From NCBI GenBank assembly GCA_964291315.2, contig OZ219750.1, positions 512,001 through 576,000 on the forward strand: a stretch of 64,000 bases of DNA. The letters run 5' to 3'. Origin of the DNA: Candidatus Poribacteria bacterium. Lineage in GTDB: Bacteria; Poribacteria; WGA-4E; WGA-3G. The notes under the pieces are model-generated. The model ran no database searches, was not told the origin of the DNA, and saw only the letters and a list, made by a program, of their open reading frames with translations. Made by a program: the position numbers and the translations under genes. Positions 1 to 64,000 of the stretch are shown here, in pieces (within the stretch, counting starts at the first letter, position 1; every line of letters begins with the position of its first letter).

Positions 1-1772
1 CTCCCCTTCCACCTCCACCTCCACCAGCCGTTCCTGTAAGTATGGCCTTGATCCCTGCGGGCACCTTCCAGATGGGCAGCAGCAGTGGTGATACGGATGA
101 ACGCCCGGTTCACACTGTCTCTGTAGATGCGTTTCATATGGATACGCGTGAAGTGACGAACGCGGAATATGCGGCGTTTCTCAATGCGAAGGGGAAACAT
201 GCGGATGCGGGTCATACGTGGCTGTCTCTCGGTAGCAGTGATGTGCACATTGAGCTTATAGCGGGAGCGTATCGTGTGAAGTCGGGGTATGCGAATCATC
301 CTGTTGTTCGGGTGAGTTGGTATGGTGCGATGGCGTATGCTGCGTGGGTAGGCAAGCGCCTGCCGACCGAGGCGGAGTGGGAATATGCTGCTCGCGGCGG
401 ATTAGCAGGAAAACTTTATCCCTGGGGCGACACGGTAGACTCCAGTCGTGCGAACTATGGTGGGAACGTCGGTAGGACAACGGCGGGCGGTGCGTATGCG
501 GCGAACGGTTATGGTCTGTATGATATGGCGGGTAATGTCTGGGAGTGGTGTCTGGATGCGTATGATATGGAGTTCTATGCGGGGTCTGCCACTCAGAACC
601 CGTTATCGGGTGCGAGCAGTATCGAGTCGTTAGTAGCTGGTTATGTCTCGGTTGATTCGTATCGTGTGTTGCGGGGTGGTTCCTATATCTACTCGGCGCA
701 AGTTGTTCGGGTGTCGAATCGTGATCTTACTTTACCGATGAGTACGGGCGGTGATCTCGGTTTTCGGTGTGTGAAGTCAGTGCAGGCTGTGTCGGTTGCG
801 CCAACTCCGGTTTTAGCAGACCGATCGGGCGATACTGACGATAACGATAGGTCACACCCGTCTTTCAAAGGCTATGTTTATACCCCAGCGCCGTATCGAG
901 ACATGGGAAGTCCTGTTGCGGGTGTAACCGTCACGATCATATCAGGTGGTAGATCTGGGGAGTCGACTACGACCGACAAAACTGGTATGTACACGTTTCC
1001 TAATGTTGAAGGAAATTCCCTGCAGCTTCGTGTTGAAAAGGAAGGTTATGAGCCTAAAGAGGTGACCGTGTACCGATCCGGGCCTACCCGGCTTGCAAAC
1101 GGCGGGGTGCCAAACTTTGGTGTACCGAGAGGCTATCCTACGCACACAATGCAAAGAACGCCTGGTGTCATACTCATTGGGTTTAAGTGGTTAGAAGATG
1201 CTCGAAAGGTCTTGGCGAGAACTGAGGTGGTGTATGATCTGCTGTTGGTTAAAGACCCTGAATTTTCTAAGCCGAGTGGATGGACCGGATACTATTCAGG
1301 AGGGGTGGTAGCGGTCCCTGATGTCAGCAGAAAAGATGGTTTTTTCTTGTGGACCCTTGTGCATGAGATTGCTCATGCTAATCAGCATGGTCTGGTTGGG
1401 CTTGATGGTAGGGATAATTCTGCTGGGATAGGTTCCGTCTCAATTGAAAAGTACGAGCGGACTCCTCAAGGGCGAGAGTTTGTGCAAGCTTGGAAAACAG
1501 ATCTTAGGGAGTTTGGCAAGACAGCGTTGGATGCTAGATCGTACTATGCGAAAAGTTCAAAAGAGAATGCAGCGGAGATCTTCGCGTATTGGTGGAGTCT
1601 GGGGACGTGGTGGGAAGGCGGTGGTAGAAGGTACGGAGACCTTCAAGCGGGAGCTCCGAACAGGATGAAGTGGGCGAGAAAGTGGTTTCCTAGACCAGAC
1701 GCGCCGGAGCCTCCGGTGAAACCGAATATATCCATAGAGCATGTAGATCCTGTTCCTAGTACTACTTTGTAA
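1..1772 (+). CDS. 5'-truncated multidomain protein: Pro-rich linker, FGE-sulfatase (CLec-fold) domain, carboxypeptidase-regulatory-like beta-sandwich, zincin-like metallopeptidase domain
   Basis: Frame is open from the window start (PLPPPPPPAVPVSM), so ATG 42 is probably internal. FGE motifs IPAGTFQMGS, RLPTEAEWEYAARGG, YGLYDMAGNVWEW, RGGS, GFRC; then VAGVTVTI..TTTDKTGMYTF..VEKEGY; then HEIAH...ENAAEIFA. Confidence 0.85.
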   Translation, partial: PLPPPPPPAVPVSMALIPAGTFQMGSSSGDTDERPVHTVSVDAFHMDTREVTNAEYAAFLNAKGKHADAGHTWLSLGSSDVHIELIAGAYRVKSGYANHPVVRVSWYGAMAYAAWVGKRLPTEAEWEYAARGGLAGKLYPWGDTVDSSRANYGGNVGRTTAGGAYAANGYGLYDMAGNVWEWCLDAYDMEFYAGSATQNPLSGASSIESLVAGYVSVDSYRVLRGGSYIYSAQVVRVSNRDLTLPMSTGGDLGFRCVKSVQAVSVAPTPVLADRSGDTDDNDRSHPSFKGYVYTPAPYRDMGSPVAGVTVTIISGGRSGESTTTDKTGMYTFPNVEGNSLQLRVEKEGYEPKEVTVYRSGPTRLANGGVPNFGVPRGYPTHTMQRTPGVILIGFKWLEDARKVLARTEVVYDLLLVKDPEFSKPSGWTGYYSGGVVAVPDVSRKDGFFLWTLVHEIAHANQHGLVGLDGRDNSAGIGSVSIEKYERTPQGREFVQAWKTDLREFGKTALDARSYYAKSSKENAAEIFAYWWSLGTWWEGGGRRYGDLQAGAPNRMKWARKWFPRPDAPEPPVKPNISIEHVDPVPSTTL

Positions 1773-1775
1773 TTA

Positions 1776-1809
1776 GATAACCCGGCAACTTGGATTGCTG
1801 GGTTATTTC
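1776..1809 (+). terminator. Stem-loop directly after the stop codon (probable terminator)
   Basis: ataacccggcaa / ttgctgggttat inverted repeat. Confidence 0.6.
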
Positions 1810-1860
1810 ATAGAGTAACATGGGCTTGATAATTATTTATTTTGTTTTTGAATGAAGAGA

Positions 1861-2014
1861 GAGCTTGTAGCCCCTAATGGTTGATGCTTACAAGCGTTGG
1901 AGGTGCACAGCCTGAGAGTCTAGGGACAAATCCCGTGCACACCGTAACAGGTTCTGCCACAAGTCCTTTGCAAAGGAAGCGAATAGGGTCTGCTTTCAAA
2001 AGACTCCTATTCAC
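1861..2014 (-). ncRNA. Candidate structured RNA (four consecutive stem-loops), family unknown
   Basis: Stems gcttgta/tacaagc, gtgcac/gtgcac enclosing ggga/tccc, tccttt/aaagga, gcgaatagggtct/agactcctattcac. One G-U pair favours the minus strand. Confidence 0.3.
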
Positions 2015-2128
2015 TTTTTTTATCATGTTCTCTACAGAGCCAAACGTGTCCCGGTATCGGTGCTGGATGTTTTCCCGGATGTGCCTGTTTCGGTTATGTT
2101 GAGACCATGCGAGTGCGGGCGTTGGAAG

Positions 2129-2740
2129 TTAAGGCGATGTTGGGGCGTACCCGTAGAGCTCAATCTCCGAAATCTTAGCGAGTGCTGTTGTTGCCCCGGT
2201 TATGAAATAATGGTAGCGTCCGCGTTGAATATTGCCGTCGGAGGTTTGCACATTTTTTCGCCTGAGTTGTACATTTTGACGTTTACGTGCCGCGTCCTCC
2301 GTCGTCCGGCGAACGACCACTTTAATACCAGACGTTATAACGGCTGTTTTCAGGCGGATGTCAATAGTTGGCTTGCTATTGCTGCGTTGGTCGTAAATTT
2401 TGTCCCATTTTCCGCGGGAATTGAAGGCGTGTATTTGGAATGTTTGGAGGTTCGTTGAGTGGATCACAATACGGTAGAGAGTTTTCTTTTCTGGCAGGTA
2501 AATGATTGCTTCGGATGGAAGATCGAGGTATACTCCTTTTGTGTCTGGGCTTTCTTGGCGGTGGGATAGCCCGATGGTTTCGGGTTTATTGTCAATGAAC
2601 GCGGGATCAGTTGCTGTTACCCCGGGCAGGAGGGCGTAATTTTCGCTCCACTTCTGCCCGAAGGTACATCCGCAACAGAAGCACAACAGTCCTAAAAGCG
2701 CGTATCCGCAAATGCTCATTCCGTTTAAATTTTTGCTCAT
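2129..2740 (-). CDS. Hypothetical lipoprotein
   Basis: 203 aa ORF; hydrophobic N-terminus ending CCGC; overlaps the stop of the upstream gene (ATGA). Confidence 0.7.
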   Translation of the reverse strand: MSKNLNGMSICGYALLGLLCFCCGCTFGQKWSENYALLPGVTATDPAFIDNKPETIGLSHRQESPDTKGVYLDLPSEAIIYLPEKKTLYRIVIHSTNLQTFQIHAFNSRGKWDKIYDQRSNSKPTIDIRLKTAVITSGIKVVVRRTTEDAARKRQNVQLRRKNVQTSDGNIQRGRYHYFITGATTALAKISEIELYGYAPTSP

Positions 2741-3795
2741 GGTTGCCTCCGAGTCTGGCTGTTCATCTCATTGATCTGTTTCAGAATGTCCGCTTTTGTG
2801 AGTGGCCGTATCTTAAACTGCAATTCCTTAAAAAAGGGTACGAGGTTTTCGCCTGCTGCCTTGCTGAGGTAGTAGACGAGGAAGCTTGTGCGCATTTTCC
2901 CTTCGAGTTTTTGATGTAGGGCATCGGCTTCCATCAATTCAAAGACTTTTATATAGAAGTTGTTTCCGTAACGTTCACGCAATTCAGACACAAGAGTATA
3001 AGCGTATCTATAGCGCCACTGTGTGAGGGGGCCGCCATCGAGATGCCCTTCCCAGTTTTCTAGTTGGTTCACACCGTCAAGATCAAACCGTAGCCATTCT
3101 TTAAGGTTGTCAAATTTCGGATGTGAACCGCCCTTTGCGTATTCTGTCTGAATGAGTACAGCGATACCTTCCGAAAACCATACTGGCAGGAAGTAGATGT
3201 TTGTAAAGGCATGTGTCAACTCGTGTGCTCGGACTCCGTGTTTCTCATACATTGCCAGCGGGAAATCCATCTTAATCCCGTTGATGAATTTCAGGTACTG
3301 CCCATTCTGGAATCCATACCGGTAGCTTGTCGTAGTGGTTGCGGCTAGTCTGCTGCCTTGATAGCGGTCGTGCAACGTCACGTGGATTTTATGCTGCGGT
3401 CGGAAACCGAAGAGGCGGTTCATTGCATCATAGAGGCTCTCCATATAACCGAGCGCGCTTCGAGCAAATGACTCTCGCTCCTCAGCGGAGTCAAGTGTGG
3501 GGTATTCGTATAAATCTTTGGCGAAAGTGAGAGTGTAGTGGTCACTCACACCGTATAGAGCATCGGGTTGCCTGATTTCAATTGTTGCCTTCGAGGGTCT
3601 GAGCATGAGCGAATCGGTGTTCCGATCTTTAAGTATGCGTTTCTCACGACGCTGCTGTGCCTCCTTTAATGCTGCACAACCGCTGAAAATAAGAGCTATG
3701 ATGAGCAACATGACTGTGATTCGGAACCACATTGCATTACAAAGCACACGTTGGGAACTTGCATCTGCGAGGGAGGATCTGTGTCTAGGTTTCAC
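2737..3795 (-). CDS. Putative gluzincin-like metallopeptidase lipoprotein (start may be ATG 3732)
   Basis: Lipobox FSGC; HELTH followed by WFSEGIA. Confidence 0.75.
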   Translation of the reverse strand: MKPRHRSSLADASSQRVLCNAMWFRITVMLLIIALIFSGCAALKEAQQRREKRILKDRNTDSLMLRPSKATIEIRQPDALYGVSDHYTLTFAKDLYEYPTLDSAEERESFARSALGYMESLYDAMNRLFGFRPQHKIHVTLHDRYQGSRLAATTTTSYRYGFQNGQYLKFINGIKMDFPLAMYEKHGVRAHELTHAFTNIYFLPVWFSEGIAVLIQTEYAKGGSHPKFDNLKEWLRFDLDGVNQLENWEGHLDGGPLTQWRYRYAYTLVSELRERYGNNFYIKVFELMEADALHQKLEGKMRTSFLVYYLSKAAGENLVPFFKELQFKIRPLTKADILKQINEMNSQTRRQP

Positions 3796-3805
3796 TTTTT
3801 GCCTT

Positions 3806-5197
3806 TCAAAGCGGTACTGCTCTCGATGTATCGCCGATGCGCCGCATCGTAATGTCCTGCGTAAGGGTTGGGTCAGGTAGGTTTGTTTCAGCGAGGCGGC
3901 GTTGCAAAAAAGCCTCCATGTCGGTTTTCAGGCGTGCAACAATCACATCGGCCTCCTCAGCGAGATTGTAGACCTCATCGGGGTCCTCTTCAAGGTCGTA
4001 GAGTTCCAAATCCGGGGTGTTATAGACAGCGGGTGTGCCGCCCGTCTCAACAATTAGTTTCCATTTTTCTGTCTGCCAACCTCGTTTTTTCATCCAGCTG
4101 CATTCCGTAAGGTAGATAGCCTCTGTTGTTCCGTCGTTGCTACCGTTCTCTATTAGCGTGCGGAGGCTTACGCCTTCCATTTTTTCCCGTTCCATGAGTG
4201 TTGTTAATCCAGCGTAATCGAGGATCGTCGGGGCGATATCTGTGAGGCGCACTAGCCCTTTAAGCCGTTGCCCCTGGGCAATAAGCGCGGGGCAGTGAAC
4301 GATTAGTGGAACGTGGCAGTTTGTTTCGTAGAGTCCGTGGTGATCATACCAGAGTTCATGCTCGTCAAGCTCTTCTCCGTGGTCTGCTGTGATGATGAGA
4401 AGTGTCTCCTCAAAATGTCCACAGTCTTGTAGGTATTGGAAAAGCTGCGCTAGGCATGCATCCATGTAAGCGATCGAGGCATCGTACTGGGCATTTACGT
4501 ACCGCCGGTCTCTCCAGAGCCGTTTTTTCGCCATGTTTTCTGGGTCAGTTGGATCTGGGGTGCACATCCATTCTCGAAAGTAATCTGCAAATGGATCACA
4601 TGCATAGACAGGATCCATACTCCGATTGTTCGGATCACATTCATTCCCGCTATAGAACATCCGTTCAAATGGTAGCGGTGGCAGGTAGGGCGTATGTGGA
4701 TCCCAATAGTGCAGAAAAGCGAACCAGGGGTTATCCTGCGCTTGCGCGAGGTCTAGGAGTTCCATCGCGGTCTGGTTAACCGCTTCTGCTTTTCGGGCAT
4801 TGCGGTGTCTGTTATCCCATCGATAGCCTCGATATTGTGTCTCTGAGAAACCTCGTTGAAACCACCTTCCCAAATTGTCCGCAGCCACAGTGAAGTATCC
4901 GGCCTCACTCATTAACTCTGGAACCGTTTTTATATTGTTGGACAAGTCCAACGTTCCGCCTTGTGTAATGATTTGGTGGGATAAGACATCCTTGCCGGTG
5001 AATATTGTGGTATGTGCCGGGTGTGTTGGAATATGCGGACTGATGCACTTCTCAAAGAGCGTCGCTCGTTCTGAAAGTCTATCAAGGTGTGGTGTAGTCA
5101 GGTTATGATGCCCGTAGCAACTCATACTTGATGCCCGCAGCGTGTCTAATGAAATAAGGATGATGTTGCGCAAAAATTTTGTTCCTTTCTTTTTCAT
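3806..5197 (-). CDS. Sulfatase-like hydrolase (alkaline phosphatase superfamily)
   Basis: NIILISLDTLRA, HYWDPHTPY, ITADHGE, DHHGLYE; active-site motif is THPAH rather than CxPxR. Confidence 0.9.
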   Translation of the reverse strand: MKKKGTKFLRNIILISLDTLRASSMSCYGHHNLTTPHLDRLSERATLFEKCISPHIPTHPAHTTIFTGKDVLSHQIITQGGTLDLSNNIKTVPELMSEAGYFTVAADNLGRWFQRGFSETQYRGYRWDNRHRNARKAEAVNQTAMELLDLAQAQDNPWFAFLHYWDPHTPYLPPLPFERMFYSGNECDPNNRSMDPVYACDPFADYFREWMCTPDPTDPENMAKKRLWRDRRYVNAQYDASIAYMDACLAQLFQYLQDCGHFEETLLIITADHGEELDEHELWYDHHGLYETNCHVPLIVHCPALIAQGQRLKGLVRLTDIAPTILDYAGLTTLMEREKMEGVSLRTLIENGSNDGTTEAIYLTECSWMKKRGWQTEKWKLIVETGGTPAVYNTPDLELYDLEEDPDEVYNLAEEADVIVARLKTDMEAFLQRRLAETNLPDPTLTQDITMRRIGDTSRAVPL

Positions 5198-5230
5198 TGG
5201 CGCGGTAGGGGTTGACCACTAATCAGCGCC

Positions 5231-6376
5231 TTAATCACTTGCGGTGCTCTGTGCAGTTGAAGTCTGTGCATCACGGATTGCTTTACACAGATAGGTAATC
5301 CCTTCAGGAATATCATCTACGTGACAGTAAGCATACGCGAGTCGAATCGCTTTCACAGGTGCGCTCGCGTAATGGAAGGCACCACCGTTGGTGAAACCTA
5401 CGCCCTTTTCTGCGGCGAGTTCACGGAGTTTGTCTAGGTCTGTAGTCTCCGGTAAATCTATCCATAGGAAGAGTCCCCCCCGCGGACGGGTCCATGTGCA
5501 AATGTCGCTGACATGTTTGTTGAGGGTTTCTAGGACAGCGCGGCATTTCGCGCCAACGGCAGCGTTGGTCTTTACAAGATGTGTTTCGAGATGCTCCATG
5601 AAGAATTCCGCGACTATTGCGCTTGCCAGTGCACTCGTCCCGCCGTCCCAGCGGTTCTGATGGATTCGTCCGTAATACGGTTCCCGTGCCACGAAGTAGC
5701 CTTGTCGGATGCCTGCGCCTAATATCTTCGAGAAAGTGGCGATAAAAATTACACGGTTTGCTGTATCCAGCTTAAAAAGCGATGCCGGTGTCGGAGTAGA
5801 TGTAAAGTCAATATCACCGTAGCAGTCATCTTCAACAATGAGCGTATCGTATTCCTCTGCTAATTCCAACATCCGTTTTCGGCGTTCAAGCGAGAGGACT
5901 GCGCCCGTCGGGTTCTGGTGGTTCGAAGTTGTATAGATAAAAGAAGGGTGGATATTTTTCCGCTTGAGTACCTGTAGTTTTAATTCCAGATCATTCATAT
6001 CCATACCGTCGATATAGTCCATCGCTACGCCCTCGATGTTTGCTTTGAAATGCCGCATGATACCGAGGGTGCCGCTGTAGGTGTATTCTTCTGTTAGCAC
6101 GGTATCCCCAGGATCGATGAGCGTTCCGAGCACCAATTCTAATGCTTGCATAGAACCCGAGGTGATTGAAATGTTATCTATCGGCAGCGGGATTCCTTCA
6201 CGGCGTTCAAACCGCATAGATGCTAGCTCCCGTAAACCTCGATAGCCGGATTCGCCCGGATAATTAACCAGATTGCCTCCCAACTTACGGAGTGCCTTTT
6301 CGCTAGCCTCAATTAAATCTTTCGTTGGAAACGTGTACGGGTCCGGGCGCCCCCCGGTGAAAGCAAAGTCTTTCAT
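5231..6376 (-). CDS. PLP-dependent aminotransferase class I/II (MocR/LysN-like, no HTH)
   Basis: HQNPTG, IVEDDCY, TFSKILGAGIRQG. Confidence 0.9.
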   Translation of the reverse strand: MKDFAFTGGRPDPYTFPTKDLIEASEKALRKLGGNLVNYPGESGYRGLRELASMRFERREGIPLPIDNISITSGSMQALELVLGTLIDPGDTVLTEEYTYSGTLGIMRHFKANIEGVAMDYIDGMDMNDLELKLQVLKRKNIHPSFIYTTSNHQNPTGAVLSLERRKRMLELAEEYDTLIVEDDCYGDIDFTSTPTPASLFKLDTANRVIFIATFSKILGAGIRQGYFVAREPYYGRIHQNRWDGGTSALASAIVAEFFMEHLETHLVKTNAAVGAKCRAVLETLNKHVSDICTWTRPRGGLFLWIDLPETTDLDKLRELAAEKGVGFTNGGAFHYASAPVKAIRLAYAYCHVDDIPEGITYLCKAIRDAQTSTAQSTASD

Positions 6377-6702
6377 AGTATGCTGTTCCTTTGAACCTGA
6401 GTATTTCTATAAAAATCTCGGTTTGCATCTACCCAAATAGATGGAAAAATCTCAAGGTACAGGCGACACTCTTTATGAATATTCCACGCGCTGTTCAAGT
6501 CCTTGTCCATAAATTTAGGTACTGCTCCTTTTTTCAGCAGATACCAATGTATTGGACATAATTATAGCAGATTTATAAAAAAAAAACAATAAGGGAGATA
6601 CTCTATTTCTATGCTTCTATAGGACGCGAACGTTTCTTTTTTTTGACGCGGATTTTCATATTGTGTTATACTTAAGACACTTTTAATGCACTTTTATGAC
6701 AA

Positions 6703-7185
6703 ATGACAGCCCAAAAACCGCAGCCAAACCTCATGTTTGAACCTATGTGCTTATCTGACCTGCCACAGGTACTCAAGATCGAAAACGAGTGCTTTGAGGA
6801 CCCGTGGAGCGCGACTCATTTCACACTGTCCTTGAAGAGACCGAGATCGCATGATTTTTTTTATGTTGTGCGCTCCGAAAACACCGTCATGGGTTACATT
6901 GTGTTCGCGGTTCTCTATGAAGAAGCTCATATCTTGAATATTGCGGTGCCGGCTGCTCATCGAGGGCAGGGCATCGGTAAGTATCTTCTTGCTTCGGCCT
7001 TAGAGGCAATAGAGGCGCGGGATGGACGCGATGTCTTCTTGGAAGTCGCTGTCAGCAACTTACCGGCACAATACCTCTACCGACAGTTTGGATTTCGCAT
7101 CTGTGGTATCCGAAAAAACTACTACGGGTGTCATAAAGACGCTTACGTTTTCCGTAAAGGAGCTCTAGAAACCGATGCTACTTAA
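6703..7185 (+). CDS. rimI: Ribosomal-protein-alanine N-acetyltransferase
   Basis: EAHILNIAV..HRGQGIG, LEVAVSNLPAQYLY..FGF..GIRKNYY. Confidence 0.9.
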   Translation: MTAQKPQPNLMFEPMCLSDLPQVLKIENECFEDPWSATHFTLSLKRPRSHDFFYVVRSENTVMGYIVFAVLYEEAHILNIAVPAAHRGQGIGKYLLASALEAIEARDGRDVFLEVAVSNLPAQYLYRQFGFRICGIRKNYYGCHKDAYVFRKGALETDAT

Positions 7186-7954
7186 CCTCTTAAACTACAC
7201 CTTTTTAGCAACCGAGGCACTGTCACTCGTAACTCGTCGACAGGAAGCGCGCACTGTCGGCAGGAATGGCTGGCGCGTTATAGAACAAGAAGTCCACTGG
7301 AACCCTTCTGAGACCGCTATTCTTGTCGTGGATATGTGGAACGAACATTGGTCTTGGGGTGCCACGGAGCGCGTGAACGTGATAGCACCTCGGATGAACA
7401 TTGTCCTCGGGCGCGCGAGGGAACGAGGTATACAAATTATTCATGCTCCTTCCGACACGATGGATTTCTACAAGGTACACCCAGCACGCCGCTCAATCTT
7501 AGAACTTCCGCACGCTGATCCGCCCGTTGAGCTGGAACTGCCGGATCCGCCTTTACCGGTTGATGCTTCCGACGGCGGATCGGACACCGGTGAGGCTAGT
7601 TTTTACAAAGCGTGGCATCGTCAGCATCCAGACATCGAGATCTTTGACACAGATGCTATCAGTGACAATGGACAGGAGGTTTATAATTTTCTCCACCACA
7701 AAGGAATCAAGAATGTCATCTTTATGGGGGTTCACACCAATATGTGTGTCCTCGCCCGCTCTTTCGCGATTAAACAGATGGTTCGTTGGGGTTTCAATGC
7801 TGTGCTAGCGCGGGATCTCACGGATGCGATGTATAATCCTTTCAAACCGCCTTATGTGAGTCATGAAGCCGGCACACAGCTCATCATTGAATATATAGAG
7901 AAATTCTGGTGTCCCACAATCCTCAGCGGTGATTTAACAGCCCGAAAAGCCTGA
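7175..7954 (+). CDS. Isochorismatase/cysteine hydrolase family protein
   Basis: TAILVVDMW, IIHAPS, GVHTNMCV, RDLTD. Confidence 0.85.
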   Translation: MLLNLLNYTFLATEALSLVTRRQEARTVGRNGWRVIEQEVHWNPSETAILVVDMWNEHWSWGATERVNVIAPRMNIVLGRARERGIQIIHAPSDTMDFYKVHPARRSILELPHADPPVELELPDPPLPVDASDGGSDTGEASFYKAWHRQHPDIEIFDTDAISDNGQEVYNFLHHKGIKNVIFMGVHTNMCVLARSFAIKQMVRWGFNAVLARDLTDAMYNPFKPPYVSHEAGTQLIIEYIEKFWCPTILSGDLTARKA

Positions 7955-8212
7955 TATTCCTTATCGGCCAGGGAAAATAGGTCGGCATTTCCAAATTCTA
8001 CAAATTCTAACAGACACAAGAACATTTTCTGTGTATGCGGCATTTTCCAATGCAGTCCTTTTATATCTCGGTGTTTTTTCTCCTTGCGGGCGTGATAGGC
8101 CCTCCCTATCAAGAAAATCGCGAGTGAAACTTGTTACTTACACGTAGAAGTCGGTATTTGGAAATGTCTTCTACAGAAGGCAGCGAGAAGTTGGCTTTTA
8201 TAGATGCCTCCT

Positions 8213-8254
8213 AAGAGAGAGCCCACGGTAACAAGACCACGGGCTCTCTTTTTC
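8213..8254. terminator. Probable bidirectional terminator between convergent genes
   Basis: gagagcc...ggctctc inverted repeat followed by a T-tract. Confidence 0.55.
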
Positions 8255-8277
8255 AAATTCAATCCGTAGTTTACGGA

Positions 8278-8925
8278 TTACTGACGGCTACCTTTCAACG
8301 CCGCCCATGTAGTTGTGAGTTTCGCTATTGGGTCTACCGTAGTACTTGCAGCAGGCACAACTTCTAGGGCACTAAACATCGCGTTTAGATCGCCAGCACC
8401 CGTCTCTGCGTTCCCTGCAAAATCAAAATCGAGTGTACCATCGCTCACTTGGATACTCGGGTACATCTTGATGTCAATTTCATCTTTACCGGGTGTCACG
8501 TAGAGCGGTTCGACGTTTTCCTTTTCAATGAAAATATCAAAGCCGCGGTTGTTTGGCGACCAATGTTCACCGACAAGATAGGTAACATCGAAAACACCAT
8601 CACCTGTCTTGATCTGATATTTAACTGTGTCCGGGAACTGTGCCCAGCTAACTGCGTAAAAAAGCTCTACATCATAGCCAGCAGCTTCGGCTTGTGCTTT
8701 TGCATCCGCTGTTAAAGTTTCGACTTGAGCTGTCCGAGGTGCCTTTTCAATCCAACCGCCCCAGGCTTGGTTTTCTTGTTGTGCTCCGTGCCAGATGCGT
8801 CCTTGTGAATCGGTAAAGTCGTCTGCTGTGCCACCTTTTACCCGGAATTCTTCTGCTGGAAGCAGTGTCGGCACTGTGAGGCCTATAAGAAAAACCACTG
8901 CCATTAAAACATACAATTTTATCAC
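8278..8925 (-). CDS. Secreted malectin-like carbohydrate-binding protein with C-terminal KLTTTWAALK motif
   Basis: GGAGG SD before GTG 8925; signal peptide; GG..DFTDSQGRIW, YLVGEHW...RGFDIFI, AMFSALEV resemble the malectin fold. Confidence 0.75.
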   Translation of the reverse strand: MIKLYVLMAVVFLIGLTVPTLLPAEEFRVKGGTADDFTDSQGRIWHGAQQENQAWGGWIEKAPRTAQVETLTADAKAQAEAAGYDVELFYAVSWAQFPDTVKYQIKTGDGVFDVTYLVGEHWSPNNRGFDIFIEKENVEPLYVTPGKDEIDIKMYPSIQVSDGTLDFDFAGNAETGAGDLNAMFSALEVVPAASTTVDPIAKLTTTWAALKGSRQ

Positions 8926-8937
8926 AATTACCTCCAT

Positions 8938-9590
8938 TTATTCGTTTTGATGTTGCCTTTTCAGTGCGCTCCATGTCGTTGCGAGCTTTTGTTTTAGGTC
9001 AACGGTTAATGCGGGGATTACTTCTATCCGGCTAAACATTGCATTGAGATCGCCTGCACCGGTCTTCGGGTTGCCAGCAAACTCAAAGGACATTACCTTG
9101 TCTTTAACCTCAATACCTTCATAGTACTTAATGTCGATTTCGTTTTGGCCGGGGGTGAGATACTCTGTCTCAACGATTTTGCCTTCAATGAGGATGTCGA
9201 AGCTTCGGTTGTTTGGCGACCAATGTTCACCGACAAGATAAGTAACAATTAAATGTACCTTTGCCGGTTTTCAATCCATTTTAACGACGCCTGGAAATTG
9301 TGCCCAGCTAACTGGATAAAAAAGTTCTTTGTCGCATCCTTCGGATTTTGCGAGTTTTTCTGCTTCTTTCGTGAGGTTTTGGACTTCCGCGGTGCGCGCA
9401 AGTTTCTCAATCCAGCCGCCCCACTCTTTTTTTCATTTTGTCCGCCGTGCCAGATACGTCCCTTGGAATCTTTAAAATCTTCCAGCTTACCGCCCCATAC
9501 CCGAATTTCTGCGGCAGGTTGCACATTGCAGACGATCGTTATCGCAACAAATGCGGCAAGCAAAACGGCGAAAAGTAAGTTTCTTTCCGT
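8938..9590 (-). pseudogene. Degraded tandem paralog of the malectin-like gene
   Basis: ACG at the start-codon position after GGAGG; about three frameshifts (near 9430, 9275, 9250); pieces align with the neighbour (GRIWHG, WGGWIEK, VSWAQFP, YLVGEHWSPNNR, GAGDLNAMFS, KLATTWSALK). Confidence 0.85.
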
Positions 9591-9859
9591 GTTTTCCTCC
9601 TTAAATCGTGCTTGTGAAAAACATGTATATAAAAAATAGCACATTTGCTTTAAAATTTTCAATTCTTTTTTTAGTATTCTGCTTCTTCGACTAGAACAAG
9701 CCGTTGATTTACCGGCACGTTTGTCAATGTTTGCACAACCCCTAACTAACCACTGACTGTAGATCACTATTTACTGATTTTAGTTGCAATTTCACGGGAA
9801 ATGTGGTATTATACATAAAGGGTTGATGTGGTTAGAACCAACCATTCAAGTTAGGGGAG

Positions 9860-10378
9860 ATGCAAGTGGAAATATCTGTCTTAGTGCTTAATGCGAGTTA
9901 TGAAGCCATCAACGTTTGCAACCTCCGGCGTGCGATGAAAATGGTTTTCAAGGGCACCGCACAAACGGAAGAAGTTTCTGGCCTTAAGATTCATTCACCA
10001 AGTGCTGCGATGAGAGTACCGCATGTAATTCGTTTGGTGAACTATGTTCATGTTCCGCGTAGTGTCGTCAAATTCTCACGTAGGAATGTCCTTGTTCGAG
10101 ACCGCTACACGTGCCAATACTGTTGCCGGGAATTTCCAACAGCACAGCTCACGCTTGATCATGTGGTACCGATCTCACGAGGGGGTCAGACGACTTGGGA
10201 AAATGTCGTGACTGCGTGCAAGAAATGTAATAACAAAAAAGGAAGTAAGATGCTCTATGAAACACAGCTCAAGCTCGTACGCCAGCCGAAAACGCCTTCA
10301 ATATTAACCTATTTACAACTCAACCGTCATTTTCGAGGCTGCCATCCGTCGTGGAGGAAATATCTCTATATCAACTGA
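9860..10378 (+). CDS. HNH endonuclease (McrA-like family)
   Basis: VLVLNASYE, RD..TCQYC, TLDHVVPISRGG..TWENVVTACKKCN..KG. Confidence 0.92.
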   Translation: MQVEISVLVLNASYEAINVCNLRRAMKMVFKGTAQTEEVSGLKIHSPSAAMRVPHVIRLVNYVHVPRSVVKFSRRNVLVRDRYTCQYCCREFPTAQLTLDHVVPISRGGQTTWENVVTACKKCNNKKGSKMLYETQLKLVRQPKTPSILTYLQLNRHFRGCHPSWRKYLYIN

Positions 10379-10381
10379 ATC

Positions 10382-10756
10382 ATGCAAGATCCGAAAAAAC
10401 TGAAGAAACGTTCGGGCTTCCAGCATGCCTATCGGACTGGTAGGAAGTATTGGAATCGTTACTTTGTAATATACGTACGGCAGACGAACTTTGAGCATTC
10501 TCGGTTGGGGATAACTGTGAGTAAAAAAGTCGGAAAGAGTGTCCAAAGGAATCGTGTTAAAAGATTAATTCGTGAGTCATTTCGGCACTTACGTCCTCAC
10601 ATACAGTTAGCTTATGACATCGTAGTTGTTGGTAGAGGTCCTGCGTCTCATCTTAAATGTCAGGATGCCCGACGCGCGCTCTATAGTTTGTTCCAGAGAG
10701 CTGCTATCTTCAATAACGATAGTAGAGTTAACCACAACGGAGTCGCACACAAATAG
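10382..10756 (+). CDS. rnpA: Ribonuclease P protein component
   Basis: [25 protein letters not shown]; synteny with yidD/yidC. Confidence 0.97.
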
Positions 10757-10767
10757 AGGAGTACCCG

Positions 10768-11067
10768 ATGAGGAATATAGGCGTGCCACACTGCTGCAAG
10801 CAATATCAAAAAGTTGGACAGCGAATCGGGAACGAGCCGACAGATTGTAAAACATATAGGGCAACGGTACTTGTACAGCTAATCCGCTTTTACCGCCGTT
10901 TTATTTCACCGCTGCTTCCGCGTTCGTGCCGCTTCTATCCCACATGCTCACAATATGCTGTTCAAGCGTTAGGGCGCTACGGGACTCTCAAAGGGATATG
11001 GCTAACTCTTAAACGACTTTCAAAATGTCACCCGTATCATCCTGGTGGCTTTGACCCGCTGAAATAG
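10768..11067 (+). CDS. yidD: Membrane protein insertion efficiency factor
   Basis: [26 protein letters not shown]. Confidence 0.95.
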
Positions 11068-11124
11068 CGGTTTAGAACGTCACGTTAGAAACGGTTCGTA
11101 ATTAATGAGGAGCACCTAATTTCA

Positions 11125-12960
11125 ATGGGAGTACGTTACATTCTTGCACTCATCCTAATGATCGTTGTGATGATTGCATGGAGTCTGTTTTTTGGGAATC
11201 GCTTTGCACCGCAGCCCGATGAAGCCGCAAAGACTGAAACACCTGGAGCATCTGAAACGCGCCAAGTGGAACCCGATGGCACAACGCAGACGGCACCTGA
11301 CGGCGCAGAGGCATCCGTCGACAGCGCTTTCCCGGATATTACCCAAGAAAGTCCTGACGACGCAAAAATTAACGTCCAAACGGATAACTATAATATCGTT
11401 TTTAATGAGAAACTTGCAATCGCCAAACTGTGGGAACTAAAGCGGTTTCCAGACAGAACTTTTGATAGAGATATACCGCTAAATTTGATTCCTGAGGATG
11501 CTCTCAACTGCCTTGCCCTACGGTTCGGGAATTCACAGCTCCAGCTAGATTCGCTCCGCGCATCCTGGAAGGCGGACAAATCTGAAATTAGTCTTGCAAA
11601 TGGGAAAGATACAGAGACGCTCACATTCTCGACAATAATAGGAGAAAAGCTGCAAGTTACAAAGCAATTTACTTTCATTTCGGGTGCCTATTTTCTTGAC
11701 ATGATGCTAACTTTCCAAAATATCTCCGATGAGCCGTTGCTTATGGCTGGGAATGAGCCTGCTAATGGATATCAGCTTCAATGGGGGCGCGGTATCAACG
11801 CAGATCTCCTGCCTCACGAAAAGAAAAGTGGAAAACGTGGAAGACGCGGCAAAGAGGGGGCTAAGGTTTACACTGGTGAGGGGAACCCTGTACGTGAACT
11901 GAAAGAAGAACAGGCTTTAGCAACTGCCCTTTGGGCGGGGCTTGATAGTCAATATTTTAGTGCTCTCATGATCCCAGACCCGCAACTTGCAGCAACATAT
12001 AAACTCATAGAAGCACCGAAGGTAAATGCTGGATCTGATGTGACTGTTGTTGCACCGACAGAAACGGTTGCACTCGTGGTCCCTGCTTTTTATCTCTCAA
12101 GTCAGGAGAAAGAAAGTCATACCTTTCGCGTCTATGTCGGGCCGAAAGATGACAAAATTTTGAAGTCCATTGAGGCCCCGAATGCACCAGAAATATCACT
12201 CTATCTCTCTAAGGTCATCGACTTCGGATTCTTCGCCCCGCTCGTATGGGGGATGCTCTGGCTCTTTAAAGGGTTTCAGCGGATATTTGGAAACTATGGG
12301 TTCTCTATTATTTTGCTAACCGCTTTAGTGAAGATAATCACGTATCCGTTTACTCGTAAGGCGCATGCATCCATGAAGAAGATGCAGAAGCTGCAGCCTG
12401 AACTCTTAGAGTTGAAGGAGAAATATAGAGACGATCCGCAGAAACTCAATCGCGCCACGATGCGCCTCTATAAAGAAAATGGGGTCAACCCGCTTGGTGG
12501 TTGTATTCCGTGGCTTCCACAAATCCCGCTGTTCTTTGCACTTTTCGCACTCCTTGGAAGTGCAGTGGAGCTCCGTGGTGCCACTTTTTTCCTCTGGATA
12601 AATGATCTTTCTGCTCCGGATACGCTCGTCGAATTGCCCTTTACTATTCCGCTAATTGTCACCCAGATAGATGCCATTCGGTTACTGCCCATAATCAACG
12701 GGTTAACAACTTGGCTCCAACAGAAATTTGTCGGCAATATGACGCCCACCACCGATAGCACGCAAATGAAATTGATGCAGTTTATGCCAATCATCTTTAT
12801 TTTTATTTTCTACAATTGGGCATCAGGGTTTGTGTTGTATTGGTTGTGCAATAATGTGTTCACTATAGCACAACAATATATACAGAACCGGACCGCGACT
12901 GATGAAGATCAACTTGCACCTACAACGGCCCGGGGACGGAATACTTCCAAACGGAAATAG
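11125..12960 (+). CDS. yidC: Membrane protein insertase
   Basis: YVGPK, IDFGFF, GNYGFSIILLT, NPLGGC, WINDLSAPD, LYWLCNN. Confidence 0.97.
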   Translation: MGVRYILALILMIVVMIAWSLFFGNRFAPQPDEAAKTETPGASETRQVEPDGTTQTAPDGAEASVDSAFPDITQESPDDAKINVQTDNYNIVFNEKLAIAKLWELKRFPDRTFDRDIPLNLIPEDALNCLALRFGNSQLQLDSLRASWKADKSEISLANGKDTETLTFSTIIGEKLQVTKQFTFISGAYFLDMMLTFQNISDEPLLMAGNEPANGYQLQWGRGINADLLPHEKKSGKRGRRGKEGAKVYTGEGNPVRELKEEQALATALWAGLDSQYFSALMIPDPQLAATYKLIEAPKVNAGSDVTVVAPTETVALVVPAFYLSSQEKESHTFRVYVGPKDDKILKSIEAPNAPEISLYLSKVIDFGFFAPLVWGMLWLFKGFQRIFGNYGFSIILLTALVKIITYPFTRKAHASMKKMQKLQPELLELKEKYRDDPQKLNRATMRLYKENGVNPLGGCIPWLPQIPLFFALFALLGSAVELRGATFFLWINDLSAPDTLVELPFTIPLIVTQIDAIRLLPIINGLTTWLQQKFVGNMTPTTDSTQMKLMQFMPIIFIFIFYNWASGFVLYWLCNNVFTIAQQYIQNRTATDEDQLAPTTARGRNTSKRK

Positions 12961-13032
12961 ACTTCATTTATCGTTATCTGCCACATCAACAACTTCACTC
13001 CCGGAAACGTTTATACGTGGAGGATTCAACCT

Positions 13033-13647
13033 ATGCAACATTATATTGAAACAGAGGGTGATACAGTAGAGGAAGCAATTAAGCACGCGCTCGACGAGCT
13101 TGGGGCAACTCGAGAAGAGGTTACGATTGACATCATCCGTGAACCCACCAAAGGTATTCTAAATTTTGGTGCGAAACCGGCGAAAGTTCGGTTGAACCTT
13201 AAGCAAGATGTTTCTTCTGCACCTGAGACAATTCTCAAGGAGATGCTCAAGCGGATGGGGATAGATGCCCAAGTCGAGGCACGGTTCGTTGAAGGCAGCA
13301 CGCGTTTGAACATCCTCACAGACAGTCCTGCTCTACTTATCGGGAAACATGGACAGACCCTTGATGCAATTGAACGGATCCTCAATTGTATCGTCAATAA
13401 AGCGTCCGTTGTGAAGAAACGAGTTTTTGTTGATACCGAGGGCTATCGAAGACGTAGAGAAGAACGGCTTGTCGAACTGGCGCGCCAAATGGCAGAGCAG
13501 GTCAAATATAGCAAACGTGAAATCGTCTTGGCACCGATGTCATCGCGCGACCGGCGCATCGTCCATGTTGCCTTAAAAGAGGATGATATTGTATCGACCT
13601 ACAGCAAAGGTGAGGGGGATATGCGCCGAGTCGTCATCACGACCTAG
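13033..13647 (+). CDS. jag: Jag/EloR RNA-binding protein (Jag_N, KH, R3H)
   Basis: GDTVEEAI, LIGKHGQTLDAI, RRIVH, YSKGEG. Confidence 0.95.
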   Translation: MQHYIETEGDTVEEAIKHALDELGATREEVTIDIIREPTKGILNFGAKPAKVRLNLKQDVSSAPETILKEMLKRMGIDAQVEARFVEGSTRLNILTDSPALLIGKHGQTLDAIERILNCIVNKASVVKKRVFVDTEGYRRRREERLVELARQMAEQVKYSKREIVLAPMSSRDRRIVHVALKEDDIVSTYSKGEGDMRRVVITT

Positions 13648-13714
13648 GAGGCGTGGCCCCGTAGTTACGCTTCCCTCTTGTCTTCCTATTGCTTACTTCG
13701 TCGGGTTTGGTTAG

Positions 13715-15103
13715 ATGAAATTCCAGGATACGATCGCGGCCATCGCGACAGCACGCGGCGAAGCCGGGATCGGCATTGTCCGAGTCAGTGGATCGCTTGC
13801 TTTCCGGATTGCTGCTGATTTATTTCGATCTCCACGTGATCTATCTCTCGCACAGCTGCCGACACATACGCTTACTTACGGATATGTCGTGGATACTGAT
13901 GCCTCCGAGGCGGTTGTTGATGAAGTCTTACTTGGGGTCATGCATGCACCAAGAACGTACACTGGGGAGGATATTGTGGAATTTAATTGCCACGGTGGGA
14001 TCCTGCCCCTCACAGCTGTCTTGGACTTGGTCGTCAGGCATGGGGCGCGATTGGCAGAACCCGGTGAGTTCACAAAGCGCGCGTTCCTGAACGGTAAGCT
14101 CGACTTAGCGCAAGCAGAAGCCGTCGCGGAACTCATCGCTTCGAAAACGGATTTGAGCCGGAAAATCGCAGTAGATGCACTTGCCGGAAAACTCTCTGAT
14201 ACCGTAAATCGACTTAATGATCAGATCGCGGGGTTACTTGCGGAAATTGAAACGTCTGTCGATTTTCCGGAGGAAGACCTCGATTTCATGAAGGTGGAGA
14301 CGCAACTCGAATCTGCCCGCGCAGTTCAGACAGGCTTAATCACCCTTCTAGAAACTGCTACTGAAGGTAGACTCATTTCCGAAGGGGTTAATGTCGCTAT
14401 ATTAGGGAAGCCGAATGTCGGAAAATCCAGTCTACTTAATGCGCTCATCGGGAGTGCGCGCGCTATCGTCACGAATGTTCCCGGCACGACGCGCGACACG
14501 GTTGAGGAAACAATTAACATCAGTGGTGTTCCTGTGAAACTCTTTGACACTGCGGGTATCCGGCAGACGGATGATATTGTCGAGCAACAAGGCGTTGAAC
14601 GGAGCAGAACCGTTTTAGACAAAGCGGAGTTGCTTCTCCTGATGTTCGATGCGTCGCAACCTTTAAACGATACTGATGCAGACCTCTTACAGACAGCACA
14701 AGGGCGTAGAGCAGTTCTTATTTTAAATAAGATAGACTTACCAGTTCTGACACCAAAGGCGGCACTGCTGGTGCGCTGCCCGAAAAAACGGATCGTTGAG
14801 ACGGTGCTCCCTCAAGGCGAAGGCCTTGATATACTTAAAACCTCCATCCGTGACGAGCTGCTTGGGGGCGAATTCATTGTCGGCGAGTCTCCAATTGTGA
14901 CCAATGCTCGTCATCGAGAGGCCCTGCGCCGTGCACACGACGGCCTCAATTATGCAATAGAGAGCCTTGCAAAGCGGATGCCTCCTGAACTAGTGGCTGT
15001 AGATGTACGGATAAGCCTTGATGCCCTCGGCGAAATCGTCGGTAAAACGACAACAGAAGATATTTTGGATAGAATTTTCTCTCAGTTTTGTGTAGGGAAG
15101 TAA
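13715..15103 (+). CDS. mnmE: tRNA modification GTPase
   Basis: DTIAAIAT, GKPNVGKSSLLN, GTTRD, DTAGIR, FSQFCVGK. Confidence 0.98.
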   Translation: MKFQDTIAAIATARGEAGIGIVRVSGSLAFRIAADLFRSPRDLSLAQLPTHTLTYGYVVDTDASEAVVDEVLLGVMHAPRTYTGEDIVEFNCHGGILPLTAVLDLVVRHGARLAEPGEFTKRAFLNGKLDLAQAEAVAELIASKTDLSRKIAVDALAGKLSDTVNRLNDQIAGLLAEIETSVDFPEEDLDFMKVETQLESARAVQTGLITLLETATEGRLISEGVNVAILGKPNVGKSSLLNALIGSARAIVTNVPGTTRDTVEETINISGVPVKLFDTAGIRQTDDIVEQQGVERSRTVLDKAELLLLMFDASQPLNDTDADLLQTAQGRRAVLILNKIDLPVLTPKAALLVRCPKKRIVETVLPQGEGLDILKTSIRDELLGGEFIVGESPIVTNARHREALRRAHDGLNYAIESLAKRMPPELVAVDVRISLDALGEIVGKTTTEDILDRIFSQFCVGK

Positions 15104-15214
15104 TATTTGTCGAGAAAAATAAAAAAATGAACTTTTAACGTGATACGGTGTGTCTATTCTCAATGACGAGGAGAGAACATCAGTTCTGGTCGCAATATCA
15201 CAAAGGAGTGATTT

Positions 15215-15412
15215 ATGTTAGGCGCAAAACAACAATGGTGTCCTCGCTGCCAAAGGCATATACAGACGGAGCAGAAGCGATCTAATATTGGTAGACAGAA
15301 GGAACTCGTCAGAATTACTGTTACTTGTGGCAAGTGTCGGATAACCTTGTCTAGCAGAACAACGAGCGCAGCTGTGCTTGAACAAAGTGAAGACGCTCCA
15401 ACGGAACAGTAG
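15215..15412 (+). CDS. Small zinc-ribbon-like protein
   Basis: AAGGAG SD; CPRC...CGKC. Confidence 0.7.
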   Translation: MLGAKQQWCPRCQRHIQTEQKRSNIGRQKELVRITVTCGKCRITLSSRTTSAAVLEQSEDAPTEQ

Positions 15413-15461
15413 TGGTGAAATTTTGAATTAACGTTTTGTTTAATACAAAAGGAGGGAAGTT

Positions 15462-16379
15462 ATGTTTAAGCCCGTTTTTCACTCCACTGCCGCATATCTA
15501 ACAGGATTCATTGTCTTGTTGATGATTGGCACAATCCCCGTGCTCGGCGCGCGTGATGAAATTCAGTGGAAAGAGACAGTAGAAGACACCATGAAGGAAG
15601 CCGAGAAAACCGGTAAGCCTATCATGATGGACTTCTATACCGATTGGTGAGGATGGTGTAAGCGGCTGGATGCCGAAACGTTTACAGACGCAAATATCAT
15701 TACACTCACTGAGAAATTTATTTCTGTCAAAGTAAATCCAGAAGATACAGAGCGTCCGATCAATGAAGCCATGCGAAGTCGATACGGGGTCGCTGGTTAC
15801 CCTGCCATTTTGTTTGTCAGTCCAGACGGCGGACTCATCAAATCTCACACTGGTTATCTTACCCCTGATCAGCTTGCGCCGATTATGGAAAATGCCTTGA
15901 CAGTGGAGGCCGAGTTCCAAGAAAAATTGGAAAAATTGGCAGCTAAACCAGATGATGCTAAGCACAACGCTGAGGTTGCACTCATCTATTTGGAACGGAA
16001 GCAGGTAGAAAAAGCAGTCCCCCTCAGCGAAAAAGCGTTTAAATACGATCCGAATAACGGATCGAAACTGATCCCCAAATTGCACAACCAGCTTGGACTC
16101 GCTTATAGTGCGCTCCTTGAAACTGCTGATGCTGAGAAGTCAGAGGTATATTTTGAAAAGGCAATATCTCACTTCAAAACGCTCGTGGACAAGTATCCGA
16201 AGAGCGATCTCTATGAGCCTGCACAATATTACCTTGGTGTGACCTATGCCATCAAAGAGCATTTTGAAAACTCAATTGCTGTGCTTGAGAAACTCACACA
16301 TCACGCCAAGGATGAAAACATTAGGCAGAGTGCTGAGGCGATGCTGGAACGGGTTAAAAGTTTGGCCGATGCCGATTAA
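15462..16379 (+). CDS. Exported thioredoxin-like selenoprotein (UxxC) with C-terminal TPR repeats; in-frame TGA 15648-15650 read as selenocysteine
   Basis: ORFs 15462-15650 and 15771-16379 are in one frame and read DFYTDW-U-GWCKRLDAETF...GVAGYPAILF; TPR-like AQYYLG. Confidence 0.9.
15651..15680 (+). promoter_or_regulatory. Candidate bacterial SECIS element
   Basis: cggc-tggat-gccg hairpin (15663-15675) starting 12 nt after the TGA, with G in the loop. Confidence 0.6.
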
Positions 16380-16411
16380 CAATCATTAATAGGCGCGGTC
16401 TGAAGCTGCGC

Positions 16412-17125
16412 CTATAGCATTAGCAATGCTGATACCTCTGCTGAAGTCAAAAAACGGTGCTTCCCCTGTGTGAGATTTCCTAAATTCAGCGTCCCAATCT
16501 GGATACGTTTCAAACGGATTACCTGATACCCCACGGCTTTAAACATCAGGCGCACCTGTCGTTTTTTCCCTTCATGAATGGTTATCTCAAACTGTGTCAT
16601 CCGGTTGTCTTTGCTGATTTTCAACTGTCTGACTTTCGCTGGTGCCGTTGTTCCGCTCGGGATCTCGACACCCCGACACAACCTCTGCATAGCGTCTTCG
16701 CGCGGTCTACCTTTCACGCAAGCGATATAAGTTTTTTCTATTTCGTGGCTCGGGTGTAGCAGTCGGTAGGCGAAGTTTCCATCGTTTGTGAAGAGGAGAA
16801 GTCCTTCAGTTTCTAAATCCAATCGTCCGACAGGATAAATGGTACCCGGAATATCCGCAACGAGATCCATGACGGTCCTACGCCCGCGTTCATCGCTGCG
16901 GGTTGTTATATAGCCTGCCGGTTTGTTCAGCATTAGGTAGATGTGTTCTGTGAGTGGTTCGACTCGTTTCCCTTCAAACTCAACGGAATCGGTTTCTACA
17001 TCAATCGGATGCCCCGGCACCCAAATAGTTTCTCCATTAACAGTAACAACCCCGGCGCGGATACTTTTTTTTACCGCCCGCCGAGAGGCGATGCCTGAGG
17101 TAGCGATATATTTTTCAAGCCGCAT
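16412..17125 (-). CDS. rRNA pseudouridine synthase (RluB/RsuA family, S4 domain)
   Basis: MRLEKYIA..GIASRR, LNKPAGY, VGRLDLETEGLLL; start moved to ATG 17125. Confidence 0.93.
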   Translation of the reverse strand: MRLEKYIATSGIASRRAVKKSIRAGVVTVNGETIWVPGHPIDVETDSVEFEGKRVEPLTEHIYLMLNKPAGYITTRSDERGRRTVMDLVADIPGTIYPVGRLDLETEGLLLFTNDGNFAYRLLHPSHEIEKTYIACVKGRPREDAMQRLCRGVEIPSGTTAPAKVRQLKISKDNRMTQFEITIHEGKKRQVRLMFKAVGYQVIRLKRIQIGTLNLGNLTQGKHRFLTSAEVSALLML

Positions 17126-17451
17126 TGCGTCTCTCACGGATCCTGTCACTGAGGGTTTGCTGATTCGGAGTTTTCGCTTTCTGTATGTCTGCATTCGATT
17201 GCATATATTCGATCTGGATGCGTATATCTGTTGAACATAACGTTTTTTCGTAATACATGCAGGGTTTTTCTGTGCCACCGATTGATGGAATATTAGAAGT
17301 ATTCTATGATTGCAAGCAACCGCGGCAAACGTAACGTGTTAAATGTGTAAGTAAGCACGGCAGGTGAGGCTTCGGTTCACCTCTTTATTGTTTTTTTTAA
17401 CGACTGCCCACAGTCCGATGCCTTGCTGTTGCCGATAATTTTCAAGGCAAT

Positions 17452-17610
17452 TTAGAAGTCAACGTGAATCCATTCACGGGTCTGGATATCGTTCCTGAAA
17501 TGCATGACCTCTGCCCCTTCAGCAAAACGGTTCATTGCTTCCGCGTCCGAGGCTTGGAACAACGTGGAGATCAAACGATCCATGTCAATAATCGTCTTGG
17601 TGGAGTGCAT
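17452..17610 (-). CDS. Possible 52 aa small protein or gene remnant coupled to the HAD gene
   Basis: ATG overlaps the HAD stop (TGATG); MHSTKTIIDMDRLISTLFQASDAEAMNRFAEGAEVMHFRNDIQTREWIHVDF. Confidence 0.3.
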   Translation of the reverse strand: MHSTKTIIDMDRLISTLFQASDAEAMNRFAEGAEVMHFRNDIQTREWIHVDF

Positions 17611-18251
17611 CATTCTTCTATCTGCCAGCCGTTATCTGTGGCGATGCGCAGTAACGCTCGGTCAGGGTTAACCGCGACCGGGTGGCCAAACAGCCTCAAC
17701 TTGTGTGCATCGGTGTGGTGGTTGCCATAGGCGTAAGAACGACTCAGGTCAAATCCGTGTTCAGTTGCGAGTTGTTGGGCGAGTTTCGCTTTGTTTTCAG
17801 CAAAAGGGTGGAGCCCGATGCGTTCTCCGGTAAACTTTCCATTGACCACTTCCAGTTGATGTGCCACCATCAGGTCGGTTTCAAAGTGGTCATGGAAAGA
17901 CTGAACGAGGAAGGATAACGACCCCGACATCAGAATAACCGGCCGGCCTTCGGTGCGGTGGCGATATATCAATTCGGAGATGTGAGGTGCGATGCTGCAA
18001 CGAAGCGTCTCAACGAAACAGCGTTGTGCAATTTCATGCAGGCGTGCCTGCTCCAGGCCGCGCAAATGAACCTTATTAGATTTCGCCCCCGGAAGCGATT
18101 TTACCTTCAGAAAATTGGAGGTCCACGCGAGTAGGTTCGCTATCGGAATTTCACCACGGATCAAGAGGTCTCGCAGAAAGACCTGTTCTGAGGAGAGGCG
18201 GATAATTGTGCCGTCTAAATCGAAGATAGCACACGTCTTAGATTGTTTCAT
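17610..18251 (-). CDS. HAD-IB family hydrolase (SerB-like)
   Basis: FDLDGT, MSGS, SYAYGNHHTD, AVNPD. Confidence 0.9.
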   Translation of the reverse strand: MKQSKTCAIFDLDGTIIRLSSEQVFLRDLLIRGEIPIANLLAWTSNFLKVKSLPGAKSNKVHLRGLEQARLHEIAQRCFVETLRCSIAPHISELIYRHRTEGRPVILMSGSLSFLVQSFHDHFETDLMVAHQLEVVNGKFTGERIGLHPFAENKAKLAQQLATEHGFDLSRSYAYGNHHTDAHKLRLFGHPVAVNPDRALLRIATDNGWQIEE

Positions 18252-19000
18252 GTTACCTGCTGTCCTAATGCGCGTCGATATGCTTTGACAGCGGCCTCCA
18301 TCCCGATGTAGAGTGCATCTGATATGAGATGATGACCGATGGAGACTTCGAGAAGTCCGGGTAATTTCTGCATCAATGGTAGGTTGTCGAGATTCAGATC
18401 ATGCCCTGCGTTAATTCCAAGTCCTAAATCTTTTGCCTTGCCTGCTGCACTTTCTATCAACGTGAATTCGCGTTCCACCTCCGATTGGGTTTGTGCCATG
18501 GCGTAAGGAGCCGTATAGAGTTCGATTCTATCTGTCCCAATATTGCGCGTCATCCGTATTTGCTCAATATCCGTTCCACTAAACAAACTAACACGTATCC
18601 CTATATCTTTCAGGGCTGCGATAATCGGCTTTAACATGTCCCCGTCTTTATAGAGGTCCCAGACGGTGTGGCTTGTTATCTCTCCGGATACAACCGGAAC
18701 GAGCGTGCATTGTGTAGGTTTTGTACGAAGTACCATATCGATGAAATCCGGCCTCGGATCGCCTTCAATGTTATATTCGATGGTGGGTGATTGTTGAGTA
18801 TTGATTTTTATTAATCTTTCATTGATGTGCTGTACATCCATAGGTGTGATATGGCGTTGGTCTTCGCGTGGATGCACCGTGATACCTTGTGCGCCAGCTT
18901 CGGCACAAGTATCGACAGCAGTGAGCAAATCTGGAATGTCACCGCCTCGGGAGTTTCGCAAAGTTGCAATTTTGTTTACATTAACACTGAGCGAGATCAT
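18248..19000 (-). CDS. pdxJ: Pyridoxine 5'-phosphate synthase
   Basis: LSVNVNKIATLRNSR, ITVHPREDQRHI, NAGHDLN, EVSIGH. Confidence 0.97.
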   Translation of the reverse strand: MISLSVNVNKIATLRNSRGGDIPDLLTAVDTCAEAGAQGITVHPREDQRHITPMDVQHINERLIKINTQQSPTIEYNIEGDPRPDFIDMVLRTKPTQCTLVPVVSGEITSHTVWDLYKDGDMLKPIIAALKDIGIRVSLFSGTDIEQIRMTRNIGTDRIELYTAPYAMAQTQSEVEREFTLIESAAGKAKDLGLGINAGHDLNLDNLPLMQKLPGLLEVSIGHHLISDALYIGMEAAVKAYRRALGQQVT

Positions 19001-19049
19001 TTTTTTCCTTTGTTGTGTTTTTTATTTTTTTTCTCATCACGGTTAGAAA

Positions 19050-20471
19050 TTACGGGAAAATACCTAACTGCATATAAGACCTTGCGATCCTGTGAATGGC
19101 ATTGATAAACGCTGCTGTCCGATAATCTATGTCTTTTTTGTTGTTTCTATATTGCATGCGGGTCTCTCGTGTTTCTTGATAAGCGGTTATCATAGTATCC
19201 TGAAGTCCAGAGTTTACGAGGTCCTTTTCGTCGGCACCGTGTATCAGTGCAAGTTCATCTTCCGAGAATTTATAGCTAGTTGCCTTTTCAACGGCCTGAC
19301 GCATGATATATTGTGTGCGGTCCTCAAAGCGTTTACCGAGTCTTCCAAACCGCACATGCGACAAATTCCGAAGCCACTCGAAATAAGAGACTGCCACCCC
19401 GCCGGCGTTGAGGAAGGTATCCGGTATAATGAGGATTCCCCGTTTTTGAAGGATTTCATCTGCGTCGGGTGCCGTGGGGCCGTTCGCAGCTTCTGCAATA
19501 ATAGAAGCTTTAATGTGAGGGGCGTTTGCTGCTGTAAGTTGGTTTTCAAGTGCAGCTGGCATGAGGATATCACATTCTAACTCTAAACCGTCGTTCGGAT
19601 TTTCAATAAGTTCAGCCCCCGGATACCCTCGGATTGAGCCTGTTTCTGCACGATACGTCGCAACTTTTTCGACATCAAACCCTCGTGGGTCATGGATACC
19701 ACCGTCTCGCTCAATAATCCCGATAACACGCGCATCCGCCTCCATGAGGAACTTGGCAGCATGATATCCGACGTTACCGAAACCTTGAACAACGACGCTT
19801 TTACCATGTAAACCTGTGGATAGCCCGAGCGGCTTCATATCCTCTGCAAAACTGCATGCCTCTTCCAAGCCGAAGGCAACACCGCGTCCGGTAGCCTCTT
19901 TGCGCCCGTGAATTCCGTTTTGTTCAATTGGCTTGCCTGTGACACAAGCGATCGCGTTAAGTTTGTCAGGGGCCATTGTGATATAGGTATCCAGAATCCA
20001 CGCCATCTCCGTCTCCCCCGTTCCGAAATCCGGTGCTGGCACGTCTACTCCGGGCCCGATATAATTCTTCTGGATTAGTTCATAGGTATAACGGCGGGTG
20101 ATACGCTCCAATTCGCTTTCTGAGTATTCGCGCCTGTCTACCTGGATGCCGCCCTTGGCCCCGCCGAACGGGACATCAACAAGTGCACACTTGTACGTCA
20201 TCAAGGCAGCGAGTGCCATTGTCTCGTCTTCATTGACTAGCGTGCTATAGCGAATGCCCCCTTTCGTAGGGAGTTTATGGTGGCTGTGTTCTGCTCGCCA
20301 CCCGTGAATGGTTTGGATGGTTCCATCGTCCCGTTCGATGGGAAACGTGAAGTGGCAGGAGCTGTTGCAAATCTTTATCTGTTCCAAAAGCCCATGCGGA
20401 TATTCGGTGAATTGGGCAGCTTTGTCAAAATCCCTATTCACTTTCTGGAAAAATGAGAAACTTTCTGCCAT
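19050..20471 (-). CDS. gdhA: Glutamate dehydrogenase (Glu/Leu/Phe/Val family)
   Basis: [40 protein letters not shown]. Confidence 0.93.
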
Positions 20472-20570
20472 AATGTATTAAGGGGCGATGCAGGAGCTCG
20501 CCAGTAAATTATAGTAAATAATGTAGGCCCGCGCGAGAAGGCGCGGGGCCCCTAATTCTATAAACCGGTA

Positions 20571-21437
20571 CTATGTTCTATGGTGTCGAATGAATTTCTG
20601 GAGTCTGGCATCCGCTTGAACCTCACCGACATACATATCGCCTTGTGAATCCAGCCAGATCCCGTGCGGGCATGCGAAAAACTCGCCGGGGACGGTACTA
20701 CCGCGTTTGTTACCCCATTGTGAGACGACTTCACCGTCGAGGGTCATGATAGTGATACGTTGACCTAACTCGGCTATGTACACGATATTCTCTTTGTCTA
20801 TATAGATAGTGTCCGGCTGCAGCAAGTTTCCCCACTCTTCAATGTATTCTCCGTCCAATGTGAAGAATTGGATTCGATTGTTCTCGCGATCAGCGACCAT
20901 AAGTCTATTGCGCGGGTCGATTCTGACACAATGTGGGAGATCGAACTCTCCGGGTCCCGTCCCGGGCTGTCCCCATGACTTAATCAACTCACCGTCGGGT
21001 GAGTATTTATGGACGCGGGCATTGCCGTAGCCGTCGGTGATGTACATTTCGCCCTCAGGACCGAGTGCCAAATCTGTGGGTTTATTAAAGGGTTCTCCGT
21101 CTGCCCCGGGTTTATCTGGTGTGCCGAGTGTCATCAATAACTCGCCTTCGGATGTAAACTTTCGCATGAGGTGTGTGTCCCGCTCTGTACAATAGATATT
21201 GTCGTCGGCATCGATGAAAATGCCGTGGGCGTCCTTGAGAATGTCGTCACCCCAGGCAGTAAGAAAATTGCCATCTCGGTCAAAGACAACCATCGGATGT
21301 TCACTCCGACTATAGACGTAAATCCGGTCCTGGGAGTCAACAGCGACAGCGGGAATCCAGCCAAATTGCCAACCCTCTGGGAGTGTCCACCAATTCTCTT
21401 GCACAGTATATTGATGTGTGCCTTGTCCAAAAACCAT
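20571..21437 (-). CDS. NHL-repeat beta-propeller protein (PAM/PAL-like)
   Basis: DGYGNARVHK, GPGEFDLPH, VADRENNRIQ, PHGIW. Confidence 0.88.
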   Translation of the reverse strand: MVFGQGTHQYTVQENWWTLPEGWQFGWIPAVAVDSQDRIYVYSRSEHPMVVFDRDGNFLTAWGDDILKDAHGIFIDADDNIYCTERDTHLMRKFTSEGELLMTLGTPDKPGADGEPFNKPTDLALGPEGEMYITDGYGNARVHKYSPDGELIKSWGQPGTGPGEFDLPHCVRIDPRNRLMVADRENNRIQFFTLDGEYIEEWGNLLQPDTIYIDKENIVYIAELGQRITIMTLDGEVVSQWGNKRGSTVPGEFFACPHGIWLDSQGDMYVGEVQADARLQKFIRHHRT

Positions 21438-21546
21438 AAATTTCCCCTATTCTAAAAGGAATTGGCTTCTATTTTAGCAGGTTTGCTGTAATTTCTCAAA
21501 AGGAATTTAGTTTCGTTTATCGTCTGTCGACCTCCTGCAGGTTGGT

Positions 21547-24500
21547 TTAATCGACAAGAATTTGATTAAAAAGTGTACGAGTTGTCTCTGTCCATTTTCC
21601 GTAATCTTGCAAAAAAGCCTCGGAGGTAGCTGTGTCTTTGGTTTCTATGTATCCGAGTCGTCGTGCAAGTTGCGCTAATTCCGTGCGATTTCTGGGAAGT
21701 GCATCCGAGGCTCGGTCATGAACAATTCGTAGTGCGTTTTCGACACGTCTCAGGAATTGATATGCTTTGGTTAAATCGTCGCGTTGTGCTTCTGTTAGGA
21801 CACCGATTTTGTGCAATCTTTCAATTGCGCAGGGCGTATTTTGCACCCGGATAGAAGGGGCTTTACCGCCGTGCACCAGTTGGAGGGTTTGTACTGCGAA
21901 TTCAATATCTACAAGTCCACCGTATCCTGATTTAACATCCGCAATTGGTGTTTGCGTTTTGCCCCGTCTTCTACGTCGAGTGGCGGGTTTCTGAGTCGCT
22001 TGTGCTTCCTTCCGCTGGCGTGTGTGCACAATCTCTGCGATTTCTTTAGGCGTTAGTGCTGTTCCGTAACAGAAGGCGTGGGCGATGCCCAAAAATTGAT
22101 TTCCGAGTTGTTCTGTGTCGCCTGCAACAACACGTGCTCGCGTTAGTGCCTGCCGTTCCCAGACTGCTGCAGTGTTATCATAGTAATTCTGATATCCTGT
22201 TAATGATAGGGCAATCGCGCCTCCTGTCCCGTATGGACGCAGTCGCAGATCAATTTCATAGATACCCATTCCCTGGTCCCCAGCAAGCCGTTTTACGAAC
22301 TCTAAACCGACAGCTGAAAAATAGTCTGCATTTGGCATGCCGCGCGTCGTTTCGCCATCCTCCGAATAGACGAACATGACATCTAAATCTGAGCTGAAAT
22401 TCAATTCGCGTCCTCCAAATTTACCCATTCCAACGATTGCGAATGTCGCTGGGGTGCCATCTGGGGTAAGCGGGGTGCCGTGTATTTCTTGCATTTCTGA
22501 TTCAGTCTCTGAGTAGACAGCTTGCAAGATCGCTTCCGCTAAATCAGAAAGTTCTTGCGTTGTATCTGGCAATGTAGCGTTACCGAGAATATTCCGCAAA
22601 GCGATACGCCAAATCTCATCGTTTTTGTAACACCGCAACATAGACAGTATCGGTTCCTTGGGTGTCCTTTTGACGATTTGCAGTGCTTCTGTCTGTTTCT
22701 CAACGATTGTCTTAGAACGTTCTACTAATGTTGGTATCGTCAACAGATCAAAGAGTTCAGGACTTGTGATGAGCATATCCGCGAGATAGAGGCTGCTGCC
22801 ACAAACGCGAGTCAGCACTTCAAGCGTTGAAGGTTTTTCCACGAACATAGTGTAGTAGCTGCTCCGTGCCCCGACTTTATCTGTGAATGCTGACAGATAA
22901 CGGAGGGCCATGTCCGGATTAGGGGAATCTCGTAAAACATTTAGGAGCGTTGGAGCGAGTTTGAAAAAAGTACGCCGCACATTTGGTGAGAATTGGATGC
23001 CGTCGCCACCGTTGGCAAGTTGTCTTAAAAGGCGCTGGGCTTCCCGCACATTTTCAAAACGGAACGCACTCAAAAAGTTCTCTAGCTGCTGTGGATCCTC
23101 TTCGGAAAGCAGGACGGCGATGTCGACCTGCCCTTCGGATTCAATCGAGGTTGTGGTGATTTTCTGAAAGATATTGCGCACCCGTTCAGTATGTAATCGG
23201 TAATCTGTGCGGAATGTTCCCAGGGCGTCTATTTCTACAGTATGCTGATAGCCGACCCGGCGGGCGAGTTCGCGTTCTTCGGTTTCTCTGTCGGGAATAG
23301 TATACCGCTGCTGATCGGCCTCAATTTGGATGGAATTCTCAACGGTACGTAAGAACCGATAAGCATCAGCGAGCATCTCCGCATCTTCTGGGTTAAGAAA
23401 CGTGTTTTCCTTTAACGCAGCAATTGCTTCGAGTGTGTTATGTGAGCATAACGATTTACGTTTGGCACCGTGAATCATTTGTAAGCACTGAACGGTGAAT
23501 TCGATGTCGCGAATACCGCCGGGGCCTAGTTTCACATGCTTTTCGAGATTTGTCCCGTCATTAACGAGTCGTTCCTCTATCCGTGCTTTGGTGCGTCGAA
23601 TATCCGCCTTTATCTCGCTGAGCGTTACACCGTCTAAGTACCGTTGATATACAAATGGCTGGATCATACGAATGAACGCGTCGCCGAATGCCATATCTCC
23701 AGCAACAGGGCGGGCTTTAATTAAAGCTTGACGTTCCCACAGATCGCCCCACCCCTCATAGTAGCTTTCATAACTTTCCATAGAACGTATGATAACCCCG
23801 GAGCTGCTTTCAGGACGTAAACGGATGTCAACCCGAAAGACGTAACCGGCTGCAGTTATCTCACTCATCGCCTTGATGATAAATTCGCAGAGCCTCGAAA
23901 AGTACTCGCTGTTTTCGTACCCCATATCTGTGTGCGCGTCATCTGAATAGACGAAGATGAGGTCGATGTCGGAGCTGAAGTTAAGCTCATATCCTCCTAA
24001 CTTTCCCATTCCAATCACAGCAAAACGGCATGGAGCATTGCTGTCTTCGTTGAGTGGTGTACCGAACCTCTCTTTCATTACCTGATCGTGTCCAATCTCG
24101 TAACAATGTTGCAACGCAGCTTCTGCTAGATTGCTTAATTCTAGTGTTGTAGTTTCGACATCCGTTATTTTCAATAGGTCGCGTAACCCGATACGGAGCG
24201 TTTCTCGCCGCTTGTATCGGCGGAGGATGCTGAGCTTCTGCTCGACCGAGGCGAAACGCGAAATTGATTGCTTCAGTTCCTGGTACATGATCGCGGAAGT
24301 TTTCTCGGTGTCCATTACGTCTGCATCAATAATGTCGTAGAAATATTCGGGTGTGCGAATCAAGGTTTCAGACAAGTAGGGGGATGCCCCGAAACTTAAA
24401 ACGAGCGGATGGGTGAAAAATGGAGCGTCTCGCAGCAGTCTATAGAGCGATTTTCGATTAAACGCAACCTGTGCGAAACGTGAAAAATGATTTAAAGCGG

Positions 24501-24714
24501 ATTCAGGGTTCGGAGTGTCTATAGCGGCTTCCAATACGTGGATGACAATGTCTGAAAAGTAGTCCTGAATGTCTGCATCATCGGTGGCGAGTTCTCGGAG
24601 GCTGCGCAGTATAGACTCGCTATCTATCTCACCGGCACGGTTGGATCCATCGGATAAAATCCGATGAATTTCTGTGCTCTGACGTTCTGGCAGCGGTAAT
24701 TCGGTGTAATTCAT
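21547..24714 (-). CDS. glnE: Bifunctional glutamine synthetase adenylyltransferase/deadenylylase
   Basis: Two GMGK.GG.ELNFSSD.D / D.RLRP / WERQAL domains; GAGGAG SD before ATG 24714. Confidence 0.95.
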   Translation of the reverse strand: MNYTELPLPERQSTEIHRILSDGSNRAGEIDSESILRSLRELATDDADIQDYFSDIVIHVLEAAIDTPNPESALNHFSRFAQVAFNRKSLYRLLRDAPFFTHPLVLSFGASPYLSETLIRTPEYFYDIIDADVMDTEKTSAIMYQELKQSISRFASVEQKLSILRRYKRRETLRIGLRDLLKITDVETTTLELSNLAEAALQHCYEIGHDQVMKERFGTPLNEDSNAPCRFAVIGMGKLGGYELNFSSDIDLIFVYSDDAHTDMGYENSEYFSRLCEFIIKAMSEITAAGYVFRVDIRLRPESSSGVIIRSMESYESYYEGWGDLWERQALIKARPVAGDMAFGDAFIRMIQPFVYQRYLDGVTLSEIKADIRRTKARIEERLVNDGTNLEKHVKLGPGGIRDIEFTVQCLQMIHGAKRKSLCSHNTLEAIAALKENTFLNPEDAEMLADAYRFLRTVENSIQIEADQQRYTIPDRETEERELARRVGYQHTVEIDALGTFRTDYRLHTERVRNIFQKITTTSIESEGQVDIAVLLSEEDPQQLENFLSAFRFENVREAQRLLRQLANGGDGIQFSPNVRRTFFKLAPTLLNVLRDSPNPDMALRYLSAFTDKVGARSSYYTMFVEKPSTLEVLTRVCGSSLYLADMLITSPELFDLLTIPTLVERSKTIVEKQTEALQIVKRTPKEPILSMLRCYKNDEIWRIALRNILGNATLPDTTQELSDLAEAILQAVYSETESEMQEIHGTPLTPDGTPATFAIVGMGKFGGRELNFSSDLDVMFVYSEDGETTRGMPNADYFSAVGLEFVKRLAGDQGMGIYEIDLRLRPYGTGGAIALSLTGYQNYYDNTAAVWERQALTRARVVAGDTEQLGNQFLGIAHAFCYGTALTPKEIAEIVHTRQRKEAQATQKPATRRRRRGKTQTPIADVKSGYGGLVDIEFAVQTLQLVHGGKAPSIRVQNTPCAIERLHKIGVLTEAQRDDLTKAYQFLRRVENALRIVHDRASDALPRNRTELAQLARRLGYIETKDTATSEAFLQDYGKWTETTRTLFNQILVD

Positions 24715-25062
24715 CGCTGTCTCCTCTGCAGCATGGAACACTACAATTAATTGTATTTTAACACGTTTTGGCCTTCGTTGCAAACCAATTTTCCGTACTT
24801 ATACCATTTCTTGCTCTGCCATTTCTCACTCCTATATTAGCATTTCCTAGTGCAGTCTATGGACTAATCCGATCTCATCGATGCGGAAAATGGTGGTTTT
24901 AAAGAAAGTAGGAGGCATGAGCTCCGTGCCGTAATTTTGGTGATCAAGGTTTTTGCGCTTCGCCCGGTCCGTTTTAATCTATAGATAAAAAACAGAATCC
25001 TGCTTGTTATTAACGTTGCTATGTGCTAACATAATCAAAAAATCTTCTAAGGAGACACGACT

Positions 25063-25932
25063 ATGTTTAAAATCGGTGTTATCGGTGATGAAGTCTCTCA
25101 GGACTTTGCCACTGTTGTCAATTTTGTAAAAGAATTCAGTCTACACTCCATCGAAATTCGTTCGGTTTGGAATAAACTTCCGCACGAGCTCACCGGGGCC
25201 GACATAGACGAAATAAAACGCTTGCTCGACGGTACCGATATAGAGATTATCGGTATTGCCTCCCCATTCTTTAAGTGTGATATGGACAATGCTGAGGAGC
25301 GGAAAGAGCACCTTGATATATTGAGAGGGTGTATCCGCACAGTAAGAGCGTTTGATACCAACCTCATCCGTACCTTCGTCTTTTGGGACACCGGGGAAAC
25401 CGAGAGGCGTTGGGACGAGATTATCGCTTCCTACGATGAACCGCGCAGAATAATAGACGGTGAGGGCATTGTGCTCGGTATGGAAAACGAATCCACCACC
25501 TCGCTCCGTACTGCTAAGCTCACAGCAAAATTCATTGAACAGATTGATTCACCAAATATCCGCGGTATCTGGGATCCTGCCAACGAGGCACACGCAAAAG
25601 GTGGTGAAACTCCGTATCCTGATGCCTATAACCGCATGAAATCGACGATGATCCATGCCCACCTCAAGGACGCGGGACCAAATCCAGATACCTGCGAAAT
25701 GGAGTCTGTGCCCGTCGGCACCGGTATTATCGATTGGCAAGGCCAGCTGCAAGCTTTGATTGATGACGGCTATGAAGGTCATCTCTCCCTCGAAACGCAT
25801 TGGCGGCCCTCATTGAAAATTGACGACGCAATTCTCAACCGTCCCGCAGGACAAGCCTTCTCTGAAGCTGGTGAGGAAGCTTCGCGCATTTGTATCCAAA
25901 ATCTGTTGGCGATGATCGATAACTTAAAATAA
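25063..25932 (+). CDS. Sugar phosphate isomerase/epimerase (TIM barrel)
   Basis: MENE, WDPAN, HAHLKD, SLETHW. Confidence 0.85.
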   Translation: MFKIGVIGDEVSQDFATVVNFVKEFSLHSIEIRSVWNKLPHELTGADIDEIKRLLDGTDIEIIGIASPFFKCDMDNAEERKEHLDILRGCIRTVRAFDTNLIRTFVFWDTGETERRWDEIIASYDEPRRIIDGEGIVLGMENESTTSLRTAKLTAKFIEQIDSPNIRGIWDPANEAHAKGGETPYPDAYNRMKSTMIHAHLKDAGPNPDTCEMESVPVGTGIIDWQGQLQALIDDGYEGHLSLETHWRPSLKIDDAILNRPAGQAFSEAGEEASRICIQNLLAMIDNLK

Positions 25933-25951
25933 CAGGCAAATTCGAATCAAG

Positions 25952-26560
25952 ATGAAAGCGACTTGTTCATCTCTTTATAATGTTCTGTCTGATATTGAGG
26001 TTGAAAACGCAGATGGGTTTGTCGTGACTAGTTTTCCCACACTATCGGCAAAAGGGCGAGGTGATAAAATAGATTATGGATGCTTATTCGGACGCTGTAA
26101 TCTTCACGAAGAGGTGGCCCTAATCTCTGCTATTAGAAAGGCGGTCGGGGGGGATGTCCGCGAAGCTATTCAACTCGTCTGTCGTATTGAGTGGAAGGAC
26201 TTTTCTGGTTTGAGGAGCCAATTGAGAGAGACAATGTGGGGAATTGCGCTGCGCCAGAGAATAGCCATTCGAATTGCTGTAGGTGAAGCAACTTACGAAT
26301 AAATATGTCTTTTAAGGAATACATTGCACAAGGCGCAGTGGACATTCTACAATCTGATGTTGTCTATGTGGGCGGTATTTCTGAATGGATGAAGATTTCA
26401 CATGCAGCGGGATACTTCGGATTTGCGCATCTCCGGACTTCTTGATGGATTTGCACGTACGTTTCTCGGCGGCAGGTGCCCGTTCATTCTCTATTTGTTG
26501 AGTATACCTTCGTGCTCATGAATGGACACTTTTCACTGCTAGATCGTCCCGGGCACGACA
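25952..26560 (+). pseudogene. Fragmented mandelate racemase/muconate lactonizing enzyme family gene (end approximate)
   Basis: Fragments AIRKAVG, IAVGE and, in another frame, FKEYIAQGAVDILQSDVVYVGGISEWMKISHAA; several frame breaks. Confidence 0.7.
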
Positions 26561-26674
26561 TTTTTTCGACAAACAGAAGCTCGCTCAGTACCAAATATTG
26601 TAGAAGCAATAACATATTACGGGAGAAAACCGCGTATGGGCTTTCCAAAGGTCCTGCTATTTTGAGGAGAACTC

Positions 26675-27385
26675 GTGAAACTTGAAAACCGTATTGCAAT
26701 TATCACAGGCGGCGGACGCGGCATCGGCCGCTCAACTGCTTTAGCATTCGCTAGAGAGGGTGCCGATATTGTGCTTGCCGCGCGGACAAATACCGAGATC
26801 AACGCTGTCGCTCAAGAAGTAGAGCGACTCGGCAGACGTGCACTCGCCATAAAAACCGATGTCCAGCTGAAAATAGATGTTGATGACATGGTTACCCAGA
26901 CTCTCAACACTTTTGGCAAGGTGGATATTCTGGTTAATAATGCCGGTGTAGCGATCCACAACCCGATTCCAAAAATTCGGGAAGAAGATTGGGATCTGAC
27001 GCTAGCAGTTAACCTTAAAGGGGTGTTTCTCGGTACACAAGCTGTTTTCGGTCACATGTGTGATCAGAAATACGGGCATATTGTCAATGTTTCCTCAGTT
27101 TCTGGCAAGTTCGGGCACGTCAACGGCGGAGCGTATTGTGCATCTAAGTTTGCTGTTGTTGGTTTCACCGAGACAACAAACAATGAGGGCAGATTGCACG
27201 GTGTGAAGGCCTCGGTTGTTTGTCCTGGTCCCGTGGATACCAAGATGCGTCGTGATAACCATCCGGACGATGTAATCGAGCATCTCACACTTCCGGAGGA
27301 TGTGGCGGATCTGATCCTATTTCTCGTGACACAACCCCAGCGTGCTCATACGCTTGAGACCGTTATTCGAACCCCTTTGATCTGA
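26675..27385 (+). CDS. SDR family oxidoreductase
   Basis: TGGGRGIG, DILVNNAG, YCASK. Confidence 0.93.
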   Translation: MKLENRIAIITGGGRGIGRSTALAFAREGADIVLAARTNTEINAVAQEVERLGRRALAIKTDVQLKIDVDDMVTQTLNTFGKVDILVNNAGVAIHNPIPKIREEDWDLTLAVNLKGVFLGTQAVFGHMCDQKYGHIVNVSSVSGKFGHVNGGAYCASKFAVVGFTETTNNEGRLHGVKASVVCPGPVDTKMRRDNHPDDVIEHLTLPEDVADLILFLVTQPQRAHTLETVIRTPLI

Positions 27386-27412
27386 CTTTCAAAGCATGCG
27401 TTTAAATGCGTA

Positions 27413-28186
27413 TTGACTGAAATGTTTATTGATTCACACGCTCACATTCAGCTTCCTCAATTTAATCGGGATCGGGATGCCGTCCTAAGACGTGCAGACA
27501 GTGCTGCAGTCTCGGCTATCCTTGTCATCGGATTTGATATGGAGACTAGTCTCGGCGCAATAGAATTGGCAAAAAGACATCCGCGGATTTATGCCACTGC
27601 CGGGATGCACCCACACGACGCAAAAGACTTAACGCCTTGTGTACTTAAGACTTTTCGCGAACTCGCTGCACATCCGAAGGTGATCGCCCTCGGCGAAATG
27701 GGATTGGATTACTACCGGAACCTCTCACCGCGTCCAATCCAGAAAGATGTGTTTGAAAAACAGTTGGACCTGGCTGAGGTACTGCAGATGCCTGTGATCA
27801 TACACAACCGTGATGCATATATGGACATCTTACCTATCTTGGAAGCACGCCAAGGTAAGATTCAAGGCGTATTGCACTGCTTTACTGGCGATGTAAAATT
27901 AATGCGTAGAAGTCTTGACCTCGGTTTTCATATTGGTATCGGTGGAATTGTGACATATCCGAACGCAAAAGATATTCAAGTGGTTGTGAAGGAAGTGCCT
28001 GAAGATCGACTGCTCATAGAAACGGATTGTCCTTGGTTGGCACCGCAGTTTCGCCGCGGCAAACGGAATGAGCCTGCTTATGTTCTTGCCGTTGCGGAAA
28101 AGATTGCTGAACTTCGCGGGGTTTCCATAGAGATGATCGGAAAAATAACAACACAGAATTTCCATACCTTGTTTACACAAGTATGA
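27413..28186 (+). CDS. tatD: TatD family hydrolase
   Basis: DSHAH, GEMGLDY, HNRDA, LHCF, ETDCPWLAP. Confidence 0.93.
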   Translation: MTEMFIDSHAHIQLPQFNRDRDAVLRRADSAAVSAILVIGFDMETSLGAIELAKRHPRIYATAGMHPHDAKDLTPCVLKTFRELAAHPKVIALGEMGLDYYRNLSPRPIQKDVFEKQLDLAEVLQMPVIIHNRDAYMDILPILEARQGKIQGVLHCFTGDVKLMRRSLDLGFHIGIGGIVTYPNAKDIQVVVKEVPEDRLLIETDCPWLAPQFRRGKRNEPAYVLAVAEKIAELRGVSIEMIGKITTQNFHTLFTQV

Positions 28187-29298
28187 AGCACCTGCATTTG
28201 CGCATGTATGCGATGGTGGTTGCCCTCGTTTGTGTTTGGGTGATCTTTACACTGCTAACCGGCGGCACCTTCCTCAGCGCACGTAACCTTTCTAACCTCT
28301 CCCGCCAGGCCGCTGTCACAGCTATCCTTTCTGTTGGCATGACACTAGTTATTGTTTCCGCTAACATCGATTTGTCTGTCGGCTACGGTGCCGGATTGCT
28401 CGGCGCCATTGCGGCAATCATGCACGTCTGGTGGGGGAAACCGATTGTCGTAACGCTCTTCGTTGTCATTTGCGTCGGGGTTCTGATGGGTTTGATGCAA
28501 GGCTATCTTGTGGCGTATCAACGAATTCCAGCATTTATTGTTACATTAGGGGGATTTTTGGCGTATCGCGGCTTGATGTTAGCCTTTACTAAAGGCGAAA
28601 CGATCCTATTGCCAGATAATTGGCTCAAAGCGATTGGTAATGCTTACCTTTCAACGACGCTCGGGTGGAGTCTCTTAATTGTTGGACTCGTTATTAGCGG
28701 ATATCGCTTTTATCGGCAGCGCACCGTGCAGTTGCAATACGGTACTGAAAAAAAAGTCCTGCATACCTTTGTATTAAAAGTAGTCGGAGTGTCGGTGCTC
28801 ATGTTGGGATTCGTCACCGTGATGAACGCCCACAAAGGCGTTCCATTCCCCGTGTGTATCCTGTTAGGATTGGCATTCGTATTTCATTTCGTCGCCAACC
28901 ACACCCGTTTTGGTCGTTATGTTTATGCGGTCGGCGGTAATGCAGAAGCTGCATATCTTTCCGGTGTCAATGTCCGCAGTATTACGCTGCGAGTGTTTGC
29001 GGGGATGGGGGCATTGATGGCGGTCGCTGGTGTTGTTCTTACCGCACGCGTCGGAAGTGCGAGTCCGGAAGCCGGACGGTTGCTGGAGCTAGATACTATC
29101 GCTGCCTGTGTCATCGGTGGTGCAAGTTTAATGGGTGGACGTGGGAGTGTCTTCGGTGCGATTTTAGGCGCATTCGTCATGGAGAGTCTTAACAACGGGA
29201 TGAGTATGGCGAATATGGATACTTCATGGCAGGACATCATCAAAGGCGTGGTACTCGTCACAGCAGTGGGTTTTGACATCGCATCACGACGGCGGTGA
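28183..29298 (+). CDS. Sugar ABC transporter permease (XylH/RbsC-like)
   Basis: IDLSVG, IPAFIVTLG, YAVGGNAEAA.LSG, IAACVIGG.SL.GG.G. Confidence 0.92.
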   Translation: MKHLHLRMYAMVVALVCVWVIFTLLTGGTFLSARNLSNLSRQAAVTAILSVGMTLVIVSANIDLSVGYGAGLLGAIAAIMHVWWGKPIVVTLFVVICVGVLMGLMQGYLVAYQRIPAFIVTLGGFLAYRGLMLAFTKGETILLPDNWLKAIGNAYLSTTLGWSLLIVGLVISGYRFYRQRTVQLQYGTEKKVLHTFVLKVVGVSVLMLGFVTVMNAHKGVPFPVCILLGLAFVFHFVANHTRFGRYVYAVGGNAEAAYLSGVNVRSITLRVFAGMGALMAVAGVVLTARVGSASPEAGRLLELDTIAACVIGGASLMGGRGSVFGAILGAFVMESLNNGMSMANMDTSWQDIIKGVVLVTAVGFDIASRRR

Positions 29299-29441
29299 GG
29301 TGTCTGCATTTTTCTACTCAGATTTTTGTTAATGATGCAGTTGGCAATTTTATCAATTGGATGATTATATCTGGTTTGAGAGACGTTGAATTTCATGCTG
29401 TGAGACAGATTGCACACGTCCCGAGTCTTGTGTGAACGAGA

Positions 29442-30800
29442 CTATTTTGCCAAATTCCGTGCCTCTTTGAATTTTTGTTTAGCGAATTGTCCCCATTCTT
29501 TGATTTTTTCGTTACGGATACTCGGATCTTTCCAGTCAGTAGTTGCCATCTGCATTGCCTCTTCTTCAGTTATAGGCATTTTCGTGAGCACAGTAATCGC
29601 TCTGCTTTGTTTTGTCGTATCTTTACACTTCTGAATGGTTTTCCATGCATTGATGAGATCTTTATGCGAATCAATAATCAGGACTCCAAAGAGGTCATTG
29701 ATAATACTCCACCGCGCACCGCCTTTGTCCGAATTATATTGAAATGGTGGTGTCTCTAAGGTGAACGGGTTCGGGACGACTCCTCTTTCTCCGAGTTTAT
29801 CATAGAGGGCGGGTAATACGCTTGCGCGGTTCAAACCACCTTTCCATTTAGGTCCCTCCGGATCGGTGTCCCGGAGCATCCACAGCTTCTGCGCGTCTTC
29901 AGATAAAACGAATTCGAGAAACTTCTGTGCGACTGTCATATTGGGTGCGCCTTTAAGGATCGCAATCGGGTCAGCAGTGACGACTCTACCGTTAGTTGGT
30001 ACGATGTATTTAATCTTATCTGCACCGATGGACACAATGTGCCAGTAGGCATAAAAGTCTATAGCGAGTCCGTAGATGACTTGTCCTGCGACGACATCTG
30101 TTGGAATGGCGTTAGCGCCCGCGGAGAAAATTCTGACATTACCCGCCATTTTTGTTAAAAGCGCGAATCCTTCCTCCCATCCGAGGGTTTGAAGGATAAT
30201 CTCGTACATCATGTGTGCAGATCCGCTTTCTCTTGGGTCGGCTGCGCCGATTCTACCAATAAGGGCGGGGTCGCCTAAATCTTGCCATGCTTTAGCTGCG
30301 GGGAGTTGGAGCATTGCGCGGAGTTCCTCATTGTACATGATACCGAAACTAGATAAAGCCGCGCCGTACCATCGGTATTCGGCATCGTAGAGAGGAACGC
30401 CTTGAAAGGATTGCATCATCTGCGTGAGTTGGGCCTCAGGCAGTTTATAGGCGTGTAGCCAGCCCATTTTTGAGAGGCGGAGGTAGTTGTCAGTGCCGCC
30501 ACCAAAGAAGATATCAATGCCGATACTTTCTGGTACCCGATTAAACTCTGATTCAATAAATCGGTAATTGGAGGAGGTTCCGCCCACATCTCGCCAATCG
30601 GTTTTCACTGTCCTACCGGTCTGTTTTTCATACCATTTCTCAAAATTTGTGCCGAATTCTGTCTCGATGCCTTCTGGGTGTGGAGAAATGATGATGAGTT
30701 CATCTTGGGCCGGCGAGAGAACTGGAAGCAGGAGAAAACATAATACTGTGATCCAAAGTATTGACTTAAAATATTGCATTTTTCGATACGCCTTTTTCAT
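29442..30800 (-). CDS. ABC transporter substrate-binding protein (Fe3+/thiamine-like class)
   Basis: Signal peptide; ISPH, DIFFGGG, ADPRESGS, DPIAILKGAP. Confidence 0.85.
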   Translation of the reverse strand: MKKAYRKMQYFKSILWITVLCFLLLPVLSPAQDELIIISPHPEGIETEFGTNFEKWYEKQTGRTVKTDWRDVGGTSSNYRFIESEFNRVPESIGIDIFFGGGTDNYLRLSKMGWLHAYKLPEAQLTQMMQSFQGVPLYDAEYRWYGAALSSFGIMYNEELRAMLQLPAAKAWQDLGDPALIGRIGAADPRESGSAHMMYEIILQTLGWEEGFALLTKMAGNVRIFSAGANAIPTDVVAGQVIYGLAIDFYAYWHIVSIGADKIKYIVPTNGRVVTADPIAILKGAPNMTVAQKFLEFVLSEDAQKLWMLRDTDPEGPKWKGGLNRASVLPALYDKLGERGVVPNPFTLETPPFQYNSDKGGARWSIINDLFGVLIIDSHKDLINAWKTIQKCKDTTKQSRAITVLTKMPITEEEAMQMATTDWKDPSIRNEKIKEWGQFAKQKFKEARNLAK

Positions 30801-30889
30801 ATGTAATAATATCTAATTGCTACTGATTCATCGTGTTTTTGCGAAAGATTCATGGGCAGTACGTGTGTGGTTCAAATCGACGGATCCAA

Positions 30890-31861
30890 TTAACGTGAAA
30901 ACACTGATTGCTGATCGAAAATGTACTCTAGCGGATTCACCCACTTTTTTTGTTTTATGTCATAAACGCCGTAGTGTAGATGGGCCCCGGTGCTGCGTCC
31001 TGTGTTCCCGACGTAGCCAATAACCTGGCCTCGTTCCACCTTTTGTCCGACTTTGAGTCCCTCTGGGTACCCTTTCAAATGTGCGTACAACGTTTTGAAG
31101 AGAAAACCATCATGTGTGATTTCAACGACTTTTCCGAGATAGCCGGCCCTTTTAGCCTTCACGATTGTTCCGTTAGCAGCGGCAATGACAGGAACTCCGG
31201 CGCGGGTTTTAATATCCAATCCTTGGTGGAATTCTCGTTTTTTTGTGAATGGATGGATACGCGACCCAAACTGAGAAGAGTACCAAAACCCATATTTCTC
31301 TCCATCTGCCTTTTCGAGTTTGACAGGGAGGATCGAAGGATGACCATCGATCTGTTTTTGATATTCACTGACATGGTCATAGAGAGGTTGCATTTCCTTT
31401 TTGAGGATACTCGGTGTTAGTGGATTCTGTTTTTCGTCTGCCTCGGTCGCAGTATTGATGATTGCATAAGTATGTTCTTGCTGGAGGTTTGTATGTTTTT
31501 CGCTTTCTTCCGAAGTCCAAGTCATATTAACGTTCATACCGCCTTGCCCGAAGATTCCCAGAATCTCCTGAATCTGTCTAGTCATTTGACGGATGCCGTT
31601 CATTTCCTCATCGATAGTATTGAGCTGCGATTCGACTTGGTATTTCGCATGCCCTAATTCCTCTAATTTTTCTATACTTATCTGCAAACTTTTTTCAGAT
31701 GTGACTCTTTGCTGTTTTTGAAAGAGTCCGTAGCCTAATCCACCGATCCCTGCTGAGATTAAAGCAGAGAAAACAATAAAGAAAAGCAACACCTGTTTTT
31801 GGTTTATTGTTTTCTGATGGACTGAATCTCCGCGGGATGACATAAAAATAAGTGTGTACAT
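30890..31861 (-). CDS. M23 family metallopeptidase with TM anchor and coiled coil
   Basis: HQGLD, TLYAHL, GNTGRSTGAHLHY. Confidence 0.93.
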   Translation of the reverse strand: MYTLIFMSSRGDSVHQKTINQKQVLLFFIVFSALISAGIGGLGYGLFQKQQRVTSEKSLQISIEKLEELGHAKYQVESQLNTIDEEMNGIRQMTRQIQEILGIFGQGGMNVNMTWTSEESEKHTNLQQEHTYAIINTATEADEKQNPLTPSILKKEMQPLYDHVSEYQKQIDGHPSILPVKLEKADGEKYGFWYSSQFGSRIHPFTKKREFHQGLDIKTRAGVPVIAAANGTIVKAKRAGYLGKVVEITHDGFLFKTLYAHLKGYPEGLKVGQKVERGQVIGYVGNTGRSTGAHLHYGVYDIKQKKWVNPLEYIFDQQSVFSR

Positions 31862-32021
31862 TCAAATGTTTCTCCTTTGTAATTTGTTGTGAATTTATAA
31901 AGTTTTTAGCGTGTAAAACCTTTAATATCGAAATTAACGGGGGTATTATTGTTCTTTGTGGTGCCGACGCACCTGCTCTGTTTGGTATGTCCGAGATTTG
32001 TACTCATCTTTATATGACCCA

Positions 32022-32156
32022 TTACAAACGCGAAACGATCGCTGGCATTTTCCAAGCTAGGATGATGATGCCAACAAACAGAACAAGATACCAGATAATC
32101 AACATTCGGACCCGTGTCCTTTTGAAAATACTATGTCGAGAGCGTCTCAATTTCAT
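32022..32156 (-). CDS. 44 aa small membrane protein (below the ORF-track cutoff)
   Basis: AAAGGA SD; MKLRRSRHSIFKRTRVRMLIIWYLVLFVGIIILAWKMPAIVSRL, a basic N-terminus plus one TM helix. Confidence 0.55.
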   Translation of the reverse strand: MKLRRSRHSIFKRTRVRMLIIWYLVLFVGIIILAWKMPAIVSRL

Positions 32157-32557
32157 GAGGTTTCCTTTTGCTAAAGGTTTTCATGGTACGGGAAATCATG
32201 TGCATGAAAAGGTGAAAACTGTGTAGATAATAATAGAAACTAGCTTTACATAGATAAGTATACCACATTTTCACTTATAAGTAAAGTGGGGTTGATAAGT
32301 AATTGATTGTTTTTTTCAAGAGAATCCTGTCTAGTATCGTCAGGTGATTACATCTTGACCCAAAGGAGTTCTCCGATGTGCATTGTATCACTCTTCTGCA
32401 GAATAGGCAATTTTTTTCTGGCGGTTTGCAAAGTACGCCGCGTCAAAGAAACCCGGTTGTCTGTGAGGTTTGCATCCGAGTGAGGTCGTCTATTCTCTAT
32501 CCGACATCTTAGGGATGATAGTCAAAAAGGTGTCCCCGATTTTTTTTATAAAAAAAC

Positions 32558-32587
32558 TTGACATTGAGGTGCGTTTTAAGATATATT
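32558..32587 (+). promoter_or_regulatory. Sigma70-like promoter for the lamin-tail-domain gene pair
   Basis: TTGACA-18 nt-TATATT, preceded by T/A tracts. Confidence 0.5.
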
Positions 32588-33061
32588 TAATATATCGTAG
32601 AAAAGATAGGGCGAAATAGTCCGAAAGTGAATTTGTAATCTATGAGACATGTGAAAGCTGTAGACACTTGCCCCAGAATCATGAAGTCAGAAGCTGACCC
32701 AACAGCACGAGATCTCACACCGACTAAAGAGCCTCCCGCAGCGGAAGATAGGCAGGAGCCAACCCCATTCTATAGCAAAAGAAGCGGTAGTTCTATTCTT
32801 TTCATATGTTTTATGTTGTTGTTCTGTTTTCACACAGTTTAAGGGAGTTTTGGCACTGCTATTTAACGCGCGAGAACAAGGAAAGTTGAAATCAGGATGT
32901 TTCGAACAGAAACGCCCTTCCACCTTAACATCAATAGATATGGGGTTTCCCTCAGGGTAAAGTTGACGTGTAAGTAAGCGAGAATGGGGCCGCTATCTCT
33001 GCGGTCATCTCTCATCGTGTCTATATTTAACCAATATCAATAACAGAGGAGAATGCACGTA

Positions 33062-35935
33062 ATGTTATGGAATAAAATTAGAATTTTCGTGGTTTTAGGG
33101 ATCATGTTTGTCTTTGCAACCACACACGCTTTTGGTGTCATTGGCCCAGGGGATGGCCGGGCTAGCTATACGCTGTGGACTGAACTCAAGAAATCCAAGG
33201 GCTTTACGATCATTATGAAGAGTTACGGTCTCGTTTATCCCGAGCCTAACAATCACAGGGCTACAGTCGCTAACAAGCGTATAGCTGACGTTGTACATGC
33301 GCGGGCGATCCCTGATTTGCCAGACCTGAAGGATTTACTGGTGCGCGGTGGTGCCATCACAATCTCAATGCGGGTGCCGCTAGCAGCCGAAATTACCGCC
33401 GATGGTGCTGACAAGCATACCCTAAAAGCCGACGCATCAGATGCGGATCTGATGAAGATGAAGCACCGCATCGTCATCACCGAGGTGAATTGGGGGACGG
33501 ATTTCCCGCACAGAACCGGTGCCCAATGGTTTGAACTCTATAACGCTGGCGCCGCTTTGAAAGCCAACGATTATATCAGATGGCACACGTATCCCAGTTT
33601 AGACGACACCGTTGTTCCTGAACCGGGCGAGACGTTCATGTGGGACGCTGATAATAATGCGGGCACAGCTGACCGCAAGTTTGTTGTTTTGGATCGTGTC
33701 GCCACGATCAATCGTTTTGGTCAGCGGTGGGAGCTGAAAGGTGCGGATGGCGATACTGCCGATGCCGATGCCGACCACAGTGCGGCTCCCTCTACCCTTA
33801 CCGCAGCGGATGTCTCTGATACACCTACGGATGGTAGGAATACCGCGGATCCTGCCAATGCGATGACCTCCATGTATCGGAAGATCGAGCTGGATGCCAC
33901 GGGTATGGCGTATGCATACGAAGGCGGAAAACCGAAGGGCCTCGGGGAAGGCAACGAAGCCAGCTCCTGGGAGACCTCTAAATATAAGGCTAAATATATC
34001 CTCTATGGCAATTACAAGGGGAGTCCGGGGGCTGTTCACTCACTTAATCCGGGTGGCCCGGGTGCAGCCTTGTTCAATATGACTCCCGCCTCTATCTCTC
34101 ACACAGGCATTATTATCAACGAGGTGCGCAACGACTCTTCAGACGATAACTTGGATTGGATAGAGCTGTTCTATAACAGTGATGATCCCGAAGCCAAGCC
34201 CGTGAATATAGAGAACTATAAGCTGAGCCTGGTGATGGGGAAGATGAAGTCTGATGGCAGCTATCACGAGTCGGGTGATGCCAACTTCACGGAGACCAAA
34301 CTCGCGGTGCTGCCGAAATACGAGATGACACCGGGCGAGTATGTCGTGATCTATAACCGGGAGCCTGGGAAGAGTGTTACGTTTGCTGGCGGTGAAAAAC
34401 TTCAGGATCTCTCTGCGAAAACGCACATCAAAAAGGGTGCCGCGCACAAGTATGTGGTAGAGACAGACCTGAAGCTGCCTGCTGAAGGCAAGTTCCTGAT
34501 CCTGCTGCGCACGCGGAATAGTGCGGATGACGTTGGCAAGCCGACAAATGTCAAAGACTACGCCGGCAACGGTTTCTTCAAGCGCATGGAAGATGAGAAG
34601 TTCGATACAAGTGTGTGGCCGTTTGTGGCGTGGTCTGCCCCGGGAGACGTTGAGGACTTCGGTAGCATGAACACCTTCGCCTCTACGAGTATGTCGTTCG
34701 GTCGGGAGGCTCAGTTGAATGCGAAGGGGATGTATTGGGCGAAGTCTCGTGCGAACCGTGTTCACAAAGACGATTGGATGACGTTCGGTTTCATGGGTGC
34801 TGGCTACGATCGCGGGCGCGATAAAACGGTTGACACGGCGAGTTCGCCTGGTACGCCGGGGTATCCGAACATAGGGGTGAGTATGATCGCGGATGACAAA
34901 AACACCGCATCGACTGACGATGACTACGTCTTCGATGGCAAAGTGAGCATCAGCGAGATTATGTATGATGCGGGGCCGCGCTCGAACTTGGCGCAGTGGA
35001 TAGAACTCTATAACAGCTCTATGAGCGAGACCATAGACCTTGCGGGCTGGGAGTTAGAGGTCCGCAACGAGCGTACAGAGATGGGTTCGTATGTCAATGC
35101 GAAGTTCACATTTGCTGCGGACACGTATCTGCCGCCGAATCAGACGTTGCTGCTGGTGTCGAACAATGGTGCGAACGATGTTGCGGAGAACTACGTTTAT
35201 AACTTGCAGGAGAAGCACGGGACTGCTCTGGGTTTGACAATGCGGGGTCGGCAGCTGCTGAGTGCGGCGGGCTTCCATCTGGAGCTTCGTGCGAAGGTCA
35301 ACACAAGCGGTGACTCGGCGTTGATGGTAGTAGACACAGCTGGCAACCTTGAGATATCGGGGACGGTGCGCACCCACGCCTGGGATTTGCCCGAGCGCGG
35401 TGAGATGCGGATGTCTATCACCCGCACGTATAAAGGCGGTTCCAATCCGGATGATGGTTTGATGCAAGCCTCTTGGCGGCAGTCAAACCTAGCAGGTGCC
35501 TCGCTGACGTATTACGGACACCGAGACGATATCGGTTCCCCCGGCTACCGGGTCGGTGGTCCGTTGCCGGTTTCGCTCTCGAGTTTCCGTCCTGTGCGCG
35601 ATGCCTCGACGGGCCATGTTGAGATTACGTGGGTAACGCAGTCCGAGCTCAACAACGCCGGGTTCAATATCCTGCGCAGCGAAAGCAAGACGGGTGAGTT
35701 TTCGGTTATCAACACGAAGGGTCTGATTGCGGGGCACGGGACGACGTCCGAGAAGCATGTGTATCGCTACACAGATACCGCTGCGAAGCCGAACGTGGTG
35801 TATTACTACCAGATAGAAGACGTCTCTATGGACGGGGTGCGCACGACGTTACGCACGACGCATCTGCGTGGGGATGTCTCTGCGAGGGGTAAGCTCACGA
35901 CGCGTTGGGGAGAGCTGAAATCGTCTGACAAATAG
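33062..35935 (+). CDS. Large secreted protein: three lamin-tail-domain-like repeats, PLPVSLSSF Ig-like domain, KLTTRWGELK tail
   Basis: Signal peptide; repeats IVITEVNW..QWFELYN, IIINEVRN..DWIELFYN, VSISEIMY..QWIELYN each ending in SPG; start set at ATG 33062 from the SD and the paralog. Confidence 0.85.
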   Translation: MLWNKIRIFVVLGIMFVFATTHAFGVIGPGDGRASYTLWTELKKSKGFTIIMKSYGLVYPEPNNHRATVANKRIADVVHARAIPDLPDLKDLLVRGGAITISMRVPLAAEITADGADKHTLKADASDADLMKMKHRIVITEVNWGTDFPHRTGAQWFELYNAGAALKANDYIRWHTYPSLDDTVVPEPGETFMWDADNNAGTADRKFVVLDRVATINRFGQRWELKGADGDTADADADHSAAPSTLTAADVSDTPTDGRNTADPANAMTSMYRKIELDATGMAYAYEGGKPKGLGEGNEASSWETSKYKAKYILYGNYKGSPGAVHSLNPGGPGAALFNMTPASISHTGIIINEVRNDSSDDNLDWIELFYNSDDPEAKPVNIENYKLSLVMGKMKSDGSYHESGDANFTETKLAVLPKYEMTPGEYVVIYNREPGKSVTFAGGEKLQDLSAKTHIKKGAAHKYVVETDLKLPAEGKFLILLRTRNSADDVGKPTNVKDYAGNGFFKRMEDEKFDTSVWPFVAWSAPGDVEDFGSMNTFASTSMSFGREAQLNAKGMYWAKSRANRVHKDDWMTFGFMGAGYDRGRDKTVDTASSPGTPGYPNIGVSMIADDKNTASTDDDYVFDGKVSISEIMYDAGPRSNLAQWIELYNSSMSETIDLAGWELEVRNERTEMGSYVNAKFTFAADTYLPPNQTLLLVSNNGANDVAENYVYNLQEKHGTALGLTMRGRQLLSAAGFHLELRAKVNTSGDSALMVVDTAGNLEISGTVRTHAWDLPERGEMRMSITRTYKGGSNPDDGLMQASWRQSNLAGASLTYYGHRDDIGSPGYRVGGPLPVSLSSFRPVRDASTGHVEITWVTQSELNNAGFNILRSESKTGEFSVINTKGLIAGHGTTSEKHVYRYTDTAAKPNVVYYYQIEDVSMDGVRTTLRTTHLRGDVSARGKLTTRWGELKSSDK

Positions 35936-35950
35936 CAGACACAACATATA

Positions 35951-35996
35951 GCGCAAGCTTGATACATATTTATGCAAATATGTGTCAAGCTTGCGT
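35951..35996 (+). repeat. Long intergenic hairpin (~21 bp) between the paralogs, without a U-tract
   Basis: cgcaagcttgatacatattt-atgc-aaatatgtgtcaagcttgcg. Confidence 0.8.
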
Positions 35997-36023
35997 CACC
36001 AATAACAGAGGAGAACAAAAATA

Positions 36024-38765
36024 ATGTTATGGAATAAAATCAGAATTTTGGTAGTGTTAGGGCTTGTGTGTCTCTTTGCAACCCCCCAGGCTTCCGCGCA
36101 GCTTAACGCTGTGACGGGAGGTAGCACAGCCCACCTCCTTGAAGCCAAAAAGTTCTTTATCTGGGCGAGATCTGGCGAGAAAGATCATAACGGCATCTTG
36201 CCCGAAGCAAAAGGGCGGGTGCAGAACTCAAGGCTTTGGGTTGACCTACGGAGTAGACTCGAAAGCGGTCCTGGGCTTGTCCTTACAGTGCGAGTGCCCT
36301 TACAGAGCGAAGTTGATGTGGCGGGTGCAGAGTATAGCTTGAAACCTAATGCGACAGCGGAGGACGCGATGAAGCTCAAGCACCAAATCGTTATCACCGA
36401 AATAATGTGGGGGACAGATGTGCCTTCAAGAGCACATACCGCTGCGACAGATAATCCGCAGTGGCTAGAACTCTACGTCCAAGGCGGTCTGAAAAAGAAC
36501 GATTCCACCTGGCTACGACATACTGGACTCTTTCCTGATGCTCGAGGGTATCGCGCAGGGGAGATGTTTGAGATGACTGAATTAGATGATTCCAAGCGCA
36601 AATATGTCGTTCTGGATCGTGTAACAACGGTCGATCGTTTTGGGCGGAAGTGGCAGCTGAAAGGCAGCAACGGTGATACCGACGGCGATGCAGAGAAGGG
36701 CATAGCTCCGATGCCCATGGTTTCTATGTATCGGAAGATAGAGCTGGATGCGACAGGCAAGGCGTATGCGTATGAAAACGGAAAACTGAAGGGGCTCGGG
36801 GACGGCAGTGAACCCGGTTCCTGGGAGGCTTCCGTCGGCTCGGTTAACATCAGCGATCCGTACATCGGTTCCCCGGGCAGCGTTCATGTGCCTTTGGGCG
36901 GTCCCCATGTTGTCAAGTTTGATATGAAACCTGCGGCTATCTCCCCTACCGGTATTATCATCAACGAGGTGCGCAACGATACGTCAAGTGTGAACTTGGA
37001 CTGGATAGAGTTGTTCTATAATAGCGATAGTGCCTCGGATGCGCCCGTGAATATAGAGAACTATCAGCTGAGCCTGGTGATGGGGAAGATGATGACGGAC
37101 GGTAGCGGGTATCACGAGTCCGGGGATGCCAACTTCACGGACACGAGCTTGGCGGTGCTGCCGAAATATAGTATGAAGCCGGGCGAGTATGTCGTCGTCT
37201 ATAACCGAGACCCGGGGCGCGGTCTTGCTTTCGCTGGGGGTACAAACCTTCAGAGTCTCTTGGACGACTCGGATGTCAACACGGGTGCCACGCACAAGTA
37301 TGTGGTTGCGAAAGACCTAAAACTTCCGGCTGAAGGCAAGTTCCTGATCCTGCTGCGCAACGCAAAAGAGAAGCTAAAAACGGCGGATAATGTCATAGAC
37401 TATGCGGGCAACGGGTTCTTCACACGGGTAGAAGATAGGAAGTTCAATACAGACGTTTGGCCGTTCGTGGGATGGATGTCCCCGGGAGACGTTGAGGACT
37501 TCGGTAGCATGAATACCTTCGCCTCTCGGAACATGTCTTTTGGTCGGGGTGTGCAGATCAATTCGCAGGGCATGTATTGGGCGAAGTCTCGTGCGAACCG
37601 CGTTCACAAAGACGACTGGCAGTCGTTTGGGTTCATCGGCACTGGCTACGACCGCGGCAAAGATAGATCTGTTGACACAGTGACGTCCCCTGGCACGCCG
37701 GGGTATCCGAACATGGCGGTGAACAACGTCTCCGAGGGCGACTACACGTTTGATGGCAAAGTGAGCATCAGCGAGATTATGTATGATGCGGGGCCGCGCT
37801 CGAACTTGGTGCAGTGGATAGAGCTCTACAACAGCTCTATGATGGATACGGTGAACCTTGAGGGGTGGGAGTTAGATATCCGCAACCAGGAGACAGGCGG
37901 CTTGTATGTCGACGCAACCCTCACCTTTAAGGCAGGGGCGTATATCCCGCCGAATCAGACGCTGCTGCTGGTCTCGAGTAGTGCTGCGAACGATGTTGCG
38001 GATAACTATGTCTACAACCTGTTGGAGAAGCACCGTAGCGATCTCAGGTTGACGGCGTCTGGTCGGCAGCTGCTGAATGCGGCGGGCTTCTATTTGGAGC
38101 TGCGTGCGAAGGTCAGCGGTGGCGATCCGATGGTTATGGATGCAGCCGGCAACCTTGAGGTAGACGGTACTTCACTCACGAAGATGTGGGATTTGCCCGG
38201 AAGCGGTGAGCTGCGGACCTCTATTGTGCGGGTCTATGGGGGTGTGTTCAACGACATGACAGAGGGTTCTGGCCCGCACGATGCTGATGATGGAACGATG
38301 GCGGCCTCGTGGCGGCAGTCTAGTATGGCCTCGTTGACCTTCTACGGGCAGCGGAGCGATATCGGCTCCCCGGGTTATCGGCGCGGTGGCCCGTTGCCGG
38401 TTTCACTCTCGAGTTTCCGTCCTGTGCGCGATGTCTCGACGGGCCATGTTGAGATTAGCTGGGTAACGCAGTCCGAGCTCAACAATGCGGGGTTCAATAT
38501 CCTGCGCAGCGAGAGCAAGACGGGCGAGTTCAAGGCTATCAACGCCGAGGGTCTGATTGCGGGGCACGGCACGACGTCCGAGAAGCATGTGTATACCTAC
38601 ACAGATACCACTGCGAAGCCGAATGTGGTGTATTACTACCAGATAGAAGACGTCTCTATGGACGGGGTGCGTACGACGCTACGGACGACGCATCTGCGTG
38701 GGGATGTCTCTGCGAGGGGTAAGCTCACAACCCGTTGGGGAGAGCTCAAATCGTCTGACAAATAG
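36024..38765 (+). CDS. Tandem paralog: large secreted triple lamin-tail-domain-like protein with KLTTRWGELK tail
   Basis: Same architecture and same MLWNKIRI start; 3' end near-identical to 33062-35935. Confidence 0.85.
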   Translation: MLWNKIRILVVLGLVCLFATPQASAQLNAVTGGSTAHLLEAKKFFIWARSGEKDHNGILPEAKGRVQNSRLWVDLRSRLESGPGLVLTVRVPLQSEVDVAGAEYSLKPNATAEDAMKLKHQIVITEIMWGTDVPSRAHTAATDNPQWLELYVQGGLKKNDSTWLRHTGLFPDARGYRAGEMFEMTELDDSKRKYVVLDRVTTVDRFGRKWQLKGSNGDTDGDAEKGIAPMPMVSMYRKIELDATGKAYAYENGKLKGLGDGSEPGSWEASVGSVNISDPYIGSPGSVHVPLGGPHVVKFDMKPAAISPTGIIINEVRNDTSSVNLDWIELFYNSDSASDAPVNIENYQLSLVMGKMMTDGSGYHESGDANFTDTSLAVLPKYSMKPGEYVVVYNRDPGRGLAFAGGTNLQSLLDDSDVNTGATHKYVVAKDLKLPAEGKFLILLRNAKEKLKTADNVIDYAGNGFFTRVEDRKFNTDVWPFVGWMSPGDVEDFGSMNTFASRNMSFGRGVQINSQGMYWAKSRANRVHKDDWQSFGFIGTGYDRGKDRSVDTVTSPGTPGYPNMAVNNVSEGDYTFDGKVSISEIMYDAGPRSNLVQWIELYNSSMMDTVNLEGWELDIRNQETGGLYVDATLTFKAGAYIPPNQTLLLVSSSAANDVADNYVYNLLEKHRSDLRLTASGRQLLNAAGFYLELRAKVSGGDPMVMDAAGNLEVDGTSLTKMWDLPGSGELRTSIVRVYGGVFNDMTEGSGPHDADDGTMAASWRQSSMASLTFYGQRSDIGSPGYRRGGPLPVSLSSFRPVRDVSTGHVEISWVTQSELNNAGFNILRSESKTGEFKAINAEGLIAGHGTTSEKHVYTYTDTTAKPNVVYYYQIEDVSMDGVRTTLRTTHLRGDVSARGKLTTRWGELKSSDK

Positions 38766-38816
38766 CAGACACAGCGGTTAGAAATAGACAAGCTAACCTT
38801 ACAGATCAACTAACAA

Positions 38817-38858
38817 AACGTTGGGGGTGGAACGGATGTTCCACCCCCAACGTCTTTT
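38817..38858 (+). terminator. Rho-independent terminator
   Basis: acgttgggggtggaac-ggat-gttccacccccaacgt followed by ctttt. Confidence 0.85.
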
Positions 38859-39079
38859 AACCCCAGGCGCTCTCTGTTTCTTTTTTTTTCATGTGAGAAA
38901 TTCACGGCAATCAGCGTATTATCCTACAATAACGTGATCTTGATAATTATTGGGTTCATCTTTGGGTAAAGAGATCTATTGTCTAGCCGAGCAGGAAACC
39001 ATGCTACAAAAGATCCTTACTAAATCACTTTTCAAATCCCTATTATTTTAGGAAACTGCTAGATTGTTTTAGGTGTTTT

Positions 39080-39898
39080 CTATGTTTTGGCAACAAGGGT
39101 GAGTTCCGTTTTTCCATCAAGTCCAGCAACAACAGGAAATGTTTTCTCCGCGGGTTTTCCACCTTTTGGGACGTACTGGGCCTGTGGTGAAAAGTAGGCG
39201 TACAACGCTGTATTCCGGGGATTTGGAGTTGTGTTTGGACCTGAGCCGTGTACCGTCAGGCTGTGGAAAAATAAGGCACTCCCGGCAGAAAGTGGCACAT
39301 CTGTCTGTTGTTCTGAGATCCCTTTTCGGTGGGTGAGTTTTGCATCCTGCTGCCGCGCGATATGCCCCCAGGATTGCATGCCCCACAAGTGACTTCTTGG
39401 GATCACCTTGAAACAACCATTGTCGGGTGTAGCATTGTTGAGTGCGATGCTGACTGTAACAAGATTGGGCGGCTCCATGGGCCAGTACGCCGAGTCTTGA
39501 TGTAATCCGTGTGAGGATCCGTGGAACGCTGGTTTAAACATTAATGTGCTTCTAAAAAGCAACAGATCTGGTCCAATAAGTGCTTGGACGACAGCAATAA
39601 GTTTAGGATGCTTTGCAAGATCCCGAAATATTTGGGAGTACTGCCGTGTGTTTTCTGCTTTCCGCAGGATCGGCAAATTGCTCCCCTGCATTTTGTTTTT
39701 TGCGAAGGGTTCATATTGTACGTGCCGCCGTGCTATATCTGCTCGTTCTTTTTCACCATCGGATTCCTGCCCTGCAGCGAATTGATGTAACCGATGAATT
39801 TCTGCTTGACATTCCATTACTTCTTCTGCAGACAGCAGATTGTCTACAACCAGATAACCTTCCTTCTCAAAACATGTTTTTCGATCCTGCAGATCCAT
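39080..39898 (-). CDS. Phytanoyl-CoA dioxygenase (PhyH) family protein
   Basis: HQDSAYW, NGCFKVIPRSH, HSLTVHGSGPN; GGAGG SD before ATG 39898. Confidence 0.92.
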   Translation of the reverse strand: MDLQDRKTCFEKEGYLVVDNLLSAEEVMECQAEIHRLHQFAAGQESDGEKERADIARRHVQYEPFAKNKMQGSNLPILRKAENTRQYSQIFRDLAKHPKLIAVVQALIGPDLLLFRSTLMFKPAFHGSSHGLHQDSAYWPMEPPNLVTVSIALNNATPDNGCFKVIPRSHLWGMQSWGHIARQQDAKLTHRKGISEQQTDVPLSAGSALFFHSLTVHGSGPNTTPNPRNTALYAYFSPQAQYVPKGGKPAEKTFPVVAGLDGKTELTLVAKT

Positions 39899-39899
39899 T

Positions 39900-41330
39900 T
39901 TAGCCTCCAATCAATTGTTTAATTTCCCAAACGATACTTGAAATTGCAAAGCCGACATAGACACATGAAGCGATCAGCATCATGAAAGTGGAGAGTCGTT
40001 TGGGTTTTGCAAAGTCAGGCAGGAAACGGTAGTTCATATAAAGTGTGAGTGGTACGTAGAGTGCCATAGCAAAACCGCCCATGTATGCTGCATTAAAAAG
40101 AAATCCTAGTTCACTAACGTTCAGTTGCTCCATCACAAACGTTATTACACATCCGCCGACGATCCAGACACCGGCGATGAGGAGGTACCACCAGCTCAAA
40201 TCTCGCTTTTGTGCTCCTCGGAAGTTGGTATAGATAATATCGGAAATTGAGCGCGATACACCGTCAACGAGCGCGAGTTGTGTGCCGAAAAGTGTTGCAA
40301 CGCCAACGAGTAAGAAAATTTTCTGTCCTGCTACACCCCAGATTTCACCTAGTATTTGCGCTTCATCGTAGATGAGTCTGCCTGGCTCGGGAATAATCCC
40401 TTGTGGGTGTAAAACCGAGAGTGCTCCGAAAATAAAGAGCAGAATTGTGAAAGTATTCAGTGCCCAAAAGAAAAGGATTTGGTCGCTTTTGACATACTGC
40501 CACCATGCCATGAACCGTTTTCGGTTCTCCTCCGTGGCTTCGAAGAGAAACCCGGTAGCGGGGACCTTTGCACTTCTGCCTCGGAGTGGACTCTGCAGCC
40601 CTGGTAACTGTGCACCCATACCGATGTTTTTATCGCGTAGATAAAACGTGTAGAAGAGGTTTGCTGTCCCTCCTGCACCTGCGAAGACTAAAGCGCTGAA
40701 AAATTTTTTCACCGATATGTCGGGGGCTATGTATCCTACGTTTATTAGACCGCTGCCGAGGTCCTTCCATATGTCCATTGAACCGACAGTGAGGGCTACT
40801 AGAATCAGCCCAATTGTTACGATAGCGACGAGGACCTCGACCGTCCTTTCAACAGATTGGTAAACCATCTTGGGTCCAAAAAGGATGAGCGCGACCATAG
40901 AGAACGTCACTATCGTCCAGAAGGTATCAGACCCCCAGCCCCCGGGTCCAAACACAAGTGCTTTGAGCGCGAGTCCTGATGTCCTTGCCCACCCTGGGGC
41001 TATCCAGCCGACAACAGTCAACAGAATGAACAATGGGGCGAAACCTCGCCAGATGCGGCTGTAACCTGTGTATACCGTCTCACCTGTAGAGATGGTCCAA
41101 CGTGCTACTTCAAAGTTAATCCAGAGTTGGAGGAATACACCAAGGGCTGCTGCCCAAATCATGCTGCCTCCGTATTCAGCGGCAATGAGCGGCCAAATTA
41201 CACTCTCACCTGCACCGATAGACAAACCGACCAAGATAGCCCCTGGCCCGGCAATCTTCCAAAATGGTAACTGTTTTTCGGGTAACTCAACAATTTTAAA
41301 TTCGTCGAGGGGTTGGTAGATTCTTGACAT
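39900..41330 (-). CDS. Nramp-like (YcsG-type) transporter
   Basis: GPGAILVGLSIGAGE; many TM helices; start moved to ATG 41330. Confidence 0.8.
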   Translation of the reverse strand: MSRIYQPLDEFKIVELPEKQLPFWKIAGPGAILVGLSIGAGESVIWPLIAAEYGGSMIWAAALGVFLQLWINFEVARWTISTGETVYTGYSRIWRGFAPLFILLTVVGWIAPGWARTSGLALKALVFGPGGWGSDTFWTIVTFSMVALILFGPKMVYQSVERTVEVLVAIVTIGLILVALTVGSMDIWKDLGSGLINVGYIAPDISVKKFFSALVFAGAGGTANLFYTFYLRDKNIGMGAQLPGLQSPLRGRSAKVPATGFLFEATEENRKRFMAWWQYVKSDQILFFWALNTFTILLFIFGALSVLHPQGIIPEPGRLIYDEAQILGEIWGVAGQKIFLLVGVATLFGTQLALVDGVSRSISDIIYTNFRGAQKRDLSWWYLLIAGVWIVGGCVITFVMEQLNVSELGFLFNAAYMGGFAMALYVPLTLYMNYRFLPDFAKPKRLSTFMMLIASCVYVGFAISSIVWEIKQLIGG

Positions 41331-41561
41331 ATTTCTTCCTCTTGTAATGTCGTGTGCGTTTCCCTTCTCTGGGATGCGTCTCGTAAAATAGTCCGGCAGC
41401 ACTTTCATCTTTGACGAACCTCGCGTTCGTGCTTGTGCTTTATATATACCTTTCAGCCCCAAAAGTTTAGTTTTTTTGCAGGATGCGGTTTTCGGGCAGT
41501 CTTGGGTGTCCGAACCCTCAAAACCGGGTCGCTCTTCTGTCGTTTCCATCGGGCGTGACGT

Positions 41562-44498
41562 TTATGTCTGCGTTAGTGTCTCGCGTAATACTTCGACCGG
41601 ATGCTTCGGTTGCACGCCCGTTCCATGTTCGAGTTGATGTCTACAAGAAAAGCCTGCTGCACTGAGTGTGAAACTTCCGGGTGGTTTTTCACGGACAGCC
41701 TCAAAAAGTCGCAATTCGCCAATTTTCATGGAGAGGTCGTAGTGTGCCTTTTCATATCCGAACGCGCCAGCCATACCACAACAACTCGAATCAATCACGG
41801 TAATATTATGTGCTTTTGGTAAACTTAACATTTCTACAGTCGGTTGGATACCTACGAGTGCTCGCTGATGGCAATGTCCGTGTAGCAGAATCTCTTGCGA
41901 ATCCGTTGAGAATTCTAGGGGCAATTCGCTATTTTGGGTCAGTTGCACAAAAAATTCCTCAAACGAGTAGGTAGCCTCAGCAACGCGTTTCGCATCAGGC
42001 GTGCCGATTAAATCAATGTAATCATCGGTTAGTGCAGAAGTACAACTTGGTTCACACCCAATGATAGGAATTCCTTTGTCGGCATAAGCGCAGAGGGTGT
42101 CAATGTTGTAGAAAGCGTTTTCAACTGCCCGATCGAGCATCCCTTCTGAGATAAGCGGTCTACCGCAACATCGTTTGTTAGGTAGAATTACCTCAAATCC
42201 ACAGGCTTCCAGCAGCTCCACCGCAGCTTTACCGATAGAAGGTTCACTGTAGTTCATGAAGGTATCTGGAAAGAGCACCACTTTCTTATCTGATATTCGT
42301 CTCGAACGCCGCTTTCGGAACCACTGTTCATAAGTAGGTCGCACGAAGGTAGGCATATCCCGGCGTCGATCGACACCGATAAGTTTCTCTGCAATCCATT
42401 TAGAGAATGTGTTATTGACTGCCCAATTAGAGAGAGGGGAGAACATCGAACCGAGCGGCGCAAGTGTACCAATTTCACCGAATAACCGTCGATGTAGCGG
42501 TAAGCCGTTTGCTTTGTGATAGTGTGCGAGTACCTCATATTTAATCTTCGCCATATCCACGTTAGACGGGCATTCTGCCTTGCAGGCTTTGCATCCTAGG
42601 CATAGGTCCAGAACTTCTTGTAGTCGTTCGCCGGTGAGTTCAGTGTGTGGCAAAGCTCCTGAAATAACTGCGCGGAGCGCATTCGCGCGCCCACGCGTTG
42701 AGTGTTCCTCTTCCCGTGTGCCGATGAAAGAAGGACACATGGTGCCAGTCAGCGTTTTTCTGCAGGCACCAACGCCGTTACACATCTCAATTGCTCTACT
42801 AAACCCGTCTTGACTGGAAAAATCGAAATAGGTGTCAATTTTAATAGCGTTGTAATCTTTACCGAAGCGGAGGTTTTCTGTCATCGGCGGGGCATCAACG
42901 ATTTTGCCCGGATTCATTATACCATTGGGGTCAAAAGCTCTTTTCACCTCGGTGAGTGCCTTATATATCTGTGGGCCGAACATACTTTTTATCCACTCAC
43001 TCCTGACGAGCCCATCGCCGTGTTCTCCGCTCATCGTACCCTCCAATTCCAGGAGCAGGTCTCGAACTTCGCGAGCGATGTCATGCATTTTCTGAATGTC
43101 AGTCTCAGATTTCAGGTTAACGATAGGACGGTTGTGTAACAGGCCAACGCTGGCGTGTGCGTAGTAGGCGGCGGTGGTATTGTGTGCTGTGACGATCTCA
43201 TCAAACCTGCGGACGTACTCCGGCAGATTTTCTATTGGCACTGCGGCATCTTCAACGAAGCCGACAGGTTTTGCATCGCCTTTCATACCCATTAGCAAGC
43301 CGAGTCCCGCTTTCCGTGTTTCCCATACTTGTGATTTTTCTTCAGCGGTGAAACAGCGTACGAACGCGTAGCCGAGCCCTGTACTTTTCAACACTTTTTC
43401 GAGTCTATCCAGATGCGATTCCAGTTCTGTCTGTGTTTCACCGTAAAATTCGACTGCAAGCAGCGCAGCAGGTTCACCTTGTATGAAGGTAGTCAATCGT
43501 GAAAATTCTAACGATCCGCGCGCCATATCGAGAATTGTTTTATCTATAAGTTCTACGGCGGTTGGGTTACATTCCAAGATAGGTTGCATAGCTTCCATAG
43601 AGCCAATGAGGGACTCAAAATGGACAACACACAGAGCTGTCAATTTAGGAATGGGAACGAGGTTTATTGCCGCCTCGACAGTTGTTGCAAGAGTGCCTTC
43701 AGAACCGATGAGGATTTTCGTCAAGTTGAACGGATGGTTTTCATCGCAACCATCGCGACGGTAGGGCGTAACCTCTTTTGAACCGGCATCTATAACAAAC
43801 TCATCTAGATTATAACCTGCAACACGGCGCAAGATACGTGGGTAGCGTTTACGGATCTCTGCTTCGTTGTCTGCACATATTCGACAAAGTTCTCGATAAA
43901 TGTTTGCTTCTAATGTAGTTCCCTGTTTTTTAGTGTTTAGTTCTGTGAATGATATGGGGGCTGCTGTAATTGGATCAGCGTTTGAAAGCACTAAGTCAAG
44001 CGACATAACATGATCGATAGTTTTGCCGTAGATAAGTGAGTGTGCCCCTGCGGAATTGTTTCCAATAGTGCCTCCAACATTTGCCCGACTACTCGTTGCG
44101 ACATCCGGGGCGTACATCAAACCGTGCGGTTTTAGTTTGTGGTTCAACTCATCTAAGACGATACCAGGCTCAACGCGCGCCCAACGTTCGCCGACATTCA
44201 CCTCAAGAAGTTGATTCATATATTTAGACATATCCAGTACGATTGCCTCACCGACACTCTGCCCGGCAAGGCTTGTGCCGCCACCACGCGGAAGAATCGG
44301 GACCTTATGTTCTGACGCGATTTGTAATGTCTGGATGACATCCTGTCTGTTTTTTGGTATTACAACACCTATTGGTTGTATTTGGTAGAGGCTTGCGTCT
44401 GTGCTATAAAGTGCCTTGGAGTACAAGTCAAAGCGGACCTCTCCAGTAATCGTTTTTAACAATAGGTGTTCAAGGGTTTCCGCTATGGAAGTGTTCAT
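41562..44498 (-). CDS. FAD-binding, (Fe-S)-binding oxidoreductase (GlcD/GlcF-like fusion)
   Basis: RGGGTSLAGQ, GSEGTL, SGEHGDG, NPGKI, CLGCKACKAECP, CCG domains. Confidence 0.92.
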   Translation of the reverse strand: MNTSIAETLEHLLLKTITGEVRFDLYSKALYSTDASLYQIQPIGVVIPKNRQDVIQTLQIASEHKVPILPRGGGTSLAGQSVGEAIVLDMSKYMNQLLEVNVGERWARVEPGIVLDELNHKLKPHGLMYAPDVATSSRANVGGTIGNNSAGAHSLIYGKTIDHVMSLDLVLSNADPITAAPISFTELNTKKQGTTLEANIYRELCRICADNEAEIRKRYPRILRRVAGYNLDEFVIDAGSKEVTPYRRDGCDENHPFNLTKILIGSEGTLATTVEAAINLVPIPKLTALCVVHFESLIGSMEAMQPILECNPTAVELIDKTILDMARGSLEFSRLTTFIQGEPAALLAVEFYGETQTELESHLDRLEKVLKSTGLGYAFVRCFTAEEKSQVWETRKAGLGLLMGMKGDAKPVGFVEDAAVPIENLPEYVRRFDEIVTAHNTTAAYYAHASVGLLHNRPIVNLKSETDIQKMHDIAREVRDLLLELEGTMSGEHGDGLVRSEWIKSMFGPQIYKALTEVKRAFDPNGIMNPGKIVDAPPMTENLRFGKDYNAIKIDTYFDFSSQDGFSRAIEMCNGVGACRKTLTGTMCPSFIGTREEEHSTRGRANALRAVISGALPHTELTGERLQEVLDLCLGCKACKAECPSNVDMAKIKYEVLAHYHKANGLPLHRRLFGEIGTLAPLGSMFSPLSNWAVNNTFSKWIAEKLIGVDRRRDMPTFVRPTYEQWFRKRRSRRISDKKVVLFPDTFMNYSEPSIGKAAVELLEACGFEVILPNKRCCGRPLISEGMLDRAVENAFYNIDTLCAYADKGIPIIGCEPSCTSALTDDYIDLIGTPDAKRVAEATYSFEEFFVQLTQNSELPLEFSTDSQEILLHGHCHQRALVGIQPTVEMLSLPKAHNITVIDSSCCGMAGAFGYEKAHYDLSMKIGELRLFEAVREKPPGSFTLSAAGFSCRHQLEHGTGVQPKHPVEVLRETLTQT

Positions 44499-44667
44499 AT
44501 CTTTTGTCCTGAAACTTTGAAACCGTTCAACCTGTTCAGCTTTCCACGGTGGTTTTCGGTTAATCTGGCCCCCCTCATACCTTATAAGAGGGTTTAACTG
44601 TTAAAGTTTGAGGTTGTTAAGCAGGCCCTTCTTATCATGAGTGATTCTTAAAAAACCTCAAAAAGAT

Positions 44668-44696
44668 TTGACATTATGGTCTGAATAAGGTATAAT
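44668..44696 (+). promoter_or_regulatory. Consensus sigma70 promoter of tRNA-Leu
   Basis: TTGACA-17 nt-TATAAT. Confidence 0.85.
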
Positions 44697-44708
44697 TAAT
44701 TATAAAAT

Positions 44709-44792
44709 GCCCCTGTGGTGGAATTTGGTATACACGGCAGGTTGAGGGCCTGTGCCTTAATTGGCATGCTGGTTCGAGTCCAGTCGGGGGCA
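44709..44792 (+). tRNA. tRNA-Leu(GAG)
   Basis: Cloverleaf with long variable arm; anticodon loop ttGAGgg; GGTTCGAGT T-arm. Confidence 0.95.
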
Positions 44793-44808
44793 CTGTTTTT
44801 CCCTTCTT

Positions 44809-45981
44809 CTACTTCTCGGTCCCAACCTTTGGAACGCCTCCTAGTAACTCCTTGTATACCTGATATGTCCGGTCTGCGATTGTTTCCCATGTAAAGTTTT
44901 CGATACGGGCGAGTCCACGTGCAATCAGAGCATTGCGAAGGTCAGCGTCCTCTGCGATTTGACGTATCTTTTCTGCTAAGGCATCTGCATCTGCTTCAGG
45001 GAAAATAAGCCCCGCATTGCCAATCACCTGCGGAATTTCTCCAGAATCTGAACCGATGACTGGGACCTCACACGCCATTCCTTCTATAAGCACTCTCCCA
45101 AAAAATTCAACCCATCCTGCTGTTGTCCGAGACGGAAGGACTAACACGTCCATACAATTGATATAGAGGGCTACCTCTTCCGGAGGTACGGCATCTATCC
45201 ATATAACTTGTTCGGAAATACCAAGTATTTCAGCAGTCTTCTGAAAGTCGAGTTTATCCTCTCCTTGTCCGACGATGAGGAGTTTATAGGTGTGTGTACC
45301 CTCTTGATTTACAACAAGGCGGACAAATGCCTCAAGCAGCGTATCTATACCTTTCATTGCTAGTAGCCTGCCGACATAACCGATGACAAAACAGTCGTTG
45401 AACCCGAATGATTTCTGCAATTCAGTGACATCTATTTTGTAGAAGTGGCGGACATCAACACCGTTTGGAAAAGCTGTTTGTTGTCCAGTGTATCCTCGTT
45501 CAGTTAGGATTTTACCAGCGTTTGCGCTTAGTGGAAAGGCTCTATCAGTTTCCTGAAAAACACGTTGTTCGATCCACACGGGCAATATGCCAAATTTCTG
45601 TTTGATTGGTACGCTGAGTGAGGTGCGAAAGATAAAACGACTGTTCGGGCAATACTTCCGTTTTAAGCGAACTGTCTGTAGGGCGTTAAGACTCCATGCC
45701 TCCTCTTCAAGGTGAATAATGTCCGGTTGGAAGTCCTTAAAATGGGACTTCACACCACGTCGGTAGTAAAAACGGCTGCCGTAGCCGGAGAATCGGATTG
45801 GCCATGGAAATTCCTCACATGGTGTGTCGGGTTCGGGTTCAAAAACGATATTTTGGAAACTTTCGTACCAGCATGTAGGTGTAATAACACGTAGGGTGAC
45901 ATCCGGACGTGCGGCAATGATCGCGAACTTTCGCCGGTACGGCTTCATGATATAAGAATGAGAGAGAACTAAGACACGCAC
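44809..45981 (-). CDS. Glycosyltransferase family 4
   Basis: PNGVD, GYVGRL..KG, EFFGRVLIEGMACEVPVIGS. Confidence 0.92.
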   Translation of the reverse strand: MRVLVLSHSYIMKPYRRKFAIIAARPDVTLRVITPTCWYESFQNIVFEPEPDTPCEEFPWPIRFSGYGSRFYYRRGVKSHFKDFQPDIIHLEEEAWSLNALQTVRLKRKYCPNSRFIFRTSLSVPIKQKFGILPVWIEQRVFQETDRAFPLSANAGKILTERGYTGQQTAFPNGVDVRHFYKIDVTELQKSFGFNDCFVIGYVGRLLAMKGIDTLLEAFVRLVVNQEGTHTYKLLIVGQGEDKLDFQKTAEILGISEQVIWIDAVPPEEVALYINCMDVLVLPSRTTAGWVEFFGRVLIEGMACEVPVIGSDSGEIPQVIGNAGLIFPEADADALAEKIRQIAEDADLRNALIARGLARIENFTWETIADRTYQVYKELLGGVPKVGTEK

Positions 45982-46024
45982 AACTATTTGTTATTTCGGC
46001 TTTGTTGAGAACATGCTGAGCCTA

Positions 46025-46447
46025 CTACTCTTCTTCTTCAAGGCTTCTTGTAGGTCGGACAACGATTGTTCTCTCCGCCTCGTTCCGTACGGTGGTGAAG
46101 GCAATTTCCCGGCTTGTATCTGGCTCCGCGGCTGCCTCTGTTTCAGTATCCGTGTCTGTTTCATTTGATGCAGCGAGAACATCCATCAAACCCTCAAGGC
46201 GTTCTCGGATATCCGTACGCTCTTGCGAAATAGCTAACCGTTCTAAATTAAGTTCCTCTTCAAGGTCACGGTTCCGCTGTTCGAGTTCTTGGATCTTAGC
46301 ATCGCGTTCTACCACGTTGCTGTTAAGCCTTGCAATATCAGCTTCTAGTTCGAATTTTTCTGCTCTTAATTCTTGAACGGTGGAAATTGCAAGTTCAACA
46401 TGCTCTTCCAAAAGTGATACAATACTTTTTTTCGACAATTCAGCCAT
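46025..46447 (-). CDS. Coiled-coil protein, ZapB-like
   Basis: LEEHVELAISTVQELRAE heptads; IRERLEGL; GGAGG SD. Confidence 0.6.
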   Translation of the reverse strand: MAELSKKSIVSLLEEHVELAISTVQELRAEKFELEADIARLNSNVVERDAKIQELEQRNRDLEEELNLERLAISQERTDIRERLEGLMDVLAASNETDTDTETEAAAEPDTSREIAFTTVRNEAERTIVVRPTRSLEEEE

Positions 46448-46475
46448 ATTTGGCCTCCTTTCAAGGTCCTATTGC

Positions 46476-47396
46476 TCATTTTACTATAGTTTCACAACTT
46501 TCGGTTGCGGGTTCGGTTCCTGTTTCAATAAGCGATTGGTGCTCAGTGTCTGCCCAGTCTGGGAATTTATGAACGTAGTGAAAGAGGTATTGCTGTGCAT
46601 ATCCGATGCCATCCCCGAAATAGTTATGCGCGAATTCACGTATTTCGCGATGTGTGGCGTGCCGACGCAGATAAAGGGTCTCGAAAATGCGTTTTATCCA
46701 GACATCAATGGGCAATGCTGTAAGATGCCCAAGCGAAAATAGACAGATACAATCTGCCACTTTTTCGCCAATACCTTTTTGCCGCATCAATTCCTGTTTT
46801 GCTTCAAGGTATGGCAATTGCTTCAGTGAAGTAAGGACAAGTTCCCCACTAATGACTGCACGCGCAATAGCCTGAAGATAGCTCGCTCGGTAACCGGTAC
46901 CGCATCCCAGGATCTCTTCTTCAGTGGTTGTCGCAAGGGCGTATGGACTCGGAAAACTATAATCGATATAAGTTTCCATTCTCAATTTTTCACCGTAACG
47001 CTCGGAGAGTCTACGGATAATCTTTCGGATTCGCGATATGTTGTTGTTTTGTGATAAAATAAAGGACGCTATCGTCTCCCAGAGTTCTTGGTTTAGAATA
47101 CGCATCCCCCAAAAGGTTTGAATCGTCCGGTGAATATAGGCATCCTTATCAACCTCGGCGAGGATTTTAGGCACATCTCGCGCCAGATCGAGATAGTGCC
47201 GGAGGTATGGCACGAAAGTCGTATCATCTTCGTTAGCGGAGCTTTCAATGTGCACAGTGGCCTCTTGTTGATAGATTTTGAGTATACGGCCCTCCACAAC
47301 ACCGTAATAGGCATCATTTATTCTGTTCCATCTAAATGATTGACCTGACTCTAATGTATATTTCAGACTAAAATTTGTTACATTCTGGATTTGCAT
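46476..47396 (-). CDS. 8-oxoguanine DNA glycosylase (OGG, HhH-GPD family)
   Basis: TLESGQSFRW, SQNNNI.RI, GYRA, GIGEKVADC, PIDVWI, GYAQQYLF. Confidence 0.92.
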   Translation of the reverse strand: MQIQNVTNFSLKYTLESGQSFRWNRINDAYYGVVEGRILKIYQQEATVHIESSANEDDTTFVPYLRHYLDLARDVPKILAEVDKDAYIHRTIQTFWGMRILNQELWETIASFILSQNNNISRIRKIIRRLSERYGEKLRMETYIDYSFPSPYALATTTEEEILGCGTGYRASYLQAIARAVISGELVLTSLKQLPYLEAKQELMRQKGIGEKVADCICLFSLGHLTALPIDVWIKRIFETLYLRRHATHREIREFAHNYFGDGIGYAQQYLFHYVHKFPDWADTEHQSLIETGTEPATESCETIVK

Positions 47397-47862
47397 CGTG
47401 ATGAGTTTGTATTGTCTATTTTATCAGGTTTTTACAAGAGTTCGCAATTGAAATCCTTCCTATTTCTTAATTTGCTATATTAACGTAAACGTCAAAAATC
47501 CTATCATTAAAAACAAAAAAAGTGTGTTTCTCATAAAACATCTCTCCTTATTACGATCAGATGCCTTTATGAGTGGTGCTCATCTATTTTCCAGCGAACT
47601 TGCCTGTTTTCAATTATACTTATCTTTATATTTGTTGTCAAGTGTTTTCGCACCCGTCTCCGCCGCCGAAAAACCGACAGTTATGCTCTTGAGTCCGGCG
47701 CGGCCGGGGAGACCGTTCAAATGGACGAGATGCTGAACGAGTCAGTTAATACATATCAACGCGAAATTGACGAAGGCTTAGGGATTTAACCTACCCTCAA
47801 TAGGACGTGCACAGCTGTATAACCGCTGCTGCTAGGTTCTGCCTTATATCCCAGTCTCCCTT

Positions 47863-48311
47863 GTATAATGGTTTCCTGTGAGTTTGTGGCGTTGTGCTCT
47901 TGTATCATAGACTGTCAGTCTGTGCTACGAGTTCTGTAAATTGCCAGTGTGATATTCGCTATTCTGTAGATAGAATATCAACGGTTCAGCTTTTTTTGAA
48001 AAAAAGTTGACAAAAACTTGGAAATAGGTATAATATCGTGTAGGCAGTTTATTAACGTTCCGTAGTAGATATATGTATCTGCCTGTTCATGGATATCAGC
48101 AATATGTCGTTTCATTTTCACTCAAGCCGATGTCAACTGACATCACTTTTTTAGTATCGTTAGTTTTCGTAGCCTGGTTTCCTATGAGTCTGTGCCTTGT
48201 AGCATAACCTGTCAGGTTGTGCATCCTTAGCTTGTGTTACGAAAGATGTGGCACAGGAAACCAACAGCCTATGCTACGGAAGATGTAGCACAGACCCACA
48301 GTCTCTGCCAC
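47863..48311. repeat. Array of about six degenerate palindromic sites (consensus near GTAGCAYAGAC-N5-GTCTGTGCTAC) flanking a promoter
   Basis: Copies at 47863, 47902-47928, 48169, 48199-48225, 48248-48277, 48285-48311. Confidence 0.65.
48007..48034 (+). promoter_or_regulatory. Sigma70 promoter of the FGE-domain gene, with a ~360 nt leader
   Basis: TTGACA-16 nt-TATAAT preceded by T and A tracts. Confidence 0.75.
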
Positions 48312-48397
48312 AGATAGATTTATCAAAAATCCGATCTCGCTCACGCTTGTGGTGGGAGATCATAATCTTAAAATATACAGCAAAGGAGTATTTTCTG

Positions 48398-50293
48398 GTG
48401 AAAACGTATTTGACAAGCCTGAAACTTATGGTTGCCGCACTCGCTAGAAGAACAGTATTCGTTCTCTCTACGCTTGCTGCGCTGATCCTTGCAATCGCCC
48501 CGTTCGCGGCGGCCGAATGGCAAGAGAACATGGTAACCAATAACACGCTCGAAGAGATCTATGTGATCAAGAGCACCTGGCAGGCAGCAGATGATAACAG
48601 AAACATCCCCGTAGGGTTCCGGACCCGCGGCTCATACCAGCTTCCTCCCGGGAAGTCCAAAGTGTTCTATTCCTGGGACACTAACAGTATCTATTTCCGT
48701 ATTTCAAACGCAGATGGTGCGATAAAAGCGAACAGCGGCACGACGGCTTTTGCGTTCTGGGCTCATCCGGATCGCTCCTTCCGTGTTGTCTCACAGACGC
48801 TCGATGCCTCTGTGACAACGGATCAGCTGCTTTACTCTGATCGTTCGCCGGATCAGTTGGCTCAATTGGAGGGATTTGTCAGCTATACGGGCGGCTCCGA
48901 AGTGGTTGTGACTCCGGCGTGGGTATTGCTAGATGGACAGCCGACTGCTCCGCCAAATAACGAGCTCGGAAACGATGGTGGAGACGATGGTGGTCCGCCC
49001 GGTGGCGATGTTGCGCCGCCTGCGTGGGTAGCGAGCGTGATAACAAATGCCACGGAAGCCGACCTATATGTAGTCTACGCGACGTGGAAGCTGGAGAACC
49101 TGAAAAAAGGGTATCCTGAAGGGTTTCGGACGCGCGGCACCTATCGCATTCGTCCTGGGAAGGGGCGCGTGTTTCATGCCTGGGCGGATAACGAGATTTA
49201 TTTCCGGATTGCCAATGCTGCGGGAGCGTTAAAACCGGAGGCGAGTTCGGAGACGTTTGGGTTCTGGCTGCATCCGAGTCGTTCGTTTCGCTTGGTCTCG
49301 GATCAGGTTTCTGCGACAGTAGAGCAGTCGGGTCTGAGTTACTCGGATCGTTCGGTGTCGAAATTGGAGCGTTCGGATGGTTTTATGGTATATGAGAGTG
49401 GTTCTGACGTGACGGTGACTGCTGATTGGGTGCCGGTAGCTCCTGTAGATGCTGGGAATGACGGTAACGGGAATGCCGGTGACGATGTCGCTCCAGTACC
49501 GCCTGAAACGCCAGTGCCTCCGGTAAACCCGTCAGCTCCTGCGGGCATGGTGTTGATCCCCGCTGGCACCTTCCAGATGGGCAGCAACAGTGAAATCGAT
49601 GAACGCCCTGTTCATTCTGTGTCTTTAGATGCATTTTATATAGATACACACGAGGTGACGAACGCAGAATACGCAGCGTTCCTCAATGCGAAGGGCAGAC
49701 ACGCCGATGCGGGTCAGATATGGTTCGATATCGGGGATGTTCATGCGCACATTGAGTTAGTAGACGGTATGTATAGTGTGACGTCGGGGTATGCGAATTA
49801 TCCTGTTGTTGAGGTGAGTTGGTATGGCGCGATGGCATATGCTGCGTGGGCAGGCAAGCGGTTACCCACCGAGGCCGAGTGGGAATATGCCGCGAGCGGT
49901 GGTTTGGCCGGCAAGAAATATCCGTGGGGCAACACAATAAACCCCAACCGTGCCAACTACGCTGGGCATTTTGGCGGTATAACGGTAGTAGGTAAATATC
50001 GAGCGAATGGTTATGGTCTGTATGATGTCGCGGGGAATGTCTGGGAGTGGTGTCTGGATGAGTATAGAGGTGATTTTTATACCAGCTCGGCTGCCCATAA
50101 TCCGTTGTCAGGTGCTCCGAACATTAAGTGGCTGTTAGATAACTATACAGGAGTTAATTCATACCGCGTCGTGCGTGGCGGCTCCTGGCTCAATATAGCA
50201 CCGTTCGTGCGGGTCGCCAACCGCAACCTCAATACGCCTACGATCACGATCTTCAACATCGGTTTTCGTTGTGTGAAGTCTGTATCCCCTTGA
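48398..50293 (+). CDS. Secreted protein: two tandem ~135 aa domains (DUF1036-like) and a C-terminal FGE-sulfatase/CLec-fold domain; candidate DGR target
   Basis: AAGGAG SD before GTG 48398; signal peptide ending AAA; repeats TN.T...YV...TW....GFRTRG.Y...PGK; FGE motifs; no catalytic Cys after RGGS. Confidence 0.85.
   Translation: MKTYLTSLKLMVAALARRTVFVLSTLAALILAIAPFAAAEWQENMVTNNTLEEIYVIKSTWQAADDNRNIPVGFRTRGSYQLPPGKSKVFYSWDTNSIYFRISNADGAIKANSGTTAFAFWAHPDRSFRVVSQTLDASVTTDQLLYSDRSPDQLAQLEGFVSYTGGSEVVVTPAWVLLDGQPTAPPNNELGNDGGDDGGPPGGDVAPPAWVASVITNATEADLYVVYATWKLENLKKGYPEGFRTRGTYRIRPGKGRVFHAWADNEIYFRIANAAGALKPEASSETFGFWLHPSRSFRLVSDQVSATVEQSGLSYSDRSVSKLERSDGFMVYESGSDVTVTADWVPVAPVDAGNDGNGNAGDDVAPVPPETPVPPVNPSAPAGMVLIPAGTFQMGSNSEIDERPVHSVSLDAFYIDTHEVTNAEYAAFLNAKGRHADAGQIWFDIGDVHAHIELVDGMYSVTSGYANYPVVEVSWYGAMAYAAWAGKRLPTEAEWEYAASGGLAGKKYPWGNTINPNRANYAGHFGGITVVGKYRANGYGLYDVAGNVWEWCLDEYRGDFYTSSAAHNPLSGAPNIKWLLDNYTGVNSYRVVRGGSWLNIAPFVRVANRNLNTPTITIFNIGFRCVKSVSP
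50162..50275 (+). other. DGR variable-region-like segment
   Basis: Codons CTC AAT ATA GCA CCG TTC ... AAC CGC AAC CTC AAT ACG CCT ACG ATC ACG ATC TTC AAC ATC between RGGSW and GFRC, at the 3' end of the gene. Confidence 0.65.
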
Positions 50294-50420
50294 GGCTTTA
50301 CGCATTCACGAATTATGTTTCCGAATCTGTTACGCACACAGGTAGCGTTCAACGCTGTTATTCATTTCTCCTGGGGATTCGCAGTTTCCTGTCAGTTGAG
50401 ATGAGCTAAAGATACAATCC

Positions 50421-50752
50421 GGGGCGTGATGGCTAGTAGGGTTCTGCCGACAGCTCTCACGCCCCTTTTATTTTTTATCGGCTCGCTGCCTGTGGGGAAC
50501 TCCAATTTCCGACGACACGATAGATGCAAAGCGTGCTATACTATGTGTCTATCGGCAGCAGTTATACACACAATTGAGCCGGTAGGTGGAGCGTTTCATA
50601 CGGAGTCGAGGTATGAGAATCACTCCGTCGCTAGGGGCCCGGGGCTTTATCAGGTAAGCTGTCGGTTTCATCAGGCCGCTAAACCTTGCATCGACGAGCC
50701 CACGCGGCTCTTCGTTTACGGGCAGCAAACACACACGCAATCCGCAGTCCGC
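50421..50752 (-). ncRNA. Candidate large structured RNA with several potential pseudoknots, family unknown
   Basis: Several 7-15 bp complementary segments; G-U pairs are valid only on the minus strand; no credible ORF. Confidence 0.5.
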
Positions 50753-50822
50753 ATTATATAGTAGTATATTTGAAAAATTAGCAAGTTTTTATCATAATTA
50801 GGTATCCCGCCCCGATCCAAAT

Positions 50823-50851
50823 TTGACATTTATCCCGTTTATATGTATAAT
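50823..50851 (+). promoter_or_regulatory. Consensus sigma70 promoter
   Basis: TTGACA-17 nt-TATAAT. Confidence 0.85.
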
Positions 50852-50916
50852 ATTAACACGCTTCATGTGTGAGAGTCCATTAGACAGAAACCAAAGAGGA
50901 GATACTTTAGTAACAT

Positions 50917-52875
50917 ATGATTATCTTTCTACGTGAGAAATTTATTGCACAAATCTTTATGTGGGTAATTGCCATTGTGTTTTTAGTAGGAACCGTGTTC
51001 CTCTATAGCAACACGCAAGGCGGAGGCGAGGGCCCGGAAGGGGAAGTTGTTCTCAGGCTTGATGGGGCTGAAGTCAAACGGGGCGAGTTCGAAAACGCAG
51101 TCGCTAATGTTATGGAATCTCAGAGGCAGAATCAGAGATTCGGTGGTAATTCTGATAGAGAGCAGATGCAAAAATCGGTAATTGATCGTTGGGTACAACA
51201 GACGATTCTTGGAAGTGTAGATATCGCCGACGCGGACGTAAGACGTTACATTCGCGCCGATGCTGATCGGGTCCAGCAGTACAATCTTTCCGAACAATTC
51301 GGAGCTGCGGCCCTCTATACCGAGAATATCCGTCTACAACTCAGTTCTACTACACTCCTGGACAGTGTTCACTCTCTGGAATTGGTAACCGACACTGAAG
51401 CCGAGCAAGCATATCGACTTGAATCTGATAAAGCGAAAGTCAAGTTTATCGAATTTAAACATAGCGATTATACCTCAGCAGCCGTTGTTGATGATGCTGA
51501 AGCAGAAGTCTACTATGAGAAAAACGGGGAAAAGTATAAATCTGAGGAACAGGTAAACGTCAAGTTTATCAGGGTAAATCCTGCTGATTTTGTTTTAGAT
51601 TCAGATGTCGAGGCATATTATGAGGAAAATAAATCAGCATTTCTCACTCTTGAGGCTGTCAAGGCTCGCCATATTCTAAAGAAGTTTCCTAAAGAGGCAA
51701 CTGACGAACAGAAGGCGGAGGTTAAGGCGGCTGCGGAAGAATTGTTTAAAACCGTCAACGCGGAACTTGCAGCAGGGGCGGATTTCGCTGAACTCGCGAA
51801 AACACACTCGGAGGGCACTTCCGCAGCAATCGGCGGTGCATTAAAAGGGGCAAATCCAAAACTTCCTGCTGGGGACTATTTCGCACGCGGTGAAATGGTG
51901 AAACCCTTCGAAGATGCTGCATTTGATACATTGGCACCCGGAGAGGTGAGCGACTTGGTCGAAACGGAATTCGGATATCATATAATTAAATTGGAAGAGA
52001 AGAAGGCACCTGAAGTTCAACCTTTCGCTCAAGTTCAATATGAAATCCGACAGAAGTTGATTCAAGTTAGTGGTGTCGACGAGGCCAAAAGGATCGCTGA
52101 CGATCTGTTGTACGAAGTCGAGATTCAGGATTATGACGCTGCACTTACAAGCGAAGACTATAAGGTTCACGCACTTACTGTTTTAGAAACAGGGTTTTTC
52201 AGTCGTAACGTTACAACTATACCCCAAATTGGCGCAAGGTGGGGGTATGAGGGGTTAATCCAAGAAGTCTTTGATATGGAAGTCAATGTGATAAAGGTCA
52301 TTGAGGTGAAGGGGAGAACCGGTGAGGTAGAAGCCTACTTTGTTGCAACTGTCTTGGAAAAGAAACCAGCTGCTATTCCACCATTCGCTGAGGTAAAAAC
52401 GGAAGTCATTGAGGCGTTGAAGGCAGAGAAGGCGGAATCACTTGCCTTGGCAGATGCTCAAAGTCTACTCGATCAACGCGCCGATGCCAATTCTTTAGGG
52501 GAATTACTAAAAAAGTATGTCCCTCCTGAAGGCTTAACAGCGGATAGGCTCTCGGTACAGGAGAGTAACCTCTTCTCGCTCACCGCGAATGACAGCTATA
52601 TTTCTGGTATGGGGAATTCCACTCAAACGATGTTTGCGGCATTTCAGATGGAGCTAGATGAAATCGGGGGACCTTTCAAAGGCGATACTTCCGCGTACAT
52701 CGTTCAACTTGTTGAGCGGCAGGAACCGGATATAGAGGCGTTTGAGGTAGATCCTGCTGAAAAAACGCAACATCTTCAGACACTCATTCAGGCTAAGAAG
52801 CGAGAAACATTTTTGAATTGGTTTGCCTCACGGAAGAAAAGCAGCGAACTCTGGATTCACCCGGATTACCGTTAG
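50917..52875 (+). CDS. PpiD/SurA-like parvulin peptidyl-prolyl isomerase chaperone
   Basis: N-terminal TM; KARHIL, FAELAKTHS, MVKPFEDAAF, VETEFGYHII. Confidence 0.88.
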   Translation: MIIFLREKFIAQIFMWVIAIVFLVGTVFLYSNTQGGGEGPEGEVVLRLDGAEVKRGEFENAVANVMESQRQNQRFGGNSDREQMQKSVIDRWVQQTILGSVDIADADVRRYIRADADRVQQYNLSEQFGAAALYTENIRLQLSSTTLLDSVHSLELVTDTEAEQAYRLESDKAKVKFIEFKHSDYTSAAVVDDAEAEVYYEKNGEKYKSEEQVNVKFIRVNPADFVLDSDVEAYYEENKSAFLTLEAVKARHILKKFPKEATDEQKAEVKAAAEELFKTVNAELAAGADFAELAKTHSEGTSAAIGGALKGANPKLPAGDYFARGEMVKPFEDAAFDTLAPGEVSDLVETEFGYHIIKLEEKKAPEVQPFAQVQYEIRQKLIQVSGVDEAKRIADDLLYEVEIQDYDAALTSEDYKVHALTVLETGFFSRNVTTIPQIGARWGYEGLIQEVFDMEVNVIKVIEVKGRTGEVEAYFVATVLEKKPAAIPPFAEVKTEVIEALKAEKAESLALADAQSLLDQRADANSLGELLKKYVPPEGLTADRLSVQESNLFSLTANDSYISGMGNSTQTMFAAFQMELDEIGGPFKGDTSAYIVQLVERQEPDIEAFEVDPAEKTQHLQTLIQAKKRETFLNWFASRKKSSELWIHPDYR

Positions 52876-52965
52876 ATAAAAATTCAATATCGTGATAGGT
52901 ACGATTACGTAGAGCATCTAACTTGTTGAGACGGCACTTTTTCAGGTCAAAGATAGCAAGAGTTG

Positions 52966-54033
52966 TTAACTGAGGAGTTCGTAGAAGAAGTTGCGCCGTT
53001 TGGGCGTATACCCTAACTCGGTAATAGTTCTCTCAATTTCTTCAATCGGCATGCAATAGACAGTTCCGGCCTGGCTGACAACGTTTTCCTCTATCATTGT
53101 GCCGCCCATGTCGTTTGCTCCGAACTTGAGGGAAAGCTGCCCGATCTTGGGCCCTTGGGTGACCCACGAAGACTGGAAATTGTCGAAGTTATCCAAGAAT
53201 AGTCGAGATATAGCTAGATTTTTAAGGTATTCAAAACTGCCCGCTGGCGATATATGCTCCATACGAGTATTAGCCGGCTGTAGTGACCAGCAGATGAAGG
53301 CGGTGAATCCTCCGGTGTCGTCTTGCAAGTCCCGCAAACGCATGAGGTGCTCAACGCGTTCGGCATAGCTTTCTACATGTCCGTACATCATTGTTGCACT
53401 TGACTTGAGGCCGATCGAATGTCCTTGACGCATTACTTCCAGCCATTCGTCAGCTGTACATTTTTTAGGACTAATTTCGTTACGGGCATGTTCAGTGAGA
53501 ATCTCTGCCCCGCCGCCGGGGATAGAGTCTAGCCCCGCGGCTTGTAAGCGAATGAGCGTATCTCGCAGCGGCATACGGTTTATCTTGGCGAACCAGTCCA
53601 ATTCTGGCGGTGAAAATCCGTGAATATGGATATGGTAGTTCTCTTTGATCCACCGGAGGAGGTCTTCATACCAGTCGAGCTTTAGTTTCGGGTGCAAGCC
53701 GCCCTGCATGAGAATCATCTCGCCGCCAAGATCGATGGTTTCTTGAATTTTTTTTCCAAGTTCGTCGCGTTCCATGACATAAGCATCAGGGTCTCGACGA
53801 TGCCGGTAGAACGCACAAAAATCACAATCAACGTAACACCAATTCGTATAGTTGATATTCCTATCAATAATGTAGGTGATGTAACCTTCAGGGTGTTTCC
53901 GTTGGCGGACGATTTCTGCTGCGTGCCCCAAGGCGAGGAGGTCATGGCTTTTAAAGAGGATCAGGCAGTCGTCAAAATTTAAACGTTCGCCTGCGATCGA
54001 TTTTTCGAGAATAGGTTGGATGTTCGTACCCAT
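52966..54033 (-). CDS. mqnC: Cyclic dehypoxanthine futalosine synthase (radical SAM)
   Basis: DRNINYTNWCYVDCDFCAFY, MQGGLHP, SIPGGGAEIL, SSWVTQG, MIEENVV. Confidence 0.92.
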   Translation of the reverse strand: MGTNIQPILEKSIAGERLNFDDCLILFKSHDLLALGHAAEIVRQRKHPEGYITYIIDRNINYTNWCYVDCDFCAFYRHRRDPDAYVMERDELGKKIQETIDLGGEMILMQGGLHPKLKLDWYEDLLRWIKENYHIHIHGFSPPELDWFAKINRMPLRDTLIRLQAAGLDSIPGGGAEILTEHARNEISPKKCTADEWLEVMRQGHSIGLKSSATMMYGHVESYAERVEHLMRLRDLQDDTGGFTAFICWSLQPANTRMEHISPAGSFEYLKNLAISRLFLDNFDNFQSSWVTQGPKIGQLSLKFGANDMGGTMIEENVVSQAGTVYCMPIEEIERTITELGYTPKRRNFFYELLS

Positions 54034-54209
54034 TTAGAAGTTTCCTTTAGTTCATAAACATACGGATGTACAATCTAATATTTCAATTTTACCATTTTGA
54101 AAGCGGATGTGTCAACTATTCTATTATTTTAATTTGACTTTTTCAAAAAATTAGGTACAATATAATAGGGCCCTTGATCTAAACTTTGCCCTTAATGAGG
54201 AGAATATCA

Positions 54210-54563
54210 ATGAGTGCAGTGGTTTATAACGAGGATTTGGTGAAAACGGTGGAAAATAAATATCTTGCAGTGAATGTGATTTCGAAACGTGCGTTAGAAA
54301 TAAATGCCGAAGGTTTACCGCTTGTTCTTTCAAACGCAGCGGACAAAAAACAGAAGTCTGTCGCTATTGCTACACAAGAATTGATTGATGGGAAGCTTAA
54401 TTATAAGCAAGATGAAACGAAAGGGTCTGTTTCCGGTCCCCAAGTGCTTTTCAATACGGATCCCCGAGGCTCGGATGATGAAGACGAGATTTTCAGTGAG
54501 GAAACCGTTCATGAAGGAGAGCAGGATCCTTTTGAGGAAGAGGAACTTGAAGAAGGCCTCTAA
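54210..54563 (+). CDS. rpoZ: RNA polymerase omega subunit with acidic tail
   Basis: VENKYLAVNVISKRALEI...K.VAIA.QE; GAGGAG SD. Confidence 0.85.
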   Translation: MSAVVYNEDLVKTVENKYLAVNVISKRALEINAEGLPLVLSNAADKKQKSVAIATQELIDGKLNYKQDETKGSVSGPQVLFNTDPRGSDDEDEIFSEETVHEGEQDPFEEEELEEGL

Positions 54564-54617
54564 CCTCGAATCATCGGAAAGCATTTTCAATCCGAGGGCC
54601 ACTAAATACAAAATTGC

Positions 54618-54646
54618 TTGACAACCTACGATAAAATGGATATAAT
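54618..54646 (+). promoter_or_regulatory. Consensus sigma70 promoter of the tRNA cluster
   Basis: TTGACA-17 nt-TATAAT. Confidence 0.85.
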
Positions 54647-54661
54647 TGTAGTAAAATCTCT

Positions 54662-54733
54662 GCTGACGTGGCTCAATGGTAGAGCAAGTGATTTGTAATC
54701 ACTAGGTTGGAGGTTCGATTCCTCTCGTCAGCT
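54662..54733 (+). tRNA. tRNA-Thr(TGT)
   Basis: Cloverleaf; anticodon loop ttTGTaa. Confidence 0.96.
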
Positions 54734-54744
54734 TTTTATAATAT

Positions 54745-54826
54745 GGGGGTATGCTTGAGCGGTCAAAAAGGGCAGACTGTAAATCTGTTGGCTACGCCTA
54801 CGGTGGTTCGAATCCATCTGCCCCCA
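54745..54826 (+). tRNA. tRNA-Tyr(GTA)
   Basis: Anticodon loop ctGTAaa; long variable arm. Confidence 0.96.
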
Positions 54827-54870
54827 TTTGCTACCCTACTATATGAAAGTAGCAGGATTGTTGAGCTTAT

Positions 54871-54943
54871 GCGGGAGTAGCTCAGCTGGTAGAGCATTGG
54901 CCTTCCAAGCCATGTGTCGCGGGTTCAAGTCCCGTCTCCCGCT
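54871..54943 (+). tRNA. tRNA-Gly(TCC)
   Basis: Anticodon loop ctTCCaa. Confidence 0.96.
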
Positions 54944-54963
54944 TGTTGGTATTTTTTAGTTGT

Positions 54964-55039
<76 letters not shown>

Positions 55040-55065
55040 CTCACTGAAAGTAGAGCGTTTATATT

Positions 55066-55218
55066 ATGCCAAGAGACATTGTAACATTAGCATGTGATGC
55101 GTGCAATCGACGAAATTATGTGACAACTCGCAACCGTCGAACAAATCAGAGTCGGTATGAACGGAAGAAGTTTTGTCGGTTCTGTCGTAAGCATACGGCC
55201 CATAAAGAGACACGCTAA
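55066..55218 (+). CDS. rpmG: 50S ribosomal protein L33 (zinc-binding form; missed by the ORF track)
   Basis: MPRDIVTLACDACNRRNYVTTRN...KKFCRFCRKHTAHKETR. Confidence 0.97.
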   Translation: MPRDIVTLACDACNRRNYVTTRNRRTNQSRYERKKFCRFCRKHTAHKETR

Positions 55219-55286
55219 CTTCTTAATAGGCCTTGCTCGTGAAATTTTATCGTTGAAACTTGTGTATTGTCCTACGGAATTCTTGC

Positions 55287-55360
55287 AGGCCAGTAGCTCC
55301 AACGGCTAGAGCGTCGGTCTCCAAAACCGAATGTTGGGGGTTCGAATCCCTCCTGGCCTG
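55287..55360 (+). tRNA. tRNA-Trp(CCA)
   Basis: Anticodon loop ctCCAaa; usual position before secE. Confidence 0.96.
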
Positions 55361-55370
55361 CCTTTTAATT

Positions 55371-55808
55371 ATGATAACTCGTTTAAAAAAATACATTCAG
55401 GGAATTAGTCTTGAGTGGCAGAAGGTATCTAAACCTGATATGAAAGAGGTTCAGGGCAGCACCTTGACTGTCATTGTCGCCTCTGCTCTCTTAGGGCTTT
55501 TCATCGGTATAGTGGATGGTAACTCCTCTTTTCCTGAATGGCGTAGACCGTTAGGTTTAATTGTGTTGATAGCGCTTCCAATAGCCACCTTTATCTTTGT
55601 AAAGAGCTGGGAAAACCAACCTCAAAGTGCTAGAGCAGCAAAAACTGCCTCTGATGTCTCGTTTTTCGGAAATGAACGAAACCGAAAGTTGATAGCAACG
55701 GCAATAGCGGCTATTCCTTTAGTTGCCGTCCTTGTGAGTCAGTATCTCTTGGACACTTCTCTTGAAGGTTTCGGTATGGCTTTTCTCAGAACTCTCTTTA
55801 TTCGCTAA
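55371..55808 (+). CDS. secE: Preprotein translocase SecE with C-terminal extension
   Basis: EWQKVSKP..KEV..ST.TV...FIGIVD core; synteny tRNA-Trp-secE-nusG. Confidence 0.85.
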   Translation: MITRLKKYIQGISLEWQKVSKPDMKEVQGSTLTVIVASALLGLFIGIVDGNSSFPEWRRPLGLIVLIALPIATFIFVKSWENQPQSARAAKTASDVSFFGNERNRKLIATAIAAIPLVAVLVSQYLLDTSLEGFGMAFLRTLFIR

Positions 55809-55844
55809 CAACTTTGAGTTTTTACCGCTACAATTGACGTAATC

Positions 55845-56426
55845 GTGAATCAGAATATGGATGGATACTGGTACGTTGTTCAGATATATACAGGGCATGA
55901 GAAAAAGGTTAAACTCAGTCTTGACAACCTGATTGTACGAGAAGAGTTGCAGGACGAAATCTTACAGGTTAATGTTCCCGAAACCGAAGTGGTGGAGGTA
56001 AAAGATAGTCAACGTAAGGTTAGCGTCCGACCTTCCTACCCAGGGTATGTTCTTATTAATACCACCCACGAGCTGGGGCCACATGTTGATAGCCAGATAG
56101 GTCAGAAAAGTTGGTCACTCATACAAGAGACCCCAGGAATTATGAACTTCTTAGGCCCCCCTGGGCACCCATCGCCGTTGAGCCCTGAGGATGTTGAGGC
56201 GATGTTGCAAATGTCTACCGAAGAAGAAGTACTGCCAACCCCGCTGATTGAATATGAAGTTGGGGATAAGGTGAAAGTTATTAACGGTCCTTTCAGTGGG
56301 TTTCCGGGTGAAATTGAAGAAGTTGATATCGTGCATCACCGGTTACGTCTCAGTATTTCGCTTTTCGGGCGCTCCACCTCTGTTGATTTAGGGATGCTTG
56401 AAGTTGAACAATTGAACTCAAACTAA
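55845..56426 (+). CDS. nusG: Transcription termination/antitermination factor
   Basis: WYVVQIYTGHEKKV, YPGYVL, KOW motif VKVINGPFSGF, FGRST. Confidence 0.97.
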   Translation: MNQNMDGYWYVVQIYTGHEKKVKLSLDNLIVREELQDEILQVNVPETEVVEVKDSQRKVSVRPSYPGYVLINTTHELGPHVDSQIGQKSWSLIQETPGIMNFLGPPGHPSPLSPEDVEAMLQMSTEEEVLPTPLIEYEVGDKVKVINGPFSGFPGEIEEVDIVHHRLRLSISLFGRSTSVDLGMLEVEQLNSN

Positions 56427-56483
56427 ATAGTGTTTTCTCACAGGCGCACCATAGAATTCACAACATCTAAGACAGGAAAAATA

Positions 56484-56906
56484 ATGGCAAAAAAAGTTGC
56501 AGGTGAAGTTAAACTCCAATTGGTATCCGGACAGGCAACACCACAGCCCCCTGTTGGGCCGAGTCTCGCTCCCTATATGATTAATCTACAGGAGTTTATT
56601 AAATCTTTTAACGCCCAGACGCAGGATCAAACCGGGATGGTGGTCACAACTGTCGTCACTTGTTATAGTGATAGATCGTTTATGTTCACTGTAAAATCGC
56701 CGCCCGCTGCAATCTTATTAAAATCTGCGGCAAAGATTGCTAAAGGTTCAGGTGAACCGAATCGAAACAAGGTTGCCTCGGTCACAATGGAACAGATTCG
56801 CGAGATTGCACAAACGAAATTGCCTGATTTGAATACCACAGACTTAGACGCTGCACTGCGAATGGTAGAAGGTACTGCCCGCAGTATGGGGTTAACTATT
56901 GAATAG
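56484..56906 (+). CDS. rplK: 50S ribosomal protein L11
   Basis: MAKKV...ATPQPPVGP, GTARSMG. Confidence 0.98.
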   Translation: MAKKVAGEVKLQLVSGQATPQPPVGPSLAPYMINLQEFIKSFNAQTQDQTGMVVTTVVTCYSDRSFMFTVKSPPAAILLKSAAKIAKGSGEPNRNKVASVTMEQIREIAQTKLPDLNTTDLDAALRMVEGTARSMGLTIE

Positions 56907-56992
56907 CGTGTTTTAGGACGCACGAATTATGTAAAGAACTCGCTTTAAAACCGGACATATGGTAGAGAACGTCGTAATTATCGGAGAATGAT

Positions 56993-57691
56993 ATGGCGAA
57001 AAAAGGTAAGCGGTACAGAGAATTTAAAGAGCAGGTAGACAGACTCAAACTATACACGATTAATGAAGCTGTTTCACTTGTGAAAAAAACTAGTACAGCA
57101 AAATTTGATGAGACAGTGGATTTAGCATCGCGCCTCGGTGTGGACGCACGACAAGCAGACCAGAATATCCGCGGCACCGTAACACTACCTTACGGGACAG
57201 GTAAGTCTGTCCGGGTTGTCGTCTTTGCCCAAGGTGATCTAGCACGGCAGGCTGAGGAGGCTGGCGCGGATTTTATCGGAACAGACGAATTAGTGGATAA
57301 AATCGTTGATGGATGGCTTGGCTTTGACGCTGCAATCGCAACACCTGATTTAATGCGGAGCATTATGCCAAAACTTGGGCGTATTCTTGGCCCGAGAGGT
57401 TTGATGCCTAACGCCAAGGCGGGCACCGTCACAATGGATGTCGGCGATGCCATCGAGAATATCAAAGCCGGACAGATCGAATATAGGATAGAACGTTCCT
57501 CCGGCATTGTTCATGTTCCAATCGGCAAGGTTTCTTTCGAAGAAGAAAACATTAAAGGAAATCTCAACGCTGTGATGAGTGCCCTGGTTGCGGCTCGCCC
57601 TTCTGTGGTAAAAGGTAGATATATTCGGAGCGTGGCAATCTCATCCACAATGGGGGCCGGTATCCGGATAGATCCGCAGCAGTTTGTGTAA
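56993..57691 (+). CDS. rplA: 50S ribosomal protein L1
   Basis: AKFDETV, LGRILGPRGLMP, STMG. Confidence 0.98.
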   Translation: MAKKGKRYREFKEQVDRLKLYTINEAVSLVKKTSTAKFDETVDLASRLGVDARQADQNIRGTVTLPYGTGKSVRVVVFAQGDLARQAEEAGADFIGTDELVDKIVDGWLGFDAAIATPDLMRSIMPKLGRILGPRGLMPNAKAGTVTMDVGDAIENIKAGQIEYRIERSSGIVHVPIGKVSFEEENIKGNLNAVMSALVAARPSVVKGRYIRSVAISSTMGAGIRIDPQQFV

Positions 57692-57740
57692 GATCTACAA
57701 AAAGTTGAGACTATATCGAATATATTTCTATAACTGAAGA

Positions 57741-57893
57741 GTCGTAGACTGTAGGGGCCGCTGGCTTAATTACCTGCTGAGGCTTGAGTCGGATAGAGAC
57801 AATATAACGTTTCCTTTCTATATTGTTTGTGAAACTTCTGTGTTCGTCTTTTTCCCTCTTTGATGTAAGCCTCCAGCATTCTGGGGGCTTTTT
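57741..57893 (+). promoter_or_regulatory. L10 ribosomal protein leader with attenuator terminator
   Basis: cgtagactgtagg...ttaa...cctgctgaggctt resembles the L10 leader; terminator aagcctccag/ctgggggctt plus T-tract; gaggctt can pair with aagcctc as antiterminator. Confidence 0.8.
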
Positions 57894-57985
57894 ACATGTA
57901 ATTATATGTTCATTTGAATAGTTTGTGCGGAATTAAGAAACCATGCCACAACCGTTATACAACGAAAATGGAAAGGAGCTGACAC

Positions 57986-58552
57986 ATGCCCAACCAGGCA
58001 AACGTTCAGCAAGTAGAACAAATTCGAGCACTTTTTGATAGTGCAGATGTTGTTCTTTTAGCAGATTTTCAAGGACTTACTGTTGCAGAGGTGAATGAAC
58101 TTCGGAATCAGCTTCGTGCAGAAGGAATTGGGTATAAAGTCTGTAAGAATACATTAATAAACGTCGTTGCACAAGAGAGGGGTATTCAGGGGCTAGAGCC
58201 TTATCTGAAGGGAAACACAGCCCTCGCCACGAGTACAGATCCGGCGGCATCGTCAAAAATTTTACTCAACTTTGTTAAAGATCATGAGAATTTTCAGGTT
58301 AAAGGGGGGATTCTTGGGAAGCGAGTGATTGACGCGGCTGGCGTTGAAACCCTTCAACATATGCCTTCACGGGAAGTTATGATAGCTCACACCGTTGGGG
58401 CTATTAGCGCCCCCCTCACCGGACTTGTGAACACCTTACATCAAGGTTCACCGATTATGGGTATGATAAATGTACTCAGTGGAACGATACGTCAGGTAAC
58501 CTCTGTGCTAACACAGGTTGCCGATCAAAAGAAAGAGGCGGGCGCTGCCTAA
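57986..58552 (+). CDS. rplJ: 50S ribosomal protein L10
   Basis: DFQGLTVAEVNELR, KNTL; synteny. Confidence 0.96.
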   Translation: MPNQANVQQVEQIRALFDSADVVLLADFQGLTVAEVNELRNQLRAEGIGYKVCKNTLINVVAQERGIQGLEPYLKGNTALATSTDPAASSKILLNFVKDHENFQVKGGILGKRVIDAAGVETLQHMPSREVMIAHTVGAISAPLTGLVNTLHQGSPIMGMINVLSGTIRQVTSVLTQVADQKKEAGAA

Positions 58553-58681
58553 TCCGAGAGCGCACCGCACCTATGGTAAATATCGCGCGGAAACTGGATC
58601 ATGAAAACGTGATCCCGCGTTGTTTGATTTGATAACCTTTCACCAAGTTAATTTGGTGCTATTTACAGAGAGGATACAAAA

Positions 58682-59083
58682 ATGTCCGCAGATTTGGAAA
58701 AAATGATTGATGAGATTAGTAATATGACTGTTTTGGAGCTTTCCGAATTGGTCAAAGCGTTGGAAGATAAATTTGGTGTCAGTGCGTCAGCCGCTCCAGC
58801 ATTTGCTATGCCGGGGATGATGCCTGCTGCAGCTGCTCCGGGCGCGGAAGAAGCTGCTGAGCCGGAAGAGAAAACGGAATTTGACGTTCAACTCAAAGAT
58901 TTTGGTGGAAAGAAAATTCCGGTTATCAAAGAGGTTCGTGCTATTACTGGGCTCGGCTTGAAAGAGGCTAAAGAGAGGGTCGAATCCGTGCCCGTTGTCA
59001 TTCAGGAAGGTGTCTCCAAAGAAGATGCCGAAAAAACAAAGGAACAGCTCGAAGCACTCGGCGCTACAGTCGAGATTCTCTAA
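58682..59083 (+). CDS. rplL: 50S ribosomal protein L7/L12
   Basis: [34 protein letters not shown]. Confidence 0.98.
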
Positions 59084-59128
59084 GTCTATACGTACAGACC
59101 TTGTGTGCTAAAACTGCACATAACAGGC

Positions 59129-59204
59129 AAACCCATTATGGTTCTTCAGCATGGCGATGCACAAATCCATCGTGCTACGGCGAGCTATAATGGGTTTCGT
59201 TTTT
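59129..59204 (+). terminator. Long hairpin after rplL (probable operon end)
   Basis: aaacccattatggttc / gagctataatgggttt 16 bp stem with an inner stem, then a T-tract. Confidence 0.6.
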
Positions 59205-59275
59205 CGTAATAAGTAAACTCTTCAAGTGTAGGCATAATTTAGACGGTGCTTACCTGAAATTATCAATCTGCTCAA

Positions 59276-60118
59276 ATGTTCAGTATAATCGACGTTTTTT
59301 ACCTTGTTTTCAGCCAGCTGGCTGTTGGGGGGTTTGTCCTCCTTTTCTTAATACCAAACAGGTTAGTAGGTGCAAACTTCTATCGCTTGATGGGGGGGAT
59401 CTACCTACTTGTTATCAGTTTGGCGCGCTGTGCAAACCTTGCCCTTTATGAGCAGCCTGTCACATTTCTTAACTTTTTTCGATATTGGCAGAACCCTGAA
59501 TCCATTTCTCTCGTTATTTTTTTTCTCATTGTATTTATTTATACATTGGTTTGGTTTTTCAAGATACCTGTTCTCACGCGGATTCTTTTTTCTGGAGGCG
59601 TAATTTCCGGGGTAGCATTGATTGTTTTGAGTGCCCAACGCTACCTTCAGCTTATTCAAATCCCTGGGACAATGTTTCTGGTACCGCTTCAGTTCTCAGT
59701 GGCGGCGGCTCTGCTTGGTGTTGTTCACACTGGCATGTGGTTCGGACACTGGTATCTAGTGGTGCCGGATTTACCCGTGATCTACCTGAAGAGATATAAT
59801 ACCGTCTTGCTTTATACCGTTTTAAGTATGGCACTTCTACTCTGTCTGAATCTCTTCTTCAGACAACGAGCTACAAATATTGTTTCTTTTAATCTCTTTT
59901 ATCAGATTATTTTCAGTATGCGGCTTCTCATAGGTATCGGTGGGACGCTATTTCTCTATTTTATTATATGGGATTGCTTACGCCCTAAATCCGTCGCTCG
60001 CGATGAACTTGGCGCGACCCGTGCTGCGACTGGCTTCCTTTTCATTGCTATTATCACGGTTTTCCTTGGTGAGTTCTGCAGTCGGTTGTTGTTTTTAGAG
60101 ATGCGGTTTATCCTCTAA
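59276..60118 (+). CDS. Hypothetical polytopic membrane protein
   Basis: About 8 TM segments; GHWYLV, AATG..F motifs. Confidence 0.75.
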   Translation: MFSIIDVFYLVFSQLAVGGFVLLFLIPNRLVGANFYRLMGGIYLLVISLARCANLALYEQPVTFLNFFRYWQNPESISLVIFFLIVFIYTLVWFFKIPVLTRILFSGGVISGVALIVLSAQRYLQLIQIPGTMFLVPLQFSVAAALLGVVHTGMWFGHWYLVVPDLPVIYLKRYNTVLLYTVLSMALLLCLNLFFRQRATNIVSFNLFYQIIFSMRLLIGIGGTLFLYFIIWDCLRPKSVARDELGATRAATGFLFIAIITVFLGEFCSRLLFLEMRFIL

Positions 60119-60214
60119 TTAATTCTTGTACTCTATATAGAATTTCATTGTAATTTAAATTGAAATATGTTAAAATAATAATATGTGTTATAAGTTTTAA
60201 GGAGGCATACCGTA

Positions 60215-61285
60215 GTGAAATCTCAAATCTTTTATGAACCCGAATCAATGAGTCTTGAAGACAGACCGGTACCGGCACCGGGCGACAATGATCTGTTAGT
60301 TCAAGTGCGTTCAGTAGGCATCTGTGGTTCAGATGTCGCATACTATTTCGGTAATAGCTCACTTGAGACTGATGATGGTAAAGGTCCACTTATCCTCGGG
60401 CACGAATTCACTGGCGAAGTCGTTGAAGTTGGCAATGAGGCAGGAACAACTGGTGGATTTAAAATCGGCGACAGGGTTGTTGTTAACCCTGTCCAATCGA
60501 ATCCTGATTCTTTCTGGAGCAAGAAAGGTTTGTCCAACCTGTGCCCGGAGAAACGCGTCCTCGGTGTAGGCGTTGATGGCGGTTTCGCCGAATATGCGGT
60601 TTCTGACTACCGTTGGACGGTCAAATTGCCGGATAACGTTACTTACGACCAAGGAGCGCTAACAGAGCCTCTAGCCTGTGGGCTCTATGCTGTCAACAAC
60701 CTTAATGCTGAAGAAGAGCAAACTGTTGTTGTCTTTGGGCCTGGACCTATCGGTCTGATGATGGTACAAGTCTTGAAGAGCCGCGGATTGAAAACCGTGC
60801 TGCTTGTTGGAACCCGCGATTATCGATTGGATTGTGGTAAGTCGCTCGGGGCAGACGTAGTTATCAACGTTGGTGATACGAACTCTCCACATTACGTTGA
60901 AGATTTGGGAGCTGCAATTCAGGAACTCAATAACGGAGAATTGGCAGACCGCGCGATTACAGCGACCAGCTCCCTAGATGCTATTCACTCCGCTTTAGAG
61001 ATCACTGGTAGGCACGCGACCGTCGTTATCTTCGGACTCCCTGGCGATACAGATGTCATGCAGGTTCCAATCCTTGATACCATTCTTATGGATAAAACCA
61101 TTAGATTCTCTTGGCTTGCACCGGATACGTGGGAAGAAGCGGTACAACTCATTTCGAGTAGTGATGTAGATATGGACAAAATTATCAGCCATGAGTTCTC
61201 ACTTGAATCGCTTGTTGAAGGGATAACGAAGGTACGCAACCGAGAAGAGGGTTGTACAAAAGGGATAATAAAAGTCTCTGCCTAG
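60215..61285 (+). CDS. Zinc-dependent alcohol/sugar dehydrogenase (MDR family)
   Basis: GICGSD, LGHEFTG, GPGPIG. Confidence 0.92.
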   Translation: MKSQIFYEPESMSLEDRPVPAPGDNDLLVQVRSVGICGSDVAYYFGNSSLETDDGKGPLILGHEFTGEVVEVGNEAGTTGGFKIGDRVVVNPVQSNPDSFWSKKGLSNLCPEKRVLGVGVDGGFAEYAVSDYRWTVKLPDNVTYDQGALTEPLACGLYAVNNLNAEEEQTVVVFGPGPIGLMMVQVLKSRGLKTVLLVGTRDYRLDCGKSLGADVVINVGDTNSPHYVEDLGAAIQELNNGELADRAITATSSLDAIHSALEITGRHATVVIFGLPGDTDVMQVPILDTILMDKTIRFSWLAPDTWEEAVQLISSSDVDMDKIISHEFSLESLVEGITKVRNREEGCTKGIIKVSA

Positions 61286-61298
61286 GCTGATAAGTAAC

Positions 61299-61643
61299 AT
61301 GGGTATCCCATTTTTTATCGTTTTTCTCCTTTCGATCGCTTTTTTGTCACTTGGGATAACTGGGTGGGGCGACTTCGTTTCGGTGGAGTGGGATAAGCAG
61401 GATTTATCTGAGGCAACCGGCGATCCCCGGGCTGTCTCCCCGTATCTTAGTTTTCAATCTAATTATTGGGCAATAGCACGGTGTTTCATGGGATTCTCGT
61501 TGTTTTTGGTGAGTCTTTATTTTATGGGTTTTTTTCTCTATCTCGAAGAGCGAGAAAGCGGACGAATTATGAAAAACGTTAAGAGCTTTGCCAGACTCCG
61601 CCAGTTTCTTGAACGACATGAAAAAAGAGACAGACGGCAATGA
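61299..61643 (+). CDS. Hypothetical 2-TM membrane protein
   Basis: 114 aa ORF with two hydrophobic segments, 13 nt after the dehydrogenase stop. Confidence 0.6.
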   Translation: MGIPFFIVFLLSIAFLSLGITGWGDFVSVEWDKQDLSEATGDPRAVSPYLSFQSNYWAIARCFMGFSLFLVSLYFMGFFLYLEERESGRIMKNVKSFARLRQFLERHEKRDRRQ

Positions 61644-62120
61644 ATTCTCTCATACAATCTCTTGCTAAAGACCTCAAAGGGTGTCAGGTGTTGGTAGTTT
61701 ATGAGGTCGCGCTCTTCATAATATGCTGTGCTACACCGAACAATACTGATATTGATCCAAAGGCGATAGTTGGAATCTAGATTTTCGATGAAAGTTCTGG
61801 GAAGGTTGCTAAAGATTTGTCTGCGGATGGCAAAAGGGGTAACTCAGGAGAGCTGTTAGCTTTGCCGGTTCTGCTGATGTGAACACGCCAGTGAATAAGC
61901 TGAAGAAGTGGTATTTTGTCGTCGATACCTACAATTACACTGAGTCTGAGCTTTACATTGATACTACATTTAAAGCAAACCTCAAACCAAGTCGTTGTCC
62001 AGAGAAAGGGTTACTGATAGTCAATAGTCTGTCTCCGGCAGGGCACGGGCGTGACAGAGCCTATTTCAGATGCCGCATCGACGATTAGGCGAATTGGTAA
62101 CGACATAGGACGTTTTGAAA
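61640..62120 (+). pseudogene. Degraded LamG-like jellyroll gene (end approximate)
   Basis: IDPKAIVGI*IFDESSGKVAKDLS (TAG 61778-61780 where Trp is expected), then in another frame WYFVVDTY....LYID and F...IDD. Confidence 0.65.
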
Positions 62121-62148
62121 GCACTTTGAAGAGGTAGATCCCGTCAGC

Positions 62149-63234
62149 ATGAAAGAACAATTAAAAAACGACTTGCTTCTTCGCGCATCGCGGTGCCAAC
62201 CGGTGGAGCGCGTACCTGTATGGATGATGAGGCAGGCCGGAAGATCAGATCCGCTTTATCGGCAGATTCGGCAAGAAATTAACCTCCCTTTAGAACGACT
62301 TTTCCGAACCTGCCCTACACCTACACCTATATTGGACACTGATATAGCTAGGGTGGTCGAAATCTCACTTCTGCCGAGGCGCATTGGTGTGGATGCTATT
62401 ATCGTCTACAAAGATATTCTTACACCGCTTGCCCCGATGGGTGCGCACTTCCGATTTAAACCAGGGCCTATCCTGAGTTCACCGATTCGGACTCAGGCAC
62501 AAATAGATGCGCTTCAGCCACTCCATGAAACATCGATCCAATTGGCATTTACTGGACGGGTCATTCGTGAGCTCAGCGAAACCTTGAATGGAGAGTTACC
62601 GCTCATCGGTTTTGCCGGTGCACCTTTGACGCTGGCCTTTTTTCTTGTTGCAGGAGAAAGTCCTATTAAGCGTGGTACCGGGGTATCCGAGAAAGCAACT
62701 CTTGTTTTCCAAATGATGGAAGAGGCACCTGAACTCTTACATTGTCTTCTAAATAAATTGACAGATATGACAATTCGTTATTTAAACTACCAAATCAGCC
62801 AGGGCGTTCAGGTGGTGCAACTGTTTGAGTCGATCGCGAGTGTTTTATCGCGCCAGAGGTACAAAACTTTTGCATATCCGTATCACCAGCGAATTTTCGC
62901 TGAAGTCAACTCAGAAACGCCGCGGATACTCTTTGCAAAAGAGTGTTCTTACCTTGATTTAATGCATCAGAGCGGGGCAGATGTACTGAGTGTTGGAAAA
63001 TGTGTTGATCTCGTCAAAGCTAAAGCCTTGACAAATGGTGCTGTCGCTTTTCAGGGGAATGTTGACAATGATCTTCTCCGAGATGGGACACTTGATGATA
63101 TCACATCAGCCGTTGAGACTTGTTTGAAACGCGGGGGTGGGATTGGACATATTTTGAATCTGAGCCATGGTCTTCATAAAGACACACCTTTTGAAAATGT
63201 TAAACATTTTGTCAATATTGCGAAAACGCTGTAG
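62149..63234 (+). CDS. hemE: Uroporphyrinogen decarboxylase
   Basis: PVWMMRQAGR, LIGFAGAP, QGNVD, ILNLSHG. Confidence 0.93.
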   Translation: MKEQLKNDLLLRASRCQPVERVPVWMMRQAGRSDPLYRQIRQEINLPLERLFRTCPTPTPILDTDIARVVEISLLPRRIGVDAIIVYKDILTPLAPMGAHFRFKPGPILSSPIRTQAQIDALQPLHETSIQLAFTGRVIRELSETLNGELPLIGFAGAPLTLAFFLVAGESPIKRGTGVSEKATLVFQMMEEAPELLHCLLNKLTDMTIRYLNYQISQGVQVVQLFESIASVLSRQRYKTFAYPYHQRIFAEVNSETPRILFAKECSYLDLMHQSGADVLSVGKCVDLVKAKALTNGAVAFQGNVDNDLLRDGTLDDITSAVETCLKRGGGIGHILNLSHGLHKDTPFENVKHFVNIAKTL

Positions 63235-63242
63235 GAAAATTA

Positions 63243-64000
63243 ATGAGAAACGTTTTGGCAAACCCCTTTGCCCCGCAACAATATGGGCAGCTCGTTAAAG
63301 TAACGAAGCGTGTGTATCTATTTCGGAATATCGTCAACTCCTCTATCATTATTGGTGATAAAGGGGTTGCGGTAATCGATACACAAGTAAATAAAAGGAT
63401 GGCACAGCGGCTCCTTAACGCTATTCGCACTATCACAGATAAACCTATTCTATACGCTATTAACACCCATTATCACTGGGATCATACGAATGGAAATACT
63501 GTTTTTCACGGAATAGGAGCAACTGTTGTTGCTCGTGAAATGACAAAAGACTTTATGGTAAATAGGTCCCCTCGGCAAGAGGCTTTCCTCCGTTCTCGCG
63601 GTTTTACCCTTGGGGATGCCCCCTTTCTTCCACAGGAAACCTTTGAACATGAAAGAGAACTCGATTTAGGCGATCAACTCCTTCATCTTATCCACTTAGG
63701 AAAAGCGGAAACAGACGATGCAACTGCTATCAGAATTCCAGCCGAGGGATGCATTGTCTCTGGTGATACTGTCATGACTGGAAGTTTTCCTATCTTTGGG
63801 CAACCTGTCATGAACGAGGGGCTCATGGCGAACCACGATTGGATTAACACAATTCAAGAGCTCCGCACATACGATCCGAAACATGTACTGCCCGGACATG
63901 GCCCTTTAGCACATACAGCAGAAATTGATTTGTTGCTCCAGATTGAAACCTATTTTTTGACAGAGGTCCGGAAACGTTTTGAACAAGGCATGTCCTTGGC
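63243..64000 (+). CDS. MBL-fold metallo-hydrolase, 3'-truncated by the window end
   Basis: Frame open from ATG 63243: VIDTQ, INTHYHWDHTNGN, SGD, LPGHG. Confidence 0.88.
   Translation, partial: MRNVLANPFAPQQYGQLVKVTKRVYLFRNIVNSSIIIGDKGVAVIDTQVNKRMAQRLLNAIRTITDKPILYAINTHYHWDHTNGNTVFHGIGATVVAREMTKDFMVNRSPRQEAFLRSRGFTLGDAPFLPQETFEHERELDLGDQLLHLIHLGKAETDDATAIRIPAEGCIVSGDTVMTGSFPIFGQPVMNEGLMANHDWINTIQELRTYDPKHVLPGHGPLAHTAEIDLLLQIETYFLTEVRKRFEQGMSL

Follow-up and report, generated by a model that had tools for sequence, protein, structure and literature searches.

One gene in the window, by which we mean the whole 64-kb stretch of DNA analyzed here (C1:512001-576000 in a Candidatus Poribacteria genome), very probably ends in a variable region (VR) that was written in trans by the genome's own DGR: its last ~115 nt would encode the diversified end of a secreted or surface-exposed binding protein. 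As judged from the sequence, it is a genuine remote DGR target, situated on another contig than the template repeat (TR), with no less than about 120 kb between the two. This assignment follows from VR-TR differences that are adenine-specific and free of synonymous drift, together with the presence of the TR, Avd and a reverse transcriptase (RT) in the same genome. The gene is a clear but ordinary case of a known route by which bacteria vary binding proteins, and remote FGE-type targets of DGRs have already been published (in the passages of PMC5758913 on such targets). The features of the gene and of the DGR are listed in Table 1.

Table 1. Features of the target gene, of a paralog used for comparison and of the DGR on contig C3. 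Positions are those of the window unless a contig is given.
Feature	Position	Strand	Basis or details
Target gene, 631 aa	48398..50293	+	ORF list; exact product in protein collection; Pfam PF03781
Probable Sec-type signal peptide; n-region basic, core hydrophobic, AAA|EW	48398..48514	+	Read from translation only
N-terminal domain repeat 1, beta-sandwich, uncharacterised family	48518..48937	+	Repeat alignment; AF2 model
N-terminal domain repeat 2	49025..49444	+	Repeat alignment
FGE-sulfatase / CLec-fold domain, non-catalytic type	49541..50278	+	PF03781; alignment to solved FGEs
Predicted VR, 115 nt homologous to TR	50164..50278	+	blastn, ungapped alignment
Span of the 13 adenine-site substitutions	50189..50259	+	VR-TR mismatch list
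VR-side 3' flank, S V S P + stop, candidate IMH-side sequence	50279..50293	+	TR aligned with 12 VR-like 3' ends
Inverted repeat agcgt-tca-acgct	50344..50356	+	5-bp stem; indistinguishable from chance
Paralog for comparison, FGE domain + CarboxypepD_reg	3..1772	+	Pfam; not a DGR target
TR	C3:31732-31846	-	AAC-rich, non-coding, after C3 RT
RT	C3:31921-32979		352 aa; RVT_1 E=2e-21
Avd	C3:32976-33323		NF033474, 112 bits vs cut-off 80; PF22296 also matches

Organization of the target gene and its product

The product translated from the GTG at 48398 is on record exactly, as a singleton cluster, in a collection of 15 billion proteins. Its domains follow in the order signal peptide, two N-terminal repeats, Pro/Gly/Asp-rich linkers and a C-terminal FGE-sulfatase domain that ends in the VR, and the protein is probably exported, to be secreted or exposed on the surface. 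The two-repeat structure that had been proposed in the initial annotation was recovered by alignment, the repeats being 46% identical (66/145, E=3e-48). An AF2 model of the N-terminal domain was obtained with a pLDDT of 92.7; no Pfam match to these domains was found even at E<=10 (3/3 domains scanned), and the comparison of the model with the PDB using Foldseek gave no match at E<=0.001 (best query-normalised TM 0.35). DUF1036, a lead from a language model alone (score 0.89) for the N-terminal repeats, was dropped owing to this silence of Pfam in all three domains.

The C-terminal domain matches PF03781 (FGE-sulfatase) over aa 382-627 with E=1.3e-66. Its best matches among solved structures are the catalytic FGEs (PDB 6muj, 2q17, 6s07 and 1y1e; E=5e-43 to 4e-37), with which it has PF03781 in common. 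Unlike these enzymes, the target lacks their cysteine segment: where solved FGEs have LCHDSYCNRYR or LCHESYCNRYR, it reads LNIAPF, three gap positions and then Val-Arg, so that both cysteines are missing and the segment is three residues shorter. The alignments to 6muj, 2q17 and 6s07 agree on the missing Cys pair and on the three-residue gap at this site. We take the Cys pair of LCHDSYC or LCHESYC to be the active-site, catalytic cysteines of the solved FGEs.

Codon pattern and comparison of the VR with the TR

The initial annotation had described a switch to C-ending codons close to the stop codon, mostly T- or G-ending codons at the same place in the paralog, and the end of the diversified segment a few codons ahead of the stop, and all three observations were borne out. 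C-ending codons make up 19/38 of the segment 50162-50275 as against 48/207 in the FGE part upstream (Fisher p=0.0013), and only 5/33 in the paralog's equivalent segment, 672-770 (p=0.0025 vs 50162-50275), in which 48% of the codons end in T and 30% in G. Homology to the TR stops at 50278; the four codons S V S P separate this point from the stop codon at 50291-50293. The paralog gave a blastn match of 25 nt only to the VR query.

A whole-genome blastn search for a copy of the segment, which had been suggested as a check, identified the TR, on the minus strand of contig C3 next to RT and Avd, as the partner of the VR. Within a 102-nt core (50172-50273), VR and TR differ at 13/32 A sites and at 1/70 non-A sites (Fisher p=4.2e-7), and over the whole 115 nt at 13/34 and 4/81, respectively (p=1.9e-5). 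The A-site changes are located at 50189, 50190, 50202, 50204, 50205, 50228, 50229, 50239, 50244, 50250, 50252, 50253 and 50259. The single non-A change in the core is a C>T at 50196; the remaining non-A changes (50170, 50171 and 50274) lie at the edges, outside the core, and those at 50170 and 50274 are also found in other VRs or paralogs. Arithmetic on the listed positions places 12/13 A-site changes at codon positions 1-2, and the remaining one, CCA>CCT, replaces a third-position A without altering the amino acid. Seven of the ten AAC codons are changed, all seven with the third-position C kept, and the non-A third codon positions are equal to the TR in 22/22 cases, as opposed to 11-16/22 in distant paralogs. 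Moreover, the VR core shares 98.6% of its non-A sites with the TR, whereas identity to the cassette target is only 68% over the 300 nt upstream, a step that we count in favor of rewriting by the DGR. The closest paralog of the target gene, located on C4, is 89% identical upstream, and we estimate that the VR was last rewritten long after the target gene had split from every paralog.

The A-site changes of the target VR comprise 10 T, 3 C and 0 G, and the resulting residues are all hydrophobic. Among the 183 A-site changes of the ten other TR-matched 3' ends in the genome, 80 are G, and from that spectrum the chance of 0 G in 13 changes can be calculated as ~6e-4. The G-free, all-hydrophobic spectrum suggests an allele that was selected and became fixed.

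The VR is therefore a near-repeat of the TR with its differences at TR adenines, apart from minor exceptions, and it is positioned at the 3' end of the ORF, in a CLec/FGE-fold domain, where AAC-type codons are changed at their positions 1-2. It agrees with what the passages of PMC5758913 on non-adjacent and remote targets require of such a region.

DGR cassettes and the template repeat

Two cassettes of Avd and RT are present in the genome, on contigs C3 and C4, each with Avd before RT and with an FGE target that shares the N-terminal domain of the target protein. The VRs of these cassette targets are located at C3:33448-33562 and C4:494574-494690. These account for the only two RVT_1 matches in the whole genome; there is none on C1, and hence no RT in the window. 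The cassette is duplicated and the intact TR is single, the only TR-like non-coding copy being the one on C3, beside RT and Avd; on C4 there is an apparent TR/VR chimera. The start of the C3 RT overlaps the Avd stop. As expected of a DGR RT, the protein is small, carries RVT_1 with no maturase or fused domain, and is linked to Avd and TR; it does not reach the cut-off of any of the models for group II introns, retrons and Drt. It also contains the sequence IGNLTSQ, presumably a motif of diagnostic value for DGR RTs.

The claim that an AAC-rich template elsewhere acts in trans is thus matched by the TR beside Avd and RT on C3, and the 64-kb window itself contains neither template nor RT, as had been stated; the label "orphan", in consequence, is right for the window and wrong for the genome. 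The template predicted in the initial annotation agrees with the real TR in 75/77 letters by visual comparison (a 15-nt piece exactly, a 62-nt piece at 60/62), and its two misses are T's not reverted to A, at window positions 50239 and 50259. A DGR target could accordingly be recognized from nothing but its codon pattern, and nearly every letter of its template predicted from that same pattern.

As TR and target VR are on separate contigs, their minimum distance, that for abutting C1 and C3, is 88,072 + 31,733 nt. The target belongs to no other DGR and is >100 kb from the RT, and it thereby counts as remote by the definition of Wu et al. The targets of the C3 and C4 cassettes differ from each other at 26/32 A sites, at 1/70 non-A sites and at one position in the 150 nt upstream. 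Such near-complete A-site difference next to near-identical upstream sequence indicates that the DGR was active recently, after the duplication of the cassette.

In the mechanism that we propose, which is established for DGRs in general, the TR on C3 would be transcribed, and the adjoining Avd/RT pair would make cDNA from it, misreading adenines. The cDNA would then replace the homologous 3' end of genes with a matching scaffold and 3' flank, the window gene being one recipient, on a separate contig. The rewriting event at the target VR is itself deduced from the letters of VR and TR.

The 3' flank and variability among strains

VR and TR diverge past 50278, and the tail that follows on the VR side is common to the cassette VRs. 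The hairpin agcgt-tca-acgct, pointed out in the initial annotation, does exist, but it was rejected as a recognition element because it is no better than shuffled sequence (-4.2 kcal/mol, z=-1.9, matched by 8/200 shuffles). In the cassette targets there is a hairpin with an 11-bp stem (z=-4.4 and -3.1), and a downstream GC-rich inverted repeat is not found at the target VR. Downstream inverted repeats were counted in only 127/372 DGRs (PMC5758913). Additionally, the VRs located inside multi-domain ORFs agree with the TR at 100% of the non-A sites and then run straight into linker coding sequence, so that, to judge from the letters of these flanks, a hairpin like that of the cassette targets seems dispensable.

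Population data were taken from Logan contigs of two runs of one study, which possibly include the source sample, and in which rare variants are hidden. One contig per run crosses the VR. The contig of the first run (X1) is equal to the window at every listed VR position, with up to one further difference not listed. That of the second run (X2) represents a strain that shows 11 differences over 583 nt, at least eight of them outside the VR and up to two not listed; its sole listed VR difference, codon CCG>TAC at 50201-50203, is not confined to an A site. The present-day hypervariability anticipated in the initial annotation was therefore not observed: a single consensus VR is seen in the contigs of the two runs, and no hypervariability at TR-adenine positions is visible at this level. 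We estimate that the current VR allele is a selected, all-hydrophobic one that is stable across the sampled strains. Contig joints that skip from 50186-50189 to 50259-50260 were also noticed and set aside; their matching sides are 22-28 letters long, and these flanks are common to all TR-matched VRs and unassignable to the target gene.

No close ortholog was found in the genomes of 30 relatives (best DNA match 71%), in a genome contig collection (best full-length match 51% aa), in a metagenome contig collection (best match 55%, limited to the FGE part) or among the 15 billion proteins, where the target protein clusters alone.

Two accounts of the present state of the VR have to be weighed. The somewhat stronger one, though we consider it unlikely, is that the DGR once wrote the VR but can no longer rewrite it, either because a recognition element was lost or because the only intact TR or its cassette is silent, and that the VR now follows ordinary coding evolution. 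The stability of the VR over three assemblies, the weakness of the hairpin, the one internal non-A change and the existence of graded 3' ends (93% to 68% non-A identity), as expected of decaying targets, are consistent with this account. Any loss must nevertheless have been very recent in view of the 98.6% non-A identity and of the 22/22 intact positions of the synonymous type, and the internal VRs described above suggest that the cassette-kind hairpin is dispensable.

Slightly less likely again is a VR that is often rewritten in the present population, with minority variants concealed by consensus contigs. That the VR and the VRs next to the cassettes are equally close to the TR (1/70 non-A), that the VR is followed by the cassette-type 3' tail, that the DGR acted after the cassette duplication and that rare variants are dropped from contigs would all fit. 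Against this, the A-site pattern is unchanged in the window, X1 and X2 despite the eight or more non-VR differences of X2 in 583 nt, the sole listed VR difference is not adenine-specific, a strong inverted repeat downstream is absent, and the hydrophobic, G-free spectrum looks selected and fixed. Altogether, we put the chances that the target VR can still be rewritten at about even, and we doubt that it is diversified at an appreciable frequency now.

Genome composition and the FGE-sulfatase family

The assembly is of the metagenome type, with four contigs and 3.49% contamination, and at least two strains are present in the runs. It could be supposed from this that C1 and the TR contig were binned together from different co-resident Poribacteria, in which case TR and VR would not be linked in one cell. 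We regard this as very improbable: contig GC is 46.6-48.1%, with 47.2% in both C1 and C3, and the C1-C3 tetranucleotide correlation is 0.994, so that the contigs are compositionally one genome, and moreover TR-matched remote VRs are located on C3 and C4 themselves and the closest paralog of the target gene is on C4.

In the genome, 11 TR-matched 3' ends, including that of the target gene, were identified on three contigs, with two or three TR-matched VRs within single ORFs. A further ~27 FGE 3' ends form a smooth gradient in their non-A match to the TR, between 93% and 68%, and distant paralogs differ from it at 16-25/32 A sites. The genome contains 65 FGE-sulfatase domains, and the Cys pair is absent in 44/44 of the C-terminal segments found among them by regular expression. 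The least likely explanation of all, namely that no retroelement is involved and that the VR resembles the TR through ordinary paralogy or through gene conversion within the set of 65 domains, the C-ending codons being a local bias and the adenine-bearing codons of the TR simply those that vary naturally in this fold (as the A-site differences of distant paralogs might suggest), can almost be dismissed, since gene conversion would carry the adenines over too, ordinary divergence would hit third positions (22/22 non-A thirds and 7/7 AAC C's equal the TR), and the matching sequence is a non-coding repeat right after an Avd-RT pair.

Our preferred reading, a remote target written by the DGR of its own genome, can tentatively be extended to the family, although we hold the extension to be possible rather than probable. 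One intact template may serve, or have served, the whole family, and the expansion to 65 domains may represent a birth-and-death family of secreted binding proteins and not a sulfatase maturation machinery; the DGR would seed specificity, selection would fix it and the target would fossilise, with the window gene at a "fixed, hydrophobic-pocket" stage. Caution is advisable with the label "sulfatase-modifying factor" that many domains of this symbiont carry, as these are probably binding modules and not enzymes.

Comparison with known DGRs

The present case adds a many-target cellular DGR in Candidatus Poribacteria. No paper describing DGRs in Poribacteria was found by full-text search; the supplementary tables of large DGR surveys, which lie outside such a search, may list some.

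The prototype, the DGR of Bordetella phage BPP-1 (mtd-avd-TR-brt), resembles the one analyzed here in its combination of Avd, RT and TR, in adenine-specific differences and in having its VR where the gene for a CLec-fold protein ends on the 3' side (as outlined in the sections of PMC5758913 on this system). It is phage-borne and has a single adjacent target, whereas the DGR here is chromosomal and has 11 TR-matched 3' ends; BPP-1 also needs an inverted repeat downstream and has a GC-rich IMH, whereas here the VR-TR boundary is not GC-rich and no significant repeat follows the target gene of the window.

In cyanobacteria (Trichodesmium, Nostoc and others), the DGR sections of PMC7517822 likewise describe CLec paralogs outside the cassette with TR-homologous 3' ends, in a family that mixes DGR-internal, remote and non-variable homologs. 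The remote proteins treated in those sections are mostly cytosolic signalling proteins, whereas the target here is predicted to start with a signal peptide and lacks signalling domains. With 1/70 non-A differences, its match to the TR is also far stricter than the 50% identity threshold given there.

The DGR of Treponema denticola also operates as one cellular DGR on scattered paralogous genes, TvpA and seven further remote targets according to the paragraphs of PMC5758913 on this species. TvpA, like the target, is described there as having an FGE-sulfatase/CLec fold without formylglycine-generating activity and a C-terminal VR, and its structure (PDB 2y3c) matches the FGE domain of the target with E=1.7e-17. 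Unlike the Treponema system, the one described here belongs to a poribacterial sponge symbiont, has Avd as its accessory gene and consists of a duplicated cassette with one intact TR. The target also differs from TvpA in carrying two copies of the uncharacterised N-terminal beta-sandwich domain.

The window gene and its codon pattern

The window gene encodes a putatively secreted protein of 631 aa, for which an exact match, forming a singleton cluster, is on record in the protein collection. Judged by eye, its N-terminus appears Sec-like, and alignment revealed two repeats of ~145 aa, 46% identical to each other, which are joined via Pro/Gly/Asp-rich linkers to an FGE-sulfatase domain at the C-terminus (aa 382-627; Pfam, E=1.3e-66). 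The gene is flanked by ordinary chromosomal genes. Every relative from the public genome collections carries the name Candidatus or uncultured Poribacteria, and most of them are MAGs from sponge metagenomes. Catalytic FGEs are the best solved relatives (E about 1e-42), and TvpA (2y3c) was matched at E=1.7e-17. The segment LCHDSYCNRYR of solved FGEs (LCHESYCNRYR in 6s07) is replaced by LNIAPF---VR in the window protein, and therefore both cysteines of the LCHDSYC segment, which we take to be the catalytic pair of FGE, are absent. The 4.4-Mb genome contains 65 matches to the FGE-sulfatase domain, six of them consecutive at C4:2727624-2733267; the cysteine pair was found in none of the 44 C-terminal segments, out of these 65 domains, that a regular expression caught.

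The initial annotation had described a switch to C-ending codons at 50162-50275. Codon counts agree with this description: 19 of the 38 codons end in C, compared with 48/207 in the upstream FGE part (p=0.0013) and with 5/33 in the equivalent segment (672-770) of the window's other FGE gene (p=0.0025).

DGR cassettes and the template repeat

It had also been proposed that the gene is a diversity-generating retroelement (DGR) target, served in trans by an AAC-rich template located elsewhere, and that the window itself contains no reverse transcriptase (RT). Both proposals proved correct. The genome search detected exactly two RVT_1 matches, on contigs (C3:32128-32769, minus strand, and C4:495366-496007, plus strand) other than that of the window, which spans C1:512001-576000, and both belong to near-identical cassettes composed of an FGE target (463 or 462 aa), Avd (115 aa), RT (352 aa) and then a repeat. 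Avd was identified by NF033474 (112 bits vs a cut-off of 80) and also by PF22296; the RT matched RVT_1 alone and was under all group II intron, retron and Drt cut-offs. After the C3 RT lies an intact template repeat (TR), whose hypothetical translation is RGGSWNNTAQNVRVANRNNNTPTNTNNNNGFRCAK; compared by eye, the template predicted in the initial annotation equals it at 15/15 and 60/62 letters.

In the C4 cassette, the TR slot (C4:496259-496400; about 6260-6401 in locus L004) is occupied by a chimera of TR and variable region (VR). Its 5' half matches the C3 TR exactly, and its VR-like 3' half, which differs from the TR at 13 A sites (TR adenine positions) only, extends into a 540-aa ORF with multiple FGE domains. 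The assembly therefore holds one intact TR, and the chimera represents either a TR x VR recombination or an assembly join. Between the two cassette targets, 26/32 A sites and 1/70 non-A sites differ, as does 1/150 nt immediately upstream, which places DGR action after the duplication of the cassette. Avd was present in two of the 31 genomes searched, this one and G011, the genome of a second species of the genus. The orthologous cassette of G011 (target, Avd, RT and TR; locus L174, G011:C403, 2339-7318) has a TR with 92% identity across 158 nt and a VR of its own with differences at 19/115 aligned positions.

Location of the features of the remote DGR target and its template
Feature	Location	Strand	Remark
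Window gene	48398-50293	+	631 aa product; ORF list
N-terminal domain, about 145 aa	48518-48937; 49025-49444		window
N-terminal domain, about 145 aa	L003 (locus outside the window) 10320-10760	-
Intact TR, non-coding, AAC-rich	C3:31732-31846	-	after C3 RT; sequence comparison
Remote TR-matched end	C3:227107		about 195 kb from C3 RT
Remote TR-matched end	C4:776998		about 281 kb from C4 RT
Remote TR-matched end	window VR		on C1

Comparison of the window VR with the TR

Over 115 aligned nucleotides, the window VR differs from the TR at 13/34 adenines and 4/81 other bases (p=1.9e-5), and within the 102-nt core (50172-50273) at 13/32 A sites and 1/70 non-A sites (p=4.2e-7). Three of the non-A mismatches lie at the edges (50170 and 50274, both common to other VRs or paralogs, and 50171), and the only internal one is 50196 (C>T). 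Seven of the ten AAC codons of the TR are changed, all seven keeping the third-position C, and the non-A third positions of the remaining codons equal the TR in 22/22 cases, compared with 11-16/22 in distant paralogs. The 300 nt upstream of the VR show only 68% identity to the cassette target, the best paralog reaching 89%.

Gene conversion as the source of the window VR is ruled out by the adenine specificity of the differences. Ordinary divergence of paralogs, as the source of the likeness to the TR, is ruled out by the step in identity at the VR together with the lack of synonymous drift inside it. The window gene truly belongs among the remote targets of a cellular DGR, and the initial annotation was right in both its observation and its interpretation.

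The gene adds to a known type, remote DGR targets having already been published. According to excerpts of one survey (PMC5758913), non-adjacent targets occur in 45/372 DGRs, 29 targets from 10 DGRs lie >100 kb away, and Treponema denticola has seven remote targets; one CLec target gene with three VRs is on record, non-A changes occur in 86/372 DGRs, and indels of 3 nt have been described as well. Excerpts of another report list 76 remote targets in cyanobacteria (PMC7517822).

Present state of the window VR

For a population comparison, contigs of two public runs from one study (X1 and X2) were used, one contig per run spanning the window VR. Over 583 nt, the X1 contig departs from the window at 3 positions, of which the two listed are upstream of the core. 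The X2 contig has 11 differences and one gap, at least 8 of these outside the VR, and thus the same A-site pattern is kept in a strain about 1.5% diverged. In X2 one VR codon is changed: at 50201-50203 X2 reads TAC and the window CCG; because the TR reads CAG there, this change is not confined to A sites, and adenine mutagenesis of the known TR does not explain it.

The 13 A-site substitutions (50189-50259) comprise 10 T, 3 C and no G, compared with 80 G among 183 A-site changes in the other ten TR-matched ends; by our own arithmetic, the probability of no G in 13 changes is ~6e-4. As every changed codon encodes L, P, F or I (LNIAPF...NLNTPTITIFNI), the variable surface is wholly hydrophobic. 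From its residues, the window VR resembles a hydrophobic binding surface that has been selected and fixed, and we lean towards a fixed allele rather than one still diversifying.

Other TR-like ends and downstream hairpins

The scored set consisted of 38 TR-like 3' ends (blastn matches of at least 80 nt, the TR itself left out). In eleven, non-A identity to the TR is 95.7% or higher, and the remaining ends are graded from 93.9% down to 68.6%. Eight of the eleven are no more than about 6 kb from an RT (C4 chimera counted) and three are remote. Taken together, the non-A identities run without a break from 100% to 68.6%, as if old DGR targets were decaying into ordinary paralogs.

Two single ORFs of L004 (6293-7915 and 9770-11467) contain two or three FGE domains, each with a TR-matched VR at its end. 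Three TR-matched VRs, those of L003 5314-6177 and 6452-7321 (minus strand) and of the last domain of L004 6293-7915, contain an additional codon that the TR lacks. The VR peptides of the tandem L003 genes (287 and 289 aa) are identical, which implies no rewriting since their duplication, or assembly collapse.

The hairpin that had been reported at 50344-50356 exists, but it does not stand out from chance (z=-1.9; 8/200 shuffles fold equally well). In the cassette targets, a hairpin with an 11-bp stem follows the stop by about 35 nt (z=-4.4 and -3.1), and folding against shuffles found none of this quality in the downstream flank of the window gene. The internal VRs of the multi-domain ORFs, with 100% non-A identity to the TR, continue straight into linker coding sequence. 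Downstream repeats of this kind are present in only 127/372 DGRs, as excerpted from PMC5758913.

The N-terminal domain

The repeated N-terminal domain has no Pfam match. Its AF2 model is a confident beta-sandwich (pLDDT 92.7), with no match in the PDB at E<=0.001. Homologues amounted to 97 cluster representatives out of 1.84 billion; for most of these 97, the match begins near residue 20, usually directly after the signal peptide. In eight relatives scanned, the fusion partners were FGE (4), FlgD_ig (3), LRR (2), dockerin (2) and LDL-receptor class B (1), one of the eight being without any Pfam family.
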